Of a stretch of 64,000 bases of DNA, positions 1 through 64,000 are shown piece by piece. This stretch comes from Deltaproteobacteria bacterium (GTDB lineage Bacteria; Desulfobacterota; Desulfomonilia; UBA1062). Location: positions 28,302 through 92,301 of the forward strand of contig JAHDOV010000003.1 of NCBI GenBank assembly GCA_018434685.1. The letters run 5' to 3'. The position numbers were made by a program, and so were the translations under genes. Positions within the stretch are counted from its first letter, which is position 1. Every line of letters starts with the position of its first letter. The notes beneath the pieces are model-generated. The model was not told where the DNA came from. It did no database searches and was given only the letters and a program-made list of their open reading frames with translations.

Positions 1-75
1 CCCGCTCATGAGACAGATCATGACCGATCTGGAAGAAGTGGATAACAGACAATTATCGGTCTAGGGGGTGAAGTA

Positions 76-999
76 TTGAAGGCAGTCCTCGTCACGGGAG
101 ATCATATCGATGAACAGATGGTGTCTGTTTTCTCCGAGGTCTTCGATTCGGTACAGGTCATCCAGGGCAGGGAGGATATCGTCTCGCTCATCTACATGGA
201 TCCGCCCGATGTTATCCTCATGGACCGTTCGTACCTGCTCGAACATGACAGCCGCGTTGTCCAGGAATTCAGGAGCAATACCATCTACGGCCACCTGCCC
301 ATAGTTGGGATCTATGCGGAAGAGGATCTCCCGGCCATAGCCCTGGGCGATGTTCCCCTCGATGATTTTATCCTCTCGACAGACAGCGATCAAGCCATCA
401 AGACGCGGCTGGGGTTTATTTCACAACGTTCGGGCAGGGAGCAGGATACCAATCCGCTCACGAGACTGCCCGGCAATGAATCCATTATCCGCACGATCCA
501 GGAGATGCTCGATGCGGGCAGCGAGATAGCCATTGCCTGGGGGGATATCGACCATTTCAAGCCGTACAACGACCGGTACGGCTTTTCACGGGGCGACGAG
601 GTGCTCCTGGCAACCGCCCGGATCATCACCAATTCGGTCAGAGAGATACAGTGCGGGGGGACCTTCGTAGGACATGTGGGGGGTGATGATTTCGTGTTTA
701 TCTGCCCCATTGGAAGCATCCGGGCACTGTGCGAGGAGATCATTTCACGCTTCGATATGGTGATCAGGAATTTTTACAATGACGAGGACCTGGAGCAGGG
801 CGGCATCATTTCCACGGGCAGAGGCGGCGAAACCAGGAAGTTCCCGGTCATGAGCATATCGCTTGCCGTGGTCTTGAATGAGGCGGGCCGCTACCGGCAC
901 TACGGGCATGCATCGCAGGATGCCTCGGAGATCAAGCGCTACGTAAAGGGAATCGAGGGCAGCAACTACATGATAGACAGAAGGGGAAAGAAGAAGTGA
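76..999 (+). CDS. Response-regulator receiver domain fused to GGDEF-family domain (variant GGDDF motif)
   Basis: The N-terminus is a REC-like fold with a phospho-acceptor-like Asp in DVILMD. The C-terminus has the GGDEF signature DIDHFKPYNDRYG...GDEVL and HVGGDDFVF (GGDDF instead of GG[DE]EF). TTG start with GGGGG upstream. Confidence 0.7.
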   Translation: MKAVLVTGDHIDEQMVSVFSEVFDSVQVIQGREDIVSLIYMDPPDVILMDRSYLLEHDSRVVQEFRSNTIYGHLPIVGIYAEEDLPAIALGDVPLDDFILSTDSDQAIKTRLGFISQRSGREQDTNPLTRLPGNESIIRTIQEMLDAGSEIAIAWGDIDHFKPYNDRYGFSRGDEVLLATARIITNSVREIQCGGTFVGHVGGDDFVFICPIGSIRALCEEIISRFDMVIRNFYNDEDLEQGGIISTGRGGETRKFPVMSISLAVVLNEAGRYRHYGHASQDASEIKRYVKGIEGSNYMIDRRGKKK

Positions 1000-2291
1000 T
1001 ATCAAGATACACCAGAAAAGAGATGGAACGGATCTGGTCCGATGAAAACAGGTACCAGAAATGGCTCGATGTCGAAGTGGCGGCCTGCGGGGCCTGGGCG
1101 CTCCTCGGCAAGATCCCGGCGGCGAGCATCGAAAATATCCGGAGGAATGCCCGGTTCACCGTGGAGCGCATCGATGAGATCGAGGCGGTAACCAGGCATG
1201 ATGTCATTGCCTTTGTCTCCTGCGTCGGCGAGTATGTGGGGGATGACGCCCGGTACATCCACATGGGCCTCACCTCCTCCGATGTGCTGGATACGGCGTA
1301 TGCCCTCCTGCTGCGGGAGAGCAGCGTCATCATCCTCGACGATATCAGGGCGCTCATGACCTCGCTCAGGGAAAAGGCGCTCCAGTACAAATACACGCCC
1401 GAGATGGGGAGATCTCACGGGATTCATGCGGAACCGATCACCTTCGGGCTGAAATTCGCGCTGTGGTATGCCGAGATGGAGCGGAACCTGAAGCGGATGG
1501 AAGACGCCATGGACGTGATCTCCTACGGCAAGATATCCGGTGCCGTGGGGACCTTTGCGAATGTCCCCCCCGAGGTGGAGGAATACGTATGCAGCACGCT
1601 CGGGCTCAAGCCTGCCCCCATCAGCACGCAGGTACTCCAGCGGGATCGGCATGCGCAATTCTTCACGACGCTGGCAATCATCGGTGCGACGCTCGAAAAG
1701 ATCGCCACCGAAGTGCGGCACCTCCAGCGCACCGAGGTGCTCGAGGCCATGGAGCCGTTCGGGAAAGGTCAGAAGGGCTCATCGGCCATGCCGCACAAGA
1801 AGAACCCCATTCTCTCGGAAAATATCACGGGCATGGCGCGGCTCCTGAGGGGCTATAGCCTCTCGGCGATGGAGAACGTGGCGCTCTGGCACGAGAGGGA
1901 TATCAGCCATTCGAGCGTCGAGCGGGTAATCGGTCCCGACGCCACGACGATCCTCGATTTTTCGCTCAAGAGAATGCAGTCAGTCATAGACGGCCTAGTC
2001 GTCTATCCCGAGAATATGGAGAGAAACATCAATCTCACCAAAGGATTGTGGCACTCCCAGGCCGTGCTCCTGGCGCTGGTAGAAAAGGGCATCGCCAGAG
2101 ACGAGGCGTATCGGTGGGTACAGCGCAATGCCCTCGAGGTATGGGAAAACAAGGGAGATTTTCAGGCCCTCCTCAAAGAAGACGAGGATGTCGTCACGGT
2201 CCTCGGCCAGGAGGGGCTTGAGAAGGTCTTTGACATCTCCCACCATCTTTCCTATGTAGACGTAATTTTTGAAAGGGTTTTTCATGAATAA
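996..2291 (+). CDS. purB: Adenylosuccinate lyase
   Basis: Full-length match to the PurB/fumarate-lyase family, including the GSSAMPHKKNP signature loop. Its 4-nt overlap with the upstream ORF suggests an operon. Confidence 0.93.
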   Translation: MISRYTRKEMERIWSDENRYQKWLDVEVAACGAWALLGKIPAASIENIRRNARFTVERIDEIEAVTRHDVIAFVSCVGEYVGDDARYIHMGLTSSDVLDTAYALLLRESSVIILDDIRALMTSLREKALQYKYTPEMGRSHGIHAEPITFGLKFALWYAEMERNLKRMEDAMDVISYGKISGAVGTFANVPPEVEEYVCSTLGLKPAPISTQVLQRDRHAQFFTTLAIIGATLEKIATEVRHLQRTEVLEAMEPFGKGQKGSSAMPHKKNPILSENITGMARLLRGYSLSAMENVALWHERDISHSSVERVIGPDATTILDFSLKRMQSVIDGLVVYPENMERNINLTKGLWHSQAVLLALVEKGIARDEAYRWVQRNALEVWENKGDFQALLKEDEDVVTVLGQEGLEKVFDISHHLSYVDVIFERVFHE

Positions 2292-2817
2292 GATCGATGA
2301 ACTCAGAGAACTTATCAAAAAGGATGCAGTAAAGCACGGTAAATTTATCCTCGCCTCGGGCCGGGAGTCGGATCTCTATGTGGACCTGCGCAAGGTGACG
2401 CTCAACCCCAAGGGGGCGTTCCTCATTGGGTCCATCATTGTTGATATGATAAAGGAACGGCCTGTGGATGCTATCGGCGGGATGTCTCTCGGTGCAGATC
2501 CCATAGCCGTTGCCTCGAGCCTGATCGCATACCAGGCAGGCCGCACCATCAACGCGTTTCTCGTACGGAAGGGCAAGAAGGACCACGGTACGAAAAACAT
2601 GATCGAAGGCCCCTTTGCTGCAGGACAGCGGGTCGTGGTCGTGGAGGATGTCATGACAACCGGCTCCAGCACCATCACGGCAATAGAGCACATCGAGGAG
2701 GCGGGCATGGTGGTCGAAATGGTCATCGGGGTTTTGGACCGGTCCGAGGGGGGGCGCGAGGCCATTGAAAGGCTCGGCTACGAGGTCCATGCCATATTAG
2801 AACGAAAAGACCTGTGA
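2269..2817 (+). CDS. pyrE: Orotate phosphoribosyltransferase
   Basis: PRTase motif VVVVEDVMTTGSS and PyrE-like overall length. The start may be the second Met at 2284. Confidence 0.9.
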   Translation: MKGFFMNKIDELRELIKKDAVKHGKFILASGRESDLYVDLRKVTLNPKGAFLIGSIIVDMIKERPVDAIGGMSLGADPIAVASSLIAYQAGRTINAFLVRKGKKDHGTKNMIEGPFAAGQRVVVVEDVMTTGSSTITAIEHIEEAGMVVEMVIGVLDRSEGGREAIERLGYEVHAILERKDL

Positions 2818-2873
2818 GGTGTGATGACCAGGCAGGGATCAGGTAACCGCACCTTCATCGAAGACATCTCCTG

Positions 2874-3572
2874 GTGGTTGCCCGTGGGGAGGCATGCATG
2901 AAGAAGCGAGAGGCGTACCAGATCATCATCATGCGACCGACCGGGGAAAGACCGGTGATGACCCTGCGGGCATTCTGGGTCAGGCTGCTCATCGGATTCA
3001 TCGCGGCCTTGTGTTTCTGCCTGGTTGCGGCTGGTGTCTGGCTCGTCGATACCCGCCTGACAGTCCGTGAGCAGGGCCGGATAATCGCCATGCAGTCAGG
3101 AGAGCTCAGGGACGCCAATATTCTCCTGACCCAGAAGGACGAGGAGATCATATCGCTGAAAACGAAGATCAGCATGACCATAACCCACAACGCCCCGCCG
3201 GTTCTCGAGACAAAGCCCGTGCCCGAGTTGCACCCGCCCATCGTGGAGATCAGCGAGGTCGCTCTGTCGGGTGGCCGCCTGACCTGCAGGATCGCGAACC
3301 TTAAGGCGCAAGACTCAGGGGTTGCGCAGGGATACTTTTTTGCGGTATTCAAGGCCGGGCAGGAGTATGCGTGTTACCCATCCGCAACGCTCAGCGAGGG
3401 GATGCCTGATGTGAAAAAAATGGGGCAGCAGTTCTCGATCAAGAACTATAAGCCCATGAGCATCGAGATTCCCTCTTCCACCAGGGACTGGAAGTCTGTG
3501 ACCTTCTATGTCTTTGACGACGAAGAGAAGATGCGGCTTGCCATGCCCGTCAGGCGCGAACAGATCCAGTAG
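2874..3572 (+). CDS. Hypothetical membrane-anchored protein (single N-terminal TM helix)
   Basis: 232-aa ORF in a coding-dense context, with the hydrophobic helix LLIGFIAALCFCLVAAGVWLV. No recognisable catalytic motifs. Confidence 0.5.
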   Translation: MVARGEACMKKREAYQIIIMRPTGERPVMTLRAFWVRLLIGFIAALCFCLVAAGVWLVDTRLTVREQGRIIAMQSGELRDANILLTQKDEEIISLKTKISMTITHNAPPVLETKPVPELHPPIVEISEVALSGGRLTCRIANLKAQDSGVAQGYFFAVFKAGQEYACYPSATLSEGMPDVKKMGQQFSIKNYKPMSIEIPSSTRDWKSVTFYVFDDEEKMRLAMPVRREQIQ

Positions 3573-3626
3573 GAGCAAAGACCAATAGCCATCAGTCCCT
3601 CCTGATTGATGTAAAGGAATGAAGGT

Positions 3627-4697
3627 ATGTATTTCCTGGCAATTGAGACCTCATGTGACGAAACGGCCGCGGCAGTGGTGACCGAGAGGGGAGAAATTCT
3701 CTCGAATGTCGTGGCGAGCCAGATCGCGGACCACGCCGTATTCGGCGGGGTGGTGCCGGAGATCGCCTCGAGGCGGCATGTCGAGCTCATAGGGCCGGTG
3801 GTGACCGAGGCCCTGGCAGAAGCGGGCATAAAGCGCCACGGCCTCGGGGGAATCGCCGTAACCCAGGGCCCCGGGCTGGTGGGGGCCCTGCTCGTGGGGA
3901 TCTCCTTTGCGAAGGCGCTCGCGTGGGGATTGAACATACCGCTGTGCGGGATAAACCACCTGGAGGGGCACCTCTGCGCCGCAACGATCGGCCACGAGGT
4001 CAGATATCCCCATATCGGCATGGTGGTATCCGGCGGACATACCTCGCTCTACCGGATCGATTCACCCGAGGAGATCGTGCAGATCGGGCAGACCCTCGAT
4101 GATGCGGCAGGAGAGGCGTTTGACAAGGTGGCCAAGCTGTTGGGGCTGGGTTATCCCGGTGGGGTTGTTATCGAGAGGATCTCCAAGGGTGTGGATCACC
4201 ATGAAATCGAACTCCCCCGTCCCATGATGAATGACGAGGGCTACGATTTCAGCTTCTCCGGGCTGAAGACCGCCGTGCTCAACCGCGTTATCAGGGAGGA
4301 GGTCTTCCCCGATATGGATCTGAGGTTTTCAGGACTGCCCGGGGGAAAGACCCCTGCTCCAGGCAAGGAAGACCTTGTTCTCAAGATCGCTGCTGCATTC
4401 CAGGAGGCAGTGGTCGACGTGCTCGTTGCCAAGGCAATAAAGGCGGTGAAGGATCACCAAAGGGACCTCCTCGTGGTGGCAGGCGGGGTGGCGAGCAATA
4501 CGGCACTGAGGACGAGGCTCCAGGCAAGGGCCGAGGAAGAGGGGATCGATCTGGTCATCCCCGAGAGGAAATACTGCACCGACAATGCAGCCATGATCGG
4601 CATGGCGAGTATCAGACACTTCCGGCAGGGCCGGTATGCGCCGCTCGACATGAACGCCCTGTCGAGGTGGTATTCGATTACAAAAAACCAGGACTGA
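3627..4697 (+). CDS. tsaD: tRNA N6-adenosine threonylcarbamoyltransferase (Kae1/TsaD family)
   Basis: N-terminus LAIETSCDETAAAV and the His-pair metal site region GINHLEGHL are typical of TsaD/Gcp. Confidence 0.92.
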   Translation: MYFLAIETSCDETAAAVVTERGEILSNVVASQIADHAVFGGVVPEIASRRHVELIGPVVTEALAEAGIKRHGLGGIAVTQGPGLVGALLVGISFAKALAWGLNIPLCGINHLEGHLCAATIGHEVRYPHIGMVVSGGHTSLYRIDSPEEIVQIGQTLDDAAGEAFDKVAKLLGLGYPGGVVIERISKGVDHHEIELPRPMMNDEGYDFSFSGLKTAVLNRVIREEVFPDMDLRFSGLPGGKTPAPGKEDLVLKIAAAFQEAVVDVLVAKAIKAVKDHQRDLLVVAGGVASNTALRTRLQARAEEEGIDLVIPERKYCTDNAAMIGMASIRHFRQGRYAPLDMNALSRWYSITKNQD

Positions 4698-4764
4698 GAA
4701 CCGAGGCATCCCCCCGGGGAACTACCCGGATACCGGGGAAAAACGGGATACGAGGAATGAGATC

Positions 4765-5562
4765 ATGATGGCAAAACGTTCGCTCGGGCAGAACTTTCTC
4801 CAGAACCCCGGCATCGTGAGGAAGATCGCCGAGTTTGCCGACCTGGTGCCGGGAGACCGTGTGCTCGAGATCGGCCCCGGGCGAGGGATCCTCACCAGGG
4901 AGATCGTCGGAACGGTGTCGAGCATGATCGCCATCGAAAAGGACGATCAGCTCTTTGATGAACTCCGGGAGATGTTTCACGATGAGGACCGGCTCACGCT
5001 CGTTCACGGGGATATCCTGGAGTACGATCTTTCCCGGCTGATCGTGCCCGGAACCAAGATCGTCGCAAACCTGCCGTACAATATCGCCTCGCAGCTGATC
5101 ATCCGCCTCACCGATTATGCCGACCGGCTCTCATCGATCGTGGTCATGGTGCAACGGGAGGTCGCTGAGAGAATCTGCTCGCGCACCGGGGAGAAGGAGT
5201 ATTCCGCCCTTTCGGTCCTGGTCTCGGCTGCCTTCGATACCATGGCGGGCTTCACCGTGGGGCCGAACAATTTCATCCCCCGTCCCAAGGTGGATTCGCA
5301 GGTGATCAAGCTGCTCCCCGCGGATGACCCTGTTCCGGGCGGACAGCGGGCCATGTTCAAAAGGGTGGTGTTCCAGGCCTTCAGCCAGCGCAGGAAGATG
5401 CTCAGAAACTCGCTGCTGGGCCTTGCCGGTATGGAGAGAGGGCTTCTGGACGATCTTGCCCGCGAGGCACAGATCGATCTGATCAAGCGTCCCCAGGATC
5501 TTTCCCCCCATGACTACCGCCGCCTGAGCATCTCCTACCAGCGATTCCAGGACCGCCGATAA
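4765..5562 (+). CDS. rsmA: 16S rRNA (adenine1518/1519-N6)-dimethyltransferase
   Basis: KsgA motifs SLGQNFL and the SAM-binding LEIGPGRGILT. Confidence 0.92.
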   Translation: MMAKRSLGQNFLQNPGIVRKIAEFADLVPGDRVLEIGPGRGILTREIVGTVSSMIAIEKDDQLFDELREMFHDEDRLTLVHGDILEYDLSRLIVPGTKIVANLPYNIASQLIIRLTDYADRLSSIVVMVQREVAERICSRTGEKEYSALSVLVSAAFDTMAGFTVGPNNFIPRPKVDSQVIKLLPADDPVPGGQRAMFKRVVFQAFSQRRKMLRNSLLGLAGMERGLLDDLAREAQIDLIKRPQDLSPHDYRRLSISYQRFQDRR

Positions 5563-5755
5563 CCGGACACGGACGGGTTACCGGAGAGTAACCAGGATTA
5601 CAAACCGATGGTAATCTCAGTTACAAGCCGGTAACCGGTGTAACCGCCGAAATTTAGTCGCCCAGCCTTTATAATTCATCAACATACTGAAAACACTTAA
5701 TAAATTATAATTTTAAGACGTGTCACATATTTGGCACCAGCCTTGCCTTATAGAC

Positions 5756-5786
5756 CCCCAGATCGGAACAACGATCTGGGGGGTAT
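5756..5786 (+). promoter_or_regulatory. 11-bp-stem hairpin overlapping the SD/GTG start of the protease gene
   Basis: CCCCCAGATCG-gaacaa-CGATCTGGGGGG lies immediately before the GTG start at 5790. Its 3' arm contains the G-rich ribosome-binding region. Confidence 0.4.
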
Positions 5787-5789
5787 AGG

Positions 5790-7151
5790 GTGAAAGACTT
5801 TAGAGCAACGCTTATCGGACTCGTGGTATTCAGTCTCGTCAGTGTACCGGCATTTCCGGCCGAGTATAAACCCGACGAGGTCATTGTGAAGTTCAAATCG
5901 GATCATCCCCTGACTGCTTCCATGGTGAGAGGTGACGAGAACCGGGCCATGACCGTTGCCGTGGACGACGCCCAGGAGGCAATCCGGACGCTCGAGACCA
6001 TGGAGGGTGTAGAGTATGTCGAGCCCAACTATGTGATCGAGGCGGAGAGCATACCCAATGACTGGCCGTATGAAAACAGCGAGTGGGAAGATACCGGTCT
6101 GCCCGGGGCCTGGGATCTCGTCGAGGAAGCCGGTCCCGGTTCCCAGGTGATTGTCGCGGTCATCGATTCCGGGGTCGATCTCGATCATCCGGAACTCGAG
6201 GACATCCTGATCTCGGGATACGATTTCGCGAACAACGATGCCGTCCCCGAGGATGACACCGGGCATGGCACCAGGGTCTGCGGCATACTCGGTGCCCTGG
6301 GAGATAATCTCTCAGGCATCGCGGGGGTCGCCTGGAACTGCGATATCGTTATCATGCCCCTGAAGTTCATGAAGAATAACGACGGCAAGACAACGGGGAG
6401 TCTCTCCGATGCCATCGACGCCATCTACTATGCCGTTGATCACGGGGCGGATGTCATAAATGCGAGCTGGGGCTTCTACTCCTACTCCGGGTCGCTGGAG
6501 GAGGCAGTCCGCTACGCCCGCGACCATGGGGTATTGTTCATTGCCTCTGCCGGCAATAAAGCCCAGGACAACGACACGAACGACCACTACCCGTCGAATT
6601 ACCCGTTGGACAACATCATCGCCGTAGCCGCCATGAACCGCTACAATGATCTCGCGTCGTTCTCGAACTATGGAGAGAACAGCGTGGATATCGCCGCACC
6701 GGGCGACGGCCTCAAAACCACGGATCTTGGGGGAGGCTATGCGAGCTGGGTATCGGGAACCTCGTTTGCGACCCCTTTTGTCACCGGGGTTGCAGCCATG
6801 ATGATCTCGCAGTTTCCGGATCTGGACTATCTTTCGGTTCGGGTTGCCCTGCTCGATGCCGCGGTGCTCGATGCGGGTTACAGCGAGAGGCTCCTTGAGA
6901 GCGGCGGGTGTGTAAATGCATACAATGCACTCCTGGCAGAGGAAGACGCGGATGTCTTTTCCAGGGCCTCGAGTGCTTCGGCCCAGTCTGATCCCACAGG
7001 GACAGGTTCTCAGGTCAGTGGCGAATCAGGAGGAGGCGGGGGCGGCTGCATGATCGAAAGCACGAGAAATGCAGGCAATGCCGCCGGTATGGTCATCTCC
7101 CTTATGTTGATAGTCTTGTTCCCCATGTTGCGCGCGAAACATCGGGAATAA
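5790..7151 (+). CDS. Secreted subtilisin-like serine protease (peptidase S8) with C-terminal Gly-rich/Cys-TM-basic tail
   Basis: Signal peptide, catalytic D (VIDSGVD), H (HGTRV) and S (GTSFATPFV) blocks. The tail is GGGGGGC followed by a hydrophobic helix and RAKHRE. Confidence 0.9.
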   Translation: MKDFRATLIGLVVFSLVSVPAFPAEYKPDEVIVKFKSDHPLTASMVRGDENRAMTVAVDDAQEAIRTLETMEGVEYVEPNYVIEAESIPNDWPYENSEWEDTGLPGAWDLVEEAGPGSQVIVAVIDSGVDLDHPELEDILISGYDFANNDAVPEDDTGHGTRVCGILGALGDNLSGIAGVAWNCDIVIMPLKFMKNNDGKTTGSLSDAIDAIYYAVDHGADVINASWGFYSYSGSLEEAVRYARDHGVLFIASAGNKAQDNDTNDHYPSNYPLDNIIAVAAMNRYNDLASFSNYGENSVDIAAPGDGLKTTDLGGGYASWVSGTSFATPFVTGVAAMMISQFPDLDYLSVRVALLDAAVLDAGYSERLLESGGCVNAYNALLAEEDADVFSRASSASAQSDPTGTGSQVSGESGGGGGGCMIESTRNAGNAAGMVISLMLIVLFPMLRAKHRE

Positions 7152-7157
7152 CCTATA

Positions 7158-7205
7158 CCCCTGCCCCCCCTTTCACCAAGGGGGGGCAAACCCCATATTT
7201 TTTTT
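7158..7205. terminator. Bidirectional intrinsic terminator between convergent genes
   Basis: GC hairpin TGCCCCCCC-tttcaccaa-GGGGGGGCA followed by a T-run (TATTTTTTTT). Confidence 0.7.
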
Positions 7206-7206
7206 A

Positions 7207-8496
7207 TCAGACAGCCTCGATCGCCATTGCCATGCCCTGACCGCCGCCTATACACAGTGTGGCAAGGCCGAGTTCGACCCCGCGTCGCTTCATCTCGTTG
7301 GCCAGTGCGACGATAATCCGTGCGCCGGAGCACCCGATGGGGTGGCCGATGGAAATGCCCGAGCCGTTCACGTTGGTGATGTCCCATGCCATACCGAGTT
7401 CCCTCATGCAGGCAATGGCCTGGGATGAAAAGGCCTCATTGAGCTCAATGAGGCCGTAATCCTTGATGCTGGTCCCGGTGATCCGGAAGAGCTTCCTCGT
7501 TGCCGGGATCGGGCCGAGACCCATATAGGCAGGATCAACTCCGCCTGATGCATAGCCCTTGATCCTTACGATCGGGGTAAGGCCGAGCTCTTTTGCCCTG
7601 TCTTCGCTCATGAGCAGGCATGCGGCAGCGGCATCGTTGATCCCCGAGGCATTTCCTGCCGTGACTGTCCCGTCTTTCTTGAAGGCGGGTTTGAGCTTCG
7701 CCATCTTTTCGATGGAGGTGTCCATGGGGCGCTCATCGGTATCGAATATGACCGGGTCGCCCTTTTTCTGGGGGATGACAACCGGGACGATCTCGTCTCT
7801 CAATATGCCTTTGCTGATGGCTGCCCGGGCACGAAGGTGACTCTCGTAGGCGAGTTTGTCCTGTTCTTCCCTCGATATGCCGTATTTCTCGGCAATATTC
7901 TCAGCAGTGATGCCCATGTGGTAACCGTAGAAGATCTCGTAGAGACCGTCGAACACCATGAGGTCCATGGTCTTGCCGAAGGGCATGTCCATGCGGTGGC
8001 CCCAGCGCGCATTGGGCAGTGCAATGGGGGCATCGCTCATGTTCTCCATGCCGCCGGCAATCACGATGTCGTTATCGCCGGCCCTGATGCTAGAGGCAGC
8101 CAGGGCAAGGGCCTTCATGCCGGATGCACAGATCTTGTTCACGGTCAGGGCGGTTGTCTCCTTGGGCAGGCCTGCCCGGATCATGGCCTGACGAGCGGAA
8201 TTCTGCCCCTGTCCTGCCTGGACAACATTTCCCATGATTACTTCATCGACGCTCACCTTCTTGAGGTCATCTTTCCAGTCATAATACTTCTCCTCAATGG
8301 GCGAGAGCCCCACGTTTTTAAAGGTGTCCGGTGCCTCAGTTCCTGCATGGGCAGGCATATCGGGACAGAGACCGCTTTTCAGCAAGGTCTCGCGAATTAC
8401 CAGTGCCCCCAGATCCTTTGCGGGTACCGATTTCAGAGATCCGCCAAATGAACCCACTGCTGTTCTTACGCTGCTTACAATAACTACGTTGGACAT
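7207..8496 (-). CDS. Acetyl-CoA C-acetyltransferase (thiolase II)
   Basis: MSNVVIVSSVRTAVGSFGG N-terminus with the active-site Cys region. C-terminal HPIGCSGARI and CIGGGQGMA are thiolase signatures. Start moved to the internal Met after a GGAGGGG RBS. Confidence 0.9.
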   Translation of the reverse strand: MSNVVIVSSVRTAVGSFGGSLKSVPAKDLGALVIRETLLKSGLCPDMPAHAGTEAPDTFKNVGLSPIEEKYYDWKDDLKKVSVDEVIMGNVVQAGQGQNSARQAMIRAGLPKETTALTVNKICASGMKALALAASSIRAGDNDIVIAGGMENMSDAPIALPNARWGHRMDMPFGKTMDLMVFDGLYEIFYGYHMGITAENIAEKYGISREEQDKLAYESHLRARAAISKGILRDEIVPVVIPQKKGDPVIFDTDERPMDTSIEKMAKLKPAFKKDGTVTAGNASGINDAAAACLLMSEDRAKELGLTPIVRIKGYASGGVDPAYMGLGPIPATRKLFRITGTSIKDYGLIELNEAFSSQAIACMRELGMAWDITNVNGSGISIGHPIGCSGARIIVALANEMKRRGVELGLATLCIGGGQGMAMAIEAV

Positions 8497-8639
8497 AGAG
8501 CCCCTCCTTCTCTGCGTAATGGTCTGTCGAATTGAGTCAGGCAACACTATTTCACAATAGAGGGGTTAAGGCAAGAATGAATCGCGCCTCATTTTTATGG
8601 ATGTTCCAAGTCCTTGATTAACCCGGCACTTCGGTGTAA

Positions 8640-9527
8640 GTGTGCACTATGGATGGATGCCTTGATTCCTTCGTGAATCGGTATAAGATGTATCTCATGG
8701 ACCAGAAAGGCCTGTCGCCCGAGACATACCGGGCATATCTGGGCGATGTCGAGAATCTGCTCGCCTTCCTCGACAGACGCGGTGTCGACATCCCCGATCG
8801 CCTTGTCGTACGCTCATACCTGTCGAACCTCCACAGCCGCTACGACAGGTCCACCATCAACCGCAAGCTGAGCGCGATCAAGGGTTTTTTCGATTTTGTC
8901 ATGACCCAGGCCGACCTCAAGGTCAACCCCTTCTCGCACGTGAGATCGCTCAAGAAGAAAGAGGCCCTGCCCACGTTCTTAACCGCTGATGAGATGGTCG
9001 ATCTCATCGAAGCCACGGCCGACCTTCGCGACCGGGCGATCCTCGAGCTCCTCTATTCCACCGGGATCAGGGTGGGGGAGGTGGAGACCATGAACTGCAT
9101 GGACATGGACGTGAGAGCAGGCTTCATCATGGTGACCGGCAAGGGGTCCAAGCAGAGAAAGGTCCCGGTGGGGGACCGTGCCGTTGACGCTGTCCTGCGC
9201 TACCTCCACACGAGGGGCATCGACGACCCCATCTACTGCCCCGAACCGCTCTTTCTGAACACGCGGGGCAAGCGGCTCACCACCAGGAGCATCCGGCGCG
9301 TGGTAGAGAGGTGGTCCCAGTTCGTTGCGGTCAGCCGGCACGTGAGCCCGCATGTCATCCGGCATACCTTTGCAACCCACATGCTCGATGCCGGTGCAGA
9401 CCTGCGGTCGATCCAGGAGATGCTCGGCCATGCGAGCCTGTCCACGACCCAGCGGTACACGCATTTAACCCTGGACAAACTGATGGATGTGTATGATAAG
9501 GCTCATCCTAAGGCAAAGGAGGAGTGA
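8640..9527 (+). CDS. xerC: Tyrosine recombinase XerC
   Basis: C-terminal catalytic region [38 protein letters not shown] (R-H-R-Y). Conserved xerC-hslV-hslU synteny. Confidence 0.9.
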
Positions 9528-10060
9528 TGGAGATACGCGGAACCACAATACTCTGTGTGCGCAAGGCAGGGCACGTGGTGATTGCCGGCGATGGTCAGGT
9601 GACCATGAACAATACCGTGCTCAAGGCGAATGCCCGCAAGGTGAGAAAGATGCATGAAGACCAGGTGCTCGCCGGATTCGCCGGTTCGACATCCGATGCC
9701 CTGACCCTGTTCGAGCGGTTTGAAGCCAAGCTCAAGGAATACCGGGGGAATCTCACCCGTGCGGCAGTGGAGATGGGCAAGGACTGGCGAACCGACCGGG
9801 TCCTGAGGAAACTCGAGGCCCTCATGATCGTTGCCGATGCCTCGAAGACCTTTCTCCTGTCCGGCACCGGCGATGTGCTGGAGCCCGACGACGATGTGTG
9901 CGGTATCGGTTCGGGCGGAGACTATGCCGTTGCGGCTGCCAAGGCGCTGATCAGGTACACGGATTTTGGTGCCCGGGACGTGGCGGAAAAGGCCATGGGG
10001 ATTGCGTCGGATATCTGCATCTATACAAACAAAGCAATCATTTATGAGGAACTGTCATGA
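9524..10060 (+). CDS. hslV: ATP-dependent protease subunit HslV
   Basis: N-terminal Thr of TTILCVRK after Met-processing is proteasome-like. Overlaps hslU. Confidence 0.93.
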
Positions 10061-11367
10061 ATGATCTCACACCGAAACAGATAGTGGCCGAGCTCGACAA
10101 GTACATTGTCGGCCAGGACAAGGCAAAGCGTGCCGTTGCCATCTCGCTGAGAAACCGCTGGCGCCGCCAGCAGGTCAGCGACGACATGCGGGAGGATATC
10201 TACCCGAAAAACATCATCCTCATCGGCCCGACCGGGGTGGGCAAGACCGAGATAGCCCGGCGACTGGCCAAACTCGCCGATGCACCGTTTATCAAGGTGG
10301 AGGCCTCGAAGTTTACCGAGGTCGGCTATGTGGGCAGGGACGTGGAATCCATTATTCGCGATCTCATGCGGCTCGGGGTCCAGATGGTGCAGAAGGAGGA
10401 GAGCGAGAAGGTCAGGGACAAGGCCCGGGACATTGCCCGTGAGCGGGTTCTCGACACCCTTCTCCCGGTTCAGAAAGATGCACAGGCCCATTCCGACAGC
10501 AGGGAGAAACTGCGGCAGATGCTCGAGGACGGGCTGCTGGACGAGCGGATCATCGAGGTGGAGTCGCGGGAGACCTCGATGCCCTCCATCGAGATCTTCT
10601 CCGGACAGGGGCTCGAGGAGATGGGCATCGACTTCAAGGAGATGTTCTCCAACATCATGCCGAAAAAGACCCGCCGGAAAAAGATGAGCGTCAAGGATGC
10701 CCTGGAATTTCTCACCAACCAGGAGGTCGGCCGCCTGATCGATATGGAAAAGGTGACCGAAGAGGCACGGGCGCGCGTGGAAAACACCGGCATCGTGTTT
10801 ATCGATGAGCTTGACAAGGTCTCTGGCAGGGAGTCGACCCATGGCCCCGATGTCTCCCGGGAGGGCGTCCAGAGAGATCTGCTGCCCATCGTCGAGGGGA
10901 CGACGGTCAACACGAAGTTCGGACCGGTGAACACCGACCACATCCTGTTCATCGGTTCCGGGGCATTCCATGTGAGCAAGCCCTCCGACCTCATCCCGGA
11001 GATGCAGGGCCGGTTCCCCATCAGGGAAGAACTGAACCCCCTGACCCGGCAGGATTTCATCAGGATCCTGGTGGAACCCAAGAATGCACTGATAAAACAG
11101 TACGAGGCACTGCTCGCAACCGAGGGCATCAAACTCGTTTTCAGGGACGAGGCCATATCCGAGATTGCCCGTATCGCCGAGTATATCAACGACCACACGG
11201 AGAATATCGGTGCGCGCAGGCTCCATACCGTGCTCGAGAAGCTCCTGGACGAGATCTCCTTCGAGGCCAACGATCTCACCGGCGAGGTCGTGGTGGATGC
11301 CGACTACGTGAACAAGAGACTGGACCCCATCATGCAGAAGGAAGACCTGAGCAGGTATATCCTCTAG
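10057..11367 (+). CDS. hslU: ATP-dependent protease ATPase subunit HslU
   Basis: Walker [16 protein letters not shown] and the AAA+ ClpX-like architecture with an I-domain. Confidence 0.95.
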
Positions 11368-11552
11368 GGTCCCCAGGGCTTCGGGATCTGAGGCACGCAC
11401 CAGGGCCCGGCTCGGGGTGCACGGCAGTGACCGAACCCTGTAAGCTCCTGAGGGAGTGCCTTGTCCTTGAACTGTCCGGACAATTGAACCGGAACGCCTT
11501 TTTCCCCTGCACAAGAATATCGGCTGTGGTAATATAGCGCCAGGGAGGGAGT

Positions 11553-12524
11553 ATGATCTCAAAAGGAAAGTTTGTGACAGAGCTGCATGACGGCGACTCC
11601 GTAGGCGCCGTATTCCTGGTCTCCGAACGGAGGGTGCTCGTCGCACGCAACGGGAAACCCTATGCAAAACTTGTGCTTACCGACAAGACCGGCGACGTGC
11701 AGGGCATGATCTGGGAAGATGCCAGGGCACAGGTCTCGGGTATCGAACCCGGGGATGTCGTGGGTGTCCGTGGCGCGGTGGAGTCTTATGAAGGCCGGCC
11801 CCAGATGAAGGTCGAGAAGATCGTGAAGCTCAAAGAGGAAGAGGTCGATATGTCGGCGCTTGTCCGCACGGTGAAAGGTGATACTGCCTCCATGAGGGAA
11901 GAGGTTGAGCAGATAATCCAGGCGCTTAAGAACAGCCACCTCAAAGAGCTTCTGGGCAGGCTGTTCCTGCGGGACGGCATCAAGGACGCCTTTGTCAAGG
12001 CACCCGCTGCCAAGGGGATACACCACAACTACATCGGCGGGCTGCTCGAGCACACCCTGACGGTACTGAAAAGCATCGAGGCCCTCTATCCTGTCTACCG
12101 GCACCTCGGCATCAACCGCGATCTGCTCATCGCAGGGGCGATCGTCCACGACATCGGCAAGATATACGAATACACCTACAGCAGGATTATCGACATGACC
12201 CCCATGGGGAGGCTCGTCGGCCATATCTACCTGTCCGCGCACATGGTGGATCAGGAGATCGCGGGGATGCAGGATTTTCCCGAAGAGCTGAGGCTCCAGC
12301 TCCTGCACCTGATCCTCGGTCACCACGGCCAGCTCGAATTCGGCTCGCCGAAACTGCCCATGACGAGAGAGGCCATGATGCTCCACATGCTCGACGATCT
12401 CGATGCGAAGCTCATAGGCTTTTCCTCGATCATCGAGTCGACCCCTGAAGAAGAGGACTTTACTACCTTTTCCAGCGTGTATAATCGCTACCTCTATACC
12501 AAGAGGTACGAAGACGAGGACTGA
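11553..12524 (+). CDS. OB-fold + HD-domain phosphohydrolase (YhaM-like 3'-5' exoribonuclease family)
   Basis: The N-terminal OB-fold is followed by the HD motif IVHDIGK and downstream His/Asp residues. Confidence 0.75.
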   Translation: MISKGKFVTELHDGDSVGAVFLVSERRVLVARNGKPYAKLVLTDKTGDVQGMIWEDARAQVSGIEPGDVVGVRGAVESYEGRPQMKVEKIVKLKEEEVDMSALVRTVKGDTASMREEVEQIIQALKNSHLKELLGRLFLRDGIKDAFVKAPAAKGIHHNYIGGLLEHTLTVLKSIEALYPVYRHLGINRDLLIAGAIVHDIGKIYEYTYSRIIDMTPMGRLVGHIYLSAHMVDQEIAGMQDFPEELRLQLLHLILGHHGQLEFGSPKLPMTREAMMLHMLDDLDAKLIGFSSIIESTPEEEDFTTFSSVYNRYLYTKRYEDED

Positions 12525-12572
12525 ATGTAGGGGGGAGTCCATGAATCCTCTGACAGTTTTTACGGAGGACCT

Positions 12573-13154
12573 ATGAAAAAATCATTCAGCAATGAACAGG
12601 GACAGGCCCTGGTAAGGCTGGCGCGGCATACCATCGAGAAACGACTGGGGCTGGGACCCCGGGAACCCGAGACTGTTTCCGGGCAGCTCGATGACGATAT
12701 CCTGAAGGAGAAGCACGGCGTTTTTGTCACGCTCAACAAGCACGGTGATCTGCGGGGATGCATCGGGTCTCTCGAGGCACGGGAATCCGTGCTGGAGGGG
12801 GTGAAGCACAATGCCCTCAATGCAGCGTTTCACGATCCCAGGTTCAGGCCGGTGGACCGCTCCGAAGTGGGTGCCCTGGAAATCGAAGTGAGTATCCTGA
12901 CCGAGCCGGAACCGCTGGAGTACCGTGACCACAAGGATCTCCTGAAAAAACTGCGTCCCGGCCTCGACGGAGTGATTATCAGATCCGGGTATGCCGGTGC
13001 CACGTTCTTGCCCCAGGTCTGGGAGCAGTTGCCGGACGAGGAGGACTTCCTGGCCCACCTCTGCGCCAAGGCAGGGCTCCCGGCAGACGCATGGAAAACG
13101 AAGAAGCTCGAGGTCTCGACCTACCAGGTTCAATGCTTTGAAGAACCCGGATGA
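12573..13154 (+). CDS. AMMECR1-domain protein
   Basis: The motif HGVFVTLNKHGDLRGCIGSL matches the AMMECR1 family core. Confidence 0.85.
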   Translation: MKKSFSNEQGQALVRLARHTIEKRLGLGPREPETVSGQLDDDILKEKHGVFVTLNKHGDLRGCIGSLEARESVLEGVKHNALNAAFHDPRFRPVDRSEVGALEIEVSILTEPEPLEYRDHKDLLKKLRPGLDGVIIRSGYAGATFLPQVWEQLPDEEDFLAHLCAKAGLPADAWKTKKLEVSTYQVQCFEEPG

Positions 13155-13281
13155 AAAGGCGATACTGCGGGTCGTCATCGCCACCGGAAGAGCCTTCATC
13201 GTCCCCCGGCCTTATACGATCCGTGAGCCTTGGGATCTTCATAGCCGGCTCATCTATGGGGTTCTATGCCATGACATAGTT

Positions 13282-13469
13282 ATGTTACTTTCTTTGCTTG
13301 CACAAGAGAAAGTAACCAAAGAAATGCACCCCACGAAGCCGCCCTTTCGGGTGCGTTCGCTCACTCGGGAAAAATCCGTTCGCAATTAAACTCGCTCCAT
13401 TTCATTCCGCTCAGACAAAATTGCTCATTTTCCGGATTTTTCCCTCCCTCGCTCACCGGCTTCGAGGGG
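13282..13469 (+). repeat. Left terminal inverted repeat (~190 bp, hairpin-rich) of cassette
   Basis: It begins ATGTTACTTTCTTT...AGAAAGTAAC (a 10-bp-stem terminal hairpin). It contains GGGAAAAATCCG-N55-CGGATTTTTCCC and ends at ...CGGCTTCGAGGGG. The reverse-complement copy at 16300-16491 is ~80% identical. Confidence 0.85.
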
Positions 13470-13637
13470 ACCCATCCCGGGTGCTGAACCGCGACTCAAC
13501 AGGAAAATATTGGAATCTGCGTGCTCTTTGCCATAAAGAAGACAACCAACCTCTTATCAACGAACTGCACATATCCATTGGAGATCTTCAAAATAATCCG
13601 TCTTGGGAAATTGAATAGTTATCGCAGTTATATTTAC

Positions 13638-14405
13638 TTAGAAGTTTGAGATGCAAGAGGAGCGCATGGACATGACACATAGTTTTTCTCGCTTAGGGTA
13701 AGGTTGATTGTGAGCTAACATTAATTTTCTATATTTCTTTACCGTTCTAGGCGTAGCGGCAATCATTATGTATCTGTGTTTTGGGGTTAAAGGTATAAAT
13801 TTTAACTTTGGGTCATATTCACGGAGCTTTGATAAATCCCTTGTTCCAAATTTTTTCCTAACTTTCCATCCGGACATTTTCTTCCCAAGAATATAATAAT
13901 TACCCTGTCCTTTGGGATCCGTAAGACCAGTATAAATAGCATTTGATGCCTGATAAATAGTGCCAATCTCATAAAATTGAGTATCAGCATAAGCGATAAT
14001 TATTGATGATCCTAACTTATTATACATTGCCCTATTGGCTCGAGCAATTAAATGAGTTGCAGTGCATATAGGAGCATTGAAAGAACAGCCACCACGACAA
14101 AGTTGGATTATGTTACATCTGAGTTCCTTGGCTAACTGACTTATCCATCCACGATTTTTAGAAAAACATGTTGTTCCATATGAAACTACACCAAGTAATT
14201 TATCATTATGTTTCAATCCCCAATGCCATACCCCTAAACCGACATCCCCTAAATGCTCATATATCCCCATGAATTCTTGAGCCTGATTTCTGGGAATATT
14301 AACAAGAGTAGTATGACTAAGCTCAGATGAAGATAACATTATATATCTTATGTAATTTTTGGTTCTTTTCCTAGAATTAAGCATCCCAATAAAACTGTAG
14401 CCCAT
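13638..14405 (-). CDS. Hypothetical protein (255 aa; unknown function; cassette cargo gene 2)
   Basis: Long ORF in AT-rich DNA, 3' to and overlapping (or abutting, if the start is the internal Met at 14339) the 344-aa ORF. Basic C-terminus. No motif I can assign; weak Rx5H near the C-terminus. Confidence 0.5.
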   Translation of the reverse strand: MGYSFIGMLNSRKRTKNYIRYIMLSSSELSHTTLVNIPRNQAQEFMGIYEHLGDVGLGVWHWGLKHNDKLLGVVSYGTTCFSKNRGWISQLAKELRCNIIQLCRGGCSFNAPICTATHLIARANRAMYNKLGSSIIIAYADTQFYEIGTIYQASNAIYTGLTDPKGQGNYYILGKKMSGWKVRKKFGTRDLSKLREYDPKLKFIPLTPKHRYIMIAATPRTVKKYRKLMLAHNQPYPKREKLCVMSMRSSCISNF

Positions 14406-15382
14406 TTTAACAGTTCAAATAGTGATGACAATGGAAAGCTTGCTAAATCTTGCAATACAATTAAGACGGCAAGGATGAGTGCTATTATAAAAGTTTTAGA
14501 AATTAACATTTGAGATGATATTTTCAATGGATATTCCAATGAATATAGTATGTTACTCTCTTGATATACAAATACTTCGATAAAAGACCGTATATCCGAT
14601 ATCTTAAATGAGCTTTTGGGCGTAAATAAATTTTTAACGCTGTTTGTTTTAGCACCCAATACTATTCTTCCTGAGCTATGGGGAAATAACGGATTGTTAA
14701 ACTTGATTAAAATTGATTTATCAACACTGCCTTTATCAGGGTCATAATATGTAATATTAAAATCATATGTATTATCAGATTCTAAAGTAATAACATTTGA
14801 TTGCACTGGTAATAGTTCTTTCCCCTTAATTGTTTCATCTTTTAAGGATATTTTCAGTAGCGGCAAATGATCTTCTGATAATTTCTTTGTCTTTGATAAA
14901 TTTTCTACAACTATAAACCAATAACTACTGTCGAAAGATAGCTCATCGGAATATTCTTTGCCTACTTGCATATAATAACCATCGTTAATGTTACAAGGAT
15001 CTTGCCCTACTAGCTCTGGTATGCCTTTAACCGATTTCTTAAGTTGATAAGTGAACTCCTCATAATTTTCAGTCTGGCAATAATCTCCAAATGAGCATTC
15101 TACATGTAGGCGATTAGCGTTAACTTCAGAGCTTAAAACTTTTGCTTTTCTGATGGGGTAATATTTATAAGAGCCTTCATTGAATCTATCTACATAAATT
15201 ATTAAACAATCCATTCCTGATAAATCTTTTCCAACCAATTCAGAGGGGACATTTTGACCTATAGTGTAGCGAAACGTTGTAGTATAATAATTTGGAAAAG
15301 ATAATATTTTAGAAATATTATTCTTGTAAAGAGGTCTTAAAGCTGAATTAAAAACATACAGTATTTCGTTCTCCATAACCAC
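14348..15382 (-). CDS. Hypothetical protein with ~270-aa soluble N-terminal domain and two C-terminal TM helices (cassette cargo gene 1)
   Basis: 344-aa ORF with an AT-rich promoter region upstream (15383-15720). The C-terminal hydrophobic segments are FIIALILAVLIVL and WATVLLGCLILG. No recognisable catalytic motif. Confidence 0.55.
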   Translation of the reverse strand: MVMENEILYVFNSALRPLYKNNISKILSFPNYYTTTFRYTIGQNVPSELVGKDLSGMDCLIIYVDRFNEGSYKYYPIRKAKVLSSEVNANRLHVECSFGDYCQTENYEEFTYQLKKSVKGIPELVGQDPCNINDGYYMQVGKEYSDELSFDSSYWFIVVENLSKTKKLSEDHLPLLKISLKDETIKGKELLPVQSNVITLESDNTYDFNITYYDPDKGSVDKSILIKFNNPLFPHSSGRIVLGAKTNSVKNLFTPKSSFKISDIRSFIEVFVYQESNILYSLEYPLKISSQMLISKTFIIALILAVLIVLQDLASFPLSSLFELLKWATVLLGCLILGKEPKIT

Positions 15383-15723
15383 CTACAAAAAATGATTTCA
15401 TTAGAAATATAATTTTATGATATTAATTGTATAACAATAATTTGAAATGATATCTATAATTATTGAATATCTAGTGAAATATCACTCTCTTTATGATTTA
15501 ATGCTTATTCCAAGTCTATCAAAATGATAGAGCACGTGCCATACTGTGTAATCAGATTTTGATTGAGATTTTGGATACATATCACAAGGAAATCTTTCAC
15601 CCATAATATGAGTCCTTTTGATCCTATCTCCATTTCGTTCCGACTTTACTCAATTGCTCTTGATTTGGTGATACATCAGATTAAATAATGAATAATGTAA
15701 TCCGATTTTTAAGGTGAAAAAAC

Positions 15724-16113
15724 ATGAAAGAGATCGAAATAGAACTAGTTATATTTCTATTAATTATTTTATGTTCATGCACAACAATTAAAACATCACA
15801 AGAAATAATACCAAAAAACAATTTAATATATTCTGCACCATACGATAAAGTGTATAACTGCTCAATTAATGCCCTCATGGCTCTTGGATGGCAAATAACG
15901 CATTCAAATAAGGATGAGGGCTTGATCCAAGCTAAGGCACCTATGTCCTTGTGGACTTGGGGAGATCTAATTACAGTACATATTATTAAGGAATTCCCTG
16001 ATAAGGTAAGAGTAGATGTGACATCAGGCTCACCACAACAGTTTGACTGGGGTAAAAACAAGAAGAATATAGAAGCATTTTACGAAGAGTTAAAAAAGCA
16101 ATTAGAAGATTAA
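15724..16113 (+). CDS. Small secreted/lipoprotein-like hypothetical protein (cassette cargo gene 3)
   Basis: N-terminal hydrophobic helix ending ...LIILCSC (a lipobox-like Cys), then a 105-aa hydrophilic domain. Divergent from the two-gene operon. Confidence 0.45.
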   Translation: MKEIEIELVIFLLIILCSCTTIKTSQEIIPKNNLIYSAPYDKVYNCSINALMALGWQITHSNKDEGLIQAKAPMSLWTWGDLITVHIIKEFPDKVRVDVTSGSPQQFDWGKNKKNIEAFYEELKKQLED

Positions 16114-16299
16114 ATATATAATTAGCCAGCCCTAAGTGCAGTTAAAGGACCGCTTAATCAGTTGTCCGATACAACAACTACATATAACGTGCCATTATCG
16201 GGATTCGCCTGATAGTGAACATAATTTTGATATGTGACATCTTCCTCTGGTTCAAAAGTGTGTGATCGTACTGGAATAACTCGGCACCAGTCCCAATCC

Positions 16300-16491
16300 C
16301 CCCTTGAAGCCGGCGAGGGAGTGCAGGAAAAATCCGAAAAACGAGCACTTTTGTCTGAGCGCAGCACAGCTGCGCGAGTTTAAGTGCGAGCGGATTTTTC
16401 CTGTGCGAGTGAGCGTACCTGCCAAAGGCAGGCGGCTTCGCGGGGTGCATTTCTTTGGTTACTTTCTTTATGCAAGTAAAGAAAGTAACAT
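16300..16491 (-). repeat. Right terminal inverted repeat (~190 bp) of cassette
   Basis: Its reverse complement aligns with 13282-13469, with the same order of hairpins and compensatory substitutions in the stems (CAGGAAAAATCCG...CGGATTTTTCCTG versus GGGAAAAATCCG...CGGATTTTTCCC). Confidence 0.85.
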
Positions 16492-16787
16492 AAGAATATT
16501 GAATTTAATCCATCTTGCAATAAATCCAGGTCGGACCAGAATAGCATCCGTCGATAATCTCCCGCCGTGCAGTGACACAGGCTGGCGGAGTCGATCGTCC
16601 TGAACTCCGGGCTTTTCCTGAGGTTTAGGCTCTCCGGGCGTGTCTGGGCGAAAGGTGGTGGCGGAGACTGTTTCTGCCCTGATAACGGTGTGGTATAGAG
16701 CAATTCAGCGTGCCTCAACAGGTTTTGCGGTGTTGATGCAACCGCCGGTTCTATGGTAACGGATCTCTCACACTAGGAGGGAAAACA

Positions 16788-18173
16788 ATGGCTAAGAAGA
16801 TGATGGCTGCTGTCCTGATCATGTCTGTATTTCTTGGGTTTGCATGCACTGCCAAAGCGCAGGATCCTGGCCCGTACGAGGGAGACTGGGTGGCAGATGT
16901 GGTGGAAGCGGTTCTTCCCTCAGTGGTGAATATCTCCTCCATGAAGACCGTGGTGTATCAGTCGCCGCTCTTTTCCGACCCGTTTTTCCGGGAGTTCTTC
17001 GGCGGCGGGCTCGCTCCCCAGGAGCGGGTGCAGCGGGCGCTCGGTTCAGGGGTCATCATATCCGAAGACGGGTACATCATTACCAATAACCACGTCGTGG
17101 GCGGCGCCGACAAGGTGGAGGTGCGGCTTTCGGACGAACGGGTCTTCGCCGCGCAGATTATCGGCACCGACCCCAAGAGTGACGTGGCCATCATCAAGAT
17201 CGATACAGGAGTGCTTCCTGCAATCAAGGTGGGAGATTCCTCAAACCTGAGGATCGGGAGCTTCGTCCTGGCCGTGGGCAATCCCTTCGGCCTCGAACAG
17301 ACCGTGACCATGGGGATCATCAGTGCGCTGGGAAGGTCGGGGCTCGGCATCACCGACTATGAGAACTTTATCCAGACCGATGCGGCCATCAACCCCGGCA
17401 ACTCGGGCGGGGCCCTGGTGAACATGAAGGGTGAGCTCATCGGGATAAACACGGCCATCCTCTCGAGGACCGGCGGCAGCGTGGGGATCGGATTTGCCAT
17501 TCCCATCAACCTGGTCATGGGAATCAAGAAGAGCATCGAGCTCTACGGCGAAGTGGTCAGGGGATGGCTCGGCGTGACCGTGCAGGAGATCACCCCCAAG
17601 ATCGCCGAGGCCCTGGCGCTGCAGACCACGAGGGGGGTCCTGATTTCCGAGGTGACAAAGGGTTCCCCTGCCGAAAAGGGCGGCATCAGGCAGGGAGATG
17701 TCATCGTCTCCCTGGACGGAAAACCGGTACACAACTCTGCTGCCATGAGGTTCCTCGTGTCGGAACACCTCCCGGGCAGTTCCATAAAGGTGGAGGTGAT
17801 AAGGGACGGCAGGCCCAAGACGCTGAGCGTGACCATCGGGGATCTTGCAAAGGCGCAGGAACCCGAGGAGAAATTGATCATCGAGGACAACAGGTTCCTC
17901 GAGGGAGCCACGGTTGCCGACATTACCCCTGCCACCCGGGAAACCCTCGAGATCGGTGAGGAAGTCGAGGGGGTGCTCGTCATTGCGGTGAGGGACAACT
18001 CCGCAGCTGCCCGGACCGGATTGCGGCCCGGTGATGTCATTGTCCAGATCAACCGGCAGAAGACCGTAGGGCTCAAGGCATTCGAGGCCGTGCTCGAGGG
18101 GCTCACCGGAAGAAAGATGAGCATCAGCCTCTACCGGCAGGGCATGGTCATGACCCTGACCATCGTGAGATAG
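16788..18173 (+). CDS. degP: Periplasmic serine endoprotease DegP/HtrA (trypsin domain + 2 PDZ)
   Basis: Signal peptide. Catalytic triad regions HVV, D (DVAIIKI) and GNSGGAL. Two PDZ-like C-terminal repeats. Confidence 0.93.
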   Translation: MAKKMMAAVLIMSVFLGFACTAKAQDPGPYEGDWVADVVEAVLPSVVNISSMKTVVYQSPLFSDPFFREFFGGGLAPQERVQRALGSGVIISEDGYIITNNHVVGGADKVEVRLSDERVFAAQIIGTDPKSDVAIIKIDTGVLPAIKVGDSSNLRIGSFVLAVGNPFGLEQTVTMGIISALGRSGLGITDYENFIQTDAAINPGNSGGALVNMKGELIGINTAILSRTGGSVGIGFAIPINLVMGIKKSIELYGEVVRGWLGVTVQEITPKIAEALALQTTRGVLISEVTKGSPAEKGGIRQGDVIVSLDGKPVHNSAAMRFLVSEHLPGSSIKVEVIRDGRPKTLSVTIGDLAKAQEPEEKLIIEDNRFLEGATVADITPATRETLEIGEEVEGVLVIAVRDNSAAARTGLRPGDVIVQINRQKTVGLKAFEAVLEGLTGRKMSISLYRQGMVMTLTIVR

Positions 18174-18218
18174 GGTCATGACAGGCGTGGCAGTCTGCAT
18201 CCTCACACGGGGAATCCC

Positions 18219-18671
18219 ATGCGGGCGGTGATACAGCGGGTCAAGGCCGCCTCTGTGGTCGTGGATGGCAGCACCTGTTCAGAGATCGGCCCGGGCCTGT
18301 GCTGCCTCATCGGGGTCGAGGCATCGGACAGCGGAGAGGATATCGAGTTCCTGGCGCGCAAGATCTGCTCGCTGCGCATATTCGAGGATGACAACGGGCT
18401 CATGAACCTCAATGTCGAACAGGTGGCCGGCGATATTCTCCTCATCTCCCAGTTTACGCTCCTGGGCGATGCGAGAAAGGGCAGGAGACCTTCCTACTCC
18501 ACGGCCGAAGAACCCGGCAGGGCCAGGCAGCTCTTCGACGAGCTGGTTGAAAGGATCAGGAACATCCACACGGGCGGCGTGGAAACAGGAAAATTTCAGG
18601 CCATGATGGACGTTAATATCGTCAATCATGGCCCGGTTACCATCCTGCTGGACAGCAGGAAGCTGTTCTAG
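18219..18671 (+). CDS. dtd: D-aminoacyl-tRNA deacylase
   Basis: MRAVIQRV start and the SQFTL motif, matching DTD-like family length and motifs. Confidence 0.9.
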   Translation: MRAVIQRVKAASVVVDGSTCSEIGPGLCCLIGVEASDSGEDIEFLARKICSLRIFEDDNGLMNLNVEQVAGDILLISQFTLLGDARKGRRPSYSTAEEPGRARQLFDELVERIRNIHTGGVETGKFQAMMDVNIVNHGPVTILLDSRKLF

Positions 18672-18692
18672 TTTCCCGATCGGTTTTCCGCC

Positions 18693-19040
18693 CTATTTGA
18701 AGGTATTAATTCGCTCCAGGAGCTTGTCCTCCGGCATGGCACCGACGACGTCCCCGACCTTGCTGCCGTCTTTGAAGACGAGCAGGTTGGGAATGGACCT
18801 GATGCCGTATTTTGAAGTGGTCTGGGGGTTTGTCTCAACATCGAGCTTTGCAAACACGATCTCGCCCTGCTTCTTCTTTGCAAGATTTTCGATGATGGGA
18901 CCGAGCATCTTGCACGGGCCGCACCATTCTGCCCAGCAGTCAACGACGATGAACGGGTACTTTGTTATAGCCTCGTCGATAGTGCTGTCAGTGACAACAA
19001 GCGCTGTATCGGGGTTATCGATGAAAGTTTCTTCTGCCAT
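18693..19040 (-). CDS. trxA: Thioredoxin
   Basis: WCGPC active site; ~110 aa. Confidence 0.95.
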   Translation of the reverse strand: MAEETFIDNPDTALVVTDSTIDEAITKYPFIVVDCWAEWCGPCKMLGPIIENLAKKKQGEIVFAKLDVETNPQTTSKYGIRSIPNLLVFKDGSKVGDVVGAMPEDKLLERINTFK

Positions 19041-19061
19041 GATAGTTCCTCCTGGATAGTT

Positions 19062-20027
19062 TTAGCCTCTCGGGGTTGTCCACGAACCGTACGAGGTCCC
19101 CTTGAGCTCGTTTATATACTGCTCTGCCGCGAATGCCGCTGTCGCTCCGTCTCCGCAGGCCGTCACCACCTGCCGCAGGAGTTTTTTCGTACAGTCTCCG
19201 CAGGCAAAGATCCCCTCGGCCGAGGTTTGCATCCACTCGTCCGCCCTGATGTAGCCGGCGTCATCGAATTCCACGATGCCGCCGAGGAATGCGGTATTGG
19301 GGATATTCCCGGTAAAGACGAACACCCCCTCGGCGTCGATGGTCTTTTTCTTTTCCGGGTCATTGGCATCCCGGATGACGATACCCCTGACCACGGTGTC
19401 GCCGATGATTTCGTCGGCCACGGCGTTCCATTCGAAACGGATCTTTTCGTTGGCGAAGGCCCGTTCCTGGAGGATGGCCGTTGCCCGCAGCCTGTCCCGG
19501 CGGTGGACGATGGTCACCGTGCGGGCGAACCGGGTGAGGAACAGTGCCTCCTGAACGGCGGTATCTCCTCCTCCCACCACGACCACGTCGCTGCCCCGGT
19601 AGAACGGCCCGTCGCACGTGGCGCAGTAGGAAACCCCCTTGCCGGTGTACTCGGTTTCCCCGGGGACGTCCAGGTGTGCATACTCGGTGCCCGTGGCAAT
19701 GATGACGGCCGATGCCCGGTAGGTGTCATCGCCTGCCGTGATCTCCCAGCCCGTGGATTTTGTCCCGGTGAGGCGTGACAGGGAGGTGACATCCTTTTCC
19801 ACGGTCTCGAGGCCGAATCTCTTTGCCTGCCGGGTGAAGAGCTCGATAAGCTCCAGGCCGGTTATTCCCTCCGGGAAGCCGGGATAGTTCTCAACCAGGT
19901 CCGTCGTGGTGATGAGGCTCGGGCTGAATGCGCTCGTGATCATGAGCGTCTTCATATTCGCCCGCGATGCGTAAATCCCTGCAGTCAGCCCCGCAGGTCC
20001 TGAACCTATGATGATGATGTCGTACAT
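19062..20027 (-). CDS. trxB: Thioredoxin-disulfide reductase
   Basis: FAD motif GSGPAG, redox CATC, and the NADPH motif GGGDTA. Confidence 0.93.
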   Translation of the reverse strand: MYDIIIIGSGPAGLTAGIYASRANMKTLMITSAFSPSLITTTDLVENYPGFPEGITGLELIELFTRQAKRFGLETVEKDVTSLSRLTGTKSTGWEITAGDDTYRASAVIIATGTEYAHLDVPGETEYTGKGVSYCATCDGPFYRGSDVVVVGGGDTAVQEALFLTRFARTVTIVHRRDRLRATAILQERAFANEKIRFEWNAVADEIIGDTVVRGIVIRDANDPEKKKTIDAEGVFVFTGNIPNTAFLGGIVEFDDAGYIRADEWMQTSAEGIFACGDCTKKLLRQVVTACGDGATAAFAAEQYINELKGTSYGSWTTPRG

Positions 20028-20031
20028 GCGC

Positions 20032-20310
20032 TTATCCTTTCTCTGATTTTTCCAGCAACTCCAGGAGTCTCTGGATCTTTTCGGGCTCCCTGAGGAAATA
20101 GCACTTCACGTTGCCCTTGCGGATGCAGTCCACGATGCCGTTGACCTTGAGAATGGAGAGGTGCTGGGACGTATTCGCCTGGCTGATGTGGAGCGATGTC
20201 TCCACCTCGCCCACGCATTTCTGGCCCGCCATGAGTTCGCGGGCGATGCGCAGTCTCACCGGGTGGCCGAGGGCCTTCAGGTACGATGCCATGGTCTCGT
20301 TCTGCGGCAT
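20032..20310 (-). CDS. ArsR/SmtB-family transcriptional regulator
   Basis: HTH region LKALGHPVRLRIARELMAGQKCVGEV...LHISQANTSQHLSIL. Confidence 0.85.
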   Translation of the reverse strand: MPQNETMASYLKALGHPVRLRIARELMAGQKCVGEVETSLHISQANTSQHLSILKVNGIVDCIRKGNVKCYFLREPEKIQRLLELLEKSEKG

Positions 20311-20446
20311 TAGGACTCCTTTTACTGCCTAGTATATAATCATATTATTATATTCTTATCGGCTTGTTGTCAAGCCTTGATTTTTCCCCCACTTCGAGTA
20401 GTATGTAATAAACAGAAAATAAAACAGTTTGCGCGGGGGTCAAGAT

Positions 20447-20986
20447 ATGAAGAGATCAATCCTTGTTGTTTTCCTGTGCATGTTCATACCGGCTCTCTGC
20501 CAGGCAGAGGGGTATGTCTTTGTCAATTACGGCATCGGGGGCGAAATCGATGAGCCGAGTCTCGGGGTAGAGATGGGCGGGATCTTCCTCTCATACCTGC
20601 ACCCAACCGGCGGTGCGCTGAGTCTCGGTATCGGGGTCAGCGTGGGGGATACCGACGAAGATCCGCCGTCGGGTTCGGTGCCCTTGACGCCTGCGCCGTC
20701 ATACACGTCGCTGAAGGACTACAATGACGGCAACGAACAGGAGGTATACCTGAGCTTCGGTGCGGAGATGACCCCGTCGTTCTTCGCCGTTGCCGGCCTG
20801 GGATATGCCAGCCAGAACACCGCCACCATCGGGGTCTTTGAAGGCCAGGCCTATGAAGTCGATACGGACAAGGACAAGAATGTCACCTGGATGCTCGGGA
20901 TGCGCTATGTTATCGAGGGACTCAATCTCGGGTTGGGATACCATTCCAGGCGGGGCATCCTGGCAGGCCTGGGCATAGCCTTTTAG
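20447..20986 (+). CDS. Small outer-membrane beta-barrel protein
   Basis: Signal peptide, alternating amphipathic beta-strands, and a C-terminal aromatic (…GLGIAF). Start chosen at the Met after the GGGGG RBS. Confidence 0.6.
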   Translation: MKRSILVVFLCMFIPALCQAEGYVFVNYGIGGEIDEPSLGVEMGGIFLSYLHPTGGALSLGIGVSVGDTDEDPPSGSVPLTPAPSYTSLKDYNDGNEQEVYLSFGAEMTPSFFAVAGLGYASQNTATIGVFEGQAYEVDTDKDKNVTWMLGMRYVIEGLNLGLGYHSRRGILAGLGIAF

Positions 20987-21120
20987 CCTGCATAGTCAGG
21001 AGAGATGAGGGTTATACGACTCATGAGGCATCCGGAAACCAGGAGCTCCCTGCTTTTCTTACGGATCGCCGCACCGCCCGAGGTGGAAAGCCCCGGTACC
21101 GCAGACGGCGACAAAATGCC

Positions 21121-22521
21121 ATGAGATGTGTCCGGCCGCTCTTGATCTCTCTGGGCATGCTGGCCTTCATGATCGCCGGCTGCGCCTCACTGAGCAGCTA
21201 CACCCGGGTGACCGAACAGGCCAGGCAGGCGATCTCCCGGGGCAGTTTTGAAGACGCGCTGAGCGTCTTTCCGGAGAAAGCGGCCAGGGGGAAAAACGAG
21301 ATACTCATCCGCCTGGAGCGGGGCGTAATTCTGCAGGCGATGGGCAGCTATGAGATGAGCGCTGCGGAATTCGAACGGGCGGCGCGCGAGATCAGGGCCT
21401 ACGAGGACCGGGCGGTCATATCCGCAACGAGAACCGCTGAACAGATGGGCTCCCTGGTGATAAACGAGCAGGTGCTGTCCTACGAAGGGGAGGATTTTGA
21501 AAAGATCCTCGTTCACGCCCTCAATGCGGTCAACTATCTCATGATGGGTAACCTGGAAGGAGCCCGGGTCGAGATCCGCAATGCATACACCAGGCAGAAG
21601 GAGTTGTACGACCGGCACGCAAAAGAACTGGAGCGGTCAAGAAAGGAAGCAGGGGGCGCGGACTGGAACCGGTCTTTCCAGGAGGCGGACAGGGAGGGAT
21701 ACAATCGTCTGAAACGCAAGGCCGACGCTGTTCAGAGCATTTATCAGAATGCCTTTGCCTACTACATCTCCGCACTCGTCTACGAGCTGAACAACGAGGA
21801 TGACGAGGCGTATATCGACGTGAAAAAGGCCATCGAGGCAGCCCCCGGGTCACGGTGCATCCAGGACGATCTGATCCGTCTCAGCCGGGAGCTCAATTTC
21901 AGAGAGGATACCGAGAAGTGGGAATCGATGTACGGAAAAGCCGGGACGAACGGGTCAGACCTGGTGGATGTGTTCGTGATATTCGGGCTCGGCCTCGCTC
22001 CGGCCCGAGAGGCGGTGAGCTTTCCCATCCCGCTGTCCGAAGGAGGGCTCGTATTCGCCTCGCTGCCGGTCTACCGGTTTATCCCTTCTGCCATTCGATA
22101 CGGAACGCTCAGCTACGACGGCCAGAGCCGGGAGACCTCCGTGCTCTCGGACACGGATGCGATCGCGGCCAGGAACCTGCTCGACAAATTCCCCATCCTC
22201 TTTGCCAAGCAGGTGGCGCGCTCCTATTTCAAGGCGCGGGCCACGAACCGGTTGTCCAGGGAATACGGCCTGATCGGTGCCCTGACCGGCACACTTGCTT
22301 CGGCGATTACGGAACAGGCAGACCTGAGGACCTGGTCTGCCATCCCCAAGGAAATCCAGGTGGCACGGGTCTTCGTGCCCGGCGACACCCGGTCCGTCTC
22401 GATTGCGGCCGTGCCGGCATCGGTGCGGCAGACCGTTGCGATCCCGGAAGGTACCAGGCATCTGATCGTGCTGTGCAGGGCCACGGATGCCGGTCTGACA
22501 ATACAAACAAGAGCATATTGA
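21121..22521 (+). CDS. Lipoprotein with N-terminal TPR-like region (conserved neighbour of YcfL/LpoB-like lipoproteins)
   Basis: Lipobox MIAGC. 466 aa. First of three consecutive lipoprotein genes. Confidence 0.55.
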   Translation: MRCVRPLLISLGMLAFMIAGCASLSSYTRVTEQARQAISRGSFEDALSVFPEKAARGKNEILIRLERGVILQAMGSYEMSAAEFERAAREIRAYEDRAVISATRTAEQMGSLVINEQVLSYEGEDFEKILVHALNAVNYLMMGNLEGARVEIRNAYTRQKELYDRHAKELERSRKEAGGADWNRSFQEADREGYNRLKRKADAVQSIYQNAFAYYISALVYELNNEDDEAYIDVKKAIEAAPGSRCIQDDLIRLSRELNFREDTEKWESMYGKAGTNGSDLVDVFVIFGLGLAPAREAVSFPIPLSEGGLVFASLPVYRFIPSAIRYGTLSYDGQSRETSVLSDTDAIAARNLLDKFPILFAKQVARSYFKARATNRLSREYGLIGALTGTLASAITEQADLRTWSAIPKEIQVARVFVPGDTRSVSIAAVPASVRQTVAIPEGTRHLIVLCRATDAGLTIQTRAY

Positions 22522-22536
22522 ACAGGAGGGCGGAGT

Positions 22537-22968
22537 ATGACAAGGCTAAAGAGCTATGTATGGTTGGTGGCACTGCTCGTGGTGGCATGTGCGGGAACAG
22601 CGCCGAATATCCTCCAGGTGCAGGCAGGTCCTGGCGGTTTGAGTTCAAAGAAGGAGGAGATCAACGACCCGTCGCTCGCGCGTCAGCTCGTCTTCGGCGA
22701 GGTGAACGTGAAGCCGCTGGACCTCGGCTCGTCCATGGAGGTCCAGGTAATGATCCAGAACATCGTCAAGCGGGACATCAAGTTCGAGTACCGGTTCATC
22801 TGGTACGATGCATCCGGTTTCGAGATATCTTCCTCCACTGCCTGGATCCCGTCATTTCTGTCGGGCAGGGAGGCCCGGGGATTCAAGTCCACCGCACCGG
22901 GACCGAATGCGGTGAGTTTCAAGGTCATGATCAGGAAGCCGCGACCCATTACCGATACGGGCTCGTAA
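22537..22968 (+). CDS. YcfL-like periplasmic lipoprotein
   Basis: Lipobox VVACAG; ~140 aa. Its position immediately upstream of the LpoB-like gene mirrors the enterobacterial ycfL-lpoB arrangement. Confidence 0.5.
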   Translation: MTRLKSYVWLVALLVVACAGTAPNILQVQAGPGGLSSKKEEINDPSLARQLVFGEVNVKPLDLGSSMEVQVMIQNIVKRDIKFEYRFIWYDASGFEISSSTAWIPSFLSGREARGFKSTAPGPNAVSFKVMIRKPRPITDTGS

Positions 22969-22991
22969 TACCCCTTTCAAGGAGGTGAAGA

Positions 22992-23594
22992 ATGGATATG
23001 AAAAGAGTGATCTATGCGATTTCAGTGAGCGTGGCCGTGCTCATCCTGGCCGGATGCGCTACCGCCCCGAAGGTCAGCTACGGAAGCCCGGAGCAGGTGG
23101 AGACGGTGACGACGGATTTCGGATCGACCGATCTGCAGGTGATAGCGGAGACCATGGTGAATTCGCTCCTGGCAACCCCGCTGTTGTCTTCCGGCCAGCG
23201 ACCTGTCCTGTATGTGCACCGGGTAAAGAACAAGACCGACGAACATATCGACACCAAGTCCATCACCGACAAGATCCGGGTAACGCTTCTGAAGTCGGGC
23301 AGGGTACGGTTCTCTGCGGTCAACGAGGTCAATGACGAGATGATCAAGCAGCTCGAATACCAGACGAGTTCCGGCATGGTGGACCCCAACACGTCGAAAT
23401 CCATCGGCCGCCAGGTGGGGGCGGACTACTTCCTCTTCGGCGAGATCACCTCCATCAAGAAGTCGGCGGGACGCGTTCAGGATGTGTACTTCAAGTTCAC
23501 CATGAACCTCGTCAACATTGAGACTGGCCTGATCGAATGGGCCGACGAAAAGGAAATCAGGAAACAGGCCAAAAAACCCCTCCTCGGCAGGTAA
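22992..23594 (+). CDS. LpoB-like penicillin-binding-protein activator lipoprotein (COG3417 family)
   Basis: Lipobox LAGCAT. Conserved FGSTDLQ...MVNSLL block and a C-terminal FLFGEI. Confidence 0.6.
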   Translation: MDMKRVIYAISVSVAVLILAGCATAPKVSYGSPEQVETVTTDFGSTDLQVIAETMVNSLLATPLLSSGQRPVLYVHRVKNKTDEHIDTKSITDKIRVTLLKSGRVRFSAVNEVNDEMIKQLEYQTSSGMVDPNTSKSIGRQVGADYFLFGEITSIKKSAGRVQDVYFKFTMNLVNIETGLIEWADEKEIRKQAKKPLLGR

Positions 23595-23824
23595 GCGTGA
23601 TCCGGCCGGGGCTTTCTCGTGCAGGGGGCTCTTGCGGGTGGGGAGGCGTTCGTACCGGGACGTGTCCTCCTGCGTCAGGCATGGATGCCCCGGCATGTCC
23701 GGGGGAGACAATGATCGTGCCTGCGCAGGGCTGTGCCGGCCGGAGATGTGGCTCCACGTTGGACTTGACTGCCCAGGGAGAAACAGATACATAGCAGGGC
23801 AAAGTAATTATTGGAGGGAAGAGC

Positions 23825-24370
23825 ATGACATGGCAAGATAAAATCGAGAAGATCACGAGCAAAACGGTACCATTATACGCAATGATAGTCCTGCTGGTGA
23901 TCTTTGCCAATCCCTCGGTGGCATCCTGCCTTGTGGGGTTCATGTTCGTTCTGGCAGGCGAGGCCCTGCGGGTCTGGGCAACAGGACATCTCAGAAAGAA
24001 TGAAGAACTTACCACCTCCGGACCCTATGCGCACCTCCAGTCACCCCTGTACCTCGGGAGTTTCATCATCGGGACGGGTATGTGCATCATGGCGAGGAAT
24101 CCGGTTATCTGGGTGCTCATGAGCATCATCTTTTTTACCTCCTACATACCGAGGAAGCAGGAGCGGGAATGGGGGAGACTGGAAAAGATGTTCGGCGAAG
24201 AATTCCTCAAGTACAAGAAGGCAGTGCGGTACTTCATGCCGACGATGGAACCGTATCCGGAAGGTGCCAAGCACCTGTGGTCCTTTGCCATGATCATCGA
24301 AAACACCGAGCACCAGACCGCCGCTGCAGTACTGTTCATCGGCTTCCTGATCGTTATCCGCCTGTTTTAA
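23825..24370 (+). CDS. Isoprenylcysteine carboxyl methyltransferase / phospholipid methyltransferase-family membrane protein
   Basis: Multi-TM protein ~180 aa. C-terminal ICMT/PEMT-like block TSGPYAHLQSPLYLG...EE..L...FGEE...Y. Confidence 0.65.
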   Translation: MTWQDKIEKITSKTVPLYAMIVLLVIFANPSVASCLVGFMFVLAGEALRVWATGHLRKNEELTTSGPYAHLQSPLYLGSFIIGTGMCIMARNPVIWVLMSIIFFTSYIPRKQEREWGRLEKMFGEEFLKYKKAVRYFMPTMEPYPEGAKHLWSFAMIIENTEHQTAAAVLFIGFLIVIRLF

Positions 24371-24597
24371 ATCCGTCTCTTCCCGGGCCTGCTGCACTAC
24401 GGGCCCGGCATCGCCGCATCGCCCGCACCAGGGATGCCGTGCGTGAAATTCCTGAGAGCCGTCCCCGAAACCGGAGGCCCGAAGAGGGCATTCATGTCGG
24501 CAGGTCTGCGTGATGCGTTGCATCTGAAGGAACTGATCGAAAAAAAGCCCGCTCCCTCCCGGCAGAAATCACAGGTGCCGCCTTCGGGTGTGGGTTC

Positions 24598-24640
24598 AGA
24601 TACTTTTACGTCCGGTCCCATGAGGACCGGACGTAAAAGT
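24598..24640. terminator. Long perfect hairpin (16-bp stem) between convergent genes
   Basis: CTTTTACGTCCGGTCC-catgag-GGACCGGACGTAAAAG lies between the ends of the methyltransferase gene (+) and ilvE (-). Confidence 0.65.
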
Positions 24641-24672
24641 GCTCGTGATCGATAGTGTGCCCCGGCCGGGGA

Positions 24673-25590
24673 TTACAGATAATCCAGCCAGTCTATGTGC
24701 TTTTTGTTGTTGCCCTTTACCACGGCAAAGAACGCATCCTGAATGGCCTTGGTGACCGGTCCGGGTTTGCCCTCGCCGATAGTCCTGTCGTCCAGCTCTC
24801 TGATCGGGGTAATTTCTGCTGCCGTTCCGGTAAAGAAGGCCTCGTCGGCAATATAGAGGGAGTCGCGCGAAAAGTGCTGTTCGCGCACTTCATAGCCCAT
24901 TTCGGACAGCAGGGTGATGACCGAGGCCCTGGTGATGCCGGGCAGCACGCTGGTCAGGGGCGGGGTGAAGACGACATTGTCTTTGACGAAAAAGATATTC
25001 TCTCCGCTGCCTTCTGCCACGTTGCCCTGGGGATCGAGCATGAGTGCCTCGTCGTAACCGACCCGGGTGACCTCCAGCTTCGAGAGGATGGAATTCACAT
25101 AATTACCGCTCACCTTCGCCTTGGTGAGCATGATGTTCGGATGGTGCCTGATGAACGAAGAGGTCTTTACCCGGATTCCCTTGCTGAGGCCGTCATCGCC
25201 GAGATATGCCCCCCATTCCCAGCAGATGATGGATACCCGGATGGGGTTTTTGCCCGGATTGACCCCCATGACCCCGTCCCCGATGAAGACGATCGGGCGA
25301 ATGTAGCACTCTTTCAGCGCGTTTGCCTTGATGGTCTGTTTGGTTGCCTCAATGATCTCATCGGTGGTGTAGGGGATGTTCATCAGGTAGATCTTTGCGG
25401 AGTCAAAGAGCCGTCTCGTGTGATCCTGGTGCCTGAATATTGCGGAGCGACCGTCGTCGCACTTGTAACATCTGACACCTTCAAAGGCAGCGACACCGTA
25501 ATGAAGGCTGTGCGTCAATATATGAACCTGAGCATCATCCCAATCGACAAGTTTTCCGTCAAGCCAGATCTTTTTCAATTTCATTACCAT
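24673..25590 (-). CDS. ilvE: Branched-chain-amino-acid aminotransferase
   Basis: Fold-type IV PLP enzyme with the typical IlvE N-terminus ([25 protein letters not shown]) and EGSGENIF...TPP. Confidence 0.92.
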
Positions 25591-25682
25591 TGCTCATTTA
25601 CCTCACAAATATATCGTTATCTTTACCAGTCGGGGCATTATTGATCATTCTCCTCATCAGGTCAATATAAAGTTAGGTCGGG

Positions 25683-25722
25683 ATAACAAAGGGATACCAA
25701 AGGGATACCAAAGGGTTGACTC
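25683..25722 (+). promoter_or_regulatory. Direct-repeat array (CAAAGGGATAC x2.5) abutting a TTGACT -35-like hexamer in divergent ilvE/cyclase promoter region
   Basis: acAAAGGGATACCAAAGGGATACCAAAGGGTTGACT read directly. Confidence 0.35.
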
Positions 25723-25757
25723 TCGCCCCGAGGCAGTTATCCTTTAATTGAGAGGAT

Positions 25758-28700
25758 TTGATGTGTGATGATGTAATTGCGTGCCCACGCTGTGGAGTGG
25801 TTGGCGGGCGTTCGGACAGATTCTGCAGACACTGCGGCGTATCCCTGGATCACGGGGGACACGTCCGTGAATATCGCCACGTAACCGCCCTGTTCTCCGA
25901 CCTGTGTGAATATACCCCCCTGACCGAGGAACTCGAACCCGAAGAACTCAAGGATATCATGGACACCCTCTTTGCGAAGTCTGCCCACATCATTGCCGCA
26001 TACGGCGGGAGTGTGGAAAAGTTTGTGGGAGACGGGGTTGTCGCCCTGTTCGGGCTGGACGATATGCACGAGCACCATGCCGTTTCGGCAATTCACGCCG
26101 CACGGGAGATTCACGGGTTTGCCCGCGAGATTGCCGGTGAGTCGTATCCCTGCCTCGGCAGGGGAATCTCCATGCATACCGGCATCAATACCGGCCTGGT
26201 GCTCGTAGATCAGCAGTGGGATGACCGCAATGCCCACGGCGCCTTGGGCACGCCGATCAACATCGCATCCAGGCTTTCAGCCCTGGCAGGCCCGGACGAT
26301 ATACTCATCGGGGAGACGGTCATGACCGATGCGGCGCGTCATTTCACCATCGAAGGCATGGGGAAAAAGCGTCTCAAGGGTGTCCGGGAACCGATGAGGG
26401 TGTTCCGGGTCCTTTCCGCCAGAGAGGTGCCGGTAGGCATCCACCGGCAAGGCGGCATCACCTCGGGCCTGATCGGCCGAAAGAAAGAGCTCGCAGCCCT
26501 TGTGCATGCCTTCGATAACCTGCTGGAGGGGAAGGGTTCGGCGGTGTGTATACACGGGGACCCGGGCGTGGGGAAAAGCAGGCTGATACACGAGTTCAGG
26601 AAACAGGTGCCTAAGCGGACCAGATGGATACATGCCCAGTGCCTGGACCATACGAAAGACACCCCCTACTGTCCGATAACCGGCCTCGCCAGGGCCCTCC
26701 TGGGGATTCGTGAGGGAAGGGACAGCAGGGAAGAGGTGGAAGAGAAGATCAGGGCGTTTTCTTCGGATATGCGGCACAGCGCCTCCCTGATATCTCTTTG
26801 CAACGCGCAGGCCTCTGCCATGCAGGTGATGCCCGGTGAATGGAAGGCCGGGATCTGCGATGCATTCTCATGGCTGATCCGCTCTGCCGGCACTGTCTCG
26901 CCTCTTGTTGTGTGCATAGAGGATATTCACTGGGCGGACCGCTCTACCCTTGACCTGCTGGAATATCTTTTCCAGGACAGGGAGGCAGCAGGCTCGTGTC
27001 TGTTCCTCATCAGCACACGGGCCGTCTCAGAGCTGATCCCGGTTAGTGCGCACATTGGGTTGAACGATCTGGACCGGACAGAAGTTGCAGCAATGCTCGG
27101 GCACATGCTCGAGGGAAATCGTATCCCGGAGGCGGCTGTAACGTATCTGTACCGGGAAACAGGGGGGAATCCGTTCTACATCGAGGAGGTGGTCAACTAT
27201 CTTTTCGAGAAGGGCATTTCCCTGTCGCAGTGTGCTCACGGGGAGATCCCGGGCGGTGTTCCCTCGACCATTCAGGGGCTCATCGCGGCTCGTCTGCTGA
27301 ACCTCGGTGCGGAACTCAAGACGCTGCTGCAGGAGGCATCGGTAATCGGCAAGGTGTTTCCGAAGACCCTCCTGGCGGCGGTAAGTACCCGGCAGACGCA
27401 GTTCGATGCCGGCCTCTGGGGTCTTCAAGAGGCCGGGTTCATCCATGAGTCCGAATCCGGTGAATACCGCTTCCGGCATGCGCTGACCCAGGAAGTGGCC
27501 TATCAGACCCAGCTGAAGCGCCACCGGATGATGATGCACAAGAAGGTGGGCCGGGCACTGGAGCGGATGGGGCGGGCTCCGGGAGATATCTGCGACATGC
27601 TCGCCTACCATTTCGATTGTGCCGGTGAAAAAGACCTCGCGATTCAGTACAGTATCATGGCCGCCCGGAAATATCAGGCCGAGGGAGCATGGGTGGAAGC
27701 TGCCGCCCACTATAGGATCGCCGAGAAATGGCTGCTCGTGACCGCTGAGGCGGACCGTGACCGGGAAGGCCTGGCAGCAGTATGGGAAGGGATCTGGTCA
27801 TGCGCCCGTATCCTCGACCCGAACCTGGCCGTTCGGGCACTGGAATCCCTCCGAGGGCATCATGCCCGCTCTGGCGCGAGCCGGGGCGAGGCCTTTGTGC
27901 TGATCCGCCTCATCAACCTCTATTCTCAAAAGGGTCTGTTCAAAGAAGCTCTCGATACCTTTGAGCAGGCCCTTGAGAGTGCAGGGGACGATGGGATCCT
28001 CCGCAGTGCTGCGCAGACCGCTGTTGCCTACACCTACACCTATCTCGGCAGGCCGGATGTTTCTCTGGGGTATCTGAACGAGGCGAGGCCGGCCCTGGGG
28101 ACGGCGGACAGATTTCTCCTTGCCGTCAACCACCTCACGACCCTTACCGCCTATGTCTGGAAGGGCGCCGTACAGGAAGCCATGGCATGGTACTCGCAGA
28201 CGAAGGACCTCTGCGGGGACTACCTGGATCTCGAACTCATGGCGGAGATCTACCTGGGATACCTTCATTACCTCAGGGGCGATTTCCCTCGGGCGCGGCA
28301 GGTATTCGAGCTGGTGCACGCCCAGGAGAGGAAACTCGGCAGTCTTGCGGGGGGATTATCGTACCTGAGAATCCAGAGCTCCATATACTTCAATGCCCGC
28401 TATACCGGAGAGCTCGACAGGGCCGGTGAAGAGCTCAGGATGTTCGAGGCGCTCGATAACGGGATGAAGGGCTTCCCGGCGCTGATAAGCCTCTATCGCG
28501 CATGGATCGCGGTGGAGAAGGGACAGTGCGAACAGGCACGGGATCTGCTCATGATGGCGCTGCCGGTTTTCGAAGAGGGGATTGCGAACAGGGTTCCCTA
28601 TGCACTCAACGTCCTTGCCGAGGCACTGGAGACCATGGGGGACACCGAGGGGGCCGAACGGGTTGCGCTCAAGGGCATTGCCTGGAATGAACTCAACGGC

Positions 28701-28997
28701 AATCAGGATCAGCTTGTCTGGGCACTGAGGATCATGGGACGGCTCTATCTTCGCCAGGAGATGTTCGATGAGACCCGTGACGCCTTGAAGAGGGCCTCGT
28801 TTCTGGCCAGGGCGTGTTCCATGCGGCCGCACACTGCATGGACCCTGGAGTCCTGGGGAGATTATTTTCGGTCGACGGGTCAGGCAAAACGGGCGGATGC
28901 CTGTTATCACAGGGCTGTGGCCCTGTGGAGAGGGATGGCTAATCCGTATCAGGCAGGCAAACTGTCTTCACGGATTATCAACACGGGGCATTCCTGA
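25758..28997 (+). CDS. Multidomain signalling protein: N-terminal Zn-ribbon, class III adenylyl/guanylyl cyclase domain, STAND/AAA+ P-loop NTPase, C-terminal TPR repeats
   Basis: CPRCG...CRHCG zinc ribbon. Cyclase core ALFSDLCEYT...KFVGDGVVALFG. Walker A GDPGVGKSRL. Long helical TPR-like C-terminus. Confidence 0.85.
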   Translation: MMCDDVIACPRCGVVGGRSDRFCRHCGVSLDHGGHVREYRHVTALFSDLCEYTPLTEELEPEELKDIMDTLFAKSAHIIAAYGGSVEKFVGDGVVALFGLDDMHEHHAVSAIHAAREIHGFAREIAGESYPCLGRGISMHTGINTGLVLVDQQWDDRNAHGALGTPINIASRLSALAGPDDILIGETVMTDAARHFTIEGMGKKRLKGVREPMRVFRVLSAREVPVGIHRQGGITSGLIGRKKELAALVHAFDNLLEGKGSAVCIHGDPGVGKSRLIHEFRKQVPKRTRWIHAQCLDHTKDTPYCPITGLARALLGIREGRDSREEVEEKIRAFSSDMRHSASLISLCNAQASAMQVMPGEWKAGICDAFSWLIRSAGTVSPLVVCIEDIHWADRSTLDLLEYLFQDREAAGSCLFLISTRAVSELIPVSAHIGLNDLDRTEVAAMLGHMLEGNRIPEAAVTYLYRETGGNPFYIEEVVNYLFEKGISLSQCAHGEIPGGVPSTIQGLIAARLLNLGAELKTLLQEASVIGKVFPKTLLAAVSTRQTQFDAGLWGLQEAGFIHESESGEYRFRHALTQEVAYQTQLKRHRMMMHKKVGRALERMGRAPGDICDMLAYHFDCAGEKDLAIQYSIMAARKYQAEGAWVEAAAHYRIAEKWLLVTAEADRDREGLAAVWEGIWSCARILDPNLAVRALESLRGHHARSGASRGEAFVLIRLINLYSQKGLFKEALDTFEQALESAGDDGILRSAAQTAVAYTYTYLGRPDVSLGYLNEARPALGTADRFLLAVNHLTTLTAYVWKGAVQEAMAWYSQTKDLCGDYLDLELMAEIYLGYLHYLRGDFPRARQVFELVHAQERKLGSLAGGLSYLRIQSSIYFNARYTGELDRAGEELRMFEALDNGMKGFPALISLYRAWIAVEKGQCEQARDLLMMALPVFEEGIANRVPYALNVLAEALETMGDTEGAERVALKGIAWNELNGNQDQLVWALRIMGRLYLRQEMFDETRDALKRASFLARACSMRPHTAWTLESWGDYFRSTGQAKRADACYHRAVALWRGMANPYQAGKLSSRIINTGHS

Positions 28998-29113
28998 GTG
29001 CAGGACGCCCCCCGCGGTGCCTCAGAGGCACCAGGATGAGGCTTCGCCCGGCCGACAGGGGCAACCCGAATAGGTATTGCACAGAAGCCGGAGGTGTATT
29101 ATTTAAAAGGGCA

Positions 29114-30121
29114 ATGCCCCAGCTTGTACTGTACCAGAAATATTCCAGGAGCGAGGTGCTCGAGATATTCTCACCCGGGACACCCTTCATCCCGCAGAGG
29201 GGTGCATGGGGGCTCCATACGATCGTGGGGCTCCATGGCCGGCCGGGTGACTGGGTCTTTTTCACGACCCAGGAGCATACAGAGGGTTCATCCGAAGAAG
29301 GGATAACGAAAGACGGGGTCTTTACCTGGAAATCAAAGGCCGGCCAGGCCCTGAAAGACCCGCAGATACGGCAGTTCATCACCCATGACGAACTGCGCAA
29401 TACGATCTATCTCTTCTGCCGGCAGAAAAAGCAGGGGAGATACACCTACCTGGGCAGGCTGAAATATCTGCGGCATGACGCGTCGCGCGAGAAGCCGGTG
29501 TATATCCAGTGGCAGATCCTTGACTGGAATATATCCCAGAAAGAGTTGAACCGGTCCGGTCTGGTCCTGCAGGACGAGAGGCAGCCGGGAGACCATGAAC
29601 GCCTCCCCTTGAGAAGCATGCTCCGGGAGACACCCCCCCCGCTGAATCTGCTTGAGGACGGTATCACAGGCGATGCCTTTCGACGCACCAGGACACCGGA
29701 TTTTTCCGCTGAAGAGGTACTGGATACAGAGCTCGTTATTGCCGGAGAAAAGATCGTGATAGCCCATGAAAAGAGAGCGCTCATCCAGGCGGGCAGGGCC
29801 GATCTCGCCCACAAGGTGCGGCATGTCGCGGCAATAGAGGGTGAGCACGCCGGCTATGATATCGAGTCGTATACCGCAGAGGGGGCGGTGAAGTATATCG
29901 AGGTGAAGACTACCAGGGGAGGTGCCGAAGCCCCGTTCTACCTGAGAACCCACGAGCTGGAATTTGCCAGACAGCATGCCGGCGAGTACTACCTCTACCG
30001 GGTGTACGAGTATGACGAGGCCTTCAATGCCGGGAAGTTATACATCGTCACCGGAGATATCGAGGAGATTTTCCGCCTCACCCCGACAGGATACCGGGCT
30101 ACCCGCTCCAGACCTTCCTGA
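29114..30121 (+). CDS. DUF3883 (NOV C-terminal, PD-(D/E)xK nuclease-like) domain protein with uncharacterised N-terminal beta-rich domain
   Basis: The C-terminus GYDIESY...VKYIEVKTT...FYLRTHELEF...YYLYRVYEY matches the DUF3883 core with a D...E-x-K arrangement. Start set at the Met after the upstream gene's stop; the ORF track begins at 29036. Confidence 0.7.
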   Translation: MPQLVLYQKYSRSEVLEIFSPGTPFIPQRGAWGLHTIVGLHGRPGDWVFFTTQEHTEGSSEEGITKDGVFTWKSKAGQALKDPQIRQFITHDELRNTIYLFCRQKKQGRYTYLGRLKYLRHDASREKPVYIQWQILDWNISQKELNRSGLVLQDERQPGDHERLPLRSMLRETPPPLNLLEDGITGDAFRRTRTPDFSAEEVLDTELVIAGEKIVIAHEKRALIQAGRADLAHKVRHVAAIEGEHAGYDIESYTAEGAVKYIEVKTTRGGAEAPFYLRTHELEFARQHAGEYYLYRVYEYDEAFNAGKLYIVTGDIEEIFRLTPTGYRATRSRPS

Positions 30122-30379
30122 GATCTTTTCTGATAACCAACCACTTCAGTCTAAAGGCTTTTTTGATTATCGATTCACCAGTCCATTTATTCGTTAATAT
30201 TTTTCCCCATCCAGGCGATACGGTCACTATACGGGCCCGGCATGAGCCCGGGCGTGTTCTTTGACAATCGAAGAAAGAGAGCCATGTGTATTCTTTGAAC
30301 CCAGAGAATAGACATGGGTAAAAGAGTGACGGGTGCATAAGGGCCGACCAGGGGCGGATAATCAACCGCCCTGCCTTTA

Positions 30380-30450
30380 GCCAAACCACAGGCGACTGTG
30401 GGACGGAAAGCCACGGGTCTGCTTTTGCAGACAGCCGGGCCGCCTCCTCA
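30380..30450 (+). promoter_or_regulatory. c-di-GMP-I (GEMM) riboswitch-type aptamer, tandem copy 1
   Basis: GCCAAACC-ACAG-GCGA-CTGT-GGGACGGAAAGCCACGGG, then the hairpin GTCTGC-TTTT-GCAGAC. It aligns with the Vc2 aptamer core GGCAAACC-[GNRA hairpin]-GGGACGCAAAGCC.CGG. Confidence 0.65.
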
Positions 30451-30518
30451 GCCAAACCAGGGGCAACTCTGGGACGGAAAGTCACGGGTCCGCTTCAGGG
30501 CGGACGGCCGGGCTGCCT
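30451..30518 (+). promoter_or_regulatory. c-di-GMP-I (GEMM) riboswitch-type aptamer, tandem copy 2
   Basis: GCCAAACC-AGGG-GCAA-CTCT-GGGACGGAAAGTCACGGG, then GTCCGC-TTCAGG-GCGGAC. Confidence 0.65.
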
Positions 30519-30548
30519 GAGAAGGTTTCAACAGCAGCAAGGATTCAC

Positions 30549-30618
30549 GCCAAACCAGGGGTAACCCTGGGACGGAAAGCCACGGGTCCGCTTCAGCGCG
30601 GACAGCCGGGTTGCCTGG
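30549..30618 (+). promoter_or_regulatory. c-di-GMP-I (GEMM) riboswitch-type aptamer, tandem copy 3 (27 nt upstream of start codon region)
   Basis: GCCAAACC-AGGG-GTAA-CCCT-GGGACGGAAAGCCACGGG, then GTCCGC-TTCAGC-GCGGAC. The GNRA loops vary between copies (GCGA/GCAA/GTAA) while the stems co-vary. Confidence 0.65.
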
Positions 30619-30644
30619 AGAAACTGATCAGAAAGGAGTACCAG

Positions 30645-31139
30645 ATGAAAAGAAAAAGCCTATTGGCTGTGTTGTGCATAATCGGACTGCTCATGCTCCC
30701 TCATGCAAGTTTTGCAAAGCTCAGCACCCTGACTGAGGATCAGCTCGGAGAGGTTGTCGGTCAGGCCGGGATAGCCTTCAGCGTGACGAATCTCGGCATC
30801 AACATGGTCATGGATACGCTCAGCTACGGGGATCTCGACGGGCTGGGCGGCGATACACAGGCAGGCTTCCTGAGCCTGTGTGATGTTACCTACCGCGCAA
30901 GCATGAATTTCCCGACCCCGATGACCCTGGACGTCGTCACGATGGCGACCCGGTTGGGCACCGAGGTCTCGAGCCTCAACTTCCATCTGAACGACATGTC
31001 CATCGATATCGATGAATTCACTATCGGTGCCATCCGGATCGGGCCCGAGCCGGGAGCGGGACCGAGCCTGGGCAGTTTCGGCATCTACGACATGCACATG
31101 GATATTACCGGAGATGTACAGATATCAACAAGACCTTGA
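30645..31139 (+). CDS. Small secreted hypothetical protein (riboswitch-controlled)
   Basis: Signal peptide MKRKSLLAVLCIIGLLMLPHASFA. Conserved-looking LTEDQLGEVVGQAG block. 164 aa, Gly/Asp-rich. Confidence 0.55.
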   Translation: MKRKSLLAVLCIIGLLMLPHASFAKLSTLTEDQLGEVVGQAGIAFSVTNLGINMVMDTLSYGDLDGLGGDTQAGFLSLCDVTYRASMNFPTPMTLDVVTMATRLGTEVSSLNFHLNDMSIDIDEFTIGAIRIGPEPGAGPSLGSFGIYDMHMDITGDVQISTRP

Positions 31140-31203
31140 CCCTGTATCCGTTGCTCTTTTACCGGCCTTTCTTGCCGCCTCTTGTTCAGCCGCCGCCTCG
31201 GGA

Positions 31204-32004
31204 TTACTGACGGATGAGCCTGCAGGGCCTGGTCTCTTCGGGGGTGATCTCCACGTTTGCACGGACAGGATTGATGTCGATGCCCCCCCTGCGGGTGAAC
31301 AGGCAGGATACCGTGAGTCGTTGTGGGCGGCAGCGCTCCATGATATGGCGGTAGATCTGTTCACAGCACTGCTCGCCGAAGCCTTCGTGGTCCCGGTAGG
31401 AACAGATGTAACTCAGCAGAGCCTCATCCCGTATCTTTCTGCCTGCATAGTCTATGATCACGCTGCCCCAGTCGGGCTGATGGGTGATGGGACAGAAGGT
31501 GCGCAGCACATGGGAATAGAGCACCTCACGGGCCTGGTGCGTCCCGGTCGCGAGCAGCATGGGGTCGGGGAGTGCCGAGTGGATCTCGATATCCAGGGAA
31601 TCGATGCAGGTGCCTTCAGGAGAGGTGTGCCAGGGTATGGATGCCATCGCGGTCTCGTCGTAGACCACGACCGACAGCCAGGGGGTCTCCAAAATGCGTT
31701 CGAGATCGGCCATCAGGAGCCGGGAAAGCTCGCCTAGCGAACCGAACCTCCTGTTCGACAGTCCGTGCAGGTAGAGCTTTAAGGACTTCGATTCGACGAT
31801 ATTCCTGCTCTGCCGGGGATAGATCAGCTCGAGGATCCCGATACACGGTTTGCCTCTGGCAGTGAGCCATGCCAGCTCATACGAGCGCCACAGGTCGAAG
31901 CCGAACATGGGCAGGGCAGGCTCCGGCCGGGCAATGGGGAACAGGATGGAAGGGTCGTACCTGCTGGGAGACGGGGTCTGTTTTCCGAGAGGGATGTCAC
32001 TCAT
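31204..32004 (-). CDS. queF: NADPH-dependent 7-cyano-7-deazaguanine reductase (two-domain YqcD type)
   Basis: QueF motif E(S)KSLKLYL and the catalytic Cys region; ~270 aa bimodular type. Confidence 0.88.
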   Translation of the reverse strand: MSDIPLGKQTPSPSRYDPSILFPIARPEPALPMFGFDLWRSYELAWLTARGKPCIGILELIYPRQSRNIVESKSLKLYLHGLSNRRFGSLGELSRLLMADLERILETPWLSVVVYDETAMASIPWHTSPEGTCIDSLDIEIHSALPDPMLLATGTHQAREVLYSHVLRTFCPITHQPDWGSVIIDYAGRKIRDEALLSYICSYRDHEGFGEQCCEQIYRHIMERCRPQRLTVSCLFTRRGGIDINPVRANVEITPEETRPCRLIRQ

Positions 32005-32663
32005 GTCATATACTCCGTAGGGTCAAGTCCCCGGTCATGGTCCAGGGCAGCCTTTCTTTCGAGGCAGGTGGCACACCTGCCGCAGTGAAGATCCAGCCCC
32101 TTGTAGCAGGACCAGGTCGTGGAAAAGTCGAATCCCAGGTCCCTGCCGATCAGGGCGATGTCTTTTTTGCCGAGAGAACCGAAGGGGGCCTCGATGGTTA
32201 CCCCCGTGAACGTCCCTTCGCCGGCCGCCTTGGACATGGCCTGAGTAAATCCGGTCGTGCAGTCGGGATAGATGAGGTGGTCACCGCCGTGGGATGCGAT
32301 GAGCACGGTCTTGATCCCGTGATTTTCCGCATAGCCTGCGGCGATGGAGAGCATGATGCCGTTTCTGAAGGGAACGACGGTAGAGGAGATATTGTCCAGT
32401 TCGTAGGGGCCCTCGGGAATGTCCCCCCCGGAGAGCAGCAGAGAAGAGGAAAAGAGGGTATTGATAAAGGGCAGATCGATCCGGGTAAAGGCGGCCTCGT
32501 AGTGTGAGGCAAGGATCTGTGCCATGGAAAACTCTTTTTCCTGGTGCTTGGAGCCATAGTCGAAATACAGGCCGTGAATCGTGTCGAACCGGGCTCGAGC
32601 CCAGGCGAGTAGCACGCCCGAGTCCATGCCCCCGGATAACAGAATGACCGCATCGTTCATCAT
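32001..32663 (-). CDS. queC: 7-cyano-7-deazaguanine synthase
   Basis: PP-loop SGGMDS and the C-terminal Zn-binding CGRCATC. Confidence 0.92.
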   Translation of the reverse strand: MMNDAVILLSGGMDSGVLLAWARARFDTIHGLYFDYGSKHQEKEFSMAQILASHYEAAFTRIDLPFINTLFSSSLLLSGGDIPEGPYELDNISSTVVPFRNGIMLSIAAGYAENHGIKTVLIASHGGDHLIYPDCTTGFTQAMSKAAGEGTFTGVTIEAPFGSLGKKDIALIGRDLGFDFSTTWSCYKGLDLHCGRCATCLERKAALDHDRGLDPTEYMT

Positions 32664-33322
32664 ACACCTCGTCTGGAATCAAAGGTCAGGACATGGAGCC
32701 TGGGTGTCATTCGATACCCGTGATCCCTGCAGAAGCAGAAGAGCGGTTCCATGTGGCGCAACTGTTCCTCCCGGGTCGTTCCCAGGGGCATGACATAGAC
32801 CCGCTCTTTCGGAAGGGCATAAAGCCCGATGAAGCCTTCCATGGCCTCGAGGGAACCGGGGTCGTGTGCCACGAATTTATAGTAATCGGCCCTGCCGCGG
32901 TTGGCCGGGTCGAATCTCCAGGTGCCGTCGATACATTTGGGGCTGCAGACTATCAGTGCGTCGGGCATCAGGGGGAAGGGCACCTTTCCGCTCGTCTCGT
33001 ACTGGATTCGATACCCGCGCAGCACGAGTGAGGCGTGAAGATCCGCCAGGCCGTGGTCCCACTGCAGGAACGGCTCACCGCCGGTGACGACCACCTGCCT
33101 GCCCGGATACCCTTCCAGGGCATCGAGGATGTCTCGGGGCGACATCCGGGTGGATTCCTCCAGGGCGTAGGGGGTGTCGCACCAGGGGCAGTACGGCTCG
33201 ACACAGCCGCCCAGGCGGAGGAAGGTAGCCGGAATACCGAGCCAGGGACCTTCTCCCTGCAGGGAGTGGAAGATCTCCGTTACGTTCAGGGTGTTCTCTT
33301 TAAGAGGGGTACTGTCTTTCAT
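32660..33322 (-). CDS. queE: 7-carboxy-7-deazaguanine synthase (radical SAM)
   Basis: Cluster-binding motif GCVEPYCPWCDTPYA (CxxxCxxC variant) and QueE length. Confidence 0.88.
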   Translation of the reverse strand: MKDSTPLKENTLNVTEIFHSLQGEGPWLGIPATFLRLGGCVEPYCPWCDTPYALEESTRMSPRDILDALEGYPGRQVVVTGGEPFLQWDHGLADLHASLVLRGYRIQYETSGKVPFPLMPDALIVCSPKCIDGTWRFDPANRGRADYYKFVAHDPGSLEAMEGFIGLYALPKERVYVMPLGTTREEQLRHMEPLFCFCRDHGYRMTPRLHVLTFDSRRGV

Positions 33323-33488
33323 TCGGGCTCCATCTGTCTTCTATAAACAAATGAGGGATAATTTATAGCGCGGGATCCCGCTCGTCCGCGTGTACGACCC
33401 CAATATACCCATTGCTGCGGTTCGTCAAGCCCTGTGGGATTGCCAGGGCACCAGGTAGTCGGGCATGCAGAGATAGCCGTTTTCTTTA

Positions 33489-34220
33489 TTGGCCATTTCT
33501 GTTAAGGAACTAGAAACAATACGCTCCGGAGGGGTTGTTATGAAGATCATAGACGATGCCATGAAAAGAGGGGAAAAGACGCTCAGCGAATATGAATCGA
33601 AAAAGGTGCTGGATGCGTATTCCATACCGGTCACGAGGGAACTGGTAACAAAAGACCTGGCCGAGGCGATCCGGTTTGCCAATGAGATCGGGTATCCCGT
33701 GGCGCTGAAAGGGTCCTCGAGTACCTTGACGCACAAGACGGAACTGAACCTGATCGAACTCAACATAAAGGATGATGCAGGGCTTGAAAGGGCGTACAGG
33801 GCCCTGGAGGAACGGGGAGGAGACCAGCTCGACGGCATCCTCGTCCAGCAGATGATCAAGGGGGACAGAGAATTCGTTGCCGGGCTCATCCGTGACCCCC
33901 AGTTCGGTCCGTGCGTCATGTTCGGCCTGGGCGGGATCTTTACCGAGGTCCTCAAAGACGTGACCTTCCGGGTTGCTCCCCTGGAGAAGCGGGATGCCCT
34001 GGAGATGATGGACGAGATCAAGGCAAAAAAACTCCTGGACGAATTCAGGGGCAAGCCGGCCGTTAACCGGGATATCCTGGCAAATGCCCTCATCAATCTT
34101 GGCAGGATAGGGCTCGAGATCGACGAGGTCGCTGAAATCGATATCAATCCGCTCATTGTTCAGGGCGACACCCCCATTGCAGTGGATGCCCTGGTCGTGT
34201 TGAGGGATCGGCACAAGTAA
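33489..34220 (+). CDS. ATP-grasp domain protein (NDP-forming acyl-CoA synthetase beta-subunit-like)
   Basis: YPVALKG...ELNLIEL...ILVQQMI...EFVAGLIRDPQFGPCVMFGLGGIFTE matches ATP-grasp. The likely true start is the Met at 33540 after GGAGGGG. Confidence 0.7.
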   Translation: MAISVKELETIRSGGVVMKIIDDAMKRGEKTLSEYESKKVLDAYSIPVTRELVTKDLAEAIRFANEIGYPVALKGSSSTLTHKTELNLIELNIKDDAGLERAYRALEERGGDQLDGILVQQMIKGDREFVAGLIRDPQFGPCVMFGLGGIFTEVLKDVTFRVAPLEKRDALEMMDEIKAKKLLDEFRGKPAVNRDILANALINLGRIGLEIDEVAEIDINPLIVQGDTPIAVDALVVLRDRHK

Positions 34221-34223
34221 GCC

Positions 34224-35177
34224 TTGATGCTCAATCTGCCAACACCCGTGCTCGTCATGGCGCCCATGGTGGACCTGAGCCATGTGGCGTACCGGGAACT
34301 CATACGCAGCTTCGGCGGATGCGACCTCTTCTATTCCGAGATGCTCAATTCCCGGATTGTGCCCGTGGAAAACCCTGAAACATCGGTATACCTGAGGTGG
34401 GCGCACACCAACGACCTGATATTCCAGATCCTCGGCAGCGATCCTGAGAAGATGGAGCAGGCAGCCAGCAGGCTCGATACCTTTGATCCCTTCGGCATCG
34501 ACGTGAACATGGGGTGCTGGCTGAAAAAGGTCACGGTGCACGGCTGGGGGGCTGCCCTCATGAAGGATATGGACCGGGCAGGGCAGGTGATCTCGGCGGT
34601 GAGGAGGGCCACCGGGAGGCCGGTTTCCGTGAAGATGAGGATCGGCTACGCCCCGGACAGGCAGTATATGCTGGAGTTCGCCGGCATGCTTCAGGAGGCG
34701 GGGGCGGATTTCCTCGTGCTCCACGCACGGACCGTCCCGGACGGCTTGTCGAGAAAGGCCCGGTGGGAGTATATCGCCTCCCTCAAGGAGCATGTCTCGA
34801 TACCGGTTGTCGGCAACGGCGATGTCATGTGTGCGCAGGATGCCTGTGACATGGTGCGGCAGACCGGCTGTGACGGGGTGATGATCGGCAGGCAGGCGCT
34901 CATACATCCCTGGATCTTCCGCGATGTCAGGGCACTCATGGCAGGTCAGCCCCAGGGAGAAGCCCCGGGGCTCCAAGAGGTGCTCCATGCCCTGCTCGCT
35001 CTGCTGGAAACACATTTCCCCGCCGATGTGGCACTCAAGAGGTTCAAGACGGCACTGTTCTGGCTCGCGCAGAACCTCACCTTCGGGCATTACCTGACAA
35101 AGCTCGCCGGCAGGGCGCAGAGCATGGATGAGGTGAAGAAGAGCATAAAGGCTTGTTTTGAAAGTGGTATCTCATGA
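34224..35177 (+). CDS. tRNA-dihydrouridine synthase
   Basis: VLVMAPMVDLSHVAYRELIRSFG N-terminus, FMN TIM-barrel signatures (VSVKMRIG) and the catalytic Cys region. Confidence 0.88.
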   Translation: MMLNLPTPVLVMAPMVDLSHVAYRELIRSFGGCDLFYSEMLNSRIVPVENPETSVYLRWAHTNDLIFQILGSDPEKMEQAASRLDTFDPFGIDVNMGCWLKKVTVHGWGAALMKDMDRAGQVISAVRRATGRPVSVKMRIGYAPDRQYMLEFAGMLQEAGADFLVLHARTVPDGLSRKARWEYIASLKEHVSIPVVGNGDVMCAQDACDMVRQTGCDGVMIGRQALIHPWIFRDVRALMAGQPQGEAPGLQEVLHALLALLETHFPADVALKRFKTALFWLAQNLTFGHYLTKLAGRAQSMDEVKKSIKACFESGIS

Positions 35178-35282
35178 TAGTGGCTTGAACTTTTCAGCCG
35201 GAGACGGTATAGTGCGGAGGTCTGTATCTGATACGGACCCTGTAATGCTGTCTCGCGGAGAAGAACCCACAAGGAGCAAGGC

Positions 35283-36488
35283 ATGAAACAGATTGATCTC
35301 ATGAAGGAATTGCATGTTTCCTCGGATAAAAAGATTGTCCTCCTGGTCCTCGACGGACTGGGCGGTCTTCCCGGCAGCGAGGGAAAAACCGAGCTGGAGG
35401 CTGCCCGAACCCCGAATATGGACCGGCTGTCTCAGGACTCCATACTCGGGCTGTCGACCCCGATCGCGCCGGGGATTACCCCGGGAAGCGGCCCCGGTCA
35501 CCTCGGCCTCTTCGGGTATGACCCCCTCGAGTATCAGATCGGCAGGGGCGTTCTCGAGGCCCTGGGCATCGGATTGGAGCTGAACCCCAGGAGTCTGGCT
35601 GCGCGGGGCAATTTCTGCACGCTGGACCCGGCTACCGGCGTGATCACCGACCGGAGGGCTGGCCGTATCCCCACGGAGCAGTGTGCATCCCTGGTGGAAA
35701 AGCTCTCGGTCATTGAGATCCCCGGGGTGAATATCATCATCCGGCCGGTAAAAGACTACCGGTTCGCGCTGGTCCTCGAGGCCGACGGTCTCTTTGACGG
35801 ACTCACCGAGACCGACCCCCAGAAAACAGGGGTGAAGCCGCTTGCCGTCAAGGCGTTGAGCAGCGAGGCGGAAAAGAGCGCCGGTCTGCTCAACCAGTGG
35901 CTCGCCAAGGCCTTTGCAATCCTCAAGGATGAGCGGCCTGCCAACGGCTGCACCCTTCGGGGCATTGCCAAGGACCCCGGGCTGCCCTCCTATCGCGAGG
36001 TATACGGGCTCAATGCCTGTGCCATCGCGACGTATCCCATGTACAAGGGGCTCTCCCGCCTGGTGGGTATGGATGTCCTCAAGGCCGGCGACACGGTTGC
36101 CTCCGAGGTCGAGACCCTCAAGGCGAACTGGGGCAGCTACGACTTTTTCTTCTTCCATGTCAAGAAGACGGATTCTGCCGGAGAGGACGGGAATTTCGAG
36201 GCAAAGGTGAAGGTCATCGAAGAGACCGACGCCCTGCTCCCGCAGATCATGGCCCTCGATCCCGATGTGTTGATCATCTCGGGCGACCACTCCACCCCCT
36301 CGGTGATGAAAGGCCACTCCTGGCACGAGCTGCCGATCCTCCTGTATGCGAAGAACATCCGCAAGGACACGGTGACGAGCTTCGGCGAGGTCGCGTGCAT
36401 GCAGGGCGGGCTCGGGCATATACGGCACCTCGACATCATGCCCCTGGCCCTGGCCCATGCGGACAAGCTGACCAAGTACGGGGCATAG
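35283..36488 (+). CDS. apgM: 2,3-bisphosphoglycerate-independent phosphoglycerate mutase, archaeal type
   Basis: Metalloenzyme domain with VLLVLDGLGG N-terminal and ISGDHSTPS C-terminal motifs, characteristic of the ApgM family. Confidence 0.88.
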   Translation: MKQIDLMKELHVSSDKKIVLLVLDGLGGLPGSEGKTELEAARTPNMDRLSQDSILGLSTPIAPGITPGSGPGHLGLFGYDPLEYQIGRGVLEALGIGLELNPRSLAARGNFCTLDPATGVITDRRAGRIPTEQCASLVEKLSVIEIPGVNIIIRPVKDYRFALVLEADGLFDGLTETDPQKTGVKPLAVKALSSEAEKSAGLLNQWLAKAFAILKDERPANGCTLRGIAKDPGLPSYREVYGLNACAIATYPMYKGLSRLVGMDVLKAGDTVASEVETLKANWGSYDFFFFHVKKTDSAGEDGNFEAKVKVIEETDALLPQIMALDPDVLIISGDHSTPSVMKGHSWHELPILLYAKNIRKDTVTSFGEVACMQGGLGHIRHLDIMPLALAHADKLTKYGA

Positions 36489-36499
36489 AAGAGGAGAGC

Positions 36500-36721
36500 G
36501 TGAAGAGAGGGATTATCTCGGACTCCCAAGATATCAATGACTATAGCGATCCCTCGTGCGTGGATCTGCTGGTCTACGGTCATACCCACAGGAAACATGC
36601 CGAGGTTCGTGGTGGCATGCTCGTCCTCAATTCGGGAACGCCCTCGGGAATCCTCTCCGATGGCAGAACCTTTGCCATGTATGACACTGAAACTAGAAAG
36701 GCGGTAATCAGTGAACTCTAG
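36500..36721 (+). pseudogene. C-terminal remnant (~73 aa) of a YfcE-like calcineurin-type metallophosphoesterase
   Basis: DLLVYGHTHRKHAEVRGGMLVLNSGTP matches the MPP GHTH...GNPGS C-terminal blocks. The N-terminal metal-binding motifs (DxH, GDxxD, GNH[DE]) are absent. GTG after GAGGAG. Confidence 0.5.
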
Positions 36722-37817
36722 ACAAAAGGTTGCAATCATCTTTGGCGGGGTATCGGCCGAGCACGATGTGTCTGTTGTCTCTGCCTCTTCGGTGGCCAGG
36801 CACATCGATACCGACCGGTTCGAACCGGTCTATGTGGGCATCGACAAACAGGGACGGTGGTTTCTCGGGACCGGTACGTTCGATCTCCTCAGGGGCGGGA
36901 GCATGCATGACGTGAAGCGGGTGATCCTCTCGATCGATCCTGAAAAGAGGGGGTTCCTTCCCATCGAAGGCGGAGATGTCATCCGGGTCGATGCCATTTT
37001 CCCCGTGCTTCACGGGCCCCGGGGTGAGGACGGCACCATTCAGGGGCTGTTCGAAATCGCAGGGATACCCTTTGTGGGTTGCGATACCATGTCCTCTGCC
37101 ATTGCCATGGATAAGGACATGACCAAGAGAGTGCTCGCACAGCGGGGGATACCGGTGGTGAAGGGAACCTGCGTCACGAGCTGGATGTGGAAAACCGACC
37201 GGGAGGAAATCCTGGATGAGATATCCGACTCTCTGACCCTGCCGGTGTTCATCAAGCCGGCCACCATGGGGTCCAGTATCGGCATTACCCGGGCAGGTGA
37301 TATCGATGCGGTCATAGGGGGTATCGAGAAGGCGCTGGCCCTTTCACCCAAGGTGGTTATCGAGAACGCCGTGGAGAATCCCCTGGAGATCGAGGTCGCC
37401 GTGCTCGGGAACAACGAGCCGAGGGCGTCCATAGCCGGACAGATCATCCCGGGCAATGATTTTTATGATTTTGACGCCAAGTACGTGGACGGAACCACTG
37501 AACTCGTCATCCCTGCCAGGATCGGCAAGTCCCTGATGGAAGATATCCAGTTTACCGCGGTGGACGCCTTTGTGGCCATCGGTGGTACCGGCATGGCGCG
37601 GGTGGATTTTCTCGTCTCTCCCGATGCCTATTACCTCAACGAGATCAACACCATCCCGGGGTTTACGAGCATCTCCATGTATCCGAAACTCTGGGAGGCG
37701 AGCGGTATCCCCTATTCAATGCTCATCTCGACGCTCATCGATCTCGCATTCAGACGTCATGCCGAGGGTGAAGGACTGACAAAGGTCATAGCCCTGGAAA
37801 AGCAACTCGGGGTCTGA
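36711..37817 (+). CDS. ddl: D-alanine--D-alanine ligase
   Basis: VAIIFGGVSAEHDVS N-terminus, ATP-grasp with FIKPATMGSSIGI, and C-terminal NEINTIPGFT. Confidence 0.93.
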   Translation: MNSRQKVAIIFGGVSAEHDVSVVSASSVARHIDTDRFEPVYVGIDKQGRWFLGTGTFDLLRGGSMHDVKRVILSIDPEKRGFLPIEGGDVIRVDAIFPVLHGPRGEDGTIQGLFEIAGIPFVGCDTMSSAIAMDKDMTKRVLAQRGIPVVKGTCVTSWMWKTDREEILDEISDSLTLPVFIKPATMGSSIGITRAGDIDAVIGGIEKALALSPKVVIENAVENPLEIEVAVLGNNEPRASIAGQIIPGNDFYDFDAKYVDGTTELVIPARIGKSLMEDIQFTAVDAFVAIGGTGMARVDFLVSPDAYYLNEINTIPGFTSISMYPKLWEASGIPYSMLISTLIDLAFRRHAEGEGLTKVIALEKQLGV

Positions 37818-37853
37818 GGGGAGGACCGTCTCTGCCGGGACGGACCCTTCGTC

Positions 37854-38183
37854 CTACTCGAGGGGGATGGACATCCGGATGCCGTAGACGTGTTCGTGGC
37901 TGCCTGACGGAGAGCGGGAAGACTCGTACGTGGGAGAGATGATCCCGTACAGTCCCAGGGAAAACCCGCACAGGAAACCGATACCGGCACTGTAGGCGAC
38001 ACGGTCGCCGTGATCGCCGGGATTGTTCATGAATGCCATGGTCGTTGCCCCGATCAGGAGCCCGATACTTGTCCCCAGAAGAGAGGTCGAAACCAGGGAC
38101 CCGATGCCGGAAGCGGCATCGGCAGGTGGTGATACCAGAACGAAGGCCAGTATCAGTGCCGTTGAAATGAAGAGTCTCTTCAT
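37854..38183 (-). CDS. Small secreted glycine-zipper protein (paralog 1)
   Basis: Signal peptide. GxxxG-rich segment LLGTSIGLLIGATTMAFMNNPGDH. C-terminus ...VYGIRMSIPLE. Confidence 0.6.
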   Translation of the reverse strand: MKRLFISTALILAFVLVSPPADAASGIGSLVSTSLLGTSIGLLIGATTMAFMNNPGDHGDRVAYSAGIGFLCGFSLGLYGIISPTYESSRSPSGSHEHVYGIRMSIPLE

Positions 38184-38281
38184 CTATCCCTCCATGAAGA
38201 ACAGGATTATCGCCGGCAGGTATGCGCTCTAGAAGGGGCAGGTTCGACTGCCCCCCGGGCGCATGGCACACGGTGTATCTA

Positions 38282-38608
38282 CTATTGTAATGGGGCCGTC
38301 AGCCGAAGTCCATAGACCCGCTCTTTTTCCCCCGACGGGGTTGTCGTGGTGTAGAACATTGGCGAGATCTCATAGACCCCGAAGCCCAGGCCGCAGATCA
38401 GGCCAATGCTGGCTCCCTGGGCGATCCGCTCGAGGTGGTCGCCCGGATTGTTCATGAAGGCAAGCGTTGCAGTCCCCACGAGCGCGCCCATGCCGGCACC
38501 CATGAGGGAATCCCAGAACACGATCTCGAGCGATGATGCCGCCTGTGATTGTGCAGGAAGTACGAACAGGGACAGTACCAATGCAATAGAAACAAGGATT
38601 CTCTTCAT
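38282..38608 (-). CDS. Small secreted glycine-zipper protein (paralog 2)
   Basis: Same architecture as 37854-38183: LMGAGMGALVGTATLAFMNNPGDH ... VYGLRLTAPLQ. Start at MKRILVS; the upstream portion of the ORF-track frame is tkt-overlapping noise. Confidence 0.6.
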   Translation of the reverse strand: MKRILVSIALVLSLFVLPAQSQAASSLEIVFWDSLMGAGMGALVGTATLAFMNNPGDHLERIAQGASIGLICGLGFGVYEISPMFYTTTTPSGEKERVYGLRLTAPLQ

Positions 38609-40482
38609 ACGATTTTCTTTAACCTCCCTCTGATATTCTTTGCAAGATCTTCGGGCCGAAGATCGAAACATCCCAGGCAGACATCCGAAGGTCCTGACGG
38701 GGGAAATCCCTTTATGCCCATAGGGATCAACTCGATCGCCAGGTTGTTTGTCGCTGCCTGGTAGGCTATCAGGGACGCCAGACCGGATACACTCAGGTGA
38801 TCCTCCACGACGAAAACAGGCCCTCTTGCCGCAGCATCGGCGATCTCCCGAACATCTATGGCAAACGGACACGAGATCCCGACGACCTCTATATCGATGC
38901 CGTCCTGGTCGAGGATCTCCCATGCCCTGATCGCTTCGGCGCTCATTGCGCCAAGGGCGAACAGGGTTGCCCGGGAACCCTTTCTCAGGTGATGGGCCTG
39001 TCCGTAGACAAAGCCCTGTGCGGAGAAGAATTCTGCCCCCCCGGGAACGGTTATGACCGGAAGCTTGGATCTTCCCACCCCGATCATGCAATTGCCCGGC
39101 TGGCTCAAAGCCCAGCGGGTGGCCCGGTCGGTTTCATTGGGGTCCAGCGGGATGATGACGGAGAAGCCGTCGAGGTTTCTCATCAGTCCGAGATAATCGA
39201 TGCACTGATGGGTCTTGCCATCTTCGCCCACATCGACCCCGAGGTGCGTGCAGAGCAGTTTCAGATGAGCCTCGTTGATGGCGTTGAGGCGCTGCTGGTT
39301 GTAGGTCTCGTCGATGCCGAACATGCCGAAGTCGGCAAACACGCTCACCACGCCCTGGGATGATGCGGCGCCTGCCATGGCTGCCGTGTTGTGCTCCATG
39401 ATTCCCGCCTGGAAAAAACTCTCGGGAAAGGCCTTGGCAAAACCCGCGGTCTTCACCGAGCCTGCCAGATCGCAGTCGAATACCGCAAAGGGCGTGCCCG
39501 GATTGGCTGTTGCAACATCGACAAGCGCGGTGCCCATGGCAGACCTGTTGTCGGTCTTCACGCTTTTTTCATAGAGGCGGGCCTCTCCACGGGACAGGGA
39601 CGGAAACGGCCATGAAGACCTGACGATTTCCTCATCGATGGGTTCGTTCCTCAGCGTCCTGAGATCCTCGAGGGGCCACTGGAGATCGATCTCGGCCAGG
39701 GCCTTTCCCATCTCGTCGTTGTTGAGCGGGCTGCCGTGATACTTCTCCCTGTTCTCCATGAAGCTTACGCCCTTGCCCATGGTGGTATGTGCGATGATGG
39801 CATAGGGTGAGCGGGTATCGGCTGAAGCCTGCTTGACCGCAGCGTATATCTGGGCGAAGTCGTGTCCGTCGATCTCCAGCACGGTGAATCCTGCCGATTC
39901 GTACTCGGCACGGAGGTTCTGTGGCATCACGTCGTTCCTGTTGCCCGATATCTGGAGCATGTTGTTGTCGATAATGACCGTGATGTTGTTCAGGTCGTAC
40001 TTCCGGATGAATCTCCTGGCCTCGCTGATCTGTCCCTTCTGCTGTTCGCCGTCACCCATGACCACGAAACAGTCCAGGGCATATCCCTTGAGCCTGCCGG
40101 CAATAGCCAGTCCGCATGCCACCGACAGACCCTGCCCGAGGTTCCCGGTTCCCCAGGGCACACCCGGGACCGTGGGTTCCACGTGTCCTTCGAAGATGCT
40201 GCCCACCCGCCTGAAGCCCTTGATGACTTCCTTCGGGGAGAAGAGACCCCTGCGGGCGAGAGCGGAATACACGGCAGGAGAGGTGTGTCCGTGAGAGACC
40301 ACAACCCTGTCCGTTTCCAGGTCTATTGTATGGTACAGCAATGTATAGATGTCTATGGACGAGAGCGAGCCACCGGGATGGCCGCTGCCCGCAAGATAGG
40401 TCATAGCGAGGATATCGGCCCTGGAATAGCGGGATTTTTCTGCCAGTTCTTCAAGTTTCTCGGGTGTACAATCATTAATCAC
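38605..40482 (-). CDS. tkt: Transketolase
   Basis: TPP-binding GSGHPGGSLS, GDG...E, the pyrimidine-binding domain, and a C-terminal domain. 625 aa. Confidence 0.93.
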   Translation of the reverse strand: MINDCTPEKLEELAEKSRYSRADILAMTYLAGSGHPGGSLSSIDIYTLLYHTIDLETDRVVVSHGHTSPAVYSALARRGLFSPKEVIKGFRRVGSIFEGHVEPTVPGVPWGTGNLGQGLSVACGLAIAGRLKGYALDCFVVMGDGEQQKGQISEARRFIRKYDLNNITVIIDNNMLQISGNRNDVMPQNLRAEYESAGFTVLEIDGHDFAQIYAAVKQASADTRSPYAIIAHTTMGKGVSFMENREKYHGSPLNNDEMGKALAEIDLQWPLEDLRTLRNEPIDEEIVRSSWPFPSLSRGEARLYEKSVKTDNRSAMGTALVDVATANPGTPFAVFDCDLAGSVKTAGFAKAFPESFFQAGIMEHNTAAMAGAASSQGVVSVFADFGMFGIDETYNQQRLNAINEAHLKLLCTHLGVDVGEDGKTHQCIDYLGLMRNLDGFSVIIPLDPNETDRATRWALSQPGNCMIGVGRSKLPVITVPGGAEFFSAQGFVYGQAHHLRKGSRATLFALGAMSAEAIRAWEILDQDGIDIEVVGISCPFAIDVREIADAAARGPVFVVEDHLSVSGLASLIAYQAATNNLAIELIPMGIKGFPPSGPSDVCLGCFDLRPEDLAKNIRGRLKKIV

Positions 40483-41678
40483 AACAAGCTCCTTTTCTTT
40501 GTTTGTGCATTCTTAAGTGATTCCAGGATGATCTGTGACGGATCTTCTCCCGCCACACCGCTTAAGGTGCCGAGCTGCATCCGGCATGCCCCGCAGTCCG
40601 ATACAAAGGCATCCACCTCGAGATCACGTATGGCATCCGAGGCGATCTTTCCCAGGTTTACTGCCGTGGCCTGGTTTTTCTTCTTGAATCCGTAGCTTCC
40701 GGCGAGCCCGCAGCAGTTATCTTCCAGGATGTGGACGTCGAGCGACGGGATCTTTTCGAAGATGCTCGCGGCGGGATAACCGATGTCCAGGGCCCTCAGG
40801 TGGCAGGGTATGTGGTAGGCGATCTTCTTGTTCACCTCACCGAATTCTACCTGGGCATAGCCTTCTTCAATGAGGTTGAGGATATACTCGTGAACGTTAT
40901 AGGTGTTCTCGGCGATCCGTTTGCCTTCAGGGATCTTCAGGAGTTCGGGATACTCGTGAATCAGGGTGAGGCCGCAGGAGGTGCAGGCATAGACGACCGC
41001 GTACCCCTTGTTGATGTACTCGGTCAGCATGGCTGCATTCTTCCTGGCGAAACGCCGTGCGATCTCCACATCCCCGTTGCCGAGGGCAGGCAGCCCGCAG
41101 CACATCTGATGCGGCATGACCACCCGGCATCCGAGCGACACGAGGAGGTCTCTGATCCCCCTGCCGATATCCGGGCGGTTGTAGTTGAGGTAGCATCCGT
41201 AGAAAAACACCACCTTGCGTGCACCGCGTCCCTTGCGGCGCCGAGACCTGCTCAGCGTCCGGAACCGGTATTCGGGCATGGGGAGATAGGTGGACACCCC
41301 GAGCAGGTTCAGGATGGTCTTGGTCAGCGAAAGCGATGTAACCCTGTTGGTAATGGGCGCAGCGAGCGAGGCCAGTTCCCCCAGGTAATGGGTATTGGCA
41401 AAGAGGTGCGCGGCAAAGGGGCTGAAGTGCTCCGAGCTGTATTTCAGCTGCGCATTGAGGATGATGTCCGCCACGGCGACCCCGTACGGACAGGAAACCT
41501 CACAGCGTCTGCACTGGCAGCACAGCCGCACCCATTCGTCCACGGATGCCTCGCCATCGAGGCGGAAGCGCTGTGCATCCGGGCCCGACTGTTTGGGTCC
41601 GGGGAACTTTGGCTGAACCTTGAATATAGGGCAGTTTTCCACACACACGGTACACCGGACACAGTGCTCGAAACTCAT
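40479..41678 (-). CDS. glpC: Anaerobic glycerol-3-phosphate dehydrogenase subunit C (Fe-S, CCG domains)
   Basis: Two 4Fe-4S ferredoxin motifs (CVRCTVCVENCP; CCQCRRCEVSCP) and cysteine-rich CCG regions. Start set at the MSFEHC Met, giving an ATGA overlap with glpB. Confidence 0.85.
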   Translation of the reverse strand: MSFEHCVRCTVCVENCPIFKVQPKFPGPKQSGPDAQRFRLDGEASVDEWVRLCCQCRRCEVSCPYGVAVADIILNAQLKYSSEHFSPFAAHLFANTHYLGELASLAAPITNRVTSLSLTKTILNLLGVSTYLPMPEYRFRTLSRSRRRKGRGARKVVFFYGCYLNYNRPDIGRGIRDLLVSLGCRVVMPHQMCCGLPALGNGDVEIARRFARKNAAMLTEYINKGYAVVYACTSCGLTLIHEYPELLKIPEGKRIAENTYNVHEYILNLIEEGYAQVEFGEVNKKIAYHIPCHLRALDIGYPAASIFEKIPSLDVHILEDNCCGLAGSYGFKKKNQATAVNLGKIASDAIRDLEVDAFVSDCGACRMQLGTLSGVAGEDPSQIILESLKNAQTKKRSLL

Positions 41679-42871
41679 GACAGCTCCTTGTCGCATGCGT
41701 TTGCAGCAGCACAGCCGGTTGCGATGGCCAGTCCGTGGCCGCAGTGGTTTTTCATGATCTCGCTGTGGGCGATGATGCTGCCGCATACGAACAGGTTTTC
41801 GAGGTCCGATTCCCTGGGTCTGAAGGAGGGGCCGATGAGGATGCCGGCCTTCTCGATGGCGTGTCCCGGGGTGAAGAAATCGTGGTTGAACCAGTCGGTT
41901 CGGGGGCCCGGGACAAAGACCGGCAGGTCGAACACGGTTTCCTGTACGGAAGTCCTTGATGCAAAGAGGCCGCCGCTCACAAACGACCCCGAGGCGAGGA
42001 TGAAGGCCCTGCCATACACCCGAGAGGGTCTGCCCGATGTGGCCAGCGTTACTGCCTCGATACGGGATCCCCTGCGCTCTACGCTCGAGACCGGCTTTCC
42101 CCAGTACACGTGGCCGCCGGCCTGCTGCAGGGTCGACTTCAGCGCCCTGAAGAGCCGCATCCCCGGTATGGAGGGTGGCAGGGTCGGGATCTCGAAGATG
42201 ACCCTCCCTGTCTTTGACGACAGTTCTTCCAGGACTGCCATGGGTTTGCGCATACCGAGAACCGCGGGCAGTGCAATTGTGCCGAACGGGGTATCGAGAT
42301 CCTGAATCCAGGAGATGAATTCATCGAGGAACGGCTTTTCTTCGAAGCGGGTGGCTATGCTCAGGGTCGAGGTCACCTTGGCATCGAACAGGGAGAATGA
42401 GGAGTTGGCGATGCGCGAGGTGATGTAGCTCGGGTAAAAGTCCTTGAGCCCCTTGAAGGAAACGACATGGATATAGTCACCCGCATCACCCTGGGCATGG
42501 GCCATGGTCCTGGGGACCAGGCACGTTGTCTTGGTGGTGCCGACCGGGGTGAGGATTTCCCTGTTTTCTCGGGGATCTCCGGTATAGGGTATGGCCGTTT
42601 TGTCCATGATCTGAGAGAAAAACTGTAGCGCCTCCTCCACAGCCTTCTCCCCGACCAGGCGGTAGGGGTGATCATCCGGGAGCTCCCGGATGCCCGACAG
42701 GGGGTCTTTTGACCGGGACAGGACGTCGATGCACCCGGTGGAGAGACTGCATACCGGGTCGCCCTGGGAGATGAGGGCCGTTTTGTAGCCCTTTCTGGAA
42801 AGGGTGTGCGATGCCATGAATCCGGACATCCCGCCGCCTATGACAACGACATCATACTCGCGGGCAATCAT
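41675..42871 (-). CDS. glpB: Anaerobic glycerol-3-phosphate dehydrogenase subunit B
   Basis: FAD-binding YDVVVIGGGMSG. glpACB order. Start at MIAREY; the ORF-track upstream extension is rejected. Confidence 0.85.
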   Translation of the reverse strand: MIAREYDVVVIGGGMSGFMASHTLSRKGYKTALISQGDPVCSLSTGCIDVLSRSKDPLSGIRELPDDHPYRLVGEKAVEEALQFFSQIMDKTAIPYTGDPRENREILTPVGTTKTTCLVPRTMAHAQGDAGDYIHVVSFKGLKDFYPSYITSRIANSSFSLFDAKVTSTLSIATRFEEKPFLDEFISWIQDLDTPFGTIALPAVLGMRKPMAVLEELSSKTGRVIFEIPTLPPSIPGMRLFRALKSTLQQAGGHVYWGKPVSSVERRGSRIEAVTLATSGRPSRVYGRAFILASGSFVSGGLFASRTSVQETVFDLPVFVPGPRTDWFNHDFFTPGHAIEKAGILIGPSFRPRESDLENLFVCGSIIAHSEIMKNHCGHGLAIATGCAAANACDKELS

Positions 42872-44370
42872 TGGTGTTGCTCCATGTTGAGGATGCCCAG
42901 GTAAATGCTCTCCACCAGCTGCTCTTCCCGGAGCTGGTCTCCCCAGAGCGCCGGCCGGATTCCCCTGAACCTGCGCTGGAGGAATTCCCTGAGGATGTGC
43001 ATGGATTCCTCCGGGCTCACCCTGCCGATTTCCTGCATGATCCCCAGGGCCCGGTACGTGCAGAACCCCCCCTGGCAGGGGCCCATGCCGAGGCGTGTCC
43101 GGTGCTGGATGTCGCCGATATGCTTCGTGCCGATGCTGTTGATGACCCCTTCCACATCGTCTCTCGTGACGAGCTCGCACTCACAGACGATGTTGTCCAT
43201 TTCCTTGAGCCTCTTGGAGAGCGGATAGCCGCTCAGCTCCTCCTGGCCTTCGAGGGGGACATCCGCCGTCGTGCACGACACCTTCACACCGAAATGCCCG
43301 ACGATCGCATCCACCATCTTTTCCGCCATGAGCCGGTAGGTGCTGAGCTTTCCCCCGAGGATGCTGAACATGCCGTTGTTGTGGTCGATGATCTGGAATC
43401 CCCGGGAGATATTCCTGCTGTCGCCGGAGGGTGCCTTCAACAGCGGCCTGACCCCGGTGTATGCCCTGATGAGCCTGGTGGTGCCGAACTTGGGAATGAG
43501 CTGCTCTGCCTGGGTGGCGACGATATCCACCTCGCGCGGGTCGACCTCGATGGCATCAGGATCGGTTACGGGCACGGAAGTGGTCCCGGCAAGGCAGACC
43601 GCCTCGTTCGGGACGATGATGTCGCCGTCGGACGGAGGCCTGAGCCGGTTGATCACCATGTTGGTGAGGCGGTGATTGGAGATGATGAGACTACCCTTGG
43701 ACAGGGTCATGGGTGCCTCGCTGCCGGACAGGTGGGCGATCTGGTCTCCCCAGGCGCCGGTGGCGTTGATGATGATCTTGGCTCTGATTTCCTTGACCTG
43801 TGAGCTAAAACGGTCCTGCGCCTTTACCCCGATACACCTGCCCTTTTCCTTTACGATTTCGATGACCTTGTGGTGGATGAGGACCCCGCCGCCGCGGTGC
43901 CGGGAGGTGAAGGCGTTGAGCATGCACAGCCGAAACGGGTCGATGGAACAGTCCGGGACCCTGATGGCCTCTTCCATCGCGGGGTTCAGGTTCTCCACCA
44001 GGTCGAGCGCCCGCGAGGGTGAGAGGACCTCGGTGGGTATGCCGACGTCTTCGCAGCTCTTGAGAAAGGTATCCCGGAATCGCCTGGAATCGCCGGGCAG
44101 GCGGACAAAGAGACCGCCGGTCACCTCGACGCACTTCTTGGCGATCTTCCTGAGGATGATATTTTCCGTGATGCATTCGTGGGCCGCTTCAGGGTCATTG
44201 GTCACATAGCGTGCGCCGCTGTGGAGCAGACCGTGGCATGCACCGGTGGCGCCGTTTGCAAAGTCTCCCTTTTCCACGAGGTAGTGATGGATGCCCCGCA
44301 GGGTAAGATCTCTGGCAATGCCGCAGCCTGTCGCACCGCCCCCGATGATGACCACGTCAGTCTTGATCAT
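42868..44370 (-). CDS. glpA: Anaerobic glycerol-3-phosphate dehydrogenase subunit A
   Basis: FAD motif DVVIIGGGATGCGIARDL and a C-terminal BFD-like [2Fe-2S] Cys cluster (CECE...C). Confidence 0.9.
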   Translation of the reverse strand: MIKTDVVIIGGGATGCGIARDLTLRGIHHYLVEKGDFANGATGACHGLLHSGARYVTNDPEAAHECITENIILRKIAKKCVEVTGGLFVRLPGDSRRFRDTFLKSCEDVGIPTEVLSPSRALDLVENLNPAMEEAIRVPDCSIDPFRLCMLNAFTSRHRGGGVLIHHKVIEIVKEKGRCIGVKAQDRFSSQVKEIRAKIIINATGAWGDQIAHLSGSEAPMTLSKGSLIISNHRLTNMVINRLRPPSDGDIIVPNEAVCLAGTTSVPVTDPDAIEVDPREVDIVATQAEQLIPKFGTTRLIRAYTGVRPLLKAPSGDSRNISRGFQIIDHNNGMFSILGGKLSTYRLMAEKMVDAIVGHFGVKVSCTTADVPLEGQEELSGYPLSKRLKEMDNIVCECELVTRDDVEGVINSIGTKHIGDIQHRTRLGMGPCQGGFCTYRALGIMQEIGRVSPEESMHILREFLQRRFRGIRPALWGDQLREEQLVESIYLGILNMEQHQ

Positions 44371-44479
44371 GTACTCGTATTCCTCATATCCCTGAAATCA
44401 TGAAATCGAGATCACCATATACATGGACCGCCCGCTTGGTCAAGAGATCTTGTCCGCCCCGGTGCAATCGTTTTTCGAA

Positions 44480-45328
44480 TCAGGAGACATCCTCGAGGAT
44501 ACGAACTACAGCCTCGTTCCAGCCGGCCGGCCCTGCCGCCAGGGGCCGTATGACCTCCTGGAGCGGCGGCGGTGCGTAATCCATGGAGGTGCCGTCATGC
44601 CGCCTGATGATGACCGCAACATCCGCAGTTCTCAGCAGCGGGATGTCGTTCTCACTGTCGCCCAGGGCGAGGGTCTTCCAGGAGGTGCGGGGGTGGCTGC
44701 GCCGGTAGATGTCCACCACCCTGCCGGCGGCGAGGCCCTTGTCTGTCCTGCCGAGTGCATGGTGGAATCTGCCGCCCCGGACGCACGTGAGGTCTCTGCG
44801 GTCCAGGGCCCGGGCCAGGCACTCCAGTTCCTGCGCGGTCCCCTCGAAGAGGAACGGCTCTGAAAATTCGCGCATCGCGGCACGCCCGGCAGCTTCCAGG
44901 TCGAGCCCGGTGAACCGGGCAAGCTCGGGGGTGCTCATGTCGGAAAAGCCCCGTATCCGCAGACCGCACTCCTGAACAGCCTGCCGCAGCCCTTCAAGCA
45001 CCTGTTCATAGGTCGTGCCGAGAATGAGGGCGTCGAAGCGGCCGCTCACCGTGGAGGCCTCCCCGAGGTCCAGGGCTAGAGCCTGGTCAAAGAAGACAGC
45101 ACTCCCGTTTTCCGTGATGAAGATCTGCGCCATGCAGGGGAGGTCGAGCAGGGGCTCGATCTCGGCCCTGGTCTTGCTGGAGACGATGACGAGCGGGATG
45201 CCGAGCTCTTCGATCTTTTTCAATGCGGGAAGTGCAGCCTCTTTCGAATAGGTGTGATAGTCGAGCAGGGTGCCGTCCAGATCGGTAAAAATGAGCAGCT
45301 TTGTCTGCGTGGACATTGCGCCGATCAT
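44480..45328 (-). CDS. HAD-IIB hydrolase (mannosyl-3-phosphoglycerate phosphatase-related)
   Basis: DLDGTLL motif I, S/T motif II (VSSKT), and K...GDSxND motif (ALGDSENDIPLL). Confidence 0.8.
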   Translation of the reverse strand: MIGAMSTQTKLLIFTDLDGTLLDYHTYSKEAALPALKKIEELGIPLVIVSSKTRAEIEPLLDLPCMAQIFITENGSAVFFDQALALDLGEASTVSGRFDALILGTTYEQVLEGLRQAVQECGLRIRGFSDMSTPELARFTGLDLEAAGRAAMREFSEPFLFEGTAQELECLARALDRRDLTCVRGGRFHHALGRTDKGLAAGRVVDIYRRSHPRTSWKTLALGDSENDIPLLRTADVAVIIRRHDGTSMDYAPPPLQEVIRPLAAGPAGWNEAVVRILEDVS

Positions 45329-45424
45329 AACATGGGCCGGGGATGTTGTCCAGGCAGGAGCACGGAGAACCGGACCCTGGATCGCCGGTGTTCTTGAATA
45401 TGGCCGCAGATGTGACTATTGTAA

Positions 45425-45985
45425 ATGAAAGAGTTGTTGCTGTCAGCCATCAGCACCAAGAAAAATGTGAAAGGGGACAACGAACGTATGACAAAATCCA
45501 AGGAATTTCTCAAAGAGGCCTTTACCGGAGAATCTCAGGCGCACGAGCAGTATGAGGCATTTGCCGACCGTGCCCTGCAGGACGGGTATCCGCAGGCTGC
45601 ACGTCTGTTCAGGGCGGCTGCCGCGGCAGAGACCGTGCACGCGAAAAATCACCTCAAGGCCCTGGGTGCACTCGAAGACACGAGTGATAATCTGCGCAAG
45701 GCCATCAGCGGTGAAACCCATGAATTCGAACACATGTACCCGGAGATGCTCGAGGCTGCCAAAGAGGAGAAAGACAAACCGGCCGAGAAGAGTTTCCGGT
45801 ATGCCCTGGAGGTGGAGAAGGTGCATGCGGCGCTCTACGCAAAGATGCTGGAGACCCTTGGCGCCGATCAGGAGGAATATCCCTACTATGTCTGTCCGGT
45901 GTGCGGCTACACGGCGGAGAAGAAGGCCCCGGGGCAGTGTCCGGTCTGCGGCGCGCTTGGCAGCAAGTTTCAGAAGGTCGAGTAG
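45425..45985 (+). CDS. Rubrerythrin
   Basis: Di-iron ferritin-like domain (E...E..H pairs) plus C-terminal rubredoxin-like CPVCG...CPVCG. The start is possibly the Met at 45488. Confidence 0.88.
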   Translation: MKELLLSAISTKKNVKGDNERMTKSKEFLKEAFTGESQAHEQYEAFADRALQDGYPQAARLFRAAAAAETVHAKNHLKALGALEDTSDNLRKAISGETHEFEHMYPEMLEAAKEEKDKPAEKSFRYALEVEKVHAALYAKMLETLGADQEEYPYYVCPVCGYTAEKKAPGQCPVCGALGSKFQKVE

Positions 45986-46104
45986 CGGTCGTACGGGCAC
46001 GCCAGGCATAAAAAGAGTCGATCAGGGCCTGCTCATGTTCGTGGGCGGGCCCTTGAATCCGTTGAAATTCAATGAGGCACGCCGGCAGCAGCCCTGCGCC
46101 GGCC

Positions 46105-46887
46105 TCAGAAGACATTGAAGATGTCGTGAACCAGGAAGAACACGATCTCCACGGCGATCAGGACGATGATGATCCATTCCAGCGTGGATGAGTGCTTGTG
46201 GTACTGTTCCGCGGCGAGCATGCTGAAGAGTTCGTGTATCACCTCGAGCTTCTGGTTGAGGATCTCGATGCGCGGGGCAACATCCAGGTATCGCGCCATC
46301 ATCTCATAAGCCCGTTCCACTTCGGGGTATTCCCAGAAGAATTCAGGGGTGTCCAGGAGCTGGTAGCGCAAATTGATGTCGCTCTTTACCAGGAACAGGT
46401 TCCCCCGCATCCTGGCGATCTGCCTGCGGGACAGGTGGGTCCTCCCTGAGGTGGCGATATTCAGGGGGATCTGGGCGGTCTCGGCGATGGTCCTCTCCGC
46501 ACTGATTTCGAACTCCTCGAGCTTGACCGACTGGGCGATGCCGTGGGAAATGGCGAGCTTCTCCAGAATACCCTCTGTGGCCAGGCTGATGTGGTCGTCT
46601 TCTATGCGGGTGAGTCTCTCGACGGAAAAGGTGAACTTGTCAAAGAAGTGCTCTGAAAAGGAGTCCTGCTCAAAGGGCCTGATCTCATCGAGGAACTTCT
46701 TGAGAGATTCCGGATTCATGCCCCAGGCAACGAGCGCGCCGTACTGGAAGATGAACACATCGCCCGTATCCTGGACTACGTGGAGCACATCGCGATACGC
46801 AGTGCACGGGTAGTGACTCGAGAGATGCTCCTTTAACGGAACAAAGGAAAAATTTTTGGCCACACACAAGGCCGTACAGGGATTCAC
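46105..46887 (-). CDS. RMD1/DUF155 family protein with C-terminal TM helix
   Basis: Length and the conserved DUF155-like central region. Terminal hydrophobic helix WIIIVLIAVEIVFFLV. Confidence 0.6.
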   Translation of the reverse strand: MNPCTALCVAKNFSFVPLKEHLSSHYPCTAYRDVLHVVQDTGDVFIFQYGALVAWGMNPESLKKFLDEIRPFEQDSFSEHFFDKFTFSVERLTRIEDDHISLATEGILEKLAISHGIAQSVKLEEFEISAERTIAETAQIPLNIATSGRTHLSRRQIARMRGNLFLVKSDINLRYQLLDTPEFFWEYPEVERAYEMMARYLDVAPRIEILNQKLEVIHELFSMLAAEQYHKHSSTLEWIIIVLIAVEIVFFLVHDIFNVF

Positions 46888-47144
46888 AAATAAAATTCCT
46901 TTCTGTATACAATATAATATGCACCGGATGACTATGCAACATGCGGATGCTGCGTCAGGTCGTGACTTCCGGCCGGCAAGGCGATCCCCCGGGCATGCCC
47001 CGGATATAGTCCAGGGGGATTTCTTGTGGAGGGTGTATTGCCTCTGCCTGCAGAGTGCTTATATATAGGGAGACCGGAAACGGCTTTTTCGCTCAGGAGC
47101 AGGGTCTGGTGGGATGGAATGGCAGTGGAACCCCGGGGGGGAGC

Positions 47145-47933
47145 ATGAGCAGGACAGGAATCAGCCTGATGTGTCTGGTTATTATGGCCTTTTTCTCCGA
47201 TGCATACCCGGGGAATGAGCAGGTGCTGTTCCGGGAGGAGTTCCAGGATCTCGCCAAGTGGAAAGAGGAGTTTTTCCCGAAGATTCCCAGGCACACCACC
47301 TACAGCATCGGGAACCAGGGTGACCGGTCTTATCTGAAGACGCAGAGCGGGTCTTCCGCATCCCTGCTCATCTATACCGAGACCTTCGATGTCTATGCCT
47401 TTCCCCGGGTGAGATGGAGCTGGAAGATAGACGGCATCATTGAAAACGGCGATGCAAAGACCAGGCAGGGCGATGATTACCCCATCAGGGTATACATTGC
47501 CTTTGAATACGATCCGGACAGGGCGGGTTTCCTCGACCGTACCCGGTATGGGGTCATGAAGGCGCTGTACGGGCAATACCCTCCGCACAGTTCCCTGAAC
47601 TATATCTGGGCGAACCTCCAGCACAAGGAGGATGTCCTGGACAGTCCCTATACCGACAGGAGCCGGATGATCCTCCTGGAAAAGGGTGGGCGTCTCGCCG
47701 GGGTCTGGGTGCAGGAAGACATCGATATCATCAGGGACTATGAGCGGGCATTCGGTGAAAAACCACCTGCACGGGCCACCATCGGCATCATGAACGACTC
47801 GGACAACACCGGCGGAAGCGCAACGTCGTATATCGACTACCTCATGGTGTACCGCGCTTCGGGCGATCTCGACACCCCGGGGGCTGCCTTGGCCTCCCCG
47901 CAGGGGTCCATCCCGGTGCACAGCGAGAATTGA
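47145..47933 (+). CDS. Secreted DUF3047-family protein
   Basis: Signal peptide (start set at MSRTGISLMCLVIMAFF) and the conserved DUF3047-like blocks WSWKI...YPIRVYIAFEYD...LNYIWAN. Confidence 0.6.
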   Translation: MSRTGISLMCLVIMAFFSDAYPGNEQVLFREEFQDLAKWKEEFFPKIPRHTTYSIGNQGDRSYLKTQSGSSASLLIYTETFDVYAFPRVRWSWKIDGIIENGDAKTRQGDDYPIRVYIAFEYDPDRAGFLDRTRYGVMKALYGQYPPHSSLNYIWANLQHKEDVLDSPYTDRSRMILLEKGGRLAGVWVQEDIDIIRDYERAFGEKPPARATIGIMNDSDNTGGSATSYIDYLMVYRASGDLDTPGAALASPQGSIPVHSEN

Positions 47934-48010
47934 AAATGCAATCTTCGTTTGTTGCCTAAGCCCATTAAGTGTGTTAATTCAGAAAAACACAAGGAACAAG
48001 GAGGACAAAA

Positions 48011-48211
48011 ATGTTTGGTCTCGGCCCTACAGAACTGATCATAATTCTGGTAATCGTGCTCGTTATCTTCGGGGCGGGCAAGTTGCCGGAGATAGGCGGT
48101 GCCTTGGGAAAGGGCATCAAGAACTTCAAATCATCCATGACTGACTCATCGGCAGAGGATAAGTCCGTAAAGGGAGATATCGAGGATAAGAGCAAGAAAG
48201 AAGAAAAATAA
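48011..48211 (+). CDS. tatA: Twin-arginine translocase subunit TatA/E
   Basis: N-terminus [29 protein letters not shown] is the canonical TatA TM plus hinge motif. Confidence 0.95.
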
Positions 48212-48333
48212 GACGAACTGATGTCAGGGCGCACAGCAGTGCGCCGAGGCATTGGAACCCATCACGTTAACCATTCCCGTTAATAAAAAGATAAAAACTA
48301 TACTGTTATTAACAGGCGTCAGAGAACGGAAAA

Positions 48334-48366
48334 GCCCCCCTCATGGCCATGAGGGGGGCTTTTAGT
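48334..48366. terminator. Bidirectional intrinsic terminator between tatA and ptsN
   Basis: AAAAGCCCCCCTCATGG-CCATGAGGGGGGCTTTT: a perfect GC stem flanked by A-run and T-run. Confidence 0.8.
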
Positions 48367-48371
48367 CATTT

Positions 48372-48836
48372 CTATTCATCCAGGTGTTTATCGTATTCCA
48401 GCAGGACATCGTAGAGTTCCTGCGGAGAATTCGTATGCATGAGGCTTTCCCGCAGGGCAGGGTTTTTCAGGAGCATGGAGGCCCGTGCCAGCGCCTTTAA
48501 GTGACCGCTTACCGAGTTGCTCGGTGCCACCAGGAGAAAGAATATGTGGCACGGCTTCCCGTCGAGGGCGTCGAACTTGAGCCCCTGGATGTTCTTGCCC
48601 ACTGCAGCCGCTATGTTCTTGAGCCCGGCTATCTTGCCGTGGGGTATTGCAACTCCTTCACCGATGCCGGTCGACCCGAGCTTTTCTCTGTTCAGCAGGA
48701 CACTGACCATGTCTTCGAGATTCACGTCATATGCCTGGGCAATGGGCCGAGCCATCTCCGTCAGGATATCCTTCTTTGTCTGGGCCTGAATGTCGGAGAT
48801 GACACAGTCGGGGGTGAGTATGTCTCCGATCTTCAT
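48372..48836 (-). CDS. ptsN: PTS IIA-like nitrogen-regulatory protein (EIIA-Ntr)
   Basis: EIIA-2 fold with the phospho-His region GEGVAIPHGK. Located 3' of rpoN-hpf as in the canonical cluster. Confidence 0.9.
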   Translation of the reverse strand: MKIGDILTPDCVISDIQAQTKKDILTEMARPIAQAYDVNLEDMVSVLLNREKLGSTGIGEGVAIPHGKIAGLKNIAAAVGKNIQGLKFDALDGKPCHIFFLLVAPSNSVSGHLKALARASMLLKNPALRESLMHTNSPQELYDVLLEYDKHLDE

Positions 48837-49357
48837 ATCAGTGGCTCAACCAATCCGAGGTCCCCGTCCTGTCTCTTGTAAATGAGGTTGATCTGGTTTG
48901 AGGTGGTGTTCTGGAAGATGATAAAGTCATGGGGGGTCATCTCCATCTGCAGAACGGCCTCTTCCACGCTCATGGGCTTCACGAAGTAATCCCGCTCATA
49001 CACGATCCGCGGCTGGCCGGCCTCAACGCCCTCGGTACCTTCACCTTCGAAGATCGCCTTGGTCTGCCCCTTCTTGCCCTGGAGCTTCTCCTTGTGCTTT
49101 TTGATCTGGCGTTCCAGTTTGTCTATGACCATATCGATGGCCGAATACATGTCTTCAGTTATTTCAACGGCATTTATGAGCACCCCATCGGCGTTCACGG
49201 TGACATCTGCCTTGTGTCGGCGCTTCTCCACCGAAAGAACCACATGAACCTCGGTGGGCCTGTCCAGGTATTTGTCGAGTTTGGATAACCTTTTTGACGA
49301 ATAATCCCTCAAGGCATCTGAAGAATCTATGTTTTTAAAGGTAATGTCTGTCTGCAT
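48833..49357 (-). CDS. hpf: Ribosome hibernation-promoting factor (long form)
   Basis: N-terminal YfiA domain MQTDITFKN...ALRDY plus a C-terminal dimerisation domain. Confidence 0.9.
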   Translation of the reverse strand: MQTDITFKNIDSSDALRDYSSKRLSKLDKYLDRPTEVHVVLSVEKRRHKADVTVNADGVLINAVEITEDMYSAIDMVIDKLERQIKKHKEKLQGKKGQTKAIFEGEGTEGVEAGQPRIVYERDYFVKPMSVEEAVLQMEMTPHDFIIFQNTTSNQINLIYKRQDGDLGLVEPLI

Positions 49358-49381
49358 AAAGCCTCCTCTCTTGATTAAGGG

Positions 49382-50764
49382 TCAATAGTGTTTTTTCCTT
49401 CTGTTGGAAGGAACTATACCGAGGATCTCCCTGTACTTCGCCACGGTTCGCCGTGCTATTTTCACCCCTTTACTCTTGAGTTTGTGAGCAATTGCCTGAT
49501 CGCTGAGCGGGTGTTTCGGATCTTCCGACTTGATAATGCCTTCAATCTCATTCTTGACGCTCTGTGATGCCACGAAACTCCCGTCACTCTTGGATATGCC
49601 GCTGTTAAAAAAGTACTTGAGCTCGAATGTGCCCTGGGGAGTGTGAACATACTTATTAGATGTAACGCGGCTTATGGTGGATTCATGCATGCCGACATCG
49701 TCTGCCACATCCCTGAGGACAAGGGGTTTCAGGTGGGTTATCCCGTGCCTGAAAAAATCCGTCTGGAACTTCACGATACTCTCGGTCACCTTGCACAGGG
49801 TGTTCTGGCGCTGCTGGATGCTTTTCAGCAGCCAGTGGGCATTTTTCAGACAGTCGGACAGGTAGTCCTTTGCAATCTTGCCCGTCGCGCTGCCGCTCAT
49901 CATGGTCTGGTATTCCTTGTTGAGCTGCAGGATAGGGAGATCCTCTTCATTGAGGAGCACGACAAATTCTCCCTCCATGTTCACGACATAGATATCCGGT
50001 ACGACATATTGGGGTGGTTCATCACTGTAGTCCCGCGCAGGCCGCGGTTCCATGTTGACGATGATCCGGGATGCCTGGGACACATCGTCCACGGAGACGT
50101 CCAGTTCGTGGGCGATCTTGTCGAAGTTCTTTGTCTGGAGGTCTTCGAGGTGGGTATCGATTATTCTCCACACCAGGGTATCCTCGAGATCGAGGAGTCT
50201 GGCCTGGATTCGGAGACAATCCTTGAGATCCTTTGCAGCGATTCCCGTGGGATCGAACTGCTGTATCTTGCCCAGGGTGCATTCCACCACCGGCTGGGGA
50301 TAGCCCGTGGCCTCGCAGATGGTATCGGTCGTCACGCCGAGGTAGCCGCTGTGGTCCAGGTTCCCGATGATGAAGATCCCCACCTCCCGCTCTTCTTCGC
50401 TGAAGTCGTTCATCCGGATCTGCCAGAGGAGGTGCTCCACGAGCCCTTCCTGCCTGGTGGCAGTCGCTTCCAGGGTGGGCCGCTCGTCGTCTTCATAGTA
50501 CGGGACATTATCCTGCCCGTAGGTTTCGAGGTATGCGTCCCATTTCCACTTGAGCTGCTCCTGGGCCTGTGGATCCTGCTGTGCCGGGGCATCACGCAGT
50601 GTCGAGGCATCGACGTCGAGCAGGGGGTTTGACTGGAGTTCTTCGGTGATGTACTCTTTGAGCTCGAGCCTCGAGAGCTGAAGGAGCTTGATGGCCTGCT
50701 GGAGTTGAGGGGTCATGATAAGCTGTTGAGACAGCTTCAGATGTTGTTTAAGCTCCAATGCCAT
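49382..50764 (-). CDS. rpoN: RNA polymerase sigma-54 factor
   Basis: N-terminal Gln/Leu-rich region I and the C-terminal RpoN box ARRTVAKYRE. Confidence 0.95.
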   Translation of the reverse strand: MALELKQHLKLSQQLIMTPQLQQAIKLLQLSRLELKEYITEELQSNPLLDVDASTLRDAPAQQDPQAQEQLKWKWDAYLETYGQDNVPYYEDDERPTLEATATRQEGLVEHLLWQIRMNDFSEEEREVGIFIIGNLDHSGYLGVTTDTICEATGYPQPVVECTLGKIQQFDPTGIAAKDLKDCLRIQARLLDLEDTLVWRIIDTHLEDLQTKNFDKIAHELDVSVDDVSQASRIIVNMEPRPARDYSDEPPQYVVPDIYVVNMEGEFVVLLNEEDLPILQLNKEYQTMMSGSATGKIAKDYLSDCLKNAHWLLKSIQQRQNTLCKVTESIVKFQTDFFRHGITHLKPLVLRDVADDVGMHESTISRVTSNKYVHTPQGTFELKYFFNSGISKSDGSFVASQSVKNEIEGIIKSEDPKHPLSDQAIAHKLKSKGVKIARRTVAKYREILGIVPSNRRKKHY

Positions 50765-50776
50765 GGCCTGCTCCTC

Positions 50777-51508
50777 TTAGTTTAGAACGAAATCTTTTCC
50801 CACGTATATTCGTTTCACCTGATCGTTCGCAATCACCTTTTCGGGTGTTCCTTCCTCTATGACGACGCCCTGGTGGATGATATATGCCCGGTCACATATC
50901 TTCAGGGTTTCTTTCACATTATGATCGGTAATAATGACACCAATTTCCTTTTTTTTCAAGTTCACGATCATGTCCTGGATATCTTTCACTGTTATGGGGT
51001 CGATGCCGGCAAAAGGCTCATCGAGGAGTAAATACAGGGGATTGAGCGCCATTGCCCGCGCGATTTCAACCCTGCGCCGTTCCCCGCCCGACAGCGATAC
51101 CCCCTTGTTCTTCCTCACGTGTTCGAGCCCGAATCCGGCTATGATCTCATCGAGCTCCAGGGCGAGGTCGCGGCCCCTGAGCCCCTTTGCCTCGAGCGGA
51201 ACGGAGATGTTCTCCTCCACGCTCAATCCGCGGAAGACAGAAGGCTCCTGCGGAAGATAACTGATACCCCTGGTGGCCCTGCCGGCGAGGTCCAGGTCGG
51301 TGATATCCTCCTGGCCGAGGGATACCGTGCCCCTGTCGGGCCGGATAAGGCCGACAATGATATAGAACGTGGTGGTCTTGCCCGCGCCGTTCGGGCCCAA
51401 GAGCCCGATGATCTCTCCCTGAGAGCATGCGAGATCGAGGCCCTTTATGATGCGGGCCTTTCCGAAGCTCTTCTCGAGGCCGATGGCGGTGAGTCTCACT
51501 TCTCCCAT
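50777..51508 (-). CDS. lptB: LPS export ABC transporter ATP-binding protein
   Basis: Walker A GPNGAGKTT, signature LSGGERRR and Walker B LLLDEP. Start set at MGEVRL; the ORF-track extension overlaps lptA. Confidence 0.92.
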   Translation of the reverse strand: MGEVRLTAIGLEKSFGKARIIKGLDLACSQGEIIGLLGPNGAGKTTTFYIIVGLIRPDRGTVSLGQEDITDLDLAGRATRGISYLPQEPSVFRGLSVEENISVPLEAKGLRGRDLALELDEIIAGFGLEHVRKNKGVSLSGGERRRVEIARAMALNPLYLLLDEPFAGIDPITVKDIQDMIVNLKKKEIGVIITDHNVKETLKICDRAYIIHQGVVIEEGTPEKVIANDQVKRIYVGKDFVLN

Positions 51509-52002
51509 TGCAGGATTCCCGATTCCTCTTGCGTATTCACCCGGATCTTGACCCGGCCGCCCTGTCCTTCCACCACCTGCCGGTCCGAGGCCATATCTAT
51601 GGTGACCTTCTGTCCGGAGAGCCTTTCCTGGCCTTTCGTTATGACGACGTCTCCCATGAGTTCCATGAGGTTGCGGTCGAGCCGGTAGACCGCCTTGTTG
51701 CACGAGGCCTCCTTGTCCTGCCAGAGGACGTACACGTTTTTCTCGGCAATCAAGGAGGTCACCTTCTGGGTCTTGTTGTCATAGAAGAGGGTGAGGGTCT
51801 CGCCCTTGACGAGGATGTCTCCTCTCGTGGCCTTCACATTCCCCTGAAATACCGCCTGCCCGTCGATCGTGCTCACATCCAGTCTGTCAGCCTCTATTTC
51901 AACCATATCGGACAGGCCGGTGAGGTCCTTGAGCTGCTCCCCGTAGCCATACGACGGGGCAAGCAGGCTAATTATAAAGAATATCTTGAGTAATCTTCGC
52001 AT
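51496..52002 (-). CDS. lptA: LPS transport periplasmic protein LptA (OstA-N family)
   Basis: Signal peptide, beta-jellyroll OstA-like repeats, in the lptC-lptA-lptB order. Confidence 0.85.
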   Translation of the reverse strand: MRRLLKIFFIISLLAPSYGYGEQLKDLTGLSDMVEIEADRLDVSTIDGQAVFQGNVKATRGDILVKGETLTLFYDNKTQKVTSLIAEKNVYVLWQDKEASCNKAVYRLDRNLMELMGDVVITKGQERLSGQKVTIDMASDRQVVEGQGGRVKIRVNTQEESGILQWEK

Positions 52003-52492
52003 GTACGCCGCCTAGAAACCGTATCCGGGTAAAGTCGTCGTGAAATTCGGCCCGGTCTGCCCTGATGGTTCCCTCGATTCCCTCCACCACGACGGGATTG
52101 TCCGTGGTCGCTACCTGTGACTGACGGTCCCAGACAAGTCCGTTCAGCAGGGCCTTTCTTCCGTCTTTTGTATCGATGGTAACCGGTCCCGTTACCGTGA
52201 GGATGGAGCTGTCGGTATCATACCTGGCCTGATTGCCTGACACGAGCAGGCCGTCTGACTGGGAGATCCTGAAGTCGTCGAGGGAGATGAGCCTGTCCGT
52301 ATGCTCGACAATGCTCTGGGCCTGGATGCGCGTTGAAACGTCCGAATCGGGTTTTTGTTCGAACATGGTGATCTGCCGTGCAGATCGAAGGATTGGTTCA
52401 GCCTGTGTCGTTTCTGCCGTATCCTCCCTCTCTGTAAATATAATACCCAGGAGAACGATAATGACAATAGGCACGAGCCACTTAACCCACAT
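51968..52492 (-). CDS. lptC: LPS export protein LptC
   Basis: N-terminal TM anchor plus a periplasmic domain, immediately downstream of kdsC. Confidence 0.8.
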   Translation of the reverse strand: MWVKWLVPIVIIVLLGIIFTEREDTAETTQAEPILRSARQITMFEQKPDSDVSTRIQAQSIVEHTDRLISLDDFRISQSDGLLVSGNQARYDTDSSILTVTGPVTIDTKDGRKALLNGLVWDRQSQVATTDNPVVVEGIEGTIRADRAEFHDDFTRIRFLGGVHAKITQDILYN

Positions 52493-52985
52493 AGCGTTCC
52501 ATGACCGTGTCGAACAGGCCGAGGCGTTTCAGGATGATCTCCACGGCCTCCCGTACCGCACCGTGGCCTCCGGGAAGCTTCGTCACCACGTCAGCCTTCT
52601 GTTGTACCAGTTCCATGGCGTCGGCAGGGGCAATCCGCATGCCGCACAGGGCCATGGGGGGGAGGTCGACCACGTCGTCGCCCATGTAGGCCATCTCCCC
52701 GGGATCGATCCCGATGGTTCGGGCAAGCTCGAGCAGGGCCGACTTCTTGTCCTTTGCGCCCTGAATGACATGCTCGATGCCCAGGTCCTTCACCCGGTGT
52801 TCAAGGGCCCGGGAGAATCTCCCCGTTATGATGGCCACCGTGATCCCGGCGCGCATGAGGAGTTTCAAGCCATGACCGTCTTTGCTGTTGAATGCCTTCA
52901 TCTCCTGGCCATCGTCGGTAAAATAGATCCTCGAGTCGGTGAGAACGCCGTCCACATCGAGCACCAGGCATTTTATGTCTTTCAT
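52482..52985 (-). CDS. kdsC: 3-deoxy-D-manno-octulosonate 8-phosphate phosphatase
   Basis: HAD motif LVLDVDGVLTD and KdsC-like length. Confidence 0.9.
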   Translation of the reverse strand: MKDIKCLVLDVDGVLTDSRIYFTDDGQEMKAFNSKDGHGLKLLMRAGITVAIITGRFSRALEHRVKDLGIEHVIQGAKDKKSALLELARTIGIDPGEMAYMGDDVVDLPPMALCGMRIAPADAMELVQQKADVVTKLPGGHGAVREAVEIILKRLGLFDTVMERYVG

Positions 52986-53797
52986 ACGATCGCCTTGTGA
53001 ATCTGCAGCACCTGCTTCAGCAGCGGTTCCAGATCGCCAAGAGGCAGGGAATTCGGCCCGTCGCTCTTGGCCTGCTCTGGGTGATCATGGACCTCCAGGA
53101 AGAGAACGTCCACGCCGAAGGCCACCCCTGCGCGTGCCAGGGGGGCGATAAACTCCCTGTTCCCACTCGAAGAGGTGCCCTTGCCGCCAGGCAGCTGGAG
53201 GGAGTGGGTCACATCGAGAACGACCGGTTTGTTCAGGCCCCGGAGGAACCCGAGGCTTCTCAGATCGCAGACCAGGTTGTTGTATCCGAACGAGGACCCG
53301 CGCTCGGTGAGCAGGATCCTGGTATTGCCGGTTGTCTCGATCTTCCTGACGGCATGCGCCATATCCCAGGGCGCCAGGAACTGTCCTTTCTTGACATTGA
53401 CCGGCTTTCCGGTCTCCCCTGCCGCCACGAGAAGGTCTGTCTGCCGGCACAGGAAGGCCGGGATCTGGATGATGTCCACGACCTGTGCGGCTTTGGAGGC
53501 CTGACGGGGCTCGTGGATGTCGGTGGTCACCGCTATGCCGAGATCCTGTTTTATCTCTGAGAGGATATCGAGCCCCTCTTCGATTCCCGGGCCCCGGTAT
53601 GATTCCACCGAAGTGCGGTTTGCCTTGTCGAAGGAGGCCTTGAAGATCAAGGGGATACCTGTTCTCCTGGTGATCTCCGCAAGGCTTCTGGCCATGAACC
53701 GGGTATGATCCCTGGACTCTATGACGCACGGACCTGCGATCAGAACAAGATCACCGTCCCCGATGGTGATATTCCCGACATGTACTGGATCCATCAT
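52982..53797 (-). CDS. kdsA: 2-dehydro-3-deoxyphosphooctonate aldolase (KDO8P synthase)
   Basis: LIAGPCVIES and KASFDKANRTS are KdsA signatures. Confidence 0.93.
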   Translation of the reverse strand: MMDPVHVGNITIGDGDLVLIAGPCVIESRDHTRFMARSLAEITRRTGIPLIFKASFDKANRTSVESYRGPGIEEGLDILSEIKQDLGIAVTTDIHEPRQASKAAQVVDIIQIPAFLCRQTDLLVAAGETGKPVNVKKGQFLAPWDMAHAVRKIETTGNTRILLTERGSSFGYNNLVCDLRSLGFLRGLNKPVVLDVTHSLQLPGGKGTSSSGNREFIAPLARAGVAFGVDVLFLEVHDHPEQAKSDGPNSLPLGDLEPLLKQVLQIHKAIV

Positions 53798-54136
53798 TCC
53801 CCACCGTTCAGCCCTCGCAGCTGGTAGTTTTCAAAAAAACCGTCCCGGATGACGGCAGCGTGCCGCTGGGGCACCAATCATTCATGGTTCTGCCTGTGAA
53901 TTATCCTTAGCCCATGCCGGATAGGGGTGTCAAGCAGGTATACCGGTGGGAAGCCTGCTGTGTGCACAGAGGAAATACCCGGGGTGTCTTCGGGCACACC
54001 TGCCGGAACCCGCCTGCCTAACTCTCTGTGGCGACACATCCTTTTTTCAGGAAGGCAGCGGGTCCCTGCGACGATCTCAGCGCTTGACTTATGAGTAAAA
54101 AGCGGGTTAGTTCTCATAAAAATGGAGGAGGTCTCT

Positions 54137-54571
54137 ATGGCGGGATCAGTAAACAAGGTTATCTTAATCGGTCGGCTAGGGAAAGATCCTGAGATGAGAT
54201 TCACCCCAAACGGCAAGGCAGTGACAAATTTCACCATGGCCACCAACGAGATCTGGTCGGATCAGAGCGGCGAGCGGCAGGAACGCACGGAGTGGCACAG
54301 AGTCGTCGCATGGGGAAAGCTCGCAGAGAATTGCGCCAAGCTGCTTTCCAAGGGGAAACAGGTGTATGTCGAGGGAAGGATACAGACCCGCTCGTGGGAT
54401 GACCGGGACGGAAACAAGCGGTACACCACCGAGATCGTGGCGAACACCATGCAGCTTCTCACCCCGTCCGAGGGTAATGCGGGTCGGTTCTCGGACAGCC
54501 CGGAAGACCCCGGATACCCACAGAACGACAACAACCCCGAAGCCCAGGGATTTGACGATATCCCCTTCTAG
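54137..54571 (+). CDS. ssb: Single-stranded DNA-binding protein
   Basis: OB fold [16 protein letters not shown]...[14 protein letters not shown] and the acidic C-terminal tail DDIPF. Start after the GGAGG RBS. Confidence 0.95.
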
Positions 54572-54581
54572 GTAAACCGGT

Positions 54582-55742
54582 TCAGGCGGAGATTTCCGAC
54601 ATGACCCGGAGCAATCCGGGTTCACACGCCTGGATGCTCCGCTCGTCTATGCAGTAGGCAAACCGCACATACCCCGCATAGCCGAACCCCCTTCCCGGGA
54701 CAGCCAGGATCTTTTCCTTGACCAGGGCGGTGCAGAATGCCACGTCGTCGGGCAGGGGCGATTTCACGAAGAGGTAGAAGGTGCCCTCGGGGGGGACGTA
54801 GGAAAGGCCCGCCCGGTCGAGGATGCCCATGAGAAGGTCCCGTTTCCGCTTATAGGCGGCTATGTCGACGCACCGGTCAATGCACCTCGCGAACACCTTC
54901 TGCATCAGTGCGGGCGCATTCACGAAACCGAGGATCCTCGTTGCCAGGACGAGGGCCCCGCACAGCTCCTTTTTGCCCGGTATGCCGGGGTTTACGGCGA
55001 TGTAGCCGATTCTCTGGCCCGCAAGGGAGAGCTCCTTCGATGCAGAGGTAACCACGACGGAATTGGGGATGATCTTCAACACCGAGGGCACCTCGACCCC
55101 GTCATACACGAGCCTCCGGTAGGGTTCATCCGAGATCACGAGAATCCCGGGGTGGTCCTTGAGCACGTCGCGCAGCATGGCGAGGGTCTTTTCGGGATAC
55201 ACCCTGCCCGTGGGATTGTTCGGGGAATTGATGATGATGGCCTTGGTGCGGCTCGTGATGGCGCGGCGCAGGCTCTGTTCATCCGGGAGAAAGTCCTCGC
55301 CGCAGGGTGCGGTCACCAGGGTTCCCCCGTGATTGCCCACGTAGAACCCGTATTCCACAAAGTAGGGAGGGATCGCGATGATCTCGTCGCCCGGGTCTAA
55401 GATGGCCTTGAGCACCACATTGAGACCGCCCCCGGCGCCGCAGGACATGATGATGTCGTCTGCGCCGAGATCGACCTCGTAGGTTCCGGACCCGTGCGAT
55501 GCTATGGTTTCGCGGACATCTGTGTAGCCGGCATTGGGCATGTAGCCATGATTCATGCTCAGGCAGAGCTCGGACATGGTCTCCAGGACATCCTCTGGCG
55601 GCGGGATGTCGGGGTTTCCGAGGCTGAAGTCAAATACGTTGTCAGCCCCGTAGAGGGCCTTGAGCCTGGCACCCTCTTCGAACATCCTGCGAATCCACGA
55701 AGAAGTCTCCATGTACCGGGTCATTCTCTCTGAAACGATCAT
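54582..55742 (-). CDS. Class I/II PLP-dependent aminotransferase (AlaA/AspC-like)
   Basis: PLP-Lys region SASKELSLAGQRIGY, the N-terminal substrate-binding region FSLGNP, and ~380 aa. Confidence 0.85.
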   Translation of the reverse strand: MIVSERMTRYMETSSWIRRMFEEGARLKALYGADNVFDFSLGNPDIPPPEDVLETMSELCLSMNHGYMPNAGYTDVRETIASHGSGTYEVDLGADDIIMSCGAGGGLNVVLKAILDPGDEIIAIPPYFVEYGFYVGNHGGTLVTAPCGEDFLPDEQSLRRAITSRTKAIIINSPNNPTGRVYPEKTLAMLRDVLKDHPGILVISDEPYRRLVYDGVEVPSVLKIIPNSVVVTSASKELSLAGQRIGYIAVNPGIPGKKELCGALVLATRILGFVNAPALMQKVFARCIDRCVDIAAYKRKRDLLMGILDRAGLSYVPPEGTFYLFVKSPLPDDVAFCTALVKEKILAVPGRGFGYAGYVRFAYCIDERSIQACEPGLLRVMSEISA

Positions 55743-56047
55743 TCGTGCCTCCCATGCTGTCGGTGGTCCGCACTATAGCAACGGGGCATGCTTTTGTACA
55801 GAAAATCTCATGCACCGAAAAGGGAATACCGATGGGGAGGGTATGCGCGAACAGAGCCGGAAAGGACCGGGGGCAGCGGTGCGGCGGCAGGTCGCCGGCT
55901 CGGCGTTGCGTGCGGGTCATCTCCCGACGCGCAGGGCCATTTTGTTCGTTGTGAGGTCCCTCATAAGATGGTAACGTGCCGGCACAGGAAACAGGCACCA
56001 TGGTCCAACCAAGGACGGCAGCGATAATTTCGGAAGGATAAGTCAGG

Positions 56048-57916
56048 ATGGAACAGAAGAAAAGCATGTATGGTCTCTTTGCTGTCCTCCTCGTCGTGCT
56101 CATTTTCGGGGTATATTTCAACATCCTCGACAACGAGCCCACGAACTGGGACGACCCGGCGCTCTTCCTGCGCACGGCGATTCACGAGATCAGCCTCGAT
56201 AACCTGAAGAAGGTCATGGCCTTCAGCAGTGGCTCGACCTACCAGCCGGTCCGGGATCTCTCCTACATGATCGATTTTGAACTCTGGGGCAGCGGTGTCG
56301 TCCTGGGCATGCACCTGCACGGGCTGATCCTGTATGCACTCATGATCCTGGCCTGCTGGCTCTTTCTCCTCGAGCTCTTCAAGGCATTCTCCGACGACCA
56401 CGCGCTCTGTTTCATCTGGGCGAGCCTTTCAGCCGTGATCTTTGCCGTACACCCGGTGCACGTGGAGAGTGTCACCTGGCTCTATGCGAGAAAGGAGCCG
56501 CTGCTGGGCCTGTTCACCTTCGTGAGCCTCTGGGCCTTTGTCCTGGGCAGGACGCATCACTGGAAATACTATGTCCTGAGCGTAGTCGGCCTCGTGCTTG
56601 CGGTCCTGTCAAAACCCACGGCAGTCATGATCCCCGGGGTCATGATCGCGTTGGATCTCGCGATTCAGGCACACCGGAGGGAGCCGTCATTCTGGAAGAA
56701 GAGGCTCTTTGTCTATATCCCCATGTTCGTGGTGGCAGTGCCCATGGTCATCCGGCTGCTGAGCGTCATGTACCAGGTGGGCGGGGTAAAGCCGTATCAT
56801 GGCGGAAGCTTCTGGACCAATCTCCTGGCCGTATCCCAGATCATGATGGGGTATGTGTCGCTCATCGGCTTCACGATCAACTATGCGGCCGACTATCCCA
56901 TAGAGCTCTACGCACACGCCCATGCATGGCAGGCGTGGGTGTTCGTGGCATTGAATGTCCTGCTCCTGGCGAGTGCCGTGGCAGCCTCTGTCAGGAAGCA
57001 CTACCTGTATGCATTCTTTGTGGCCTGGTACTACCTCTTTCTCCTGCCGGTATCCCACATCTTCCCCATCTCTCAGGTCATGGCCGACCGGTATGCCTTC
57101 CTCCCGTCGCTGAGCTGGTGCGTTCTGGTAGGATTTCTCCTGGCGAAACTCTGGCACCTGAAGCTGAATTCGAAGATGTTTTCACCCGAGTTCCCCAGGC
57201 TCATCGCCGTGGCGTTGTTTTCCGTGCTGGTGCTGTCGTACTCATACATGACCCACCGGCAGAACGATATCTGGCAGAACTCGCAGGTGCTCTGGGAGGA
57301 TACCCTGGCGAAATACCCCGATTCCTCCCCGGCAAACGTGAACCTCTCCGCGATCTATCTCAGGCAGGGGAGGTTCAAGGAGGTCCAGGATCTCTGCATC
57401 ACCGCCATCAAGGCCAAACCGTATGATTATCTCGCCATCAGCAACCTGGCACTGGCCCAGATGATGATGAAGCAGTACGAGCACGCCAGGCACAACTACC
57501 TGCAGGCCCTCAAGCTCAAACCAGATCTGCCCAAGGCCGAAATGGGCCTTGCCAATACCTACTGGGAGACCGGCGAGTATGAAAAGGCCCATGGGCTGTA
57601 TACAAAGCTCTTCCGGGAAGGCAATGTCATCAATCCCTACCATGCCGCGCAGTACACCTGCCGGCTCGGCTATTCATCGTGGAAAATGGGCAGGAAGGAC
57701 GAGGCCTATGAATTCCTGGGCAGGGCCGGGCTTTTGTCCCGGGACAAACCCCTGCTCCTGAAAGAGCTCGGCATGGTCTATACCAGTATGGGCGATGTCC
57801 CCAGGGCGCTCGAGACCTTTCATGAGGCCATCCCGCTGTTGAAGGACGAGGAGCTCAAGGGGAAACTGCTCCGCCTTCTCGATCTGCTGGAGAAACAGAC
57901 CGCTCAAGCCTACTGA
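56048..57916 (+). CDS. Polytopic membrane protein with C-terminal TPR repeats (TMTC/PMT-like, DUF1736-type)
   Basis: ~11 predicted TM helices over the first ~400 aa, then TPR-like repeats (…AIYLRQGRFKEVQDLC…, …ANTYWETGEYEKA…). Confidence 0.65.
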   Translation: MEQKKSMYGLFAVLLVVLIFGVYFNILDNEPTNWDDPALFLRTAIHEISLDNLKKVMAFSSGSTYQPVRDLSYMIDFELWGSGVVLGMHLHGLILYALMILACWLFLLELFKAFSDDHALCFIWASLSAVIFAVHPVHVESVTWLYARKEPLLGLFTFVSLWAFVLGRTHHWKYYVLSVVGLVLAVLSKPTAVMIPGVMIALDLAIQAHRREPSFWKKRLFVYIPMFVVAVPMVIRLLSVMYQVGGVKPYHGGSFWTNLLAVSQIMMGYVSLIGFTINYAADYPIELYAHAHAWQAWVFVALNVLLLASAVAASVRKHYLYAFFVAWYYLFLLPVSHIFPISQVMADRYAFLPSLSWCVLVGFLLAKLWHLKLNSKMFSPEFPRLIAVALFSVLVLSYSYMTHRQNDIWQNSQVLWEDTLAKYPDSSPANVNLSAIYLRQGRFKEVQDLCITAIKAKPYDYLAISNLALAQMMMKQYEHARHNYLQALKLKPDLPKAEMGLANTYWETGEYEKAHGLYTKLFREGNVINPYHAAQYTCRLGYSSWKMGRKDEAYEFLGRAGLLSRDKPLLLKELGMVYTSMGDVPRALETFHEAIPLLKDEELKGKLLRLLDLLEKQTAQAY

Positions 57917-59448
57917 GTCAGTTCCAGCGGCGAGAGCCTGATGAGGGCGTACGTCTCGTGATCCTCGAACGAGGAGATGAGGCTCGTGTACATGCGCGAG
58001 TTGAGCCCTTCGATGAGGTCGTCGAGATCATCCGTGCTGGCGGCAAGGTAAACGCTCTCGCCTATGGGAACAATCTCCCTGTTCACGACGATGGGCTGTA
58101 CCCCTGCATACTCTATGTACCCCCTCATCACGAGGTCGTCGCGGTAGACGATCAGCGGCGAGTAGGTGGACATCTCCTCGATCGAAGAGATGGGCGCGGA
58201 TGCCTTGGCCGGAAGCTGCAACAGGGCCACTGACCAGGTCAGGACAGACACGGCCGCGACACACAGGGCGATCATGGCGGAATAGGAGCGCCTCTTGACG
58301 AGCCAGAAAAAGACCAGGGCGGCCACGAGAAAAAAGCCGAGGCCGGCTGCGCTGCCCATGTCCAGGCTGAGGCTCGATATCGGATCGAGAGACAGCATGA
58401 CCAGGGCCGGGGCAATGATGACGGCACCGGTCAGTGCCAGACAGATGCCCCGGATGAACTCCACCTTTAATGGTGAACCGAAGCCGTGTGCGACCCAGTA
58501 GCCCGCGAGCATGGCGCCGAAGGGGACGCATACAACGGCAAGCCCGGGGCTGTAACGGGGGGCAAACAGGATGATCGCCAGACCGACGGCAAAGGCGGTC
58601 TTTACCGGAAGCAGAGATCTCCAGGCATCCCTTGCCTCGTCGACCTCGGTATGGATCCATGCCGGAAGTACGAGGGGGAGCCAGGGCAGCGTGTAGAGCG
58701 TGAAGGCCTTGAGTCGGGAGAACAGCCCCGCGCTTTCGCCCTGGGAGAACACGGCCGTGACAAAGGCAGACCCTGCCGCGATTCTATAGGTGAGGTATGC
58801 AGCACCCAGAACGCCTATCGCCAGGAGTATCCCCCACGGTGCCCGGATTTCCAGGAGCCTTCCCGGGGAGAGATCGAACAGGATGAGCAGCAGGATGCCG
58901 AAGGCGAAAAATGCCAGCATGGGCCATCCGCCCGTGATGGTGGACAGGCAGACCAGCACGTACGCCGGGATATACCACCAGGAGTTGTAGTTTTTTATGT
59001 ATATCAGGGAAAAGAGCAGGAACGAGAGGATGCACATGCTAGCCGGGATGACTGCGACGTTGAGCGTGCCGAAGGTCAGGATGAATCCGAGACTCGTCAG
59101 GGTGAGCAGCGCTGAGATCGCCGCCGACTTCATGTCCCACAGCAGCAGGGCGTAGATGCCTGTGCCGGCAGCCACCGCGCACCCCAGCAGGATGCTCGCC
59201 AGCCGCAGCGAGACGATATCCGAGAAGGGGACGAGCGAAAACAGCAGGACGGCTATGGGATTCTGGCCGGTCAGGGGCAGCCCGTTGAGCGTCGGCACGA
59301 GATGGAGGCCTGCGTGCATGTCCCGGATGGCCTGAAACAGCCAGATCTCCCTGCTGCCCGGCACGGGCCCCAGGGCCAGCGGAGAGAGGAGGATGATGCC
59401 ACACACGACAACCCCCAGGACAAAAAAAAGAGCCCGAAAGAATTTCAC
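57910..59448 (-). CDS. Polytopic membrane glycosyltransferase-like protein (ArnT/PMT GT-C fold family)
   Basis: ~12 TM helices, a C-terminal soluble domain, and GT-C-like N-terminal loop residues. Convergent with the TPR membrane protein. Confidence 0.55.
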   Translation of the reverse strand: MKFFRALFFVLGVVVCGIILLSPLALGPVPGSREIWLFQAIRDMHAGLHLVPTLNGLPLTGQNPIAVLLFSLVPFSDIVSLRLASILLGCAVAAGTGIYALLLWDMKSAAISALLTLTSLGFILTFGTLNVAVIPASMCILSFLLFSLIYIKNYNSWWYIPAYVLVCLSTITGGWPMLAFFAFGILLLILFDLSPGRLLEIRAPWGILLAIGVLGAAYLTYRIAAGSAFVTAVFSQGESAGLFSRLKAFTLYTLPWLPLVLPAWIHTEVDEARDAWRSLLPVKTAFAVGLAIILFAPRYSPGLAVVCVPFGAMLAGYWVAHGFGSPLKVEFIRGICLALTGAVIIAPALVMLSLDPISSLSLDMGSAAGLGFFLVAALVFFWLVKRRSYSAMIALCVAAVSVLTWSVALLQLPAKASAPISSIEEMSTYSPLIVYRDDLVMRGYIEYAGVQPIVVNREIVPIGESVYLAASTDDLDDLIEGLNSRMYTSLISSFEDHETYALIRLSPLELTQ

Positions 59449-59677
59449 AGTGTTGACCTCCGAATTATTATGGAGATTTACCTGAGTAACCTAAAAGGTG
59501 TCAAGCATCTAATGGGGTGGAGAAATACCAGGGGTATCGAATCCCTGCACGGAAGTGCCCGGCTGGATCGGTGATTTTTCCCCGGGGCCCTTGGCGGGCC
59601 GTTGTGCATGCGCCTGCGATTATGCCTTAAGGAGTTGACTTTAGCAACGGCTCCCCGTAGTATGGCCCACACTAAAA

Positions 59678-60469
59678 ATGAACGGAGTACCCATGGCTTC
59701 CATCGAGGAACTGCTGAAAGACAAAGGAATCACCAAGCCCAAGCTAATGAGACGCGCAGACCAGAGAAGACCCGACCAGATACGCAACGTGAAGATATCG
59801 CGCGGATACTGCAAGCACGCCCTTGGTTCGTGCCTGATCGAAATCGGGGACACCCGGGTGATCTGCGCCGCGAACATGGAGAACAAGGTGCCGCCGCACC
59901 TCAAGAACAGCGGCACGGGATGGATAACCGCCGAGTACGGCATGCTTCCCTCCTCCACCAATACGAGATCCGTACGGGAATCTTCCCGCGGCCGTACGCA
60001 GGGGAGGACCCACGAGATTCAGAGGCTCATCGGCAGATCGCTGCGCGCCGCGGTGAATCTGGGGCATGTGGGGGAGCGGACCATCTGGCTCGACTGCGAT
60101 GTCATACAGGCCGACGGCGGGACCAGGACCGCATCCATCACGGGTGCCTATGTGGCGCTCAAGGATGCAGTGGATGCCCTGGTGCGGCAGCAGATCATCG
60201 CGAGAAACCCCATCGTTCAGCAGGTGGCTGCCGTATCGGTCGGGATAATCGATGATGAGATCCTGCTGGACCTGAACTATGAGGAAGACTCCCGGGCCGA
60301 TGTGGACATGAACGTGATCATGACCGGCTCGGGCAGCATCATCGAAATCCAGGGTACTGCCGAGGGGGCCCCCTTTACCAAGGAGCAGATGATCTCGCTG
60401 GTGAATTTCGCCCAGAAGGGTATCGGGCAGCTCATGGAGATCCAGAATCAGGCCCTGAGCATGCGATGA
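59678..60469 (+). CDS. rph: Ribonuclease PH
   Basis: The region from [21 protein letters not shown]...[11 protein letters not shown]...[11 protein letters not shown] aligns with the RNase PH family. The likely real start is the internal Met near 59747. Confidence 0.9.
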
Positions 60470-61065
60470 ACATCCTCGTCGCCACGACGAATCCTGGAAA
60501 GATCAGAGAAATCAAGGATATTTTAGCCCTCCCCGGGGTTTCCATCATCACCCCGGCCGATCTGCAGCTCCGGCTCGAGGTGGATGAGGACGGGCTCACC
60601 TTCGCGGAAAATGCAGCAAAGAAGGCCCGGTCCTGGAGCGAGGCCTCGGGTCTGCCCGCCCTGGCGGACGATTCGGGCCTCTGTGTCGAGGCGCTGGGCG
60701 GACGTCCGGGTGTACACTCTGCACGGTTCGCAGGCGCGGGTGCCACGGATGAAGCCAATTATTCACTGCTGCTGGAGTGCCTGCGCGGGGTGAAAGACCG
60801 CTCTGCCCGGTTCGTCTGCGCCGTTGCGCTCTCGTTCCCTGGAGGCGACATGGTCGTGGCCGAGGGGGAGTGCGAGGGGCGGATCCTCGAAGAGCCCATG
60901 GGTGATGCCGGCTTCGGTTATGATCCGGTGTTTTCCGATCCCGCATCGGGAAGATCCTTTGCCCAGCTCACGCCGCAGGAGAAGAACGACCGGAGCCACC
61001 GGAAAAAGGCGCTCATGGCCTTGAGAGAAAAGCTCCGCCAGGCCGGGTATCTCGGGGCACCCTAG
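60466..61065 (+). CDS. rdgB: dITP/XTP pyrophosphatase (Ham1/RdgB)
   Basis: [16 protein letters not shown]-terminus and the FGYDPVF motif. Conserved rph-rdgB pair. Confidence 0.92.
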
Positions 61066-61249
61066 CCGGACACGCTCGACTGTCCGGGACCGCCGTCTCC
61101 TTATCGCAATACCGCCACCTCTGAGGTGCCCGCTGCGGGGCACACCTCGAACAGGTTTCCTGCCTCGCCCCGGTATCGTGCGGGGATGCATGACATCCAC
61201 GATCAATTGGTGTACAGTGGAGCAACGAAAGCTGAAGAGGCTGCAGCCA

Positions 61250-61651
61250 ATGACATACCGCTTTATCGATCATACCGCAGACATCGGGATACGGGTTGCC
61301 TCGGCAGATATCAGGGGACTGTTCGAAGAGGCTGCGCGGGCACTCGTCGAGATCATGGGCGCCAGGTCCAGCGGCGGATCCAGGCAGGAAAGGATATCCG
61401 TCCACGGGCTCGATCAGGTGGATATCCTGGTGCGCTGGCTCCAGGAACTCCTCTACCTCATCGAGGTGAGGGATCTGCGGATCACGCAGGTGGAGATCGT
61501 AGAGATTGGCGAAACCGACCTGGAGGCCCTCGTCACCGGAACCGTTTCCCCGACACCGCTCAAGGCAGAGATCAAGGCCGTCACGTACCACAATCTCGAG
61601 ATACAGGAGGTTGACAACAACCTCGAGGCCACCATTATATTCGATACGTGA
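61250..61651 (+). CDS. Archease (RtcB activator)
   Basis: N-terminal archease signature Y.F.DHTADIG; ~134 aa from the internal Met. Immediately precedes rtcB. Confidence 0.8.
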   Translation: MTYRFIDHTADIGIRVASADIRGLFEEAARALVEIMGARSSGGSRQERISVHGLDQVDILVRWLQELLYLIEVRDLRITQVEIVEIGETDLEALVTGTVSPTPLKAEIKAVTYHNLEIQEVDNNLEATIIFDT

Positions 61652-61661
61652 GGGACGACGT

Positions 61662-63107
61662 ATGATGGAAGGACTCAGGATCAGACGGATAGATCCCTTT
61701 CGCCTGGAGATCGAGCGGAAACCGCCCATGCGAACCAGGGGGATTGTGTATGCAAATTCGAAGATAGAGCGGTCGCTGGAAAAAGACATTGTCCTGCAGC
61801 AGGTGGCCAATGTTGCCTGCCTGCCCGGGATCGTCGGGCCTTCCCTCGCAATGCCTGATATCCACTGGGGTTACGGGTTTCCCATAGGCGGCGTTGCCGC
61901 GTTCTCTGCCCGGGATGGGATAATCTCCCCGGGCGGGGTGGGATACGATATCAACTGCGGCATCCGCTGCATCTCGACCAGGCTCGGCCTTGACGAGGTG
62001 AAGCCGGTGCTCGACGAGCTCCTGACCGGCCTGTTCCGGAACGTCCCTGCCGGGGTCGGATCGATTAACAAGGGGTTTCAGGTGGGGAAAAAGGAATTCA
62101 GGGAGGTGCTCACCAAAGGGGCCCTCTGGGCGGTGAAAAAGGGCTTTGCAGACAGGGACGACCTCGATGCCCATGAAGAGAGCGGATGCATCGAAGGGGC
62201 CGATCCGGACATGGTATCTGAGAGGGCCGTTGAACGCGGCCTTCCCCAGCTTGGAACGCTCGGCTCGGGAAACCACTTTCTCGAGCTCGATGTGGTGGAC
62301 GACATCATGGACGAGGAGACAGCAAACCGGTTCGGCCTGTTCGCCGGACAGGTCGTGGTGCTCGTTCACACCGGTTCCCGCGGGCTGGGGCACCAGGTGT
62401 GCGACGATTATGTACACTCCATGCTGGTCTCCCTGCGCCGGTTCGGGATCGAGCTGCCCGACCGGCAGCTCGCCTGCGCCCCGGTGGGGAGCCCGGAAGG
62501 GAAGGCATACCTTGGGGCCATGGCTGCAGCTGCAAACTTTGCCTTTGCGAACAGGGACTTGATCACCCTTGTTGTAAGAGAGACCTTCGAGCGGCAGTTC
62601 AACAGGAGCTCCGAGCGGCTGGGGATGCGGCTCCTCTACGATTGCTGCCACAACATCGCCAAGATGGAAAAGGTGACCCATGAGGGTTCGCCCATCACGG
62701 TGTGCATTCACCGCAAGGGTGCGACCAGGGCCTTTCCACCGGGTGATCCCCGGCTGCCTGAGCGGTACCGGCAGACTGGTCAGCCGGTACTCGTCCCGGG
62801 CGACATGGGGCGGATGTCATATATCCTGGCGGGGCAGGCCGGTTCGCGGGAGACGTTTTACAGTGCCTGTCATGGGGCGGGCCGCCTGCTCTCGAGGCGC
62901 CAGGCGACAAAGATCTCCCGGGGGAGATCCATCCTCGACGAATTGAGGAAAAAGGACATCCACGCCATGGCGGCATCGAGATCCACCCTCGCCGAGGAGA
63001 TCCCCGAGGCGTACAAAGACGTCTCCGATGTGGTCGACACGATCACCGGGGCGGGCATCGCCCGGCCTGTTGCCAGGCTCAGGCCCGTGGCCATGATGAA
63101 GGGTTAG
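61662..63107 (+). CDS. rtcB: RNA-splicing ligase RtcB (3'-phosphate/5'-hydroxyl RNA ligase)
   Basis: Metal-binding and GTP-binding regions PDIHWGYGFPIGGV and GYDINCG, plus downstream His motifs. Start after a GAGGGA RBS. Confidence 0.92.
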   Translation: MMEGLRIRRIDPFRLEIERKPPMRTRGIVYANSKIERSLEKDIVLQQVANVACLPGIVGPSLAMPDIHWGYGFPIGGVAAFSARDGIISPGGVGYDINCGIRCISTRLGLDEVKPVLDELLTGLFRNVPAGVGSINKGFQVGKKEFREVLTKGALWAVKKGFADRDDLDAHEESGCIEGADPDMVSERAVERGLPQLGTLGSGNHFLELDVVDDIMDEETANRFGLFAGQVVVLVHTGSRGLGHQVCDDYVHSMLVSLRRFGIELPDRQLACAPVGSPEGKAYLGAMAAAANFAFANRDLITLVVRETFERQFNRSSERLGMRLLYDCCHNIAKMEKVTHEGSPITVCIHRKGATRAFPPGDPRLPERYRQTGQPVLVPGDMGRMSYILAGQAGSRETFYSACHGAGRLLSRRQATKISRGRSILDELRKKDIHAMAASRSTLAEEIPEAYKDVSDVVDTITGAGIARPVARLRPVAMMKG

Positions 63108-63108
63108 C

Positions 63109-63726
63109 TTATTCTGCCTGGCCCTCAGGGGCTCCTTCGGGGGCTTCAACCTCGACCTTCTTCGTCGGTACAAAGGTGGCGATGACCTTGTCCTCGCTTA
63201 CCCCATGACCCAGGCTGGCGCCTTCCGGCAACTTGAGGCCGGAGGCAAGGATGGCGTCGTGTTTGTCCCTGATGGAAGAGACATCCACCTGGATCTCGGT
63301 GGGGATGTTTGACGGCGTGCACTTGATGCTGATGCTCGTTGCCTCATGGCCGATGGTGCCGGTCCCTTCTTCCTCGGCAGGGGAAGTGCCCACAAAAACC
63401 AGGGGAATATCGACGGTTACGTCCCGTTTGAGGTCGACCTTGAGAAAATCGATATGGACGACGGTTTGAGACAGCTGGTCTCTCTGAACGTTGTGAATGA
63501 GGACATTGGTCGGTTTTCCCTCGATTACGGCATCGATGATGAGGGTTCCATGGGATTTTCTGTACACGTTCTCGAACTGCTTTGCCTTAACCTGGACGGG
63601 CATGGTTTCGAAGCCTTTGCCATAGACTACGCCCGGGATTATGCCCTCCCTGCGGAGTGCGCGCACCTTTTTCTTCTGCACCGAACGTGGTTCCAACTCT
63701 AATTTGAGTGATTCTTTTGTTTCCAT
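63109..63726 (-). CDS. rplY: 50S ribosomal protein L25 / general stress protein Ctc
   Basis: L25 N-terminal beta-barrel (…RREGIIPGVVYGKG…) with the long Ctc-type C-terminal extension. Confidence 0.88.
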   Translation of the reverse strand: METKESLKLELEPRSVQKKKVRALRREGIIPGVVYGKGFETMPVQVKAKQFENVYRKSHGTLIIDAVIEGKPTNVLIHNVQRDQLSQTVVHIDFLKVDLKRDVTVDIPLVFVGTSPAEEEGTGTIGHEATSISIKCTPSNIPTEIQVDVSSIRDKHDAILASGLKLPEGASLGHGVSEDKVIATFVPTKKVEVEAPEGAPEGQAE

Positions 63727-64000
63727 TGTACTTCCTCCGATCTGGAGAGATGCTTCGCCTGAAGAGACGAGCCCTCTTTTCTGATACTATAATACGGCAT
63801 ACCTTATCACCTGACAACCTATATAGACCATGATGCCATGCGTTTACAACCAGGTATTTGGGATTCGGAAACGCTCCCCGGGCATTCTCTTCTTGACATA
63901 TTTGTTTCATATGTTAGTTTCTAGTGGCGATACTGGTAGTTCCTACCGGTATCTTTTTTGTTTTTCAGGTGGAGACTGACATGAAGAGAAACCCCATAAC

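Follow-up and report, generated by a model that had tools for sequence, protein, structure and literature searches.

Does the unusual C-terminus of a subtilase encoded in this DNA act as a sorting signal, and if so, of which class? The DNA analyzed (the window, 64,000 nucleotides) encodes a protease ending in a glycine run, a Cys residue, a hydrophobic helix, and a few basic residues. C-terminal tripartite sorting tags decide which proteins bacterial surfaces display, and, to our knowledge, processing enzymes for the Cys-containing tag classes have been identified only in 2023-2025. Judging from its residues, the tail resembles an abbreviated form, absent from the catalogues, of a putative sorting tag, and none of the three tags proposed in an earlier note on this DNA.

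The subtilase and the conservation of its tail

The gene encodes a Sec-exported, thermitase-like S8 protease. It belongs to the core genes of a Desulfomonilia-type lineage, a group related to sulfate reducers, in which it occurs as one copy and is inherited vertically. The features of the gene and of its product are as follows.

5790..7151, + strand: S8 subtilase gene, GTG start, 453 amino acids plus stop
5790..5861, + strand: N-terminal signal peptide, residues 1-24, MKDFRATLIGLVVFSLVSVPAFPA followed by EY; hydrophobic helix 2-18 in the AF2 model, cleavage after PAFPA assigned by eye
5856..6029, + strand: fervidolysin-type N-propeptide, residues 23-80 (PF22148, E 1.5e-6)
6138..6866, + strand: Peptidase_S8 catalytic domain, residues 117-359 (PF00082, E 5e-53)
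6939..7028, + strand: low-complexity Ser/Thr/Ala/Gly linker, residues 384-413, pLDDT <50, 1.65 bits/column
7029..7061, + strand: signature motif GGGGGG-C-M-I-E-S, residues 414-424, with invariant Cys420 (codon TGC, 7047-7049)
7062..7079, + strand: polar spacer TRNAGN, residues 425-430; 1.51 bits/column over residues 425-433, which takes in the first three helix residues
7080..7130, + strand: hydrophobic transmembrane helix AAGMVISLMLIVLFPML, residues 431-447 (helix 431-443 in the AF2 model), with conserved V-L-F
7131..7148, + strand: short basic cytoplasmic end RAKHRE, residues 448-453, with a terminal Glu

With a PF00082 score of 180.6 bits against a cutoff of 21.8 bits, the protein belongs to the Pfam family Peptidase S8. 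The nearest solved structures to the catalytic domain were those of AK.1 protease (1dbi, E 1.6e-47) and thermitase (1thm), which, unlike the subtilase, have no membrane tail. The current annotation of the family reads only "S8 family peptidase," and the tail is missed by all current annotation models. The C-terminus that the earlier note had described for a subtilisin, namely Gly6-Cys, a transmembrane helix, and a basic tail, is present exactly in this open reading frame, in the order GGGGGG-C-M-I-E-S, polar spacer, 17-residue hydrophobic helix, and RAKHRE. Among the 244 window ORFs of at least 80 amino acids, the subtilase was the only one in which such a motif is followed by a hydrophobic C-terminal helix and a basic end.

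Conservation was analyzed with 120 homologues (48-100% identity) from Desulfomonilia/"Deltaproteobacteria" MAGs, tail columns being counted over 118 of them. Asp126, His159, Asn256 (oxyanion), and Ser325 were each found in 120/120 homologues. Cys420 was likewise kept in all 120, equal to the catalytic residues. The distance from this Cys to the C-terminus was exactly 34 residues in 86/118 homologues. Around it, the preceding residue was Gly in 107/118, the following residue was Leu, Phe, or Met in 112 of the 118 (L48/F35/M29), and the one after that was Ile in 112/118. The protein closed in Glu in 83 and in Gly in 22 of the 118 homologues. Information content followed the same pattern: the Gly run plus CxI motif (3.04 bits/column) and the V-L-F at the helix end (3.24) were comparable to the catalytic domain (3.15), and the linker and spacer were variable (1.5-1.65). 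Because the Cys is invariant and the 34-residue spacing is fixed in most homologues, the tail is under selection and did not arise by chance. The alignment thus delineates a conserved module formed by the last 40 residues: Gly run-Cys-[L/M/F]-Ile, a polar spacer, a helix of ~17 residues ending in V-L-F, two to three basic residues, and Glu.

Two local roles for the motif were considered and set aside. An obligate disulfide between Cys420 and another Cys of the same chain is unlikely, since the remaining Cys positions are not constant among the homologues, nine of which lack Cys at all three other Cys positions of the query (comparison over those three columns). Docking of the motif onto the protease was also unsupported, since the AF2 model leaves residues 388-429 disordered.

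Curated tail families and the CFI-box

The earlier note had likened the tail to the GlyGly-CTERM, MYXO-CTERM, or PEP-CTERM families and had proposed a check against TIGR03501, TIGR03901, and TIGR02595. None of these three models matched the tail at E<=10, whereas synthetic consensus peptides used as controls scored well above the cutoffs (GlyGly-CTERM, 26.6 bits against 15.5; MYXO-CTERM, 38.1 against 20; PEP-CTERM, 37.1 against 16). The tripartite architecture that had suggested a sorting signal is real and strongly conserved, but the assignment to these families did not hold. For GlyGly-CTERM (TIGR03501, cutoff 15.5 bits), the query gave no match at E<=10, and the signature abutting the helix is absent, as G6, C-M-I-E-S, and 6-9 polar or small residues precede the helix. 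The query was similarly without a match at E<=10 to the MYXO-CTERM models (TIGR03901.2, cutoff 20 bits; TIGR03382, cutoff 15.85 bits). PEP-CTERM (TIGR02595/PF07589) gave no match, and the tail contains no Pro-Glu-Pro. Synerg-CTERM (TIGR04564), CGP-CTERM (TIGR04288), and JDVT-CTERM (NF033191) gave no matches at E<=10 either; weak control matches confirmed that TIGR04564 and TIGR04288 were among the searched models. Overall, the query's C-M-I tail matched no CTERM sorting-signal model at E<=10.

We consider it very improbable that the tail is a true substrate of rhombosortase (GlyGly-CTERM), myxosortase (MYXO-CTERM), or exosortase (PEP-CTERM). The general tripartite shape speaks for such membership, as does a single homologue that scored 15.7 against the cutoff of 15.85 on TIGR03382, a match covering the helix and basic part only. 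Against it stand the absence of any CTERM match for the query alongside passing controls, the lack of a PEP motif, the Gly run that does not abut the helix, and a lineage that is Desulfomonilia and not Myxococcota.

The MYXO-CTERM/myxosortase MrtX system (TIGR03901; PMC11980579) shares with the subtilase a tripartite tail of ~34 residues, an invariant Cys in a Gly-rich signature, Sec-exported proteins, and an enzyme that is not encoded beside its clients. However, a genome of Myxococcota or Bradymonadales has dozens of proteins with MYXO-CTERM, whereas the subtilase tail has one client family in a Desulfomonilia lineage; MYXO-CTERM usually has GCGC, a Leu/Ala-rich helix, and an Arg-rich end, whereas the subtilase tail combines a polar spacer with a Glu as its last residue. 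Synerg-CTERM (TIGR04564) likewise differs in having no spacer. JDVT-CTERM (NF033191) resembles the subtilase tail in that each genome has a single client and some positions within the helix are conserved (bioRxiv 10.1101/2023.06.07.544157), but its enzyme MrtJ usually adjoins the client, and nothing comparable adjoins the subtilase. The GlyGly-CTERM protease VesB, processed by rhombosortase, is also a secreted serine protease with a Gly-rich C-terminal tripartite tag; VesB is, however, of the trypsin type and not S8, and the Gly run of the subtilase is parted from the helix by Cys and ~12 residues.

The nearest curated entity to the tail is the CFI-box putative sorting motif (NF041763 and NF041770), although the family tails score below its thresholds. 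The tail fits the descriptive definition of the box, in which an exported protein carries, close to its C-terminus, a Gly run that finishes with Cys, a hydrophobic residue, and Ile. On NF041763, a 14-position Gly-run/CFI motif with a cutoff of 15.9 bits, six F-variant tails of the family scored 11.9-13.5 bits and a seventh 9.1 bits, and the Cys fell at model position 8 in these alignments. The L and M variants, including the query, gave no NF041763 match. No family tail matched NF041770 (cutoff 40 bits), which describes a domain of ~69 residues starting at the Cys. Canonical CFI-box-CTERM proteins score ~106 bits on that model and have a median Cys-to-end distance of 105 residues among the carriers listed, with a domain of ~60 amino acids (CFIATAAYGS...LRxFRD...YYxxSPPxA...) between motif and helix. 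In contrast, this domain is absent in the subtilase, where the distance is 34. Common to both are the Gly run, Cys-[Phe/Leu/Met]-Ile, small or polar residues, the helix, and the basic end. The box itself is an NCBI-curated, "putative" sorting motif that is unpublished as far as we found; our literature search found no CFI-box publications and no known processing enzyme.

A metagenome scan with the pattern G5-CFI-[ADE]-T-A turned up at least 120 unrelated proteins that carry it, at least 13 of them other S8 subtilases. The CFI-box thus resembles the subtilase tail in sitting at the C-terminus of secreted proteins and in having subtilases as frequent cargo. Two other proteins, one with TSP3 repeats and the other an FN3 protein, also have short-form tails (Gly run, CFI, ~10 polar residues, transmembrane helix, and basic end), indicating that the short form is modular.

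These carriers bear on a further explanation, in which the protease cuts its own tail at C-[LMF]/I, in cis or in trans, and thereby frees itself from the membrane. Leu, Phe, and Met are preferred P1 residues of subtilisin/thermitase-type enzymes, which agrees with the residues found after the Cys, and the motif lies in a segment that is disordered and accessible in the AF2 model. Nevertheless, the motif is also carried by many non-protease proteins, and therefore its conservation is not tied to subtilase specificity; autoprocessing would also leave the invariant Cys and the conserved V-L-F of the helix unexplained. We regard such shedding as improbable.

Sorting signal or membrane anchor

The tail distribution was then compared with that of known signals. 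Sorting signals are usually recognized because unrelated proteins of a genome share one tag, whereas in our searches near copies of this tail turned up on a single subtilase family. An exhaustive profile search of 1.84e9 cluster representatives returned 7 matches, all members or fragments of that same family, a negative limited by the choice of representatives, since full-length family representatives mostly went unrecovered. HMM and regex searches of the six-frame translation of 297 kb (the window plus 13 loci) found the tail on the orthologue alone, once per locus, in a conserved housekeeping neighbourhood. The earlier note's statement that the window has no gene for a sortase or rhombosortase proved true for every multi-transmembrane or unknown ORF scanned, none of which encodes a sorting enzyme. 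No such enzyme, CPBP-family myxosortase (NF040914 core) included, was found in the 20-kb neighbourhoods of divergent homologues, and no recurrent neighbour stood beside the 120 CFI-motif genes listed. The earlier note had also held that its proposal would fall if neither further tagged proteins nor a cognate enzyme existed in the genome; this was partly borne out, as no further close tail copy appeared in the 297 kb or the 1.84 billion representatives and no enzyme was found nearby.

These observations fit the main rival explanation, namely that the tail is a permanent type-I inner-membrane anchor for an active periplasmic protease, as in mycosins. The conserved elements would then serve non-sorting roles; they might, for instance, link two chains by a disulfide or otherwise support dimerisation, bind a partner in the membrane, or hold the protease in position. 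Occurrence on one family only, once per locus, in a housekeeping neighbourhood without a sorting enzyme argues for this, as do the failure of all curated sorting models and the weakly basic end that closes in Glu. Moreover, the top NCBIfam match of the whole subtilase was mycosin (TIGR03921, E 2.8e-54), a C-terminally anchored subtilase with which it shares an S8 domain plus a C-terminal membrane helix. However, the score of 184.6 bits was under the equivalog cutoff of 278.75, so that identity as a type VII secretion mycosin was rejected; mycosins are components of Gram-positive type VII secretion loci, and such loci are absent here. A plain anchor would also need no invariant Cys, no invariant spacing, and no motif conserved like the active site, and the Gly-run/CFI motif recurs as a modular tag of many secreted proteins that are unrelated to one another, other subtilases included. 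We therefore hold the permanent anchor to be a real, if somewhat doubtful, possibility.

Our preferred reading, to which we give slightly less than even confidence, is that the tail is a short-form, Cys-dependent sorting or anchoring signal of the CFI-box class that is processed by an enzyme encoded elsewhere. The protease domain most probably sits on the periplasmic face of the inner membrane, because the protein combines a signal peptide and propeptide, the catalytic tetrad, a disordered tether of ~45 residues, and a helix with a positive-inside end. From their conservation, the juxtamembrane Gly-run/Cys/x/Ile and the V-L-F with which the helix ends on the cytoplasmic side may be the elements recognized by a partner. 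As proposed by analogy to the MYXO-CTERM/myxosortase pair (PMC11980579), Cys420 would be modified, probably lipidated, after which an intramembrane enzyme with its gene at some other site of the genome would cut off the helix. The protease would thereby become lipid-tethered, surface-exposed, or released. Cleavage or lipidation of this tail is entirely inferred from such analogies. There is experimental precedent for Cys-type tripartite tails cut by an unlinked intramembrane protease (PMC11980579) and bioinformatic precedent for processed Cys-type tripartite tails (bioRxiv 10.1101/2023.06.07.544157). Single-client sorting systems such as JDVT-CTERM have also been published, with the enzyme usually adjacent (bioRxiv 10.1101/2023.06.07.544157).

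Counting against the sorting reading, the tail reaches no curated model threshold, and, unlike in the single-client JDVT system, no candidate enzyme was found next to the gene or among the scanned ORFs of the window. Signals that are processed within the membrane have their motif directly beside the helix; a polar spacer of 9-12 residues, a basic cluster as weak as this one, and a Glu at the very end are atypical of them.

A more specific form of the sorting reading, which we consider rather unlikely, is that the tail represents the CFI-box reduced to its functional minimum and marks a dedicated, single-client, Cys-dependent pathway of Desulfomonilia. In it, an unlinked enzyme would lipidate and/or cleave at the Cys of this sigma-54-regulated core subtilase. 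If this were true, the CFI-box enzyme could be found by phylogenetic profiling, because a 40-residue module is carried by one orthologous gene in many genomes. In any case, the family carries a stripped-down, CFI-type tail whose Cys is kept as strictly as the active site. Should the tail be processed, it would show the essential parts of a CFI-type signal and provide a clean one-gene marker for finding the enzyme; should it not be, it would serve as a warning that a tail with these three parts and a Cys may be no more than a membrane anchor peculiar to one lineage.

Predicted expression signals around the gene

Three elements flank the coding region. The sigma-54 element and the hairpins were spotted by inspection and tested afterwards.

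5732..5746, + strand: predicted sigma-54 type -24/-12 promoter element TGGCACcagccTTGC
5745..5791, + strand: leader hairpin reaching the GTG start, -33.3 kcal/mol, z -7.0
7162..7205, no strand assigned: terminator-like element, GC-rich hairpin 7162-7188 (-23.2 kcal/mol, z -3.9) plus a T8 run at 7198-7205

The promoter element is the sole TGGCAYN5TTGC match in the 64 kb window, where 0.13 matches are expected by chance, and its TGGCA and TTGC are invariant in 10/10 orthologous loci. At the sequence level, it agrees with the sigma-54 consensus TGGCAC-N5-TTGC(A/T) at -24/-12 just upstream of the gene. In the predicted fold, the G-rich Shine-Dalgarno sequence (GGGGGG at 5778-5783) is buried in the leader hairpin. 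All orthologues have a corresponding hairpin upstream, with weak covariation (one compensatory pair). In the preferred reading, the subtilase would accordingly be expressed from a sigma-54 promoter via a leader hairpin that sequesters the ribosome-binding site. A consensus promoter/terminator scan around the gene gave nothing useful, the terminator scan missing the hairpin/T8 element because of its loop size and its distance to the T run. This element lies between the convergent subtilase and thiolase genes.

The subtilase and the conservation of its tail

The translated C-terminus of the subtilase exactly matched the tail quoted in an earlier note, confirming that observation, and of the window's 244 ORFs with 80 aa or more, this one alone had a tail of the kind. 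The gene and its Pfam domains are as follows.

5790..7151, + strand: subtilase ORF with a GTG start, 453 aa
Residues 23-80: fervidolysin-type N-propeptide
Residues 117-359: Peptidase_S8 domain (E 5e-53)

The nearest solved structures were AK.1 protease (1dbi) and thermitase (1thm), and apart from the tail the subtilase is ordinary. In an AlphaFold2 model built from a 63-sequence alignment, the S8 core was predicted with confidence (mean pLDDT 80.8). Residues 2-18 formed an N-terminal hydrophobic helix, which we infer to be a signal peptide cut after PAFPA; residues 388-429, comprising the linker, the Gly run and the C-M-I motif, were disordered, and one C-terminal helix spanned residues 431-443. 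The protein is almost certainly an exported, catalytically competent S8 pro-enzyme with a disordered tether of ~45 residues. The single C-terminal helix with a positive-inside end is likewise close to established, and with this orientation the protease lies at the periplasmic face of the inner membrane.

Homologues were collected by database search: 120 sequences, 48-100% identical to the query, came from MAGs annotated as Desulfomonilia, Deltaproteobacteria, Syntrophaceae or Thermodesulfobacteriota, and nearly all of them kept the tail. Cys420 was present in 120/120, equal to the residues Asp126, His159, Asn256 and Ser325. It was followed by Leu, Phe or Met, then Ile (112/118), mostly Glu/Asp (74/118; His in 14, Gln in 9) and Thr or Ser. 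The order C-[LMF]|I could also mark the subtilase's own shedding site, which we consider improbable. The distance from Cys to the C-terminus was exactly 34 residues in 86/118 homologues, V-L-F-[Q/R] closed the tail helix, and Glu was the terminal residue in 83/118. Information content reached 3.04 bits/column in the Gly-run plus CxI motif and 3.24 in V-L-F, compared with 3.15 in the catalytic domain, 1.65 in the linker and 1.51 in the spacer. Other Cys positions were variable, and nine homologues had no Cys at any of the three other positions where the query has one (164, 184 and 374); an obligate intramolecular disulfide through Cys420 is thus improbable. Given the position-specific conservation of the Cys, the spacing and V-L-F, the tail is a module under selection, with constraints that mere hydrophobic anchoring would not call for. 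A permanent inner-membrane anchor on a mycosin-like plan, in which the conserved motif serves another purpose, is a tentative alternative that we take seriously; mycosin was the best NCBIfam match of the whole subtilase, below cutoff.

Known sorting families and the CFI-box

The earlier note had compared the tail to GlyGly-CTERM, MYXO-CTERM and PEP-CTERM signals. The whole subtilase and its isolated tail were scanned with NCBIfam and Pfam; no CTERM model matched at E<=10, including those for these three families and Synerg-, CGP- and JDVT-CTERM. Synthetic consensus peptides were scanned together with the real tail as positive controls and scored 26.6 bits for GlyGly-CTERM (cutoff 15.5), 37.1 for PEP-CTERM (cutoff 16) and 38.1 for MYXO-CTERM (cutoff 20). 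Each control also cross-matched many further CTERM models, and the real tail matched none. Since the controls passed and no model matched, membership in the three families was rejected, and we regard it as very improbable. The proposed interpretation was therefore partly supported: the tripartite sorting-type tail is real, conserved and CFI-box-like, but its assignment to those families did not hold.

Divergent members of the subtilase family read G-C-F-I-A/E-T-A. The NCBIfam model NF041763, named "CFI-box putative sorting motif", spans 14 positions and has a cutoff of 15.9; six F-variant tails matched it at 11.9-13.5 bits and a seventh, that of homologue P0117, at 9.1 bits, all below cutoff, with the Cys of the F-variants aligned to model position 8. 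Tails with L or M after the Cys, among them that of the query subtilase, did not match. A metagenome scan for G5-C-F-I-[A/D/E]-T-A recovered at least 120 stretches. Among the matches listed, 98/120 carriers had the canonical long form (CFIATAAYGS...LRxFRD...YYxxSPPxA..., then a helix and a basic end), with a median Cys-to-end distance of 105 residues in ORFs of 200-3300 aa. This form corresponds to NF041770, the "CFI-box-CTERM domain" (~106 bits; cutoff 40); its canonical proteins are abundant in metagenomes, and the ORFs that carry it are highly diverse and reach 3300 aa. Of the 120 carriers among the matches listed, at least 13 were other S8 subtilases, 29-41% identical to that of the window. 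A few carriers had short tails like that of the window's subtilase: a TSP3-repeat protein (L067) with 42 residues from Cys to end, the FN3 protein L015 and its relatives (46), and a further subtilase, L066 (51). The occurrence of long and short forms on varied proteins shows the Gly-run/CFI element to be a modular C-terminal tag, often on subtilases. The family tail is a minimal form of it that lacks the ~60-residue middle domain and scores under both curated thresholds. The description that fits it best is a short, new and uncatalogued variant of this known but unpublished putative sorting tag, for which our literature search found no paper. Its chief use would lie in helping to trace the machinery that processes the CFI-box.

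Clients, gene neighbourhood and expression signals

An exhaustive search of 1.84 billion cluster representatives with a 40-column tail profile (E<=1e-3) gave seven matches, all fragments or members of the same subtilase family; most were short C-terminal fragments, and one was a full-length member. This negative is limited, since in the main subtilase clusters the sequences chosen as representatives at 50% identity apparently have no tail or a divergent one. A tail HMM and motif regexes, applied to six-frame translations of the window and 13 related loci (297 kb in all), detected no second tail-bearing protein, only the orthologue, once per locus. At L009, a locus from a long-read MAG, the orthologue is split over two reading frames (10001-11220) and only residues 1-405 match, as the result of a frameshift, which would make it a pseudogene, or of an assembly error.

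The order purB ... tsaD - rsmA - S8 - thiolase - xerC - hslV - hslU ... htrA - dtd was found in 10/12 loci, and this synteny marks the subtilase as a vertically inherited core gene outside any secretion or mobile cassette. As the earlier note had stated for the window, no sorting enzyme was seen: no CPBP protease, rhomboid or exosortase adjoined the subtilase or occurred among the multi-TM/unknown ORFs scanned. No recurrent neighbour gene lay beside the 120 CFI-motif genes among the matches listed. Three putative expression signals flank the gene.

5732-5746: sigma-54 -24/-12 consensus TGGCACcagccTTGC (TGGCAC-N5-TTGC), directly upstream
5745-5791: very stable leader hairpin (-33.3 kcal/mol, z -7.0)
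7162-7205: GC-rich hairpin plus T8 run, 3' of the stop codon, where the subtilase gene and the thiolase gene converge (-23.2 kcal/mol, z -3.9)

The sigma-54 consensus was the sole match in the window (0.13 expected), TGGCA/TTGC was invariant in 10/10 orthologous loci, and rpoN is located inside the window. The leader hairpin sequesters a G-rich Shine-Dalgarno sequence and extends to the GTG start, so that it may gate translation; every orthologue had an equivalent hairpin, with weak covariation support. The 3' element was not called by a consensus terminator scan and is probably a terminator shared by both genes. Together, these elements make the subtilase look like a monocistronic, sigma-54-dependent unit.

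Candidate processing and further features of the window

In the proposed MYXO-CTERM pathway, Sec export and temporary helix anchoring precede presumed lipidation of the invariant Cys, after which the CPBP protease MrtX cuts distal to the Cys and surface transport follows; the cleavage is partly demonstrated, and the MrtX gene is not adjacent to client genes (PMC11980579; bioRxiv 10.1101/2023.06.07.544157). By analogy, the steps after membrane insertion of the subtilase would be similar. Judged by their conservation, the juxtamembrane Gly-run/Cys/x/Ile and the V-L-F at the helix's cytoplasmic end would act as recognition elements. We put the chance that the tail is processed as a Cys-dependent signal of CFI type, for sorting or anchoring, at slightly short of even. 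Against this reading, only one client family and no linked enzyme were found, the tail has a polar spacer, its basic cluster is weak and ends in Glu, and every curated model failed on it.

Further features of the window are as follows.

13638-14405, - strand: Mom-family protein, in a low-GC island
16788-18173, + strand: HtrA/DegP-type protease, Trypsin_2 plus two PDZ domains
23825-24370, + strand: 181-aa, 4-TM PEMT/ICMT family protein, 17 kb from the subtilase
25758-28997, + strand: 1079-aa adenylate/guanylate cyclase - AAA_16 - TPR signalling protein
56048-57916, + strand: 622-aa protein, ~10 TM helices and C-terminal TPR repeats
57910-59448, - strand: 512-aa protein, ~12 TM helices, adjoining the 622-aa protein

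The 512-aa protein had no Pfam/NCBIfam match at E<=0.01, and neither it nor the 622-aa protein matched exosortase, rhomboid or CPBP models. ICMT acts after Rce1 in eukaryotic CAAX processing; the PEMT/ICMT protein matched protein-S-isoprenylcysteine O-methyltransferase NF040696 weakly (29.6 bits, cutoff 160), and no evidence links it to the subtilase. No tRNA gene was found in the window. The island (13280-16493) has a GC of 0.32 vs 0.57-0.60 and an ORF GC3 of 0.25-0.30, and is flanked by imperfect terminal inverted repeats of ~190 nt (13280-13469 and 16300-16493). It further encodes a 344-aa 2-TM protein without a family match and a 129-aa lipoprotein-like ORF. It was missing at the syntenic position in the related loci L005-L009, and is therefore an insertion specific to the window's genome. 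The cyclase and HtrA/DegP-type proteins look ordinary.

Follow-up and report, generated by a model that had tools for sequence, protein, structure and literature searches.

The enzyme Mom, known above all from phages and from its part in anti-restriction, was recently shown to transfer glycine from charged tRNA onto DNA adenine, with R111, S124, D149, R151 and Y159 being the essential residues of the Mu protein (PMC13219725). The pertinent passage of PMC7824862 mentions bacterial "momylation systems", citing earlier work, and the contexts of Mom genes are the subject of Iyer et al. (2009, 2013). Among structured repeats, one of the close described systems is the TwoAYGGAY RNA motif, a candidate RNA from Weinberg et al. 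2010 (PMC2864571) that has been proposed to bind CsrA (PMC4333381).

The locus described here brings a Mom-family gene and a pair of TwoAYGGAY-like repeats together in one 64-kb stretch of DNA (hereafter, the window), in which a preliminary description had recognized an AT-rich cassette of three genes of unknown function, bounded by inverted repeats and interpreted as mobile defence, toxin or abortive-infection cargo or, alternatively, as an invertible or otherwise regulated islet. We find that the repeats (hereafter, the arms) form a family of their own, independent of the genes between them (the cargo), and we favor the hypothesis that a horizontally acquired module, consisting of a DNA-modifying enzyme and a membrane-anchored reader of its product, landed inside a resident repeat pair (probability of roughly 0.6).

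A foreign island between two inverted arms

The features of the locus, in order along the window, are as follows.

12573..13154, plus strand: AMMECR1-family gene forming the native flank on the left (the identical product matches Pfam PF01871; GC3 71%)
13282..13469, minus strand: left arm, with outer hairpin P1 at 13284-13316, then the linker CAAAGAAATGCACCCC, then a hairpin-rich body
13493..16276, no strand: low-GC island between the tails of both arms, set apart by GC (33%) and GC3
13638..14339, minus strand: Mom-family GNAT gene, 233 aa, or 255 aa with a start at 14405, Pfam PF25680
14348..15376, minus strand: partner gene, 342 aa, with a predicted PUA-like N-terminal domain, an Ig-like beta-sandwich and two C-terminal transmembrane (TM) helices
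15377..15723, no strand: divergent intergenic region, 27% GC, with promoter-like sites on both strands (consensus matches only)
15724..16113, plus strand: predicted lipoprotein gene, 129 aa, with a signal peptide and lipobox-like LCSC; family matches only sub-threshold
16300..16491, plus strand: right arm, with P1 at 16458-16489; 81% identity to the left arm
16788..18173, plus strand: putative htrA/degP-type serine protease gene (an ORF assigned from trypsin-like core plus PDZ regions), native right flank; GC3 79%

A blastn alignment of 193 columns (81% identity, E 4e-47) pairs 13282-13469 with 16300-16491 in reverse complement, which bears out the ~190-bp inverted repeats reported at these positions; repeat detection breaks the match into three blocks of 78-97% identity, and the blastn alignment continues weakly, for about 23 nt, to 13492 and 16277. 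The sequence occurs in two copies only within the 64 kb, so placed that terminal inverted repeats stand at the island's bounds, and the palindrome that had been seen facing outward at both ends is the P1 hairpin, located at the outer end of each arm. Neither arm edge shows a target-site duplication, as had already been remarked: the flanks read ...CATGACATAG / TTATGTTAC and GTAACATAA / GAATATTG (slash, arm edge), and CATGACATAG and GAATATTGAA have no direct repeat in common.

The island has 33.0% GC vs. 56.7% for the whole window, a value below that of every other 2.8-kb segment (mean 56.7%, sd 4.7%) and about 5 sd under the mean, in line with the AT-rich interior noted before, and the three cargo genes have a GC3 of 25-30% vs. 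71-82% in AMMECR1, htrA and hslU. Given this low GC and a cargo GC3 far under that of the neighbours, the interior between the arms is foreign DNA; the arm bodies, in contrast, are host-like (54-58% GC vs. 33% for the cargo). In a public short-read assembly of the same organism, 13593-16321 was recovered as a separate 2729-bp contig and the assembly is interrupted at both arms. No transposase, integrase or recombinase is found among the ORFs inside the island, also as described before, and the ORF list and profile searches revealed no phage structural or replication genes inside or adjoining it; xerC, located 3.7 kb off, is part of an xerC-hslV-hslU housekeeping row. AMMECR1, HslU and both cargo proteins (the Mom-family protein and its partner) have no 90%-identity cluster mates from another organism in the protein collection, and the boundary zones, 13470-13640 and 16110-16300, have no similarity to any locus that we fetched. 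A candidate third, decayed arm inside the cargo (15628-15659) was rejected as chance, its local alignment being only about 2 sd above shuffles.

All three ORFs of the preliminary description are present, although the first two start later in public gene calls (342 and 233 aa). One of them turned out to be a Mom-like enzyme and another a partner with a PUA-like fold that belongs to an unannotated family, whereas the lipoprotein yielded only sub-threshold matches. The latter has one weak relative near a Mom-partner pair of another genome (26% identity over 82 aa; locus L055) and is a passenger outside the conserved module. None of the three cargo proteins, nor any of 60 partner homologues, matched a component model of PADLOC-DB 2.0.0.

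A cross-phylum repeat family that includes the arms

The repeat module is ~190 nt long and has at its outer end P1, a 13-6-13 hairpin (GTTACTTTCTTTG-CTTGCA-CAAAGAAAGTAAC) that is near-invariant, in part by construction since the repeat loci were found with a P1-derived probe; inward of it lie a third CAAAGAAA and then a closing helix around variable hairpins. The family is seen in Desulfobacterota, Gamma- and Betaproteobacteria and Fusobacteriota, and its 45-nt terminus differs very little between Fusobacteriota and Proteobacteria. A 23-mer of P1 plus linker occurs at 16 loci in the GTDB species representatives (Thermodesulfobacteriota, Desulfobulbia with 3 copies, Rudaea with 5, Halothiobacillaceae with 2, and other Gammaproteobacteria), and 524 sites were detected by blastn across 147 records of plasmids or chromids. 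Copy numbers of the repeat in other genomes range from 3 to 19 (e.g., about 4 in each Ralstonia record, 19 in Burkholderia sp. THE68, 18 in Caballeronia and 7 in Ilyobacter). The hairpin has no copies in the E. coli genomes searched or in the phage database, and a viral scan with the P1 20-mer returned 61 matches, mostly chance in AT-rich contigs, about 8 of them being real hairpins.

Copies of the repeat are arranged singly, in head-to-head pairs or in tail-to-tail pairs without cargo, the usual form being an empty pair of 440-560 nt; the pair in the window is the sole cargo holder among the about 8 tail-to-tail pairs seen. P1 can also point inward, in head-to-head copies, or lie within other inverted repeats, and Burkholderia has MITE-like units, about 500 nt in length and unrelated in their interiors, that end in the same termini. 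The GC content of the arm body tracks that of the host elsewhere too, as exemplified by the AT-rich Ilyobacter copy.

Each arm folds better on the strand that carries P1 at its 3' end, and this was the case for all 29 arms of the 29 assessed. In the window, the minus strand of the left arm folds 13 kcal/mol better, placing P1 at the 3' end, and the plus strand is the more stable fold of the right arm; fold z-scores were -4.2 for the left arm (plus strand), -7.6 for the right arm and -9.9 for a third fold tested. MAFFT plus RNAalifold applied to the arms revealed compensatory changes in P1 and the closing helix and recovered only these two elements since the variable hairpins do not align. We counted U-A to U-G changes of P1 in the arm alignment; the non-Watson-Crick P1 pairs read from the arm sequences are all C-A mismatches on the P1-5' strand and thus G-T wobbles on the opposite strand. 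This strand bias of the wobble pairs, together with the fold preference of the 29 arms, points to a single-stranded hairpin as opposed to a duplex site.

The two arms of a Halothiobacillaceae locus (L008) match the TwoAYGGAY model (RF01731) at 62.1 and 59.1 bits (gathering score 43) on the P1-3' strand, which is the same best strand as that inferred independently from arm folding. These arms have P1, the linker and the closing helix in common with the arms of the window, and a kinship of the latter with TwoAYGGAY is suggested by these shared elements. The window arms themselves do not match the model: a search of Rfam with 13150-16650 gave no hit at the gathering threshold or at E <= 10, RF01731 included, P1 is outside the Rfam model, and the central hairpin of the window arms has UGUCUGAGC...GCGAGUUU where TwoAYGGAY has two AYGGAY loops. 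Like MITEs, REPINs and BIMEs, the arms are multicopy, intergenic and hairpin-forming and in many cases make up inverted doublets a few hundred nt long, but they differ from these elements in a 45-nt terminus shared nearly unchanged across phyla; we identified no transposase or RAYT for them and saw no target-site duplication, and the units are larger than REPINs. Integron cassettes were also considered, based on RYYYAAC...GTTRRRY cores plus an integron integrase nearby as the attC criterion, and rejected: the P1 ends, GTTACTT and AAGTAAC, do not fit GTTRRRY, and there is no intI in 9-21 kb. A full-text literature search for the hairpin sequence found no relevant paper.

A Mom-family gene linked to a membrane-anchored partner

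The claim that the cargo proteins match no family fails for the 255-aa ORF (233 aa in public calls), which hits the Mom family PF25680 at 60.4 bits (cut-off 27.1; E 2.5e-16) as well as PHROG 1384, "Mom-like DNA modification protein" (E 1.5e-24). PF25680 is carried by 177 of its 177 homologues, and the profile of the subfamily retrieves Mu Mom (8bv8) at E 8.5e-6. In the subfamily alignment (8bv8 is a delta-10 construct, with a residue offset of 9), Mu R111 corresponds to an invariant Arg, D149 to Asp and Y159 to an invariant Tyr. At the S124 position, 27 of the 29 sequences in the alignment have Ser, whereas the window protein and P0004, the homologue closest to it, have Thr; the R151 position is variable, though essential in Mu. 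The C-terminal region of Mu Mom, which holds an HTH-like insertion, aligns with the window protein, but the two are only about 20-25% identical; the latter belongs to a distinct subfamily, mostly outside viral contigs, and phage Mom genes are without the membrane PUA-like partner that adjoins this subfamily. Based on these similarities, adenine N6 in DNA is the predicted site of modification by this protein.

The partner consists of a PUA-like domain (about residues 1-170), an Ig-like domain (about 170-290) and TM helices (about 294-334), and has a basic C-terminus, GKEPKIT in the window protein and GKK in most family members. An exhaustive HMM search collected 806 cluster representatives of its family, which is unannotated. 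Pfam gave no match for the partner or 60 family members, a search of PDB sequences with the partner profile returned nothing relevant, and EVE, YTH and ASCH models are not matched at the level of sequence; the modelled N-terminal domain, however, resembles a PUA-like beta-barrel, with EVE and YTH readers scoring above ASCH. W153, Y135, Y70, R64 and R76 are invariant in the family and would be candidates for an aromatic-cage pocket that takes up a flipped modified base.

The linkage of the partner to Mom is conserved: at 34 of 41 metagenomic loci it adjoins a Mom gene from this subfamily, as opposed to being present at only 2 of the 78 distinct viral Mom loci. An intact homologue also occurs alone (locus L020). 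The partner-linked Mom subfamily is frequent in metagenome contigs, in many cases with housekeeping genes on its flanks; other neighbours of the pair in other genomes are integrases, serine recombinases, DruA, the PD-T4-6 kinase and mad6, and ImmA/IrrE-HTH pairs lie near some pair-bearing loci. Hence, the earlier notion of mobile defence cargo stands as far as the foreign DNA, a Mom-like modifier tied to a membrane partner and conflict/defence neighbours are concerned; a role of the arms as mobile termini is not supported.

The arms are probably not the ends of the cargo

The arms are missing from all 160 other Mom loci that we fetched, every pair-bearing locus included. For the 80 metagenomic loci, local blastn and a motif search found them absent from 80 of 80; for the 80 viral loci, the comparison was with the collection-wide P1 20-mer matches rather than by local search, and none coincides with such a match. 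The arms thus represent a repeat family independent of this cargo. That they are the cargo's own ends is not supported, given a family that spans phyla, no arms at 160 Mom loci, the host-like GC and no target-site duplication. Looking for the repeat in other genomes revealed a widespread intergenic repeat unlinked to the cargo, an outcome that, in spirit, goes against the element envisaged in the preliminary description.

Discussion

Our preferred explanation is that two unrelated things are superimposed at this locus. The arms would be two diverged, resident, host-adapted copies of the cross-phylum module, arranged as an inverted pair, and the 2.8-kb AT-rich island, presumably gained by horizontal transfer, would sit at the pair's centre. 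Excising 13493-16276 would leave an arm pair of 422 nt, not much shorter than empty pairs are (440-560 nt), which argues for a resident pair and a foreign cargo; composition and size suggest that the pair came first and the island second. Both cargo transcription units run outward into the arms, in the sense orientation of the latter, and the arms may, therefore, now provide the island with structured 3' ends or with insulators.

The core of the island would be a conserved two-gene operon. Its Mom-subfamily GNAT may put an acyl or carbamoylmethyl-type adduct on adenine N6 in DNA, a chemistry that we propose because Mu Mom does so with Gly-tRNA(Gly). The cytoplasmic PUA-like domain of the partner would then bind the modified base or modified nucleic acid, with the Ig-like domain and a two-helix membrane hairpin tethering it to the inner membrane. 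Under this hypothesis, the pair is most likely a writer-plus-reader conflict module that serves phage defence or exclusion, with the membrane hairpin possibly being the effector.

Such a module would differ from the systems to which its parts are most similar. Compared with PUA-sensor restriction enzymes (EVE-HNH VcaM4I, YTH-McrB, PD-T4-3), the partner is without a nuclease or NTPase domain, has an Ig-like domain and two TM helices in that place, and is encoded with the writer, not alone; to our knowledge, modification-dependent restriction does not involve a reader encoded beside its own writer, a point that speaks against the hypothesis, as do the variable R151 position and the lone partner of locus L020. 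A sensor domain followed by TM helices is the layout of abortive-infection effectors such as CBASS Cap15 and the Pycsar TM effectors; the island, however, has no nucleotide cyclase, the presumed signal here would be a modified base or nucleic acid, and membrane disruption would be purely hypothetical.

Alternatively, the arms might be the terminal inverted repeats (TIRs) of a single non-autonomous element that includes the cargo, with a transposase or recombinase encoded elsewhere recognizing the P1 hairpins. The conserved outer termini, their use around the unrelated interiors of the Burkholderia units, the multicopy state of the repeat in several genomes and the short-read assembly breaks at both arms are consistent with such an element, but it is unlikely given the missing target-site duplication, a host-like arm GC around a 33% GC cargo, arms that are only 81% identical and that are missing at the 160 other Mom loci, a hairpin that is not always a terminus (being also head-to-head or nested in other inverted repeats), and no cognate transposase found. 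It appears very improbable that the island is an invertible, phase-variable segment with the P1 palindromes as crossover sites of a site-specific recombinase. The 13-6-13 geometry with an asymmetric 6-nt centre matches tyrosine-recombinase core sites, and the two sites are in inverted orientation (the assembly breaks, which also fit, are ambiguous); however, no recombinase is adjacent, xerC being in its housekeeping row, and a flip would leave the cargo promoter unchanged since both transcription units and the promoter region lie inside the segment. Further, elsewhere these hairpins are also found as single copies and in either relative orientation, and the wobble bias and strand preference described above indicate single-stranded hairpins.

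Other alternatives concern the cargo. By analogy with YqfB, an ASCH protein with N4-acylcytidine amidohydrolase activity, the pair could be a toxin-antidote or self-regulating module, in which the Mom-like enzyme is toxic and the PUA-like partner removes or limits the adduct. We consider this doubtful: EVE and YTH score above ASCH, an antidote would need neither a membrane tether nor an Ig-like domain, and the lone partner of locus L020 would fit an antitoxin remnant but equally fits other models. A decayed prophage or mobile-element fragment, with Mom serving anti-restriction as in Mu and the partner acting as a superinfection-exclusion membrane protein, would accord with the best-known role of Mom, with the two distinct viral contigs that carry the pair, and with the integrases, serine recombinases and ImmA/IrrE-HTH pairs near some loci. 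This origin seems improbable, however, since only 2 of 78 distinct viral Mom loci have the partner, its Mom subfamily is common in metagenome contigs, often beside housekeeping genes, and no phage structural or replication genes lie in or next to the island.

The acquisition of a writer-plus-reader module by a resident repeat pair thus remains the explanation that we favor, and a broader proposition can be put forward only tentatively: the locus might reveal an uncharacterized two-gene immune system and, in the arms, an RNA-like family wider than TwoAYGGAY, whose divergent-pair centre can receive foreign DNA. If true, N6-adenine hypermodification would be read by the partner and followed by action at the membrane (abortive infection or exclusion), in more than 800 diverged partner lineages. 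For annotation practice, the locus cautions that inverted repeats around a foreign island may not be that island's ends. The arms may extend the unexplained TwoAYGGAY RNA class, and a 45-nt hairpin carried on freely varying structured bodies finds no explanation in Rfam or the literature searched. Finally, a large cellular Mom subfamily accompanied by a reader-shaped membrane protein suggests a second use of Mom chemistry, in writer-reader systems for conflict or epigenetics, and a testable function for a partner family that is without annotation would fill a gap.

Layout and composition of the locus

Between AMMECR1 and htrA lies a low-GC island of three genes, enclosed by two inverted repeats of about 190 nt (hereafter, the arms), as follows.

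Features of the island and its arms (genes as called in a public short-read assembly of the same organism)
13282-13469, left arm
13638-14339, minus strand, Mom-like gene (233 aa)
14348-15376, minus strand, partner gene (342 aa)
15724-16113, plus strand, lipoprotein gene (129 aa)
16300-16491, right arm, inverted relative to the left

The general layout given in the preliminary description held up. The blastn alignment of the two arms covers 193 columns with 81% identity (E 4e-47); similarity carries on inward, more weakly, for about 23 nt, and the 64-kb window holds no further copy. All three ORFs are present, the island is without a recombinase, and no target-site duplication was found outside the arms. 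The AT-richness is also clear: the segment 13493-16276 has 33% GC vs. 56.7% for the window, about 5 standard deviations under the mean and the lowest among the 2.8-kb stretches of the window, and GC3 is 25-30% in the three internal genes vs. 71-82% in AMMECR1, htrA, and hslU. The genes xerC, hslV, and hslU follow one another at 8640-11367, the order known from the codV-clpQ-clpY operon of Bacillus subtilis, and such a housekeeping row makes a role of xerC in the cassette unlikely. Elsewhere in the window, tandem c-di-GMP-I riboswitch aptamers are found at 30370-30447 and 30539-30618 on the plus strand (Rfam RF01051, 54.6 and 65.6 bits).

The Mom-like enzyme and its partner

The view that none of the three ORFs belongs to a known family had to be abandoned for the 233-aa protein (255 aa in the longer call), which is a Mom-family GNAT. 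It scores 60.4 bits against Pfam PF25680 (cut-off 27.1) and E 1.5e-24 against PHROG 1384 ('Mom-like DNA modification protein'), and the PF25680 domain is present in 177 of 177 homologues from a large protein collection. The Mom of phage Mu takes glycine from Gly-tRNA(Gly) and attaches it to the N6 position of adenine in dsDNA, the adduct rearranging to 6-NcmdA, and its activity depends on R111, S124, D149, R151, and Y159 (PMC13219725). Aligned with a profile of the window subfamily (E 8.5e-6), the sequence of the Mu Mom crystal 8bv8, a delta-10 construct whose chain numbering is therefore shifted by 9, gave the following equivalents.

Equivalents of the Mu Mom residues in the window subfamily
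R111: invariant Arg
S124: Ser in 27 of 29 aligned sequences, Thr in the window protein and its closest homologue
D149: Asp
R151: variable position
Y159: invariant Tyr

Because these equivalents are mostly kept, the window protein is, judging from the alignment, a member of a divergent Mom subfamily with most of its predicted catalytic apparatus intact.

The partner gene is separated from the Mom-like gene by 8 nt. No family in Pfam, NCBIfam, PADLOC, or PHROG matched its 342-aa product or 60 of its relatives. When 1.84 billion cluster representatives were searched exhaustively with a profile, 806 relatives emerged at E <= 1e-3, 160 of them at E <= 1e-30, and almost all measure 340-400 aa. Linkage was assessed in 80 metagenomic loci encoding Mom relatives. 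Of the 41 loci in which Mom shares at least about 33% identity with that of the window, 34 have a partner homologue immediately next to Mom and in the same orientation, mostly upstream but in some cases downstream; the other seven are mostly contigs too short for it. None of the 39 metagenomic loci with a more distant, phage-type Mom has one. Among 80 Mom loci on viral contigs (78 distinct), the partner occurs only in the two with the closest Mom.

Two loci stand out for their gene content. As an exception to the pairing, an intact 346-aa partner homologue (47% identity; L020, 259-1299) has no Mom gene alongside; it forms an islet of low GC with a truncated nitroreductase gene on one side and recC on the other, and its public gene call starts too late. 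L055 (3115-5927) ranks among the nearest of the pair-bearing loci, with 53% identity in Mom (over the 107 residues present) and 41% in the partner. Just upstream of its partner gene are encoded an HSDR_N nuclease-domain protein and a weak homologue of the 129-aa lipoprotein. Such accessory genes may have a loose association with the pair.

The partner was modelled with AlphaFold2 from a five-sequence alignment (pLDDT 74, pTM 0.72).

Predicted parts of the partner protein
N-terminal part: alpha/beta domain
Middle part: beta-sandwich, residues ~170-290
C-terminal part: two helices, 294-310 and 316-334

Fold resemblances of the partner (score)
EVE proteins 1wmm, 2ar1, 2gbs: 7.8, 7.7, 7.5
YTH domains: Mmi1, 7.6; YTHDC1, YTHDC2, YTHDF1, 5.8-5.5
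THYN1 bound to 5mC DNA: 7.4
YTH-like N-domains of archaeal McrB: 6.3, 5.9
EVE-HNH enzyme VcaM4I: 6.0
ASCH: 6.0

Foldseek against the PDB returned nothing at E <= 0.001 (best E 0.0094), and its best matches, Lon-N and cereblon LON domains, have the same superfold. Since no sequence-level signal links the partner to EVE/YTH/ASCH-type families, the claim made here is one of fold resemblance, not of family membership. A basic tail comes after the helices (most family members have GKK, the window protein GKEPKIT); because a helical hairpin with a basic C-terminus obeys the positive-inside rule, the N-domain and the C-terminus of the model would both be cytoplasmic.

The arm family

The outer hairpin of the arms (P1) follows the pattern GTTACTTTCTTTG N6 CAAAGAAAGTAAC then CAAAGAAA; within the first 50 nt compared across lineages it reads GTTACTTTCTTTG-CTTGCA-CAAAGAAAGTAAC, then CAAAGAAATGCACCCC. 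A 23-mer covering hairpin and linker occurs at 16 loci in the genome collection, in Thermodesulfobacteriota and Desulfobulbia MAGs, Rudaea sp. 3F27F6 (5 copies), Halothiobacillaceae, and other Gammaproteobacteria, and blastn found 524 places in 147 plasmid or chromid records, including Ralstonia solanacearum-group megaplasmids, Burkholderia sp. THE68 (19), Caballeronia (18), Ilyobacter polytropus (Fusobacteriota; 7), Variovorax, and Comamonas. All arm matches listed lie in unannotated intergenic DNA, and no copy was found in E. coli genomes or phage records. On viral contigs (L103-L163), 61 exact matches to an A-rich 20-mer are mostly chance in contigs of 20-35% GC, a real hairpin being present at only about 8 of them, including one tail-to-tail pair, that is, with P1 outward (L131). 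Identity across lineages averages 88% in the first 50 nt vs. 52% in the next 150 nt, a contrast that is partly built in, since the probe that retrieved the loci came from this region; the left half of P1, outside the probe, is likewise conserved. The arm bodies vary in sequence and track host GC (AT-rich in Ilyobacter, GC-rich in Ralstonia).

In every case the body folds into a closing helix that encloses at least one long hairpin. Compensatory changes occur in P1 and in the closing helix, for example in Ralstonia (GTTAC/GTAAC to CCTAC/GTAGG) and in a second Desulfobulbia type (TTTC/GAAA to TTCT/AGAA). The strand with P1 at its 3' end is the more stable in 29 of 29 arms, by 1-28 kcal/mol, usually with more G-U pairs, and the non-Watson-Crick pairs read in P1 are without exception C-A on one strand and hence G-T on the other. 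Taken together, these compensatory changes, strand bias, and mismatches point to a folded single strand, either RNA or ssDNA, with a defined polarity.

In a Halothiobacillaceae MAG (L008), both bodies of a head-to-head pair (P1 inward) match Rfam RF01731, TwoAYGGAY, with 62.1 and 59.1 bits (gathering score 43).

TwoAYGGAY arm bodies in L008
3823-3977, plus strand, followed by the conserved P1
4301-4428, minus strand, followed by the conserved P1

The match is on the P1-3' strand, and P1 itself lies beyond the model, some 30 nt further downstream. TwoAYGGAY was described as a candidate RNA without an assigned function (Weinberg et al. 2010, PMC2864571) and later proposed to bind CsrA (PMC4333381). 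The window arms have the P1-linker-closing-helix chassis in common with the L008 arms but do not match the RF01731 model. Their long hairpin has the cap UGUCUGAGC...GCGAGUUU, a motif that recurs in the Desulfobulbia and Ralstonia copies. The arms thus seem to represent a sister variant in a broader family built on this chassis, a family that cmscan did not find in Rfam 15.

Several copies have further surroundings of their own. In Desulfobulbia and Thermodesulfobacteriota MAGs (L004 6850-7320, L005 950-1420, L012 7200-7700, L001 1990-2370), the arm or arm pair is nested within a further inverted repeat, GGTTCATCACGGA...TCCGTGATGAACC, which suggests a second repeat layer carrying the modules. 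Rudaea arm pairs (L006, L013, L014) are flanked by ATTCCCGC...GCGGGAAT hairpins, and one has a (GCTCTTTTT)n microsatellite at its centre (L013, 4110-4210). In Burkholderia sp. THE68 (L102), DNA just outside each P1 (2406-2511, minus; 2994-3098, plus) resembles the Rfam sRNA Bp1_Cand684 below threshold (38 and 36 bits vs. 44), and inside this 500-nt unit the sequence shows no relationship to the window arms.

Relationship of the arms to the island

The idea that the three genes form a cargo element with terminal inverted repeats of its own is not borne out by the evidence available: the arms are multicopy elsewhere without the cargo, none of the 80 metagenomic Mom loci carries them (local blastn and motif search), and a target-site duplication is lacking. 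Likewise, none of the 80 viral Mom loci coincides with a collection-wide P1 20-mer match, a comparison based on the 20-mer scan only. The search of other genomes for the repeat, proposed in the preliminary description, thus bore out a multicopy, intergenic repeat and not a tie to Mom cargo. Arms occur solo (L001, Ilyobacter), head-to-head (Desulfobulbia, Halothiobacillaceae), or tail-to-tail (Rudaea, Ralstonia, Burkholderia, one viral contig), and tail-to-tail pairs elsewhere measure 440-560 nt from P1 to P1, with no genes within. The window pair, also tail-to-tail, measures 3206 nt, or 422 nt minus the low-GC island; its arm bodies are host-like (54-58% GC) and 74% identical to each other, while the cargo still looks foreign. 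The simplest history is probably that a resident arm pair took the island into its centre; no close relatives of the window organism were found in the collections.

That the island is instead an invertible segment, the alternative raised originally, seems unlikely. In a short-read assembly of the same sample, contigs ended at both arms, which fits repeats or hairpins and is not decisive on inversion. Transcription of the Mom operon, on the minus strand, would run toward the left arm, and that of the lipoprotein gene, on the plus strand, toward the right arm; either transcript would contain its arm in the more stable, P1-last orientation. Promoter-like sites are present in the island's central spacer of 27% GC. 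The coding part of the island has no intrinsic terminator, and the sole terminator-like site in 13100-16850 is within the right arm, on the minus strand. Given the outward orientation of the genes, the P1-last orientation of the arms, and the terminator-less coding part, the island may by now be using the arms as insulators or structured 3' ends.

Proposed function and significance of the Mom-partner module

The suggestion of foreign cargo with a plausible conflict function is supported, by the 33% GC and the GC3 for foreignness, and by the Mom-partner module and its defence and mobile neighbours elsewhere for function. In other genomes the neighbours of the pair are mixed, with many housekeeping genes besides tyrosine integrases, large serine recombinases, ImmA/IrrE-HTH pairs, DruA, a PD-T4-6 kinase, mad6, PD-Lambda-2_B, and an HSDR_N nuclease-domain protein. 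Such a mixture would fit a small mobile island with frequent insertions near defence genes or mobile elements. We favor a conflict role (defence or exclusion) for the pair. The Mom-like enzyme, as predicted from its family, would write an N6-adenine adduct; the membrane-tethered partner would sense through a domain resembling readers of N6-methyladenine and other modified bases, and its transmembrane hairpin would serve as anchor or effector. Operonic association of adenine methyltransferases with PUA-like (ASCH) domains was noted earlier (PMC4738411), modification-dependent restriction enzymes are PUA-like sensors fused to nucleases (PMC12707154), and jumbo phages encode fusions of Mom with a restriction-fold nuclease, for which a momylation-based restriction-modification system was proposed (PMC7824862). 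In contrast to these nuclease-fused systems, the partner combines a reader-like domain with an Ig-like domain and a transmembrane hairpin, and no nuclease.

Alternatively, the pair might be a toxin-antidote module, given that Mom is toxic on artificial expression and ASCH proteins can be amidohydrolases; we consider this improbable. Mom and partner together are a conserved two-gene module, mainly cellular and distinct from the solo Mom of phages, and we hold it equally doubtful that the Mom of the island is a prophage anti-restriction gene. A large partner family without annotation defines a cellular, writer-reader-like Mom module. Separately from it, the arms, as a structured repeat family that crosses phyla, seem to extend an unexplained Rfam motif.

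Follow-up and report, generated by a model that had tools for sequence, protein, structure and literature searches.

MITEs and MICs are elements with IS-derived inverted ends that, with or without passenger genes, lack a transposase. Interspersed palindromes such as ERIC/IRU and the Correia elements of Neisseria are co-transcribed with their neighbours, with orientation-dependent effects on mRNA processing and stability; REPs likewise act at the RNA level as barriers against 3' exonucleases, and the TnpB-associated omega RNA (reRNA) is a structured pseudoknot RNA that is read outward from the element end. REPs are single hairpins of 20–40 nt with a GTAG or CGTC tag and are specific to their lineages (PMC3733652).

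The locus described here, within a window of 64 kb (the whole stretch of DNA that was analysed), resembles several of these systems but differs from each. As in MITEs and MICs there are terminal inverted arms with no transposase inside, both for the cargo in the window and for other cargos of the family; there are cargo-free forms of a few hundred bp in many copies, versions with passenger genes and presence/absence polymorphism between strains. It differs in having arms of at least ~190 nt built of covarying helices, with a pseudoknot and a mirror-repeat third strand; in the lack of a target-site duplication or of any parental IS that could be found; and in an outer module that is nearly identical across phyla. 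Structured palindromic units in inverted pairs, intergenic and multicopy, for which single-strand folding is important, are features shared with the REP/BIME/REPIN families; however, the units here are multi-helix structures of ~190 nt with no GTAG/CGTC tag in the outer (T) module, that module crosses phyla and cargo is enclosed. No RAYT was seen, in contrast to REPIN–RAYT systems, with only part of the 64-kb window scanned. Subterminal hairpins working on one strand recall IS200/IS605, whose ends are nevertheless not inverted repeats, fold on the same strand and have TnpA/TnpB inside, whereas the ends of the window element are inverted copies of one unit, with TnpA and TnpB both absent. ERIC/IRU and Correia sequences have no sequence relation to this repeat, and are single-lineage families without cargo. 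Finally, the U-rich, U-rich and A-rich strands of the outer module and their parallel register resemble the RNA triple helices of SAM-II, telomerase RNA and ENE/MALAT1, although there is no sequence or Rfam match here and the triplex is inferred rather than probed; the known triplexes belong to riboswitch, telomerase and eukaryotic/viral elements, whereas this is a bacterial interspersed repeat.

Inverted arms and cassette of the window element

The element is 3.2 kb in length and consists of two inverted arms around a low-GC cassette without a transposase. The arms, 13284–13469 (+) and 16300–16489 (-), are inverted repeats of ~190 nt each, with blocks that are 97% (13307–13343/16431–16467) and 78% (13350–13469/16300–16419) complementary. 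Left and right copies show 84% identity across the full 267-column alignment, the likeness beginning at TTATGTTAC, and differ at 41 of 192 unit columns (21% divergence). Exactly two copies of the 26-mer AGAAAGTAACCAAAGAAATGCACCCC are present in the window, where 0.00 were expected (100 shuffles), and the arms are the only pair in the 64 kb. Each arm is one full unit: the left (13284..13469, - strand) is a full-length match to our R2 model with 189.5 bits and the right (16300..16489, + strand) matches with 186.9 bits. The left arm read on the + strand runs from the outer hairpin to the interior, and its folded strand is inferred to be the outward-reading - strand; the right arm runs from outer hairpin to interior on the - strand, and its outward-reading strand is +.

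From outside to inside, an arm comprises the T hairpin, a linker, bases that pair with the T loop, an enclosing stem, a small hairpin and a long hairpin. The T hairpin is near-invariant (GTYACTTTCTTTG-loop-CAAAGAAAGTAAC), with CAAAGAAA as the linker. In the left arm this outer hairpin, GTTACTTTCTTTG-loop-CAAGAGAAAGTAAC, lies at 13284..13316 (R1 model, 58.1 bits over 13284–13332) and is followed at 13317..13329 by the linker plus TGCA(C); positions 13317–13324 are the proposed third strand of the triplex, and TGCA(C) is complementary to the hairpin loop, forming the pseudoknot helix. Its right-arm equivalent, GTTACTTTCTTTA-TGCAAG-TAAAGAAAGTAAC (16458..16489; R1, 65.4 bits), is preceded on the + strand by TTTCTTTG (16450–16457, +), the proposed Hoogsteen strand. 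Further inward in the left arm, the enclosing stem is formed by pairing of 13329..13341 (CCCC, A, CGAAGCCG; 5' half) with 13457–13469 (CGGCTTCG, A, GGGG; 3' half), as supported by the folds, the arm test and helices 2 and 3 of the covariation model. The small hairpin GCCC-TTTC-GGGT (13341..13352) is supported by alignments and helix 4, and the long hairpin (13367..13444) by helices 6 and 7 and the arm test; the latter has an outer stem GGGAAAAATCCG/CGGATTTTTCCC, an inner stem GCAATT/AATTGC and a conserved apex AAACTCGC...GCTCAGACA at 13388–13417, which in the general anatomy reads AACTCGC, a variable hairpin, then GCTCARACA. Folding z-scores were -4.06 as written (+) and -4.67 on the opposite strand (-) for the left copy, and -7.36 as written (-) and -6.87 on the opposite strand (+) for the right; in each of these four runs, none of 200 shuffles matched the real folding.

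The first-pass annotation of this DNA had described the repeats as hairpin-dense, with three named stems and compensatory changes between the copies. The repeats are real and all three stems are present in the sequence: GTTACTTTCT/AGAAAGTAAC at 13284–13293/13307–13316, AATGCACCC/GGGTGCGTT at 13323–13331/13349–13357, and the third at 13367–13378/13433–13444 on the left, with CAGGAAAAATCCG/CGGATTTTTCCTG at 16324–16336/16391–16403 in the right copy. The compensatory changes were also confirmed, with 3–8 double compensatory and no one-sided changes depending on the structure used. On the MFE structure of the right copy (61 pairs), 46 pairs were unchanged, eight had both sides changed with pairing kept, none was one-sided, five were broken and two gapped; on that of the left copy the corresponding figures were 44, three, none, three and one. 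Three double changes are common to both structures: the small hairpin has C-G/U-A, and the long stem has G-C/A-U at its base and A-U/C-G in the inner helix. What did not hold was the equation of GCACCC...GGGTGC on the left with the right-hand hairpin, as these are not homologous: the right GCCTGCC-TTT-GGCAGGT is the counterpart of the left GCCC-TTTC-GGGT with three nt inserted per arm, and GCACCC...GGGTGC is an alternative pairing that is absent from both predicted left-copy folds and from the family model.

The cassette between the arms (13470..16299; defined by composition profile, ORFs and Pfam, NCBIfam and PADLOC scans) is foreign, with a GC content of 25–38% over most of its core versus ~51–62% in the host DNA on either side; those scans found no gene for a transposase or recombinase in the cassette. 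An ORF at 13638..14405 (-), 255 aa as listed, encodes a Mom-family protein (PF25680, E 2.5e-16); the public gene call is 210 aa, which places the start at 14270, and P0121 is 100% identical at 210 aa. Upstream of it, a 344-aa protein of unknown function (14348..15382, -) has no Pfam, NCBIfam or PADLOC match but is a conserved upstream partner of Mom-family genes, being homologous to the partner gene of locus L289 (E 3e-25), and the order of partner and Mom-family gene is the same in loci L289–L294. An AT-rich spacer between divergent genes (15383..15723, GC 25–30%) has promoter-like sites on both strands, as consensus matches only, and is followed by a 129-aa ORF with a hydrophobic N-terminus (15724..16113, +; from the ORF list) that matches no family in Pfam, NCBIfam or PADLOC. 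The Mom-family gene reads outward through the left arm and the 129-aa gene outward through the right, and on both sides the outermost cargo gene has the outward strand as its sense strand. No intrinsic terminator was predicted on the outward strand of either arm.

The element lies downstream of an AMMECR1 gene and upstream of a gene for an HtrA-type protease. In the nearest relative (71–74% identical) synteny downstream of the AMMECR1 gene is not kept, and a search for an empty site was uninformative: the sole other contig with the AMMECR1 protein stops inside the T hairpin, and no record was found for the HtrA protein or for either form of the Mom protein. No target-site duplication was seen at the window junctions. 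Where homologues of the Mom module occur elsewhere, T modules do not flank them; cargo and carrier are therefore separable.

A widespread repeat family with covarying helices

The repeat family to which the arms belong is very widespread among bacteria, with members in Beta-, Gamma- and Deltaproteobacteria, Bacteroidota, Negativicutes, Spirochaetota and CPR bacteria. An exact-pattern scan of a genome collection gave at least 120 loci, the matches listed being from Beta-/Gammaproteobacteria, Desulfuromonadales, Bacteroidota, Selenomonadales, Clostridiaceae, Spirochaetota and a CPR Uhrbacteria MAG. A further 51 loci, many on contigs that stop within the hairpin, came from a metagenome scan, and a model built from both window arms and their closest cousin recovered full-length units at 60 loci. 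The usual arrangement of copies is a pair facing inward; 26 pairs were detected, 18 of them spanning 432–755 bp. Other pairs enclose low-GC, defence-like cargo without a transposase (RelA_SpoT twice; IrrE plus HTH), one further cargo is McrBC-like by sequence reading without a family scan, and another has a possible HEPN-like motif. The element is polymorphic for presence and absence at one locus among Ralstonia strains, is found at 11 places on one Ralstonia replicon and contributes four modules within 8 kb of Caballeronia sp. J97. No direct target duplication was found in Caballeronia or at the polymorphic Ralstonia locus; no parental autonomous IS sharing these ends was seen in ~230 loci; and no transposase, whether HUH, Y1 or other, was present in about ten cargos or in the examined segment of the window. 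Read without a family scan, the ORFs that come first on the interior side of a unit are mostly housekeeping genes. One interior-side fragment resembles the N-terminus of an IS30-family transposase.

Translations of the repeat had no Pfam match, and the phage collection gave no match to the repeat. No T module was found in E. coli genomes, where the BLAST low-complexity filter may mask it. An Rfam search, which the first-pass annotation had proposed, returned nothing at the arms, either at the gathering threshold or at E values up to 10; the family is absent from Rfam, and no name for it was found in the literature by sequence string, by description or in the supplements of two Geobacter genome papers. 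In relatives the only Rfam match was RF02421, confined to the outer flanks: in Caballeronia elements its hits (48.6 and 43.3 bits) fall on the outward strand there and extend over the final bases of the T stem. RF02421 (Bp1_Cand684_SIPHT) is a candidate sRNA that was RT-PCR positive in B. pseudomallei (PMC3521395). It differs from the present family in that it covers only a lineage-specific outer segment, which the window element lacks; it models neither the T module nor the unit, and has no assigned function.

Covariation was assessed on a covariance-model alignment of 88 distinct units. Paired cells made up 89.1% compared with 65.5±0.5 in shuffles, both sides had changed at 45 of 49 pairs, and the covariation score was 0.386 versus 0.096±0.004 when shuffled and at most 0.055 when the partners were slid. 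MAFFT with RNAalifold on diverse units yielded only partial structure, and the model-based alignment was used instead together with alignment-free tests. In arm-swap tests of cognate against permuted arms, the long hairpin gave -39.7 versus -23.7±0.8 kcal/mol, and a second comparison gave -22.3 versus -17.1±0.5. The helices of the family are thus conserved by covariation across phyla, and the earlier inference of selection on secondary structure from two copies is strongly supported by these numerous homologous repeats.

The T module and the strand that folds

Complementarity between the T loop and the bases downstream was examined in 107 modules. The mean longest run was 3.93, compared with 2.56±0.09 when permuted, runs of at least five occurred in 36% versus 5%, and pairing in a fixed register scored 0.135 versus 0.063±0.014. 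The T loop therefore pairs with the bases after the linker, giving a pseudoknot topology; the criterion for an H-type pseudoknot, stem 1, loop 1 and stem 2 with covariation, is met by this loop pairing together with helix 1 of the T stem. The linker in turn covaries with the T stem in mirror register. The lengths of the outer A-run in the 3' arm and the proximal A-run in the linker were (3,3) in 100 cases, (4,4) in 11 and (5,5) in two, with a single discordant case, and the register between linker and stem was mirrored in every case and never direct. As a third strand, the linker would place U-rich, U-rich and A-rich strands correctly parallel, with a single C aligned with the single G and the A-rich strand 3'-most. 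These patterns point to the T module being a triple-helix pseudoknot, a structure for which we have covariation only and no physical evidence.

It is chiefly the outward-reading strand that tolerates wobble pairs. Isolated transition mismatches read as G.U in 45 cases on this strand versus 12 on the other, embedded G.U pairs favoured it by 51 to 10, and at position 3 of the T stem 44 units have U-A, 36 have C.A, which on the outward strand is a G.U, and three have C-G. Hairpin loops of sister units contain GGA in 216 of 433 cases on the outward strand versus 13 on the other; window-type units have few such loops (6/54). Because of the wobble asymmetry (45 versus 12), with which the GGA-loop hairpins concur, the fold was assigned to the outward strand. 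The model-fitted alignment showed no such asymmetry (124 versus 112), though it was fitted to the other strand, and strand-biased C-to-T mutation could produce the asymmetry instead of selection. Raw folding energy was dropped as a strand test: the outward strand is 10.6 kcal/mol more stable, but this is mostly an effect of base composition (shuffles, -78.4 versus -69.8), the z-scores being -4.81 outward and -4.35 inward. Loops of the small hairpin are of UNCG type on the inward strand and C-GNA-G on the outward strand. Around solitary-looking units the neighbouring gene pointed into the unit in 40 of 68 cases (versus 28), which was not significant. Neither the strand nor whether the folded molecule is RNA or DNA is determined.

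Possible functions of the arms

Two explanations had been offered at first pass, DNA hairpins recognised by a transposase or recombinase, as at IS200/IS605-type ends, and a structured RNA transcribed from each end. We lean towards the second, since the fold is placed on the outward strand, this is the sense strand of the outermost cargo gene on each side, and the GGA-loop hairpins of sister units are there too. The IS200/IS605 version of the first is weak, because the ends are inverted repeats and neither a Y1 transposase nor TnpB is present, whereas recognition of single-stranded DNA in a more general form is not excluded. The reading that we favour, with somewhat less than even confidence, is that a non-autonomous mobile element ends in these arms and that, as we infer, outward transcripts carry them as structured RNA at their 3' ends. 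The 3.2-kb element would be palindrome-shaped and non-autonomous, and its cargo would be a small ORF plus a two-gene Mom-family module of foreign origin. Transcripts are presumed to begin in the AT-rich centre of the cargo and to run outward through each arm, where the T module may fold as an H-type pseudoknot on the outward strand, with U-rich loop 1 (UUUCUUU) in the major groove of the CUUUCUUU/AAAGAAAG helix forming putative U.A-U and C+.G-C triples. Each arm would then become a compact 3'-terminal structure that blocks 3'-to-5' decay, and the folded arms could insulate the cassette from its neighbours. The element might spread through an enzyme supplied in trans or through recombination between resident copies, neither route having been identified. 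Among the weak points, the RNA reading is an inference with no transcript data for this organism behind it, and the short cargo-free pairs have no gene to stabilise.

It is possible, although we hold this only as a speculation, that the T module, as a self-contained U.A-U/C+.G-C triplex pseudoknot capping outward 3' ends, is the bacterial equivalent of ENE/MALAT1-type triplexes. It would belong to a pan-bacterial family of palindromic cassette carriers through which small defence and accessory genes pass from one phylum to another, and the variable inner hairpins would serve as interchangeable RNA payloads, for example GGA-loop arrays that could titrate RsmA/CsrA. The GGA-loop arrays in question are those of Xanthomonadales-type units.

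A serious rival, which we consider possible but would not ourselves choose, is that the arms are single-stranded DNA recognition structures: the element would move as single-stranded DNA or by way of it, its folded T module and hairpins would serve as the target of a trans-acting enzyme, either of HUH/Y1 type like RAYT or TnpA or another structure-specific recombinase, and the helices within each arm would be kept for transposition rather than for an RNA function. As expected of mobile DNA, the element has many copies, is palindromic and varies between strains, and its within-arm helices covary, which double-stranded recognition of terminal repeats would not need; the extreme conservation of the T module across phyla suggests a specific protein partner. 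Strand asymmetry and triplex register fit DNA equally well, because among DNA mismatches G.T is tolerated best and DNA can form T.A-T triplexes, and the C-GNA-G loops of the outward small hairpins are a motif that is a very stable triloop in DNA. Set against this are the absence of HUH, Y1 or other transposases from about ten cargos and the examined segment of the window, and the fact that the folded strands are opposite at the two ends, whereas IS200/IS605 ends fold on one strand. Further, the GGA-loop hairpins of sister units are an RNA–protein motif with no known role in DNA, and T-module variants alter the sequence yet hold the three-strand register, which indicates a structural and not a sequence-specific constraint.

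We think it improbable that the element is a MITE-like derivative of a DDE transposon, its arms being ordinary double-stranded terminal inverted repeats and its hairpins incidental. Inverted arms, small cargo-free forms, many copies and the lack of a transposase would all suit such an origin, and a TA dinucleotide can be read at both window junctions; however, that TA belongs to the inverted repeat itself (TTAT/ATAA) and is missing in other family members, and neither Ralstonia nor Caballeronia shows a direct target duplication. Nested covarying helices over ~190 nt (45/49 pairs), the wobble asymmetry and a mirror third strand would be unexpected in protein sites on double-stranded DNA. About as improbable is the proposal that hairpin-templated repair or gene conversion between arms, rather than selection, maintains complementarity, in which case the covariation would carry no information on function. 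The whole element is a nested palindrome, and the short Ralstonia allele fits deletion or insertion at a palindrome centre, but inter-arm processes would not make a pseudoknot, a mirror linker or conserved unpaired junction and apex motifs; they leave the 4:1 wobble bias towards one strand unexplained, and the window arms have diverged by 21% while each retains its own helices. Least credible of all is that the repeats are site-specific crossover sites and the 2.8-kb segment an invertible switch, for although divergent genes do lie between inverted repeats, the segment neither contains nor adjoins a recombinase gene (the nearest, xerC, is ~4 kb off in a conserved xerC-hslVU context), divergence between the arms is 21%, and the same arms occur elsewhere as pairs of a few hundred bp with nothing to invert.

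Several resemblances to known sites were considered and set aside. XerCD/dif was prompted by TTATGTTA at the window ends, but there is no XerC arm and the motif is missing in other copies; likeness to the Rep-binding element of the AAV ITR and to Tn3 inverted repeats is limited to 7–8-mers, and IS608 TTAC/AAAG motifs are coincidental. An integron cassette has one attC in direct orientation with R''/L''-L'/R' boxes (RYYYAAC...GTTRRRY); here there are two inverted units per cassette, and GTTACTT is unlike GTTRRRY.

If these interpretations are correct, a widespread repeat that breaks metagenome assemblies, and gives rise to spurious ORFs, gains a defined architecture and a searchable model, and would be the first interspersed bacterial element built on an intramolecular triple helix. 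The GGA-rich sister units are candidate RsmA antagonists for the Xanthomonadales, in which, to our knowledge, no such antagonists have been found so far. The family would also represent a transposase-free vehicle that places Mom-family, RelA/SpoT-like, IrrE-like and McrBC-like modules, small units for defence or modification, at intergenic sites.

The paired arms and their cargo

Two inverted copies of a unit of ~190 nt were located in the window by repeat search and alignment, a left arm at 13284-13469 and a right arm at 16300-16489. Similarity starts with TTATGTTAC at the outer end of each arm and fades out ~190 nt further in, with 41 of 192 aligned columns differing across the unit. The 64-kb window has exactly two occurrences of the 26-mer AGAAAGTAACCAAAGAAATGCACCCC and shuffles have none; searching the window with an outer-module covariance model likewise gave no copies besides these two. 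The core between the arms (13470-16299) is mostly 25-38% GC by comparison with ~51-62% GC in the flanks, where the neighbouring genes encode AMMECR1 (12573-13154, left-arm side) and an HtrA-type protease (16788-18173, right-arm side). Upstream of the insertion, the order xerC-hslV-hslU-(OB-fold/HD protein)-AMMECR1 at ~8650-12524 is kept in the nearest relatives (L229 and L235-L237; 71% identity), and synteny with them breaks exactly at the position of the element.

The core encodes a Mom-family protein (13638-14405, minus strand; PF25680, E 2.5e-16), a 344-amino-acid protein immediately upstream (14348-15382, minus strand) and a divergent 129-amino-acid ORF (15724-16113, plus strand); family scans found no transposase or recombinase among the three. 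Promoter-like sites, which are consensus matches only, lie on both strands of the spacer that separates the divergent genes (15383-15723; 25-30% GC). Mom-family homologues elsewhere retain the upstream partner (E 3e-25), the module being found at window 13638-15382, L289 3836-5732, L292 3722-5717, L293 and L294. The partner is 344-384 amino acids long with 28% identity, and has no PADLOC, Pfam or NCBIfam assignment. Since the homologues examined keep this partner but lack the T module (the outermost hairpin of the unit, an A-rich linker and loop-complementary bases), we infer that the window cargo is an independent two-gene module captured between two arms.

A widespread repeat family

The outer hairpin matches megaplasmids of Ilyobacter, Ralstonia, Caballeronia and Burkholderia. 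An exact-pattern scan (one genome per species) gave at least 120 loci, the taxa among the matches listed being Beta- and Gammaproteobacteria, Desulfuromonadales, Bacteroidota, Selenomonadales, Clostridiaceae, Spirochaetota and a CPR Uhrbacteria MAG; searching metagenomes for the subtype present in the window brought in another 51 loci. Many public short-read contigs terminate within the T hairpin (e.g. L229 6680-6737 and many of L238-L288), as expected of a multicopy repeat; the repeat is a systematic breakpoint in assemblies. Model R2, a covariance model of the full unit built from both arms of the window element plus the most similar copy elsewhere (metagenome contig L276), matched full-length units (positions 1-176; 50-112 bits) in Ralstonia, Thiobacillus, Gallionella, Comamonadaceae and others, so that homology extends over the entire architecture and is not limited to the tip.

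Units typically form inward-facing pairs, of which 18 of 26 detected by HMM span 432-755 bp; HMM detection of partners was incomplete and the covariance model recovered more. In Xanthomonas maliensis (L155 6384-7149), three T modules lie in tandem in the same orientation, ~310-400 nt apart, with no inward-facing pair. Larger pairs hold cargo of lower GC than their flanks, with no transposase in those examined: RelA_SpoT proteins (L195, L217), an IrrE/M78 peptidase with HTH and a partner (L168), a McrBC-like pair read from sequence without a family scan (L179; GC 0.37 versus 0.50), a ~300-amino-acid protein with a possible HEPN-like motif, also read from sequence (L276), and small unknown proteins at several other loci. 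The segment beyond the T hairpin varies by lineage (~30 nt in Thiobacillus, 45 in Ralstonia, 65 in Caballeronia) and is absent from the window element. The Ralstonia glgB-glgX spacer (L230, L232, L233, L234) is polymorphic: long alleles hold a whole ~600-bp element, short alleles retain a single outer hairpin, and strains differ by the ~500-bp palindrome centre, consistent with deletion or insertion there, between two inverted CCCC-NNNN-GGGG hairpins. No direct target duplication was found at this locus, in Caballeronia or in the window.

The window element has the layout of a MITE or mobile insertion cassette, and REP, ERIC and Correia elements are likewise folded repeats co-transcribed with their neighbours. 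Membership of REP/REPIN was ruled out by the wrong size of the unit and its lack of a tag; integron cassette membership was also ruled out. No name for the family was found in the searchable literature; curators may know it informally, since reverse translations such as FLWLLSFGEAKESN are familiar spurious ORFs. A search of Rfam, proposed in the first-pass annotation, returned no family matching the repeat itself. RF02421 (Bp1_Cand684_SIPHT), a candidate Burkholderia sRNA positive by RT-PCR (PMC3521395), overlaps only the lineage-specific outer flank, matching both flanks of the Caballeronia element on their outward strands (L112 6058-6175, minus, and 6713-6820, plus), so this "sRNA" family appears to be a portion of a repeat element. 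Elsewhere in the window, three ~70-nt tandem copies (30380, 30451 and 30549; region 30370-30618) include Rfam c-di-GMP-I riboswitch aptamers at 30370-30447 and 30539-30618; Rfam does not call the copy between them, although it shares 91% identity with the third.

Selection on secondary structure

Whichever strand is folded, both arms beat shuffled sequences by a wide margin (z -4.06 to -7.36), and all three stems named in the first-pass annotation were found. Its matching of the left GCACCC...GGGTGC with the right-hand GC-rich hairpin was mistaken, the right-hand hairpin, GCCTGCC-TTT-GGCAGGT, being homologous to the left GCCC-TTTC-GGGT with 3 extra nucleotides inserted per arm. The compensatory changes between the copies were confirmed: with the right copy's structure 8 double changes kept pairing, none was one-sided and 5 were broken, and with the left copy's structure the counts were 3, 0 and 3.

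The inference of selection on structure drawn from these changes is supported by covariation among homologous units. In a model alignment of 88 distinct units, 89.1% of cells were paired versus 65.5±0.5% after shuffling, the covariation score was 0.386 versus 0.096±0.004 (reached by 0 of 500 shuffles; at most 0.055 with partners slid), and 45 of 49 pairs had double changes. As this alignment was fitted to the model, alignment-free tests were added on 39 units: the long hairpin gave -39.7 kcal/mol with its own partner versus -23.7±0.8 with partners swapped between units, and the enclosing stem -22.3 versus -17.1±0.5. The inner helix reads GCAATT, GCACTT, GCGGCTC and AGCAAGCC in the four closest copies, each with a perfect complement.

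In the T module the stem is near-constant in sequence and the loop variable. The loop is complementary to the bases directly after the linker (mean longest run 3.93 versus 2.56±0.09 permuted in 107 distinct modules; runs of at least 5 nt in 36% versus 5%; fixed-register covariation score 0.135 versus 0.063±0.014), so that the topology is that of an H-type pseudoknot. Covariation with the stem is also seen in the linker CAAAGAAA: where the stem's outer A-run is 4 or 5 rather than 3, so is the linker's first A-run (11 and 2 cases, one exception), and the pyrimidine arm of the stem shifts with both; the inner runs are correlated too (Spearman 0.61, p ~1e-12). This relation is a mirror image with no direct copy, which excludes an alternative Watson-Crick hairpin and is what an intramolecular triplex requires. 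On the outward strand, reading from the cargo out through the arm, the order is UUUCUUU, CUUUCUUU, loop and AAAGAAAG, the order called for by U.A-U and C+.G-C triples in which pseudoknot loop 1 occupies the major groove. From this sequence evidence the T module is inferred to form an intramolecular triplex.

Which strand folds, and as what

For 38 of 39 units the raw folding energy is better on the outward strand, mostly through base composition as judged from shuffles; composition-independent tests point the same way. Transition mismatches standing alone in a strand-neutral alignment of the helix arms read as G.U 45 times on the outward strand versus 12 on the other, and G.U embedded between Watson-Crick pairs 51 versus 10 times. 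At position 3 of the T stem, 44 units have U-A, 36 have C.A and 3 have C-G, the C.A becoming G.U when the outward strand is read. In related sister units lacking the AACTCG apex of the long hairpin (Lysobacter, Xanthomonas and Stenotrophomonas type; L125, L201, L209, L217, L244, L253, L281 and ~120 others), GGA occupies 216 of 433 perfect-stem hairpin loops on the outward strand versus 13 on the other, as GGA, UGGA, AGGAU, AUGGAU or CAGGAUG. These we take to be CsrA/RsmA-type binding hairpins, and the sister units look like arrays of such sites; to our knowledge, no RsmA-sponge sRNA has been identified in Xanthomonadales. Against the outward strand, the model-fitted alignment lacks the wobble asymmetry (124 versus 112), the loops of the small hairpin are of UNCG type when read on the inward strand, and a strand bias in deamination could produce the same wobble signal.

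The first-pass annotation had offered either DNA hairpins recognised by a transposase or recombinase, as at IS200/IS605-type or other ssDNA-structured ends, or a structured RNA. IS200/IS605 membership fails, the window element having inverted ends and no TnpA/TnpB; recognition of the arms as single-stranded DNA for mobilisation is the less favoured reading but a serious rival. We tentatively prefer, at somewhat short of even odds, that the arms would act as RNA read outward and capped by a triplex pseudoknot. Read outward, the left arm (minus strand) continues in the sense of the Mom operon and the right arm (plus strand) in that of the 129-amino-acid gene, so the arms would sit at the 3' ends of both divergent transcripts; no intrinsic terminator was predicted on the outward strand of either arm. 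The mechanism of the arms is less certain than the identity of the element: we are confident that they form the two ends of a palindromic element that is non-autonomous, carries cargo and belongs to a pan-bacterial family.
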